From contig CAVXAT010000014.1 in assembly GCA_963759805.1 (NCBI GenBank), forward strand, positions 1-19,586: a stretch of 19,586 nucleotides of DNA. Direction: 5' to 3'. This DNA is from an uncultured bacterium. GTDB lineage: Bacteria > Babelota > Babeliae > Babelales > RVW-14. The position numbers and the translations under genes were made by a program. Below the pieces are notes generated by a model. The model was not told the DNA's origin. It saw only the letters and a program-made list of their open reading frames with translations, and did not search any database. Each line of letters starts with the position of its first letter. The stretch's first letter is position 1. Of this stretch, positions 1-19,586 are shown piece after piece.

Positions 1-348
1 CTGCCCTGCCTGGGCGGGTTCGTGGGGAGCGATGTGCTGGCCGGCATTCTGGCCGCAAAGCTCACTGAACACGATGACTTGGTCGGACTTGTTGATTTGG
101 GAACCAACGGTGAGATTGTGATTGGGAACAAGGACGGATTGCTTTGCGCGTCTACGGCAGCGGGTCCGGCTTTTGAAGGCGCCAAGATTTCCATGGGTAT
201 GCGCGCTTCCACCGGGGCAATTTCTCAAGTGACGGTAAACCGCGACAGGGTACACTGCCACGTCATCGGAGACGGCGCTCCACGCGGCTTGTGCGGGAGC
301 GGATTGGTAGACGCCGTGGCAGCGGGACTGGAACTGGGGGTGTGCTAA
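1..348 (+). pseudogene. Internal fragment of an ASKHA-domain (RACo/DUF4445-like corrinoid reductive activator) protein; open at the window edge and cut at ~342
   Basis: Frame open from base 1 (LPCLGGFVGSD..VDLGTNGEIV..STAAGPAFEG..GMRA..GAI..GLCGSGLVDAVA), which are motifs typical of the RACo C-terminal region. Bases 1-300 are 60% GC (180/300 counted). The stop appears right at the switch to AT-rich DNA. Confidence 0.8.
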
Positions 349-406
349 ACAGAAATGCTGGAACGAGTGTTAGAACTAAAATTTGAATGTGTTTTAAAAT
401 GTTCAT
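343..406 (-). pseudogene. N-terminal signal-peptide stub of a fourth exported protein, cut off at the GC junction
   Basis: ATG at 406 with upstream AGAAAGGT RBS. Translates MNILKHIQILVLTLVPAFLFS, nearly identical to the GNAT leader MNFLKHIQILVLGLFPVCLVG. It reads into the GC-rich block and stops at 263. Not in the ORF track. Confidence 0.7.
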
Positions 407-425
407 CAGTAAACCTTTCTAAAAA

Positions 426-1928
426 TTACTTCAACATCTCGCATGTGAATGGAGATTTTAACCGATTCTCCAACCATTGCCTATCAATTTTTATCCCACA
501 CGAATCTTCGACAGACTCACTTTTCATAATCTGCAATGCCTCTTCATAAGCATCTACGGCCTTATCCCTTATGCCGAGCAAATCTAACATATGCCCTTGC
601 CATGCCTTAATGCAGTATCCAAACTCTTGCCAAGATTCTAGGGACGTTGCCTTGAATGAACGCTCAGAATTCTGCAATGCAATTAGCGCCTTCTCGTAAT
701 CTCTTGCCTTAATAAGGTTATAAACTAAGCTTCCCCAAATTGAACTATCTACGGCTTTATCTCTGAGCGCTTGTTCATAACATTCCATTATCAACTTGCC
801 TCGTATGCTTGACTGTGGCATTGATCTAACAATTGCAAATTTACATGATAAATCAGACATAGGCTCTGGCCATTGAATTTTATTGCCGGTACATGGATAA
901 CTTACTTCGGTTAATGAACTTAAAAACTTGTTCAGTAATGTAAAAAATTTATGTGGTTCATCTGCAAAGATCTTATGCCCTGATTTTTCAAAGTACTCAA
1001 ACTGAGCATGCGGGTGATTTTTGCGCATAAAATCAGCCTTATCAGTATCCCAAGTTAAGTCCCACCTGGCTTCCATAACTAATGTTGGAATTATGAAGTC
1101 ATCAAACTTATTATCTAGACTTATTTTATCCATATCCATGGACATTAAATTATTAAATCCGTAGGCAGGATTCCACTCGTAAAGAGCCGTTCTTGCCAAT
1201 TCTTCTAGTGTTGGCCTGTAATAATATTGTCGCTTCCAATCTCCGCGCAAGTCTTTATTAAACATCGTTTGAATAAAACCAATTTTACCTTCTTCCTCTG
1301 CTGCATAAATCTTATTTATCGCAGCACGTTCCGCATCCGAGATAAACATTTGTTCGCGACCTGGTTTCATTTCAACATTTTTAAGCCCATCTCCAGCTGC
1401 CACTAAAACAAGCCCGGCAACATGTTCTGGATATGTTAATGCATAACATTGTGCTAGAAATCCACCAAACGACCAGCCTAGAACAGCCCACTTATCAATG
1501 TTCAATGCTTTTCTTAGTGACTCTATATCTTCAACCGCCTGTTTAATCGTGTATGTTCTACCGGTATCATCTACGCTTGATCTTCCCGTACCACGTGCGT
1601 CGTAATAAATTATGCGGGAATTGTCTTTAAGTTGAGAAAAGTGGGGATGAAAGTAATGATGTGATCCTCCAGGACCTGGATTAAGAAGAATTAACGGGAA
1701 CCCTTGTCCTTCATCCTCGTAATAAAGGCTGCCATTTTCAACTTCAACAAACCCCTTTTTGAGTCCTGCAATTTCATCACACAGTGGGGGGAGGGATGGG
1801 ACCTGTTTAAGATCTGATTCTATATGTTCAACACGATCAAAAATAGATTCTCGGTTTGATTCCATACCGATTAAGCATGCTGGAAATAATACAATCGATA
1901 GTAACCGGATATATTTTAAAATTTTCAT
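426..1928 (-). CDS. Exported alpha/beta-fold hydrolase (proline iminopeptidase-like) with C-terminal TPR-like helices
   Basis: 500 aa; signal peptide ending LIG-ME; NPGPGG oxyanion segment; YDARGTGRS; GWSFGG nucleophile elbow; candidate catalytic Asp (RWD) and His (SGH); TPR-like YEKALIAL and AVDAYEEALQI segments. Confidence 0.85.
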   Translation of the reverse strand: MKILKYIRLLSIVLFPACLIGMESNRESIFDRVEHIESDLKQVPSLPPLCDEIAGLKKGFVEVENGSLYYEDEGQGFPLILLNPGPGGSHHYFHPHFSQLKDNSRIIYYDARGTGRSSVDDTGRTYTIKQAVEDIESLRKALNIDKWAVLGWSFGGFLAQCYALTYPEHVAGLVLVAAGDGLKNVEMKPGREQMFISDAERAAINKIYAAEEEGKIGFIQTMFNKDLRGDWKRQYYYRPTLEELARTALYEWNPAYGFNNLMSMDMDKISLDNKFDDFIIPTLVMEARWDLTWDTDKADFMRKNHPHAQFEYFEKSGHKIFADEPHKFFTLLNKFLSSLTEVSYPCTGNKIQWPEPMSDLSCKFAIVRSMPQSSIRGKLIMECYEQALRDKAVDSSIWGSLVYNLIKARDYEKALIALQNSERSFKATSLESWQEFGYCIKAWQGHMLDLLGIRDKAVDAYEEALQIMKSESVEDSCGIKIDRQWLENRLKSPFTCEMLK

Positions 1929-1956
1929 CTGGGTTATCCTTCCTAAATCGCAACGC

Positions 1957-3369
1957 TTACTCAGAAATCTTTACAGCAACAACATCTTCTTCATCACCAA
2001 ATAAACCTGGATGGATTACAAGCCTAATTTCTCCATCAACATCAATTAAAGATATTTTCTGCTCTGGAAATTGTTGTAAAAAAAGCTCTGTACTTGTTTC
2101 TGCGAATATTCTCATATCCGGAGCTTGGCCTTCAAACGGTAAAACAATATATAATTTATTACCTGGCTCTCGATAAATTTTGCATACGCCACCATCAGGC
2201 TTTTTGTAGCTACCAAGGCATTTAATGAGTTCGCCTTCACTAAGAGTCACTGCGATTTTAGGTATCACCGGAGCAGGCTCTTCAACCCCAAATACCATAA
2301 TGGACAAGTCTCGAGACATTCGAAAAAATTCCGTTGCACCACAGTTACTTAAAATAACTATGCTTGCTCTTACTCTGTTTTCTGAATCTACAAATCTAGC
2401 GGAAAATGTCCTGAAGCCATCTCCCTCACCAGCGCCAAATGCGCCAAAACACTTATAACCAAATGCTTCATTCAGGCTTAAAAATGGAAGAACTGGTGTC
2501 CAATCTCGGAGCAATTTATCAGAAAATATGGCCTCATTCCACAATGTCATATCTTCCACCGTACTGTAAATATTTCCACTGCCGACAGGAAAATCAATGT
2601 TATCACCTGGCAGCTCGAGATAATTTTTATCGATGAAATCGAAATCATAGCCAACAGCAAAGCCAGGCCCTGGCTTGCAGATTCGTGCACAGCCGGAATT
2701 CTTCATGCCTAGTGGATCGAAAATATTTTCTTTGAGATAGACATCATATCCTTTGCCATAAACTTTTGTGATTATGCATGCAAGAAGGTTGTATCCAGTG
2801 TTACTGTATTCATATTCAGAACCTGGAACAAATTGTAAAGGTATACTTTTTATGAGTGACAGATATTCGTCAATCGATTTGATATTTAAAACCTGACTAT
2901 CTGAGTTAACGTATTGACTTGTATCATATTCTTGAATTCCAGATTTATGCTCAAGAAGATGTCGAATGGTAACAGCTACCCCATCTTTTTCGACATTGGA
3001 TCGATCTTGGGTTGGATAGTCTGCTGGAAGGTATTTAACGATTGGATCATCCAAGTTTAGCAAGCCACGCTCGCAAAGCTGAATAACTGCTAGTGCTGTG
3101 ATATTTTTAGAGACAGACTCAAGCCAGAACTTAGTTTGTGTGGTATTTTGTATGCCAGCTTTAACATTCTCCCAACCGTAACCGCCGCTGAATAAATCCT
3201 CTCCATACTTTCTTACAACAACAGAGCCCATAAACTGGCCTGTCGCAGCATGTTTATCTAGATATGTTTTTAATTTTAGCTTCAATTCCTGATTATGACT
3301 GCTACATCCATTACAGGCTGGAAGGACCGCTATCAGGGCTAAAATTGCATAATTTTTAAACATCTTCAT
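1957..3369 (-). CDS. Serine hydrolase of the class C beta-lactamase/AmpC-like family, probable lipoprotein
   Basis: 470 aa; SxxK (ESVSK), LLEHKSGI, F.PG..YEYSNTGY and GSGNIYST..D motifs; N-terminal hydrophobic stretch with LPAC lipobox-like site; extra C-terminal domain. Confidence 0.88.
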   Translation of the reverse strand: MKMFKNYAILALIAVLPACNGCSSHNQELKLKLKTYLDKHAATGQFMGSVVVRKYGEDLFSGGYGWENVKAGIQNTTQTKFWLESVSKNITALAVIQLCERGLLNLDDPIVKYLPADYPTQDRSNVEKDGVAVTIRHLLEHKSGIQEYDTSQYVNSDSQVLNIKSIDEYLSLIKSIPLQFVPGSEYEYSNTGYNLLACIITKVYGKGYDVYLKENIFDPLGMKNSGCARICKPGPGFAVGYDFDFIDKNYLELPGDNIDFPVGSGNIYSTVEDMTLWNEAIFSDKLLRDWTPVLPFLSLNEAFGYKCFGAFGAGEGDGFRTFSARFVDSENRVRASIVILSNCGATEFFRMSRDLSIMVFGVEEPAPVIPKIAVTLSEGELIKCLGSYKKPDGGVCKIYREPGNKLYIVLPFEGQAPDMRIFAETSTELFLQQFPEQKISLIDVDGEIRLVIHPGLFGDEEDVVAVKISE

Positions 3370-3383
3370 CGAACGAACCCTTC

Positions 3384-4019
3384 TTAATTACTCTTTTTAT
3401 ATTCAAGAAAGAACCCAATTTCATTTCCCTGAAAGTGCGTAAATCCAAGCGTTTTATAGCATCCTTGCGCATTTGTGTTTTCCTTGCGAACGAATAAAAA
3501 GATGTGATTAAACGTTGGATCTATTTCAAAAATTGAGAATACTAGCTTTCGGGCTAACCCTCTGCCTTGTGCTTCAGGGATAATCGCCAACGGTTCGAGT
3601 TGAACGCAGGTTGGCTCATTAAACTTTGGCTTTGAGCGAAAGATTGTAAACCCAAGAATGTTATCGGAACCTACATCTTTTACGGTTACAACTAAGCAAG
3701 TGTGGTTTTTTACTTTCTGACCTTGCAGGTATTTGCCTGTAGCTTCATCATTCTTTTGCAAAAGGTATTTGGCAGCCAATGCGGTATTCTCTGCTACAGT
3801 CTCAGCCATTTTCTTTTCGTGCTGGAATGCTGCAGCCATAACTGGAACGAGTTCTCGTTCTGCCCCAAGCAACTTCTGGTAATCTGTAATCTTTCGCCAT
3901 TCAATTAAGATACACTTACCGTGCTTATCGTGATCTATCCAAGAGCCATGTTCCATGCCAACCAGGCAGACTGGAAATAAACCTAAAACTAAGATTTGAA
4001 TGTGCTTTAAAAAATTCAT
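3384..4019 (-). CDS. GNAT family N-acetyltransferase with signal peptide
   Basis: Acetyl-CoA motif A (LAIIPEAQGRGLARKL) and motif B (N..AQGCYKTLGF). ATG at 4019 follows a GGAGGT RBS (4025-4030). Leader ends LVG-ME. Confidence 0.85.
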   Translation of the reverse strand: MNFLKHIQILVLGLFPVCLVGMEHGSWIDHDKHGKCILIEWRKITDYQKLLGAERELVPVMAAAFQHEKKMAETVAENTALAAKYLLQKNDEATGKYLQGQKVKNHTCLVVTVKDVGSDNILGFTIFRSKPKFNEPTCVQLEPLAIIPEAQGRGLARKLVFSIFEIDPTFNHIFLFVRKENTNAQGCYKTLGFTHFQGNEIGFFLEYKKSN

Positions 4020-4457
4020 CAAAAACCTCCATTAAAATACCTGCTTTATTACGATTTCAACGTATGATTTAAGTTTATCAGGTTGGTTAATATAATCAAA
4101 GGCATGGGATTTAGGGGCAAGTGGGATGGCCCAGCTGGCCCAATAGCTAGTATGGATGCTTGCACAGTTGTCATACGCCTGTAGGAGCAGAAAATGAGAG
4201 TTTTGTGCAAATTTCGTTTTCAATAGTAAATTTGCACAACTAATGCAAAGGCCCCTGTCAAATTGGCTGGCTATAGATCAGCGGGAGATTTGATAGAAAA
4301 AATAAGAAAAAAAGAGAGTCGAAACATTTGATTTAATGGCAAAAATTGGGATAAGGCAAAGTTATTTGCATATTATTTTCTTGTGTTTTATTATTGATAC
4401 CATCATTGACCGTTGTAACCTGATTTTTTCCCCTGAAAGAAATTTTTGATTAAAAAG

Positions 4458-4748
4458 ATGAAATATATCATCTACAGAACCGAAGAATATCGAGAATGGC
4501 ATGATGAGCAGACCTTAAAAGCTCAATGGCAAATTGACGAACGCTTATCAAACATTGAAAAGCACGGACATTTTGGAAATCATAGGTTTTTAGATGACAT
4601 CTGGGAGCTTAAATGGGAAAATGGTCGACGCATTTACTATATTTTCATTCAAAATCAAAACATTTTACTCTTATTGGGAGGATTTAAAAATGCTCAAAAA
4701 AAAGACATCAAAAAGGCAAGGCTTATCTTCAAAAAGTATTTGCCCTAA
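4458..4748 (+). CDS. Type II TA toxin, RelE/ParE superfamily (HI1419-like addiction module killer)
   Basis: 96 aa; pattern YRTEEYREW..I.ERL..GHFG..IWELKW.NGRRIYY..LLLLGG.K..QKKDIKKA is characteristic of this family. Confidence 0.85.
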   Translation: MKYIIYRTEEYREWHDEQTLKAQWQIDERLSNIEKHGHFGNHRFLDDIWELKWENGRRIYYIFIQNQNILLLLGGFKNAQKKDIKKARLIFKKYLP

Positions 4749-5037
4749 AAAAAAGATCAAACAATTTAAAATAAATTTAGGTCACCCTGATATTGAAATT
4801 TACAACCCCACTAAAAATCTTCTCGATGAAGATGCTCTAGGCCGAGCAATTTGGGAATGCCTTAAAAACAATGATCACGTCGGGGTTATCGAAATCATTC
4901 AGGCACATTTAGAAGCCAAGCGTATTAATGTTGGAACTGAAGGGAAAGGAATACGTAAATCGCTAAAGCTTAATACCAAAAATCCATCACTTAAAGGGCT
5001 GACTCAATTCATCCATGCAAACTTTGTTTCGGATTAA
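4690..5037 (+). CDS. Cognate antitoxin (HI1420-like addiction module antidote, HTH-type)
   Basis: ATG at 4690 preceded by GGGAGG; lies downstream of and overlaps the toxin; contains LLDEDALGRAIWECLKNND..GVIEII.AHL and C-terminal NPSLKGL (NPTL-like) motifs. Confidence 0.72.
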   Translation: MLKKKTSKRQGLSSKSICPKKKIKQFKINLGHPDIEIYNPTKNLLDEDALGRAIWECLKNNDHVGVIEIIQAHLEAKRINVGTEGKGIRKSLKLNTKNPSLKGLTQFIHANFVSD

Positions 5038-5406
5038 AGGCAATCCAAAATATTTTGTTGATGTTCTAATAACAATCCGTCGATTAAGATTATACTGCTT
5101 GCAGTAAGCATCAATCTCACCTTTAACCGTCTGCCAATAATTATTTGGTTTTAAATAAATTTCTCGATATTTAACCAACAGATCCGGATGTTTTGATGAA
5201 AGCCAACTTCCAACAGAGCTCCAAATCTCCCCCTTGAGATTTAGCTTATCAAACATGTAATAATCAGCATATTGAGCAGTCTGCTCAATAATTTTCTTCC
5301 AATCGGTAACAAACGGCATGATTGGAGCAATAAAAACATATGTTTTTATACCTGCTTGTTTCAATGTCTGTAAAGCCTGAATACGTGCTTGTGGGAATGT
5401 ATGCAC
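4987..5406 (-). pseudogene. C-terminal fragment of an SPL/SplB-like radical SAM protein
   Basis: PQARIQALQTLKQAGIKTYVFIAPIMPFVTD matches the C-terminal barrel of the family. The CxxxCxxC N-terminal half is absent, and the upstream DNA is non-coding with a hairpin. Confidence 0.7.
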
Positions 5407-5585
5407 CCAATGTATGGGTTGACTACATAGTCAACCCCCGGAATATTCGATTTGGTTATTATTGACTTAACGTTGATTTCTTTAATTTTTAGATTCATCA
5501 GCAACCCCAAAAGGTTTGCCCAACCGCCAGTTTAATAATCAGTAAAAGCGCTTGGGGTGCCAAAAGTGGCTTCCGATCAGAAATC

Positions 5586-5694
5586 TGTCATCCTGAATTT
5601 ATTTCAGGATCCATGGATTAGTTGCTCCTATTCCCAAATTGCAGAAATTTGGAATAAATTTATCCATGGATGCTGAAACTAGTTCAGCATGACA
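5586..5694. mobile_element. 109-bp palindromic MITE (Rickettsia-palindromic-element-like)
   Basis: Ends TGTCATCCTGAATTTATTTCAGGATC and GATGCTGAAACTAGTTCAGCATGACA are mutually complementary and each self-folds. ATCCATGGAT is present on both sides of an inner TATTCCCAAATT/AATTTGGAATA stem. A second partial copy lies at 19555. Confidence 0.75.
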
Positions 5695-5772
5695 AAAATA
5701 TAATTCAAAGGCCTCTCTGCATAAGTATTTTGAGCTTCACTGAGTTATCAATCTGACGCTAAGCAAACAAAA

Positions 5773-5855
5773 GAGGGAAGGTACAGAGATAAACTGCTCC
5801 TGCTGCTTCCTTCCGGACCTGACAGATTTAACAGTCCACCAACTTACCTTCCCTC
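5773..5855 (-). ncRNA. ffs: Signal recognition particle RNA (4.5S, small bacterial type)
   Basis: Minus strand contains the conserved domain IV core GTCAGGTCCGGAAGGAAGCAGC inside a long hairpin closed by GAGGGAAGGTA/TACCTTCCCTC. Confidence 0.93.
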
Positions 5856-5892
5856 AATCTTTTATCAAATTTCAATTTATCTTTTTAGCTGG

Positions 5893-5935
5893 CTTGCCAT
5901 CCATAGCCACGAGCGAATGCGAGGGCGACGGATGG
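5893..5935 (+). repeat. CTTG-foot REP-like hairpin overlapping the tRNA-Ser CCA end
   Basis: CTTG-CCATCC-ATAGCCAC...GGGCGAC-GGATGG; aligns with the copies next to tRNA-Arg. Confidence 0.75.
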
Positions 5936-6024
5936 TGGAGAGAGAGGGATTCGAACCCTCGATACCCCTTTCGAAGTATACAAGATTTCCAATCTTGCGC
6001 TTTCAACCACTCAGCCATCTCTCC
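5933..6024 (-). tRNA. tRNA-Ser(GGA)
   Basis: Acceptor stem GGAGAGA/TCTCTCC; anticodon arm CAAGA-TTGGAAA-TCTTG; long variable arm; GGTTCGAATCC T arm; encoded CCA. Confidence 0.96.
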
Positions 6025-6045
6025 AACTAAAATCAATTAATTATT

Positions 6046-7194
6046 CTATTCTTTTTCTTTTTCAGCCTTGACTGCCTTAGCTTTAACATGTTCAGTTTTG
6101 ACTGACTCTGTTTTAACATGTTCAGCTTTAACTGGCGCAGCTTTGACAGACTCAGCTTTGACATGTTCAGTCTTAACTGGTTCAGCTTTGTGAACTGGTT
6201 CGGCTTTAACATGCTCAACTCTAACTGGCTCAGCTTTGACTGATTCGGCTTTCACCGGTTCAGCTTTATGTGTATGTGCTTTTACCGCTTCTTCTTTGAT
6301 TTCAACTTTTGCTTCAACTTTTGGTCCGGCTGCATGTCTTGGGGCTGCAGGCCTTGATGAAGATGTTGGCCTTCTATCATACTGTCTTCTGGGAGCTGGT
6401 CGCTCTCCGGTGCGATCTTCTCTGCCACGATCTTCTCTCCCTCTTGGATGGAATTCTCTAGCAGCAGATTCAACTCTTGGTTTTACTTGTCTTACCTCCT
6501 CAACCGGCTTGTTTTTCGCATAAATTGCTTGTCCCTCTTTGATCATAGAGGCAATGTAGTCAACCAGGAACTGAATTGATTTTGGAGAGTCATCATTTGC
6601 AGGAATGATGTGGGTAACACCAACAGGATCAGTGTTTGTATCAACAATTGCAATAACTGGAATTCCAAGGGCGTGGGCCTCTTTAACAGCTGCACGTTCC
6701 TTTTTGGCATCAACAACAATCAATGCTGCCGGAGGAAATGAAAAATCAATGATGCCGCCAACATTCTTTTCAAGTCGAGCAATCTCTTTCTGGAACATGA
6801 CGATTTCTTTTTTCTTATAATAACCGGCAGATTTTTCGGCCACATCACGAAGGTGTAAAAGCCTTGTGATAGCCTTTTTAACCTGTTCAAAATTTGAAAG
6901 AGTTCCGCCGACCCATCTATTTATAACATATGGGGTTTTGGTCTCTTTTGCCGCCTTTTCAACAATAGGTTGTGCTGCCTTTTTCGTTCCTACCAACAAA
7001 AACATGCCCCCTTGACTTGAGACTTCTTTTATAAGTCCACCAATTTTTTCTAATAAGAGAGCTGTTTTGGAAACGTCGATCAGATGGATTCTATTCTTTG
7101 AACCCCAAATATATGGGCGCATCTTTGGACACCAACGAGATGTCTTATGCCCAAAATGAACCCCCGCCTTAAGCATTTCACGTAAATCTAACAT
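6046..7194 (-). CDS. rpsB: 30S ribosomal protein S2 with ~150-aa low-complexity C-terminal extension
   Basis: MLKAGVHFGH..RW.PKM, RWVGGTLSNF and AIVDTN.DP..IPANDDS signatures; AAGGA RBS. Confidence 0.98.
   Translation of the reverse strand: MLDLREMLKAGVHFGHKTSRWCPKMRPYIWGSKNRIHLIDVSKTALLLEKIGGLIKEVSSQGGMFLLVGTKKAAQPIVEKAAKETKTPYVINRWVGGTLSNFEQVKKAITRLLHLRDVAEKSAGYYKKKEIVMFQKEIARLEKNVGGIIDFSFPPAALIVVDAKKERAAVKEAHALGIPVIAIVDTNTDPVGVTHIIPANDDSPKSIQFLVDYIASMIKEGQAIYAKNKPVEEVRQVKPRVESAAREFHPRGREDRGREDRTGERPAPRRQYDRRPTSSSRPAAPRHAAGPKVEAKVEIKEEAVKAHTHKAEPVKAESVKAEPVRVEHVKAEPVHKAEPVKTEHVKAESVKAAPVKAEHVKTESVKTEHVKAKAVKAEKEKE
6058..6285 (-). repeat. Coding 15-nt degenerate repeats encoding ~14 VK(A/T)E(P/S/H) pentapeptides
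   Basis: HKAEP VKAES VKAEP VRVEH VKAEP VHKAEP VKTEH VKAES VKAAP VKAEH VKTES VKTEH VKAKA VKAEK in the S2 tail. Confidence 0.85.
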
Positions 7195-7199
7195 TATGA

Positions 7200-7301
7200 A
7201 TCCTTATGGGTTATACCAATTACTTCTTAGGTTTTGTACCAAGATTAATTCGAAGACTAATTCGAGATACTATTTACCACCCGTAAAAAGAAGTAAGAGC
7301 C
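7200..7301 (-). promoter_or_regulatory. rpsB leader (t44/S2 autoregulatory-like structure)
   Basis: On the minus strand TTACTTCTT (7296-7288) pairs with AAGAAGTAA (7228-7220). An internal GGGT (7282-7279) is complementary to ACCC in AACCC (7212-7208) just before the RBS, as in the S2-binding pseudoknot. Confidence 0.6.
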
Positions 7302-7328
7302 GTTTTATATTATTATTACATGCTTTAA

Positions 7329-7356
7329 AGCTTAGCGGAAAAAGTTAAAAAATCAA
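7329..7356 (-). promoter_or_regulatory. Putative sigma70 promoter for rpsB
   Basis: TTGATT-N16-TAAGCT upstream of the leader; same -35 hexamer and spacing as the tRNA-His promoter candidate. Confidence 0.4.
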
Positions 7357-7420
7357 TTTTTTAGACAACTATATCAGTAATTCTAGTTATTATGTCAGTC
7401 ACACACAAAAAATAGCGCCT

Positions 7421-8935
7421 TTACCTCAAAACACGCGGTTTTTTAAACAGATGTTGCTCGGTAAATAGAATATTTGTTGGAACAAAAATATCTTCATCTA
7501 TCAAATTTTGGAATCCTACCTGAAGGTTATAGTCAGCATTGTAGGCAGTAGCAAATGGCTTTTCGGTTTTTAACTCCTCAACCTTGTTCCATTCTCTGCT
7601 GACAAAAAAACGCCAGCCAACTGCTAATAAATTAAACACAGTTCTAAAGCAAAATGCAAAGTAAACTCCAATCAGGCCCATTCCACAAATTACGGAAAAA
7701 ATGTACGCCAGCGGCAATAGAATTAAATATTCAGATAAAACGCCCTGAATCATAACAAATTTCGAATCATCTGCCCCCAACAAGCCACCACTTATAACCA
7801 CATAGAGCGCATCAACAAGCAGATTAAGCCCAAGAAGTTTTATCGCCACAGCACTAGCATTTGCAACATCAACATTTAAAGGACTAAAAAAATTACCCAG
7901 AAATGAAGAAATTGCAAATATAGTTGTCACGGAAAATAAAACTACTACTGAGGCTATTTTGCAGACCTTCAGAACGGCAGGATTTATTCCTAAATAATTT
8001 TTACGTCCAAGCATCTTACCAATAATAATCCAGCACGCAACATAAAAGCTGTAAACCGGTAACTGCAAGGCTGAATAAATCTGATAATAAACAATCTGAT
8101 GTACCGCCAATGCATTAACCCCAAACCGTTCAATAATTAGGGCTAAAAAATACATTGCCAAATCACAAAAACCAAACTGAAATCCAACGTTTCTGGAAAT
8201 TTTAACATAGTCCTTTAAAACTTCCCAATTTTTTTGCCAAAACAATCTTTTCAGAAAAGAAAATTTCATTTTACCTATGACAAATTTTTTATTCAGAATA
8301 ACAAAAATGCTTAAAACACTACCCAGAAGATACGTAAGAATAGAGGCAATGGCGACGCCTTGAATTCCAAGTTTGGGAAAACCAAATAATCCAAAAATCA
8401 ACACAACGTCTATCAAAACATTTGATGTATGCATCGCCACACGAATAAAAAAAGGGCTAAGCGTATCCCCCATTCCATTTATAAATCCTGTCAGAGAAAA
8501 GAATATCAGAGCAAAAGGAACCGCCTTTAGAAGTGTATTTAAATAGGCAAAACCAATTTGATTAACATCCGGACTACCAACCATGTAAAAAGCCAAAAAA
8601 CTTATTTGTCGACTAAAAATAGCTATAACCAGCCCTACAAGAAATGGAATAATAATGCTAACCAAAAATGTTTTATTTATTCTATCTTGATCCAATGCAC
8701 CGGAAAATTTTGCAACCAATGTTCTTGCCCCAGCTTCGCATTCACCCAAAAAATTATTAATCAGTGTTACAACAATGCAAGAAATTGAAACAGCCGCAAC
8801 ATGGACTAATCCAATTTTGCCTATAAAGAACATTTCTGTGATAGAGGCCGCTACTATGAGCAGCTGAACAAAAAACTCAGGCCAAGCAAGTTTTACAACA
8901 TCCTTGACCGTAACGTGTGTAGACATGAGTCTCAC
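7421..8935 (-). CDS. MATE family efflux transporter
   Basis: ~12 hydrophobic segments; VKLAWP, GFINGMGDTLSP, LIFGLFGFPKLGIQGVAIAS, FGVNALAVHQI and GLLGADD motifs. Start may be the ATG at 8926. Confidence 0.92.
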   Translation of the reverse strand: MRLMSTHVTVKDVVKLAWPEFFVQLLIVAASITEMFFIGKIGLVHVAAVSISCIVVTLINNFLGECEAGARTLVAKFSGALDQDRINKTFLVSIIIPFLVGLVIAIFSRQISFLAFYMVGSPDVNQIGFAYLNTLLKAVPFALIFFSLTGFINGMGDTLSPFFIRVAMHTSNVLIDVVLIFGLFGFPKLGIQGVAIASILTYLLGSVLSIFVILNKKFVIGKMKFSFLKRLFWQKNWEVLKDYVKISRNVGFQFGFCDLAMYFLALIIERFGVNALAVHQIVYYQIYSALQLPVYSFYVACWIIIGKMLGRKNYLGINPAVLKVCKIASVVVLFSVTTIFAISSFLGNFFSPLNVDVANASAVAIKLLGLNLLVDALYVVISGGLLGADDSKFVMIQGVLSEYLILLPLAYIFSVICGMGLIGVYFAFCFRTVFNLLAVGWRFFVSREWNKVEELKTEKPFATAYNADYNLQVGFQNLIDEDIFVPTNILFTEQHLFKKPRVLR

Positions 8936-8970
8936 TTTTTATTTAATCTAAAATAACCCATCGACTTGTT

Positions 8971-9010
8971 GTAATATAAGGCCAGGTATAAATACCAGGC
9001 CTTATATTAC
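8971..9010. terminator. Long intergenic inverted repeat (terminator- or operator-like)
   Basis: GTAATATAAGGCC-A-GGTAT-AA-ATACC-A-GGCCTTATATTAC: 18 pairs with one mismatch; lies between the 9087 stop and the MATE start. Confidence 0.5.
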
Positions 9011-9086
9011 CAAGTAACCAAACTAAAACTCTTTACTTGTCTTTGCAAGATATTTAATTTAAAAAACAAAAAGTATCTATCTGCAA

Positions 9087-10199
9087 TTATCTCATAAATG
9101 CTGTAAAGGCTTCAAATGCAATAAGAATAATTATCACTACTGTTAACATCTCCTCATGTATCGTATCAAGCCGTTCCTGATAAATAGTGTTTAAGTCCTG
9201 AACAATTCTCAACTTTCTATTAATTGAATCGCGCCAATCCTTTAAGTAAAGTTTTTCAACCAGGAGTGCGTAAAAATTTAAGTAGTACGCATCGCCCGTC
9301 ATTTTCACACTGCTTTCAAGTTGCTCAGTAATTACGGATATATCCACTTTTAAATTGGCAAGTCGTGATATCGGTGAATCAAAACGTTCCCCTACTAGTG
9401 GTAAGTATGCTAAAAATGGCACCCTATAAGATGGTTGGCCATAGAAATATGTTAACCTCTCATCAATCAGACGATCATAATACTGTAACTCAAGCATTTG
9501 AACATTTGATGATTCAAAAAACTCAAGCGGTTCAAAATACTCATTATCATAAACAAATGCAGATTTTGAGTCGATTATTATCAAATCTTGCCCATAATAA
9601 CCGGTTGAGTAAGAAAGAATTTGATCGATTTGGTAATCCGATAAAGTTTTAATTTCTAAACGTAGCAACGATGCAATATTTGCTCCGTACAAATCTTTAA
9701 AATCCTCGGGCATTATCTTTTCTTGCAATGGATTTACCTGAACGGCAAAATAGTCGCTCTTTAAATTATAAAAGCGAGCCTTTTTTAGTCGCAAACTAAT
9801 TTTATTAAAAACATTTCTTGCATCAACTTCACTGGTTATGTCAAATTGACGCTTAACTTCCATTAATTTAGATTTTAAATCATCAAATTTTTCATTAAAG
9901 GGGATCTGATAGCACAAAGAAAGCGCTCCAAAATGATAAAGCTTACTAAGTACACATCCCGTACCGGTTATACTCCCCTTTTTTTCATCAATTACTGCAC
10001 AACTTTCCATCATTTTGAATGAGTATGGAACGCGGTAATTTTTAAAATATGCAGAAAGTGGAACCTCCAACGGCTCCAATATGTTTTTTTGCTTAATCGC
10101 GGTTAAATCAATCTCATCGCCAAAATCAAATGCATAAAACAGTAAAATATTCCCCGAGAAACAGTTATTGATATCCAAGCCCATATTATTTTCGTTCAT
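9087..10199 (-). CDS. RMD1/DUF155-like hypothetical protein with C-terminal transmembrane helix
   Basis: 370 aa; LELQYYDRLID, helical C-terminal half and EMLTVVIIILIAFE end resemble the RMD1/DUF155-related family; closely coupled to the mrdA stop. Confidence 0.6.
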   Translation of the reverse strand: MNENNMGLDINNCFSGNILLFYAFDFGDEIDLTAIKQKNILEPLEVPLSAYFKNYRVPYSFKMMESCAVIDEKKGSITGTGCVLSKLYHFGALSLCYQIPFNEKFDDLKSKLMEVKRQFDITSEVDARNVFNKISLRLKKARFYNLKSDYFAVQVNPLQEKIMPEDFKDLYGANIASLLRLEIKTLSDYQIDQILSYSTGYYGQDLIIIDSKSAFVYDNEYFEPLEFFESSNVQMLELQYYDRLIDERLTYFYGQPSYRVPFLAYLPLVGERFDSPISRLANLKVDISVITEQLESSVKMTGDAYYLNFYALLVEKLYLKDWRDSINRKLRIVQDLNTIYQERLDTIHEEMLTVVIIILIAFEAFTAFMR

Positions 10200-10200
10200 A

Positions 10201-11952
10201 TTAAGATTCCTTCAATGTTTTGTATGCCTTCAAAAATCTACTCGCCATCATGATAGCAGGACCGGATGACCCAACGTTTTCAATTAAAATTGCCATTGCA
10301 AGCGGCTTTTCCTTCCCATATCTAAAAAAACCTGTAAGCCAAGCATGCTCAAGTTGAGATTTAGTCTTCTTCTCTGAACTCAATGCGCAAGTTTGTGCCG
10401 TTCCAGTTTTTGCATGAACTTCAAAACCATTTATAAAACTTAACAACCTTACGGTACCCTCTTGAACAGCTGCATGCATGCCATCTCTTAAAACCTTCAA
10501 CGTTCTTTTAGAGATATCAAGTTTATCACACTCAATAGCCTCATTTTCCAAAATTCTGGGTCTAACTAGATGCCCTGAACAGACCGCTGCAACCATTCTT
10601 GTAATCTGAAGTGGAGTAACCAACAGATATCCCTGCCCAACGCTAACGTTAAGAGTCTCGCCCTTCCACCATTTTTCGCGTTTGAATGCCTTTTTCCACG
10701 CTTTATCAGGCACAAGGCCTGATCTTTCAGGAAGTAAGAAATTTGTTTTTTGCCCTAGCCCAAAGCGACGCGCATACATGGCCAATTTATCAATAACTAT
10801 TTTTCTGGCCACCTCAAAACAGTACACGTTGCATGATGCCGCCAAGGCCATACATGAATTGAGCGTGCCATGGCCAGAGTGACGCATACAGCAAATTTTT
10901 CTGCCACAAAATTCAAGGTACCCTTTGCAGAAAAACTCTGTTTGCGGCGACACAACCCCTTCCTCTAGCCCTGCAGCAACCGTAACAAGCTTGAATGTTG
11001 ATGCCGGAGGACACAGCGCACAAGTTGCTCGATTAAGAAGAGGATTGTTCTCAGATAATTTTTCCCATTCATCTTCAGATATTGGACTTAAAAATAGATT
11101 GGGATCAAAGCTAGGGCATGAAGCCAAAACTCGCACAGCTCCATCTTCAGGATCCATTAAAATAAAAGCCCCCGATTGCCCCTGCTCAAAAAGCGACTCT
11201 GCAATTTGTTGCAACTCAAGATCAATTGTTAATTTTATATCTTCACCGGCCTGTGCTTCCCGAAAGTCCTTTAACGCCAGCTTTTTGCCAGTGGAATTTG
11301 TCACACTTAAAACGTAGCCCGGCTGGCCTTGCAACTCAGTTTCGAGTAATTGCTCAAGCCCCGCCTTGCCTATTTTCTCGATTCTATTCAAAAATCCCAA
11401 AACATGGCTAGCCAAAGCTCCATGCAAATAAACACGTTCAAAGCGGTTTGAAACGACTAAACTTGGGTGATTTCCACAAAATTCACTAATCTTGCATAAC
11501 TGATCAAAAGTTATGTTCTGGCAAATCATTTTTCTACGTGAATAACGCTCTGCAAGTAAAAGTTCTTGATTAACCGTATCATGTAGTAAGTCAACCCCCA
11601 AAATTTGGCCAATTTTGCCAAGCAAGTCTAATTTTTCTTCGCTAAGACCCTTACCCCCTACTCCTTGCCAATAAAGGTCGAAAACAGGCTTATTTGTGGC
11701 AAGTAGTGCTCCTTTATTATCAAGCAAATTTCCGCGCGGAGGATTAATAACCTCTATTTTTAAGAAATTTCGTTCGCCCATATCCACAAAAACGGTTTTT
11801 TGCTTGATTTGTAAATAAAAAAGCCTCAAAACTATGATAAATGCAAAAAAAATGAAGGCAAAAAGGATTTTAAAGGCTCTGAAACTTCTAGTTGAACTTA
11901 TTTTTATGCGGCTAATATCAAACCCCTTCAATTTATCGACAAAAACGTTCAA
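10201..11952 (-). CDS. mrdA: Penicillin-binding protein 2 (class B transpeptidase)
   Basis: N-terminal TM plus RLFYLQI, PPRG.LLD, GKAGLE, PLLNRA; catalytic motifs PPASTFK, SCN and KTGTAQ; EHAW. Exact start codon uncertain. Confidence 0.92.
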   Translation of the reverse strand: MNVFVDKLKGFDISRIKISSTRSFRAFKILFAFIFFAFIIVLRLFYLQIKQKTVFVDMGERNFLKIEVINPPRGNLLDNKGALLATNKPVFDLYWQGVGGKGLSEEKLDLLGKIGQILGVDLLHDTVNQELLLAERYSRRKMICQNITFDQLCKISEFCGNHPSLVVSNRFERVYLHGALASHVLGFLNRIEKIGKAGLEQLLETELQGQPGYVLSVTNSTGKKLALKDFREAQAGEDIKLTIDLELQQIAESLFEQGQSGAFILMDPEDGAVRVLASCPSFDPNLFLSPISEDEWEKLSENNPLLNRATCALCPPASTFKLVTVAAGLEEGVVSPQTEFFCKGYLEFCGRKICCMRHSGHGTLNSCMALAASCNVYCFEVARKIVIDKLAMYARRFGLGQKTNFLLPERSGLVPDKAWKKAFKREKWWKGETLNVSVGQGYLLVTPLQITRMVAAVCSGHLVRPRILENEAIECDKLDISKRTLKVLRDGMHAAVQEGTVRLLSFINGFEVHAKTGTAQTCALSSEKKTKSQLEHAWLTGFFRYGKEKPLAMAILIENVGSSGPAIMMASRFLKAYKTLKES

Positions 11953-12054
11953 AAGCGTTAATTAAAAGCGTTATTTCATTGTAATACACAATATTACACG
12001 GAGAAATTTGTCACAGTCAAGGGACAAGGTAAATCTAACCCCTCCCCCCCCCAT

Positions 12055-12083
12055 TTGCAAATGAAGAATTTATAAATTAGTCT
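12055..12083 (+). promoter_or_regulatory. Putative sigma70 promoter for the 12147 gene
   Basis: TTGCAA-N17-TAGTCT, preceded by a C4-T-C9 tract. Confidence 0.35.
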
Positions 12084-12146
12084 TGTTAGTAATTAAGTAG
12101 AATATTGTGAGGTTATATTTTAATATTTTTTTTGGGAGGTTATATC

Positions 12147-13010
12147 ATGAATAGATTCAATAAGATTATGCTTCTTGGATTACTTTCTATTGTTACTGGC
12201 GCTACAAGCGTCAAGGGTATGGATACACAGCAGTTAGTCGCATACGATAAGGCTATGTCTGGAGATGCAATTCCAGCTGATTTCAAGCTTACTGCTGAGG
12301 ATTTGGCAAAATTTAACACACTTAGCGAAGAAGAAAAGGCCAAAATCGCAACAAAAATCGCAACTCTTTACGTTTGTGTACAGATCAAAAATGGTTCACC
12401 TATGTCTAGCCTTGTAAGTGGTTCCGGAGAAGTTACTTTGAATAAACAGAAAGTTCAATTATCTAACGAACAGGAATCGTTTGTAAGATCTTATTTTAGC
12501 GACATAGCTGCTTCAAAAGCTGGACAGCCTACTTCCAGTACACAACCACAAAAGCCTGGGTTCAGTATAAAGAAAAAAATCGCCATTGCTGCCGCAACAG
12601 CTCTTGTTTTAGCTACAGCATATGTAACTTTGGGAAACATGTACCATGATGCTAATTGTACAGTTGGATCCAATAGCGCTCTATGTGCAAGTACAACACC
12701 AGCAGACGCTGCCGCTGCCTATGCACTCACAGCATTAACGGCTGCCGGAACTGGATTAGCAACTGCGGGTATAGCAATAAAAACACTTGCACAAAAATTG
12801 TACGCGAAGGTCAGAGCGCAATACGAGAAGGCCAAAGCACAATGGGATAACACTCCTGAAGACATAGGATACAGTTGCTCAGATCGTCGTACCGAAGTAG
12901 AAAATCTTAAAGATTGTCCACCACTAGCACCTAGCCGTTGGGCTCAAGCTGCGCAGCCACTTGTAAATCTAAAAAACAACGTGTTGGGGCTTTTCGGTCA
13001 ATCACGATAA
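12147..13010 (+). CDS. Hypothetical exported protein with two Ala/Thr-rich hydrophobic segments
   Basis: ATG 12147 after GGAGGT; signal peptide ending VKG-MD; hydrophobic IAIAAATALVLATAYVTLG and AAAAYALTALTAAGTGLATAGIAI segments; followed by a palindromic terminator. Confidence 0.75.
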   Translation: MNRFNKIMLLGLLSIVTGATSVKGMDTQQLVAYDKAMSGDAIPADFKLTAEDLAKFNTLSEEEKAKIATKIATLYVCVQIKNGSPMSSLVSGSGEVTLNKQKVQLSNEQESFVRSYFSDIAASKAGQPTSSTQPQKPGFSIKKKIAIAAATALVLATAYVTLGNMYHDANCTVGSNSALCASTTPADAAAAYALTALTAAGTGLATAGIAIKTLAQKLYAKVRAQYEKAKAQWDNTPEDIGYSCSDRRTEVENLKDCPPLAPSRWAQAAQPLVNLKNNVLGLFGQSR

Positions 13011-13063
13011 ACTAGTAACAAATCATACAAATTTAGATAATTTCTTTTAAATATCTAAGCAAA

Positions 13064-13095
13064 AAGCAGGACGAGATTTAAATCTCGTCCTGCTT
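13064..13095. terminator. Bidirectional terminator-like perfect palindrome
   Basis: AAGCAGGACGAGATTT|AAATCTCGTCCTGCTT (32 bp perfect), flanked by A and T runs, between the convergent 12147 gene and the tRNA operon. Confidence 0.75.
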
Positions 13096-13117
13096 GCTTT
13101 TAATTGTCTGTAAAATA

Positions 13118-13199
13118 GGATGAGCCTGCCATCAGCCGTCGCCCAGGTGGCTATGGCTGACAGGTCCGAAGCCACAAGCGAAGCGAAGGCGAAGTATGG
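13118..13199. repeat. Diverged terminal repeat unit: CCTG-foot hairpin with a second, inverted copy nested at 13132-13164
   Basis: Removing 13132-13164 (reverse complement CCTG-TCAGCC-ATAGCCACCTGGGCGAC-GGCTGA) restores GGATGAG-CCTG-CCATCC-GAAGCCAC...GGCGAA-GTATGG. Confidence 0.75.
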
Positions 13200-13643
13200 T
13201 GCGCCCGACAGGACTCGAATGCACCTTCGCTCTACGTAGCTACGGTGCACAAGCCTGTGGCTAAAATTCTTTAATCAATATCAATCATTTAAAAGGGATG
13301 AGCCTGCCATCCGTAGCTACGAGCCGTTAGGCGAAGAGCGTAGGATGGTGCGCCCGACAGGACTCGAATGCACCTTCGCTCTACGTAGCTACGGTGCACA
13401 AGCCTGTGGCTAAAATTCTTTAATCAATATCAATCATTTAAAAGGGATGAGCCTGCCATCCGTAGCTACGAGCCGTTAGGCGAAGAGCGTAGGATGGTGC
13501 GCCCGACAGGACTCGAATGCACCTTCGCTCTACGTAGCTACGGTGCACAAGCCTGTGGCTAAAATTCTTTAATCAATATCAATCATTTAAAAGGGATGAG
13601 CCTGCCATCCGTAGCTACGAGCCGTTAGGCGAAGAGCGTAGGA
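13197..13643. repeat. Three identical 149-bp tRNA-linked tandem repeats, each holding an interrupted 3' end of tRNA-Arg
   Basis: Units start at 13197, 13346 and 13495, and the real tRNA begins at 13644 (149-bp period). Copies are identical by base-by-base reading. Confidence 0.95.
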
Positions 13644-13720
13644 TGGTGCGCCCGACAGGACTCGAACCTGTGGCCTACGGATTAGAAATCCGTTGCTCTA
13701 TCCAACTGAGCTACGGGCGC
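13644..13720 (-). tRNA. tRNA-Arg(TCT)
   Basis: Acceptor stem GCGCCCG/CGGGCGC; anticodon arm ACGGA-TTTCTAA-TCCGT; ACAGG-TTCGAGT-CCTGT T arm; encoded CCA. Confidence 0.97.
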
Positions 13721-13779
13721 AAATTAATAACCGTTCTCTCACATCGCACCAAACTACTTACCAAGTTATGCCAGTACTG

Positions 13780-13830
13780 CTTGTCCGCCATCCTTCGACA
13801 AGCTCAGGATGAGCGAGCCTTGCGACGCGA
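13780..13830. repeat. Degenerate CTTG-foot hairpin interrupted by a 24-bp half-palindrome of another repeat family
   Basis: CTTG-TCCGCC-AT[CCTTCGACAAGCTCAGGATGAGCG]AGCCTTGCGACGCGA, followed by the palindrome CTGAGTCGACTCAG (13834-13847). Confidence 0.55.
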
Positions 13831-13884
13831 GCGCTGAGTCGACTCAGTAAAATAATTTCAGAAAAATGTGATTTTGGAAGAAAA

Positions 13885-13960
13885 TGGTCGGGGCGGTCAG
13901 ATTCGAACTGACGACCCCTCGCTCCCAAAGCGAGTGCGCTACCAACTGCGCTACGCCCCG
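13885..13960 (-). tRNA. tRNA-Pro(TGG)
   Basis: Acceptor stem CGGGGCG/CGCCCCG; anticodon arm CTCGC-TTTGGGA-GCGAG; TTCGAAT T loop; CCA. Confidence 0.97.
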
Positions 13961-14037
13961 ACATTAATTTTTATCTCAAGTTACACTAATTTCAAACTTT
14001 ATGGAAGACGATTTTGATTATATTTTGATTATTATTC

Positions 14038-14114
14038 TGGGGTGAGCGACGGGGATTGAACCCGCGACATTCAGAGCCACAGTCTGACGCTCTACCAACT
14101 GAGCTACGCCCACC
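14038..14114 (-). tRNA. tRNA-His(GTG)
   Basis: G-1 and C73 present; acceptor stem GTGGGCG/CGCTCAC; anticodon arm TCAGA-CTGTGGC-TCTGA; CCA. Confidence 0.97.
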
Positions 14115-14138
14115 ATATTCAAAAATATTACATTCAAT

Positions 14139-14166
14139 ATTATAAGCTGTTTACAACAAAAATCAA
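14139..14166 (-). promoter_or_regulatory. Putative sigma70 promoter of the tRNA His-Pro-Arg cluster
   Basis: TTGATT-N16-TATAAT, 25 nt upstream of tRNA-His. Confidence 0.55.
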
Positions 14167-14204
14167 AGGACAAATTCAAGTTTTTTTTAGTTTTTTTTCA
14201 AGTT

Positions 14205-15941
14205 TTATTCGCTTTCAACCTTCTCAATTACAGAAATTTCATCTGTCAAATAATTTTTATTCAATAATCGTATGGCATCAGCACGATTTAATATTGTTTT
14301 TTTCTTACGCCCTTTTTTAAGCCAATTAAGCAGATTAATCATATTAACGCTAGCTTGAACCTGACTATCTGTTGCAAGGGCTTCCTTTTGTCTTTCGCTC
14401 CAACTCTTCTCTTTTTTCTTATTTTTATTGTCGCCATCTGTACCAGAATCACCATTTTCACTACCATCTTCCGGTTCAATGCTATTTTCTGTCGCGCTTT
14501 CTTCACTGAATTCTTGAGAATCGTTTGTCAGATCAAGCAATGGCTCATTCTGCTCCGTTTTGCCATTCGCCTCTTCTTCTTTTTTATTCGCCTCTTCCTC
14601 TTTTGCAAGCGCTTGGTCTGCCGGTAAACCCAAATTTTCGCTCACCTCTTTGACTGTAATGTAATTTTTTAACGAATTCTCTTTACCATAAAACTCCTTA
14701 ATCCATTCCATTTCATCAGCAGGGATATATTTAGGTTTAACAGTAAAATCAGGCGCTATACCTTGAGCTTGAAGTGAAGAGCCATCAGGCAAGAAATACA
14801 ACATTGTTGTAAGTTTTAATGCACACCCATTTTTAACCGGAATCAACTCCTGGACTGAGCCCTTACCAAAAGTGGTCATTCCAAGCAATAATACCATCAA
14901 TCTTTTCCCATTCCACCCTCCATTTAAATAACTTTGATCAGAGTGAAAACGTAGACAACCCGCTAAAATTTCAGAAGCTGATGCCGTAAAATTATTAATC
15001 AAAATGAATATAGGCACATCGCTTTTTAAAACAGGATCGGAATTTGTAAAATATTTGGCAACAATCTCGCCGTGCCTGTTACGAGTGTGAACAACAGGCG
15101 AACCTTTGGGTAAAAAAAGACCTGCCATTTCAATTGCAGAATCAAGCGTGCCACCCGGGTTGCCTCGAAGATCAAGCACAATTCCTTTGCATTTACCCTG
15201 GTTAGCCCTCTCAAGTAAACCGGACATCTGTTTGGCCGCATTTTCAGTAAACTGTTTTAACGAAAAATAGTAAACATTCTGATTTTTAAAAAAGAAACAA
15301 AGAGAGATTTGATCCTTGATTATATCGCGTGTTACCAAAAACGACATCGGCTTTTTTTTACGTGCAATTTTTATCGAAATTTTTGTCCCAACCTTACCTT
15401 TAAGCTTGGTAATAACCTGATCTGTCGTCATACCCTTAAGATTCTCTTTGCCAACTTTAATAATTCTATCCCCTTTTTTTATACCAACCTTTTCCGCAGG
15501 ACTGCCTGGAAGAACCTCAATTACCATCAAAGAATCATCATCCGGTGCTTTTCCGATAATACTTACACCAATTCCGGAAAACTCTCCTGAGGTCGACTCA
15601 AGCGTTGATTTATACTCATCGTTACTGAAAAAACTTGAATGTGCATCAACCTTTGAAACCGCTGATTTTAAAGAATCCTGAACAAACCGATCAAAATCAA
15701 CCTTGCGAAACGCCTTTTTCTCTACCACACTCAACACCTCAGAGTATGTCGGTAGCCATAGCATTATATCTTTCTGGGCATCATATGATTTGGCCGAAAC
15801 TGAATCTTTTGTGTTATCATTGGCATTATCAGATGCAATATTTTCAGCATCCTTATCCGAAGAATCCATATCAGCAAAAATAAAGCTAAAACAAGAAATT
15901 GCGCAAACAAAGCTCAATTGCAAAGAAATTCTCTTCATCAC
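14205..15941 (-). CDS. S41A carboxyl-terminal processing protease (CtpA/Prc-like) with PDZ domain
   Basis: Signal peptide; GEFSGIGV and GSPAEKVGIKKGD (PDZ); LDLRGNPGG, TASASE (Ser) and FGKGSVQ (Lys) motifs; acidic C-terminal insert. Start is GTG 15941 or ATG 15938. Confidence 0.93.
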   Translation of the reverse strand: MMKRISLQLSFVCAISCFSFIFADMDSSDKDAENIASDNANDNTKDSVSAKSYDAQKDIMLWLPTYSEVLSVVEKKAFRKVDFDRFVQDSLKSAVSKVDAHSSFFSNDEYKSTLESTSGEFSGIGVSIIGKAPDDDSLMVIEVLPGSPAEKVGIKKGDRIIKVGKENLKGMTTDQVITKLKGKVGTKISIKIARKKKPMSFLVTRDIIKDQISLCFFFKNQNVYYFSLKQFTENAAKQMSGLLERANQGKCKGIVLDLRGNPGGTLDSAIEMAGLFLPKGSPVVHTRNRHGEIVAKYFTNSDPVLKSDVPIFILINNFTASASEILAGCLRFHSDQSYLNGGWNGKRLMVLLLGMTTFGKGSVQELIPVKNGCALKLTTMLYFLPDGSSLQAQGIAPDFTVKPKYIPADEMEWIKEFYGKENSLKNYITVKEVSENLGLPADQALAKEEEANKKEEEANGKTEQNEPLLDLTNDSQEFSEESATENSIEPEDGSENGDSGTDGDNKNKKKEKSWSERQKEALATDSQVQASVNMINLLNWLKKGRKKKTILNRADAIRLLNKNYLTDEISVIEKVESE

Positions 15942-16104
15942 CTTCTCCTACATTCTAATAGTCAAAACCAAACGCTAGCGACTCACTTTATCCAAACTTT
16001 TTAACTATCCACTTTTAAAAAAGTATAAACCATTTATGATTAAATTATGCAATAAATTTATTTAAGTTCAACAAGAGACCAATTAAATTAATGGGGAAAT
16101 CAAA

Positions 16105-16992
16105 ATGGATTGCACTCAAAATACTTGTGCAGAAAAACAGACACGCCAGGTTATAATCGTCACAGGGCTTTCCGGTGCAGGAAAAAGTGGTGTAATCAGA
16201 GGGCTTGAAGACCTTGGCTTTTACTGCGTTGACAATCTTCCCGTACCAATGCTTTCTGTCTTTTTAAATCTTGCATTCCAAACACAAACTCTCAAGGTTG
16301 CACTTGGCATCGATGCCAGAGGCGAACAGTTTTTTACTGATTTCATAACAGAAGTACAAAAATTAAAAAAAGAACTTGGGACCAATTTAAAAATAATATT
16401 TTTAACAGCTTCCACAGAGACTCTTATTAAACGATTTCAGGAAACTCGTCGAACGCATCCGTTGGCCAAAGACATCGATCTTTTGCAGGCAATTGAAAAA
16501 GAAAAACAGATTTTGGCACCGATTATGGGCATGGCAGATATTAAACTGGATACCAACTCATTTAACACACATGATTTGAGAAAATGGGTCAGCGCCGCAT
16601 TTTCAAATGAACAGGTAAGAAAACTAGTTGTAAACTTAGTGTCATTCGGATTTAAATACGGAATCCCAACTGAAAGCAACATGGTCCATGACCTGCGATC
16701 CCTACCCAACCCATATTTCATACCTTCATTAAAGGCTTTGGATGGCAGAACTCCAGATATTCAAAATTATCTGTTTGAACAACCGGTGGTGGTCGATTAT
16801 TGGGATAGACTCGTTGATTACACAAAATTTGCAATCGATAAGTTTTATCAAGAGGGCCGATTTTTTGTAACTGTGTCAATAGGATGTACCGGCGGTAAAC
16901 ATAGATCTGTAACATTTGTTGAACGTTTAAGCAAACAAAATTGGGAAAATATTAAATTTTTGATTAACCACAGAGATGTGAGTAAAGAGTAA
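16105..16992 (+). CDS. rapZ: RNase adapter RapZ (P-loop NTPase)
   Basis: TGLSGAGKS, LEDLGFYCVDNLP, RFQETRRTHPL, SFGFKYGIP and IGCTGGKHRSV motifs. Confidence 0.96.
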   Translation: MDCTQNTCAEKQTRQVIIVTGLSGAGKSGVIRGLEDLGFYCVDNLPVPMLSVFLNLAFQTQTLKVALGIDARGEQFFTDFITEVQKLKKELGTNLKIIFLTASTETLIKRFQETRRTHPLAKDIDLLQAIEKEKQILAPIMGMADIKLDTNSFNTHDLRKWVSAAFSNEQVRKLVVNLVSFGFKYGIPTESNMVHDLRSLPNPYFIPSLKALDGRTPDIQNYLFEQPVVVDYWDRLVDYTKFAIDKFYQEGRFFVTVSIGCTGGKHRSVTFVERLSKQNWENIKFLINHRDVSKE

Positions 16993-17003
16993 AAGGCGCT
17001 AGA

Positions 17004-17297
17004 ATGAAGAAAAGAGAGACGGTTCTATTGATAGCTTTCGGAATAATTCTTTTATCAGGACTTGGCTACATTATTTTCGGAAAACGCGGAATCATTGCTT
17101 ATTACAAGCTCAAACACGAAATCGATGCAGAAAAACAACAAATTCAATCATTAGAAGAAGAAATTAAACACATTCAAGCTAAAATTGACATGTGGAAATC
17201 GGATGAATTTCATGCGGAAAAATTCGCCCGCCAGGATCTGCAGATGGGCAAACCTGACGAACAAGTCTATGTTTTAACGAATACGAACCGATCCTAG
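17004..17297 (+). CDS. ftsB: Septum formation initiator FtsB/DivIC
   Basis: 97 aa; N-terminal TM, FGKRG, coiled coil and EKFARQDLQMGKPDE motif. Confidence 0.85.
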   Translation: MKKRETVLLIAFGIILLSGLGYIIFGKRGIIAYYKLKHEIDAEKQQIQSLEEEIKHIQAKIDMWKSDEFHAEKFARQDLQMGKPDEQVYVLTNTNRS

Positions 17298-18690
17298 CGA
17301 AAATAAGCGGTTTTTTTAAAAAAACATATTTTTAACAAAAAGCCCATTTTTCTATTAAATTAATTTCTATTTGACCGTTGATGCGTTTTGATTTAAACTG
17401 AATTTAATAAGTTAAAAATTGAGAAATCTGACGAAACTGACAGAAAAAATGGAAGGGTATTTTTTATGAAAACGGAAACTTTATATTCTTTATATTCAGT
17501 GGTGTTTTTTTCAATATTAACACTTGGTGTGACTCATGTGTCTGCTATGCAGGAACCTAAAGAGACGCCTCAGGACGCGCAGGAGATTACACAATCGCCT
17601 GAGACCATTGTACCCCTAGATCGAATGCCAGAAGTTAAACAGGCGTGGGGAGAAGTAGGCAGTTCGCTACCATTGTATGCCATTCAAGGCAGGCCAGACA
17701 GGGTATCCCCAACATGGGATGGATTTGTAGCCAAAGTTGAAAAAGATGGTATCGATTATACAATTTTTACCAATGGAACTCCTCGTAAACCCCAGGAATT
17801 GAATCCTGAACAACTCAAGCTCCTTTCTTTAGTTAAAAGCCAAGACACGAAGGCCATTTGCCAGACAATTGATACAAGTCGGTCGACTGCCATCTATCGC
17901 GAACCCAGGTTTCTTTCAGAATTTCTAGCACTTGTATGGGATAAAAATTTCCGAGTAAAAGCAACAGCAATTTTTTTATTGGCCTTGTTAACCAAAGAGC
18001 AAAATCTTCCAACTTACAAAGAGCAAAAACTTCCAGCTTATGCATATCGTGTTTGGGGACAAGCTGCCATCGAAGGCAATTATAAATACCAATCAGATCC
18101 TTTTTTTGAACCGGGAACATGTAGAACGTGGATTCGTCAGTTGGGAATACATGCAATTCCTACTCGTAGAGAGGGTGACAGCATGGGTCTTTCTCACGCA
18201 ACATGTATGCCTGGAGGCATAAGTATGCCATTGGTACGTCGTACGATAAGCGAGGATTTTTATATTGTTTCAGGTCAAGGCGAATTTGTTATAAATGACG
18301 GAACCAGGGAAATTAAGTTTGAGGCCAAACCTGGTACCTATTTTGCAAATCCAAGTGGTATGCATATTCAATTTAGAAATACAGGCAATGTGCTTTTAAC
18401 TATGTTTGTGCCAACATTTCCACCATATGACGTTGTTATTCCGTTTCCTAGCGAAACAGAGTATTCTGATCCTCAATCTCGATTTGCTGCTTATTTAAAA
18501 AGAACGGATGAAGAGATTCATAAAGTGCATGGACAGCAGGGCGCAGGCTGGAATCTTCCAGAATATAATGCTCTTGTTGAAATAATTAAAAAAGATGTTG
18601 AAGATTTATTAAAAACAGATTTTGGACATAAGCAGGCTACTGAAAATTTAGTCAATCCGCTTGCCAAATATCTTCATCGTTATTTTATCA

Positions 18691-19276
18691 ATGAACTACC
18701 CCGCAGCAAGCTGACGGGGTATCTACAAATTTAATTTTCATCCCACAATGTCATTTGCCCAAGCTTACGCATACCTTTATACAAAGTTTTATAATCCTTT
18801 TCTGATCCTTGTGCCTTTACATACCTAGCTACGATGCCTTCATTCCCATACTTGCCAACAGTACTTAGATAAAATCCCTTACTCCAAAATTGTCCACCCC
18901 ATAACTTCTTTTTTACCTCCGGTGCACGTATAAATATTTCTCTAGCCGTGATACTTTTTATTATTCTTGTTATTTGTGTTGGACTGTACATCGGAACAGA
19001 CTGCACTAGAAAATGCACATGATTATTATCTGCGCCTATTTCAATGAAATCTATTTCGTATCTTTCTGAAATTTCTAAACAAATTTCTTTCAAGATTTCA
19101 TCAACCTTTTGGTCAAAAACTATCCTGCGATATTTTGTTGGGCAAACTATATGATACATGGTTATCGTAACGTTATGGCTTTTGTGGATATGCTTACTCA
19201 TGCCCGTAGTTTACCACTGTTTTTTCTTTTGTATTTATTTTATAATTAATTACGAGGCAAGCCTCGAGGAATTAAC
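18691..19276 (-). mobile_element. IS200/IS605-family insertion sequence, TnpA only (586 bp)
   Basis: Subterminal hairpins CGAGG-CTTG-CCTCG (left end, ~19254-19267) and TACCCCG-TCAGCTTGCTG-CGGGGTA (right end, 18697-18721). Right end finishes in TCAT; inserted 3' of TTAG; no target duplication. Confidence 0.88.
18731..19201 (-). CDS. tnpA: IS200-family Y1 (HUH) transposase
   Basis: 156 aa; YHIVCPTKYRR, HVH (HUH), IKSITAR, LWGGQFWSKGF and catalytic YxxxQ (YVKAQ). Confidence 0.96.
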   Translation of the reverse strand: MSKHIHKSHNVTITMYHIVCPTKYRRIVFDQKVDEILKEICLEISERYEIDFIEIGADNNHVHFLVQSVPMYSPTQITRIIKSITAREIFIRAPEVKKKLWGGQFWSKGFYLSTVGKYGNEGIVARYVKAQGSEKDYKTLYKGMRKLGQMTLWDEN

Positions 19277-19412
19277 CTAACTGGATTAAATTGAGTGATA
19301 AGCGTGATTTCGTTGCACAAAAAGAAGCCATAGCTAACAATGAACAAGAAAACTGGGGATTACGCAAAGCAGCCAGAGAAACCTTGTCAAAATAGTTATT
19401 ATTCAAATTAAA

Positions 19413-19460
19413 AATAAAATTCGGGGAATAATTCGTTGAAATTGTTTTCCGAATTTTATT
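19413..19460 (+). terminator. AT-rich hairpin downstream of the reconstructed cupin gene stop
   Basis: AATAAAATTCGG/CCGAATTTTATT 12-bp stem, extended inward by G-T pairs and AATAATT/AATTGTT. Confidence 0.5.
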
Positions 19461-19554
19461 GTCTATATACCGCCAATTCGATAACTCAATACTCGCCGAA
19501 AACATCTCCTGAAAGGCGTTTTTGCTGTGCCACAGAAGCCTCGAGTGAGAATGG

Positions 19555-19586
19555 TGTCATCCTGAACTAGTTTCAGGCCTGCCCGC
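19555..19586. repeat. Left arm of the palindromic MITE, interrupted by the start of a CCTG-foot hairpin (cut by window end)
   Basis: TGTCATCCTGAACTAGTTTCAGG matches 5586-5608 and is followed directly by CCTG-CCCGC. Confidence 0.6.

Follow-up and report, generated by a model that had tools for sequence, protein, structure and literature searches.

Among the closest described counterparts of the DNA considered here are REP elements, which are short, dispersed, extragenic imperfect palindromes with a 4-nt tag at the foot. In the passages devoted to them, they appear as tagged imperfect hairpins of 20-50 bp, which form inverted pairs with a linker (BIME), undergo local tandem amplification and are associated with the protein TnpA-REP (RAYT) (Ton-Hoang et al. 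2012, PMC3333891; Di Nocera et al. 2013, PMC3733652). Their tags are GTAG or CGTC, and the CGTC repeats are described there as lacking a dedicated transposase (PMC3733652). How short palindromic repeats spread without a RAYT transposase is an open question. Another system, Ssn/NTS, pairs short tagged, many-copy dispersed hairpins with SsnA, a single-domain GIY-YIG protein, members of this type being ~80-95 aa long. According to the main text of the report on it, the cleavage site of SsnA in ssDNA lies a few nt upstream of its cognate hairpin, and the authors remark on the IS-like NTS-ssnA-NTS layout, a mobile origin being only hypothesised (Chenal et al. 2025, PMC11893778).

Two further precedents concern duplicated tRNA ends. 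The E. coli tyrT gene is reportedly followed by tRNA-linked 178-bp repeats, about three tandem units, each of which carries the tRNA 3' end. Attachment (att) sites within tRNA genes include a sub-location in the T loop. Integrative elements are described as leaving one intact and one partial tRNA copy (PMC9897764). The partial copy at such sites starts in the variable loop or T stem. The window analysed here, a whole stretch of 19,586 nucleotides from an uncultured bacterium of the Babelales, contains an array that recalls each of these systems.

The array behind tRNA-Arg(TCT) and its empty counterpart

The tRNA-Arg(TCT) gene lies on the minus strand at 13644-13720 (ARAGORN and Rfam) and is the last gene of a His-Pro-Arg cluster, of which tRNA-His and tRNA-Pro are found upstream on the same strand (13885-14113), with a promoter-like match at 14166-14139. 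Nucleotides 1-73 of the tRNA correspond to 13720-13647, and its CCA (13646-13644) is at the same time the first three bases of the stem of a 46-bp hairpin, hairpin A. Behind the gene, TRF detects a tandem array with a period of 149, 3.3 copies and 99% matches at 13183-13666, the periodicity being perfect over 13196-13666, and the three identical units that had been predicted from the letters alone were recovered as letter-identical.

Read in the tRNA sense, each 149-bp unit is composed of hairpin A, a 41-bp AT-rich spacer, tRNA nt 46-53, the 34-bp hairpin B and tRNA nt 54-73; nt 1-45 are absent. The two hairpins are placed inverted to each other in each unit, which agrees with the BIME-like pair of the original prediction. 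In unit 1, hairpin A occupies 13601-13646 between tRNA nt 73 and 74, with its CYTG tag read on the plus strand, and is followed on the minus strand by the spacer (13560-13600), the 8 nt of tRNA positions 46-53 (13552-13559), hairpin B (13518-13551), whose CTTG tag is read in the tRNA sense and which stands between G53 and T54, and nt 54-73 (13498-13517). Unit 2 (13349-13497, minus strand; hairpin A 13497-13452, hairpin B 13402-13369) and unit 3 (13200-13348, minus strand; hairpin A 13348-13303, hairpin B 13253-13220) are identical to it. In silico removal of the 34-bp hairpin B restores exactly nt 46-76 of the tRNA, including the CCA, just as had been claimed.

The array ends on the minus strand in a diverged A-type hairpin (13199-13125), inside which a second family member is nested (13164-13132), followed by 29 bp of remaining native 3' flank (13096-13124) and by a perfect 32-bp palindrome with a 14-bp stem (13064-13095), which scores as a terminator on both strands, in line with the palindromic terminator of the original prediction. 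A fourth, diverged unit had also been proposed; the array does end in a diverged copy, but this is an A-type hairpin with a nested hairpin, after which the native flank begins. That the inner units are identical and the terminal copy diverged agrees with the late amplification that had been suggested. The array was further expected to lie within the tRNA transcript, and it is indeed situated between the tRNA and the terminator; however, a weak terminator-like match (6-bp stem plus T run) is found inside each unit (five such matches over the region, where 1.3 would be expected), so readthrough of the array cannot be taken for granted.

The ancestral end of the gene was obtained by comparison with three congeners, in which it reads nt 73-CTC, then a T-run or flank and the terminator, with no array and no encoded CCA. 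The CTC of the congeners stands behind hairpin A in the window, so the CCA was most likely brought in by hairpin A as part of its stem. The spacer resembles the native 3' flank of the congener G003 (1/1000 shuffles as good, p=0.001) and, more weakly, those of G002 and G001 (shuffle p 0.089 and 0.405, respectively), while the flank remaining behind the array aligns to the G003 flank better than any shuffle (0/1000 as good) and a similar palindrome is present at the orthologous place in G003. The alignment of both spacer and terminal flank to the G003 flank indicates that the unit is a local duplication of the tRNA tail and its flank, not foreign cargo. Two other readings of the spacer were rejected: an IHF site, the same stretch being present in the array-free G003 flank, and a fused nuclease-gene leader with last codons, a likeness by eye only, for which the native G003 flank is an adequate explanation.

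A comparison with relatives had been proposed along with the original prediction. The array is absent from all three congeners, and none of 29 other loci of the family, some of which end at contig edges, bears the 149-bp array; two of them (G004 and G033) carry independent related structures, and gene-bearing twins as well as a related array in G090 were found. A narrow T-loop junction pattern matched 0/60 relatives, and a looser pattern, used thereafter across the order, matched 8/261 genomes; its eight non-self matches comprise five split tRNA duplicates, one misparsed tRNA-end hairpin and two non-tRNA sites. Among the eight genomes of a further pattern search, four are split tRNA duplicates and one is a nuclease-gene junction. 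The exact 17-nt junction gave 58 matches in genome contigs, about chance level, none of which on inspection had a hairpin and tRNA tail, and the T-loop junction pattern gave 0 matches in viral contigs.

Several other features of the window were noticed. The interval between tRNA-Pro and tRNA-Arg (~13774-13835) contains a mosaic made up of a second hairpin family and a CYTG-family remnant. On the minus strand, a long hairpin is located behind tRNA-Ser(GGA) (~5772-5855), the core of which we take to resemble bacterial SRP RNA; ribosomal protein S2 (6046-7194) has a ~150-aa C-terminal extension encoded with 15/30/45-bp tandem repeats; and an IS200-type Y1 transposase gene (18731-19201; PF01797) has short terminal hairpins and no CYTG flanks. 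On the plus strand, a 292-aa ORF (12132-13010), for which no Pfam or NCBIfam family was found, converges on the terminator.

A CYTG-tagged hairpin family at tRNA positions

Hairpins A and B are members of one CYTG-tagged, REP-like family with a common architecture: CYTG, a 6-nt stem, a 3-nt bulge, GC-loop-GC, a 3-nt bulge and the complementary stem. The left arm is matched 92 times in the 1.5-Mb genome, compared with 11-16 times in each of three shuffles, and for 38/92 of the matches a tRNA or tmRNA gene is no more than 800 nt away. The original idea that a REP-like hairpin splits a duplicated tRNA 3' end is thus supported. Among 39 distinct elements, the columns of the outer stem contain several two-sided pair types, a result that is partly circular because the elements were picked for at least five of six pairs. 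The base before the tag is G in 29/44 contexts, and the CYTG motif is present in 64/101 genomes searched, with a reversed control near zero.

Within tRNA genes, the family occupies fixed positions (12/13, 53/54, 57/58 and 73/74), both in the source genome and across the order, and at least 16/42 tRNA genes of the source genome have a hairpin beginning at nt 74. The hairpins also nest in one another and in the TTCG/A site of a nuclease gene, which points to targeting by a short motif. At two loci (L189 and L078), the hairpin is found inside GIY-YIG genes at TTCG/A, the same motif as that of the T-loop 57/58 site. The hairpins were also considered as tRNA introns and this was rejected, as excising 74 of them in silico yielded no tRNA gene beyond the 42 found in the source genome.

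These hairpins share with REP and BIME elements the short, dispersed, extragenic and imperfect palindrome, the 4-nt tag, the inverted pairing with a linker and the local tandem amplification. In contrast, the tag is CYTG, neither GTAG nor CGTC, the stems are bulged and vary with compensatory changes, and the partner is a GIY-YIG protein and not a Y1 HUH enzyme; no Y1 gene flanked by CYTG hairpins was seen by eye in the 350-nt flanks of the five Y1_Tnp matches of the source genome. The fixed insertion positions in tRNA genes likewise have no counterpart in the REP passages of PMC3333891 and PMC3733652. The likeness to Ssn lies in a small single-domain GIY-YIG protein beside many-copy tagged hairpins. 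Unlike in Ssn/SRM, the hairpin is bulged, two-stemmed and CYTG-tagged, and 0/88 hairpins, with none in the array, match the SRM motif, which is narrow in the source genome (only two matches of the regular expression genome-wide); the protein is distant from the SsnA-like copy of the source genome; and the strong association with tRNA and tmRNA genes and the tRNA-restoring duplications stand apart from a system in whose main text the word "tRNA" occurs 0 times (PMC11893778). By its CYTG tag, the lack of a flanked Y1 gene and the 0/88 SRM matches, the array is a member of neither REP/BIME-RAYT nor Ssn/SRM.

Gene-bearing twins and the breakpoints of split tRNA copies

In eight genomes of the order (G029, G004, G060, G014, G033, G090, G040 and G023) and one metagenome contig, a gene for a GIY-YIG protein of ~80 aa takes the place of the spacer, a link that the original prediction had missed. 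These twins consist of an intact tRNA, hairpin A, the GIY-YIG gene, 3-10 nt of tRNA, hairpin B and the tRNA tail, the two hairpins standing at nt 73/74 and 53/54 in G029, G004 and G060. The host genes are Ala, Thr, Arg, Leu and Ser tRNAs, and the tRNA piece begins within ~7 nt of the end of the GIY-YIG gene, which is damaged in some twins (G060, G004) and lacks its stop in G029 and G023. At tRNA-Arg(TCT) of G090, two identical 436-bp gene-bearing units are closed by a different hairpin; with the same tRNA, tandem units and a different closing hairpin, this array follows the same plan as that in the window, within which no GIY-YIG nuclease gene was found.

The representative protein, P0001, is a single-domain small GIY-YIG of 80 aa (PF01541, E 8e-15), with Tyr, Gly, Arg27 and Glu63 kept in at least 93% of 30 GIY-YIG sequences. 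It has no NCBIfam family at E<=0.001, its nearest PDB match is the UPF0213 protein 1zg2 (E 0.002), and its similarity to the SsnA-like GIY-YIG of the source genome (C1:132943) is weak (E 7e-4 over 33 aa). Matches occur in 163/261 genomes, and the gene follows a tRNA or tmRNA gene of its own strand at a distance of less than 400 nt in 21/28 loci of the order and in 37/67 metagenome loci, which are partly redundant. Counting kin as if independent, the protein is present in 43/53 genomes with at least two hairpins vs 20/47 with fewer. Tags facing inward were found upstream of the gene in 12 of the 28 loci, downstream in eight and on both sides in six, the last arrangement occurring in 1.6% of random windows. 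The source genome has two copies of this nuclease clade, behind tRNA-Ser(TGA) and tRNA-Asp; the copy on contig C5 is a frame of 69 aa, divergent beyond ~60 aa, and that on C18 is cut by the contig end.

Two other small GIY-YIG types of the source genome (C1:266306, C9:54564 and C1:132943) are each bracketed by an inverted hairpin family of their own, and three nuclease/hairpin pairs thus seem to coexist in one 1.5-Mb genome. In other taxa, five loci (L132, L142, L144, L148 and L150) have a GIY-YIG gene between a tRNA and a partial 5' or 3' copy of it that is split by different hairpins.

Inspection of other tRNA genes, which had been suggested as a check, revealed split tRNA pieces beside intact genes at three further loci of the source genome. 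At tRNA-Val(CAC) on C19 (locus L005; 8447-9310), one 3' copy is split at 53/54 and nine tandem 5' copies are split at 12/13, the latter as two unit types (2x102 and 7x69 bp); the congeners G002 and G003 have a single 5' copy of this tRNA each, with a different junction. The other two loci are a CAT tRNA on C11 and tRNA-Arg(TCG) on C9.

Taken over 28 split duplicates (25 curated and three added, not all independent), the dead copy in every case breaks 2-15 nt 5' of the tag, with a median of 8 in the 25, its other side runs to the tRNA end, and the intact gene is without exception located 5' of the tag. With breakpoints placed at random, as much as 53-64 nt could remain on the tag side of the dead copy. 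The hairpin stands at 12/13 in 14 events, with the tag antisense, at 53/54 in nine, at 57/58 in four and at 64/65 in one, and the 5' end of the tRNA is duplicated in 14/28. Four of 29 rows were dropped (the second row of the C19 array, the whole-gene relic on C9 and two misparsed nt-73 hairpins, L232 and L069), and where the script had paired a neighbouring isoacceptor (L069 and L079), the pairing was corrected. Because the detector looked for an intact copy no more than 1.5 kb away, it misses cases such as G198 (2 contigs, 91% complete), whose sole Ala(GGC) match is full-length, with a hairpin at 12/13 in the D arm and no duplicate (L225, C1 ~209190-209300). This is either a dead gene or one in which the insert is tolerated, and it suggests that the hairpin hits the resident gene first.

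Origin of the array and its bearing on short palindromic repeats

The array consists of three tandem copies of a non-functional tRNA-Arg tail that carry two members of the hairpin family, and it is probably what a selfish element composed of these hairpins and a ~80-aa GIY-YIG nuclease left behind, a scar without its gene. The observations behind this reading are the composition of the unit, the hairpin family, the empty site, the gene-bearing twins and the breakpoint pattern. Hairpin B would have entered the resident tRNA-Arg gene at G53/T54, which would kill it. The nuclease would recognise the hairpin on single-stranded DNA, as SsnA does its own repeat, and a break, likely a single-strand cut of the Ssn type, would be made a few bases 5' of the tag of hairpin B. 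Repair from an empty sister allele would over-copy the gene and its flank, rejoin at the cut and restore the tRNA, leaving an intact gene and flank joined to nt 46-53, hairpin B and nt 54-73. Later, unequal recombination or slippage may have multiplied the 149-bp unit, or the assembler may have over-counted it. The cut-directed step itself, in which the nuclease cuts a few bases 5' of the tag and repair duplicates the gene, is modelled on SsnA and is offered tentatively, at somewhat less than an even chance.

Several points weigh against the scar of a hairpin and nuclease element. A hydrolytic nuclease offers no obvious route to precise hairpin insertion, the window lacks the nuclease gene, the two copies of the source genome are diverged or cut, and the activity of the nuclease is putative. 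The T-arm breakpoints (nt 46-53), taken alone, also fit a T-loop att site. Protein and hairpins do not fully coincide, as 10/53 hairpin-rich genomes have no protein match and 20/47 hairpin-poor ones do, the hairpins fail the SRM motif, and inward tags on both sides are limited to 6/28 loci.

An unlikely course of events is that microhomology duplications of tRNA ends by the host came first and that hairpins moved by another enzyme (e.g., Y1 HUH in trans) accumulated in the spare copies, where they do no harm, with the GIY-YIG gene as a passenger at the same safe site. The resemblance of spacers to native flanks, the five Y1_Tnp matches of the source genome and the short-motif targeting seen in hairpin nesting and at the TTCG/A site of the nuclease gene all speak for it, but it does not predict dead copies that end 2-15 nt from a tag at nt 12, 53, 57 or 64, the flanks of the five Y1 genes are free of CYTG hairpins by eye, and in G198 the insertion is in the sole full-length gene. 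Less probable still is an origin from a tyrosine-integrase element with T-loop attL and attR, whose interior was deleted and which was later hit by the hairpin and amplified; this is the att origin that the original prediction had entertained. The duplicate covers the T arm (nt 46-73) and begins at nt 46, like those of T-loop att sites, the spacer contains a match to the IHF consensus, and G083 has a split 3' copy 1.3 kb downstream with cargo between. Integration, moreover, is described as typically leaving one full and one partial tRNA copy (PMC9897764). Against it, the IHF-like stretch is shared with the array-free G003 flank, the spacer is native-like, the single tyrosine recombinase (PF00589) of the genome lies on another contig (C1), and the cases inspected show no integrase between the copies. 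Unlike in tRNA att duplications, the copies here are separated by 11-90 bp of flanking DNA or by a single nuclease gene, 5'-end duplications are equally common (14/28) and breakpoints follow the hairpin. For a role as a decoy for integrases, also put forward before, no evidence was found.

A functional role for the array, as an RNA or a regulatory module that yields CCA-ended RNAs of ~149 nt or tunes tRNA processing like the tyrT repeats, is very improbable. It does lie between a tRNA and a strong terminator, and the unit folds better than 200/200 shuffles (z -3.5), but pairing between hairpins A and B accounts for most of the fold, a terminator-like site is present in every unit, the array is missing from 3/3 congeners and the 29 other family loci, and only the three tRNAs reach the Rfam gathering score, with no other family near it. 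The CCA-ended small RNAs that had been envisaged find no support: the units lack tRNA nt 1-7, and with them the 5' strand of an acceptor stem, and the CCA is buried in a stem. As in tyrT, the tRNA gene is followed by about three tandem units that each carry its 3' end; unlike there, a dispersed hairpin interrupts the tRNA piece, and the array is private to the lineage. Most likely, the array is inert DNA rather than an RNA gene. A question of a different kind is whether the cell has a single unit and the threefold count is an assembly error, which would be compatible with the scar of a hairpin and nuclease element and which we regard as possible though doubtful. The units are letter-identical, three is the count in a draft assembly of 21 contigs, and the best of the 24 listed sequencing runs contained only 0.08 of the sampled words. 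On the other hand, tandem split units occur in independent assemblies (G090, 2x436; G103, 2x86; G176), the array on C19 has two unit types, and the one-contig genome G105 has a single split duplicate.

A literature search, mainly of the main texts of openly accessible papers, returned no description of a hairpin/GIY-YIG tRNA system. New here are the empty site in the congeners, a gene-bearing array found at the same tRNA in G090, and the breakpoint rule of 2-15 nt. With some reservation, and rather less than evenly likely, there may be a minimal class of mobile element, in which a ~80-aa GIY-YIG ssDNA nuclease and a CYTG hairpin would home to conserved tRNA motifs (nt 12/13, 53/54, 57/58 and 73/74), regenerate the disrupted gene by cut-directed duplication without integrase or HUH enzyme, and be able to supply the CCA, the present array being a non-autonomous product.

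The array itself is probably inert. Since tRNA genes provide fixed coordinates, insertion sites and repair junctions are recorded in them to the base, which leads to the prediction that the tagged strand is cut 2-15 nt 5' of CYTG. If true, this would be a new sequence-specific ssDNA nuclease specificity and, besides integrases, a second way in which partial tRNA duplicates arise; island finders would mistake such duplicates for att sites.
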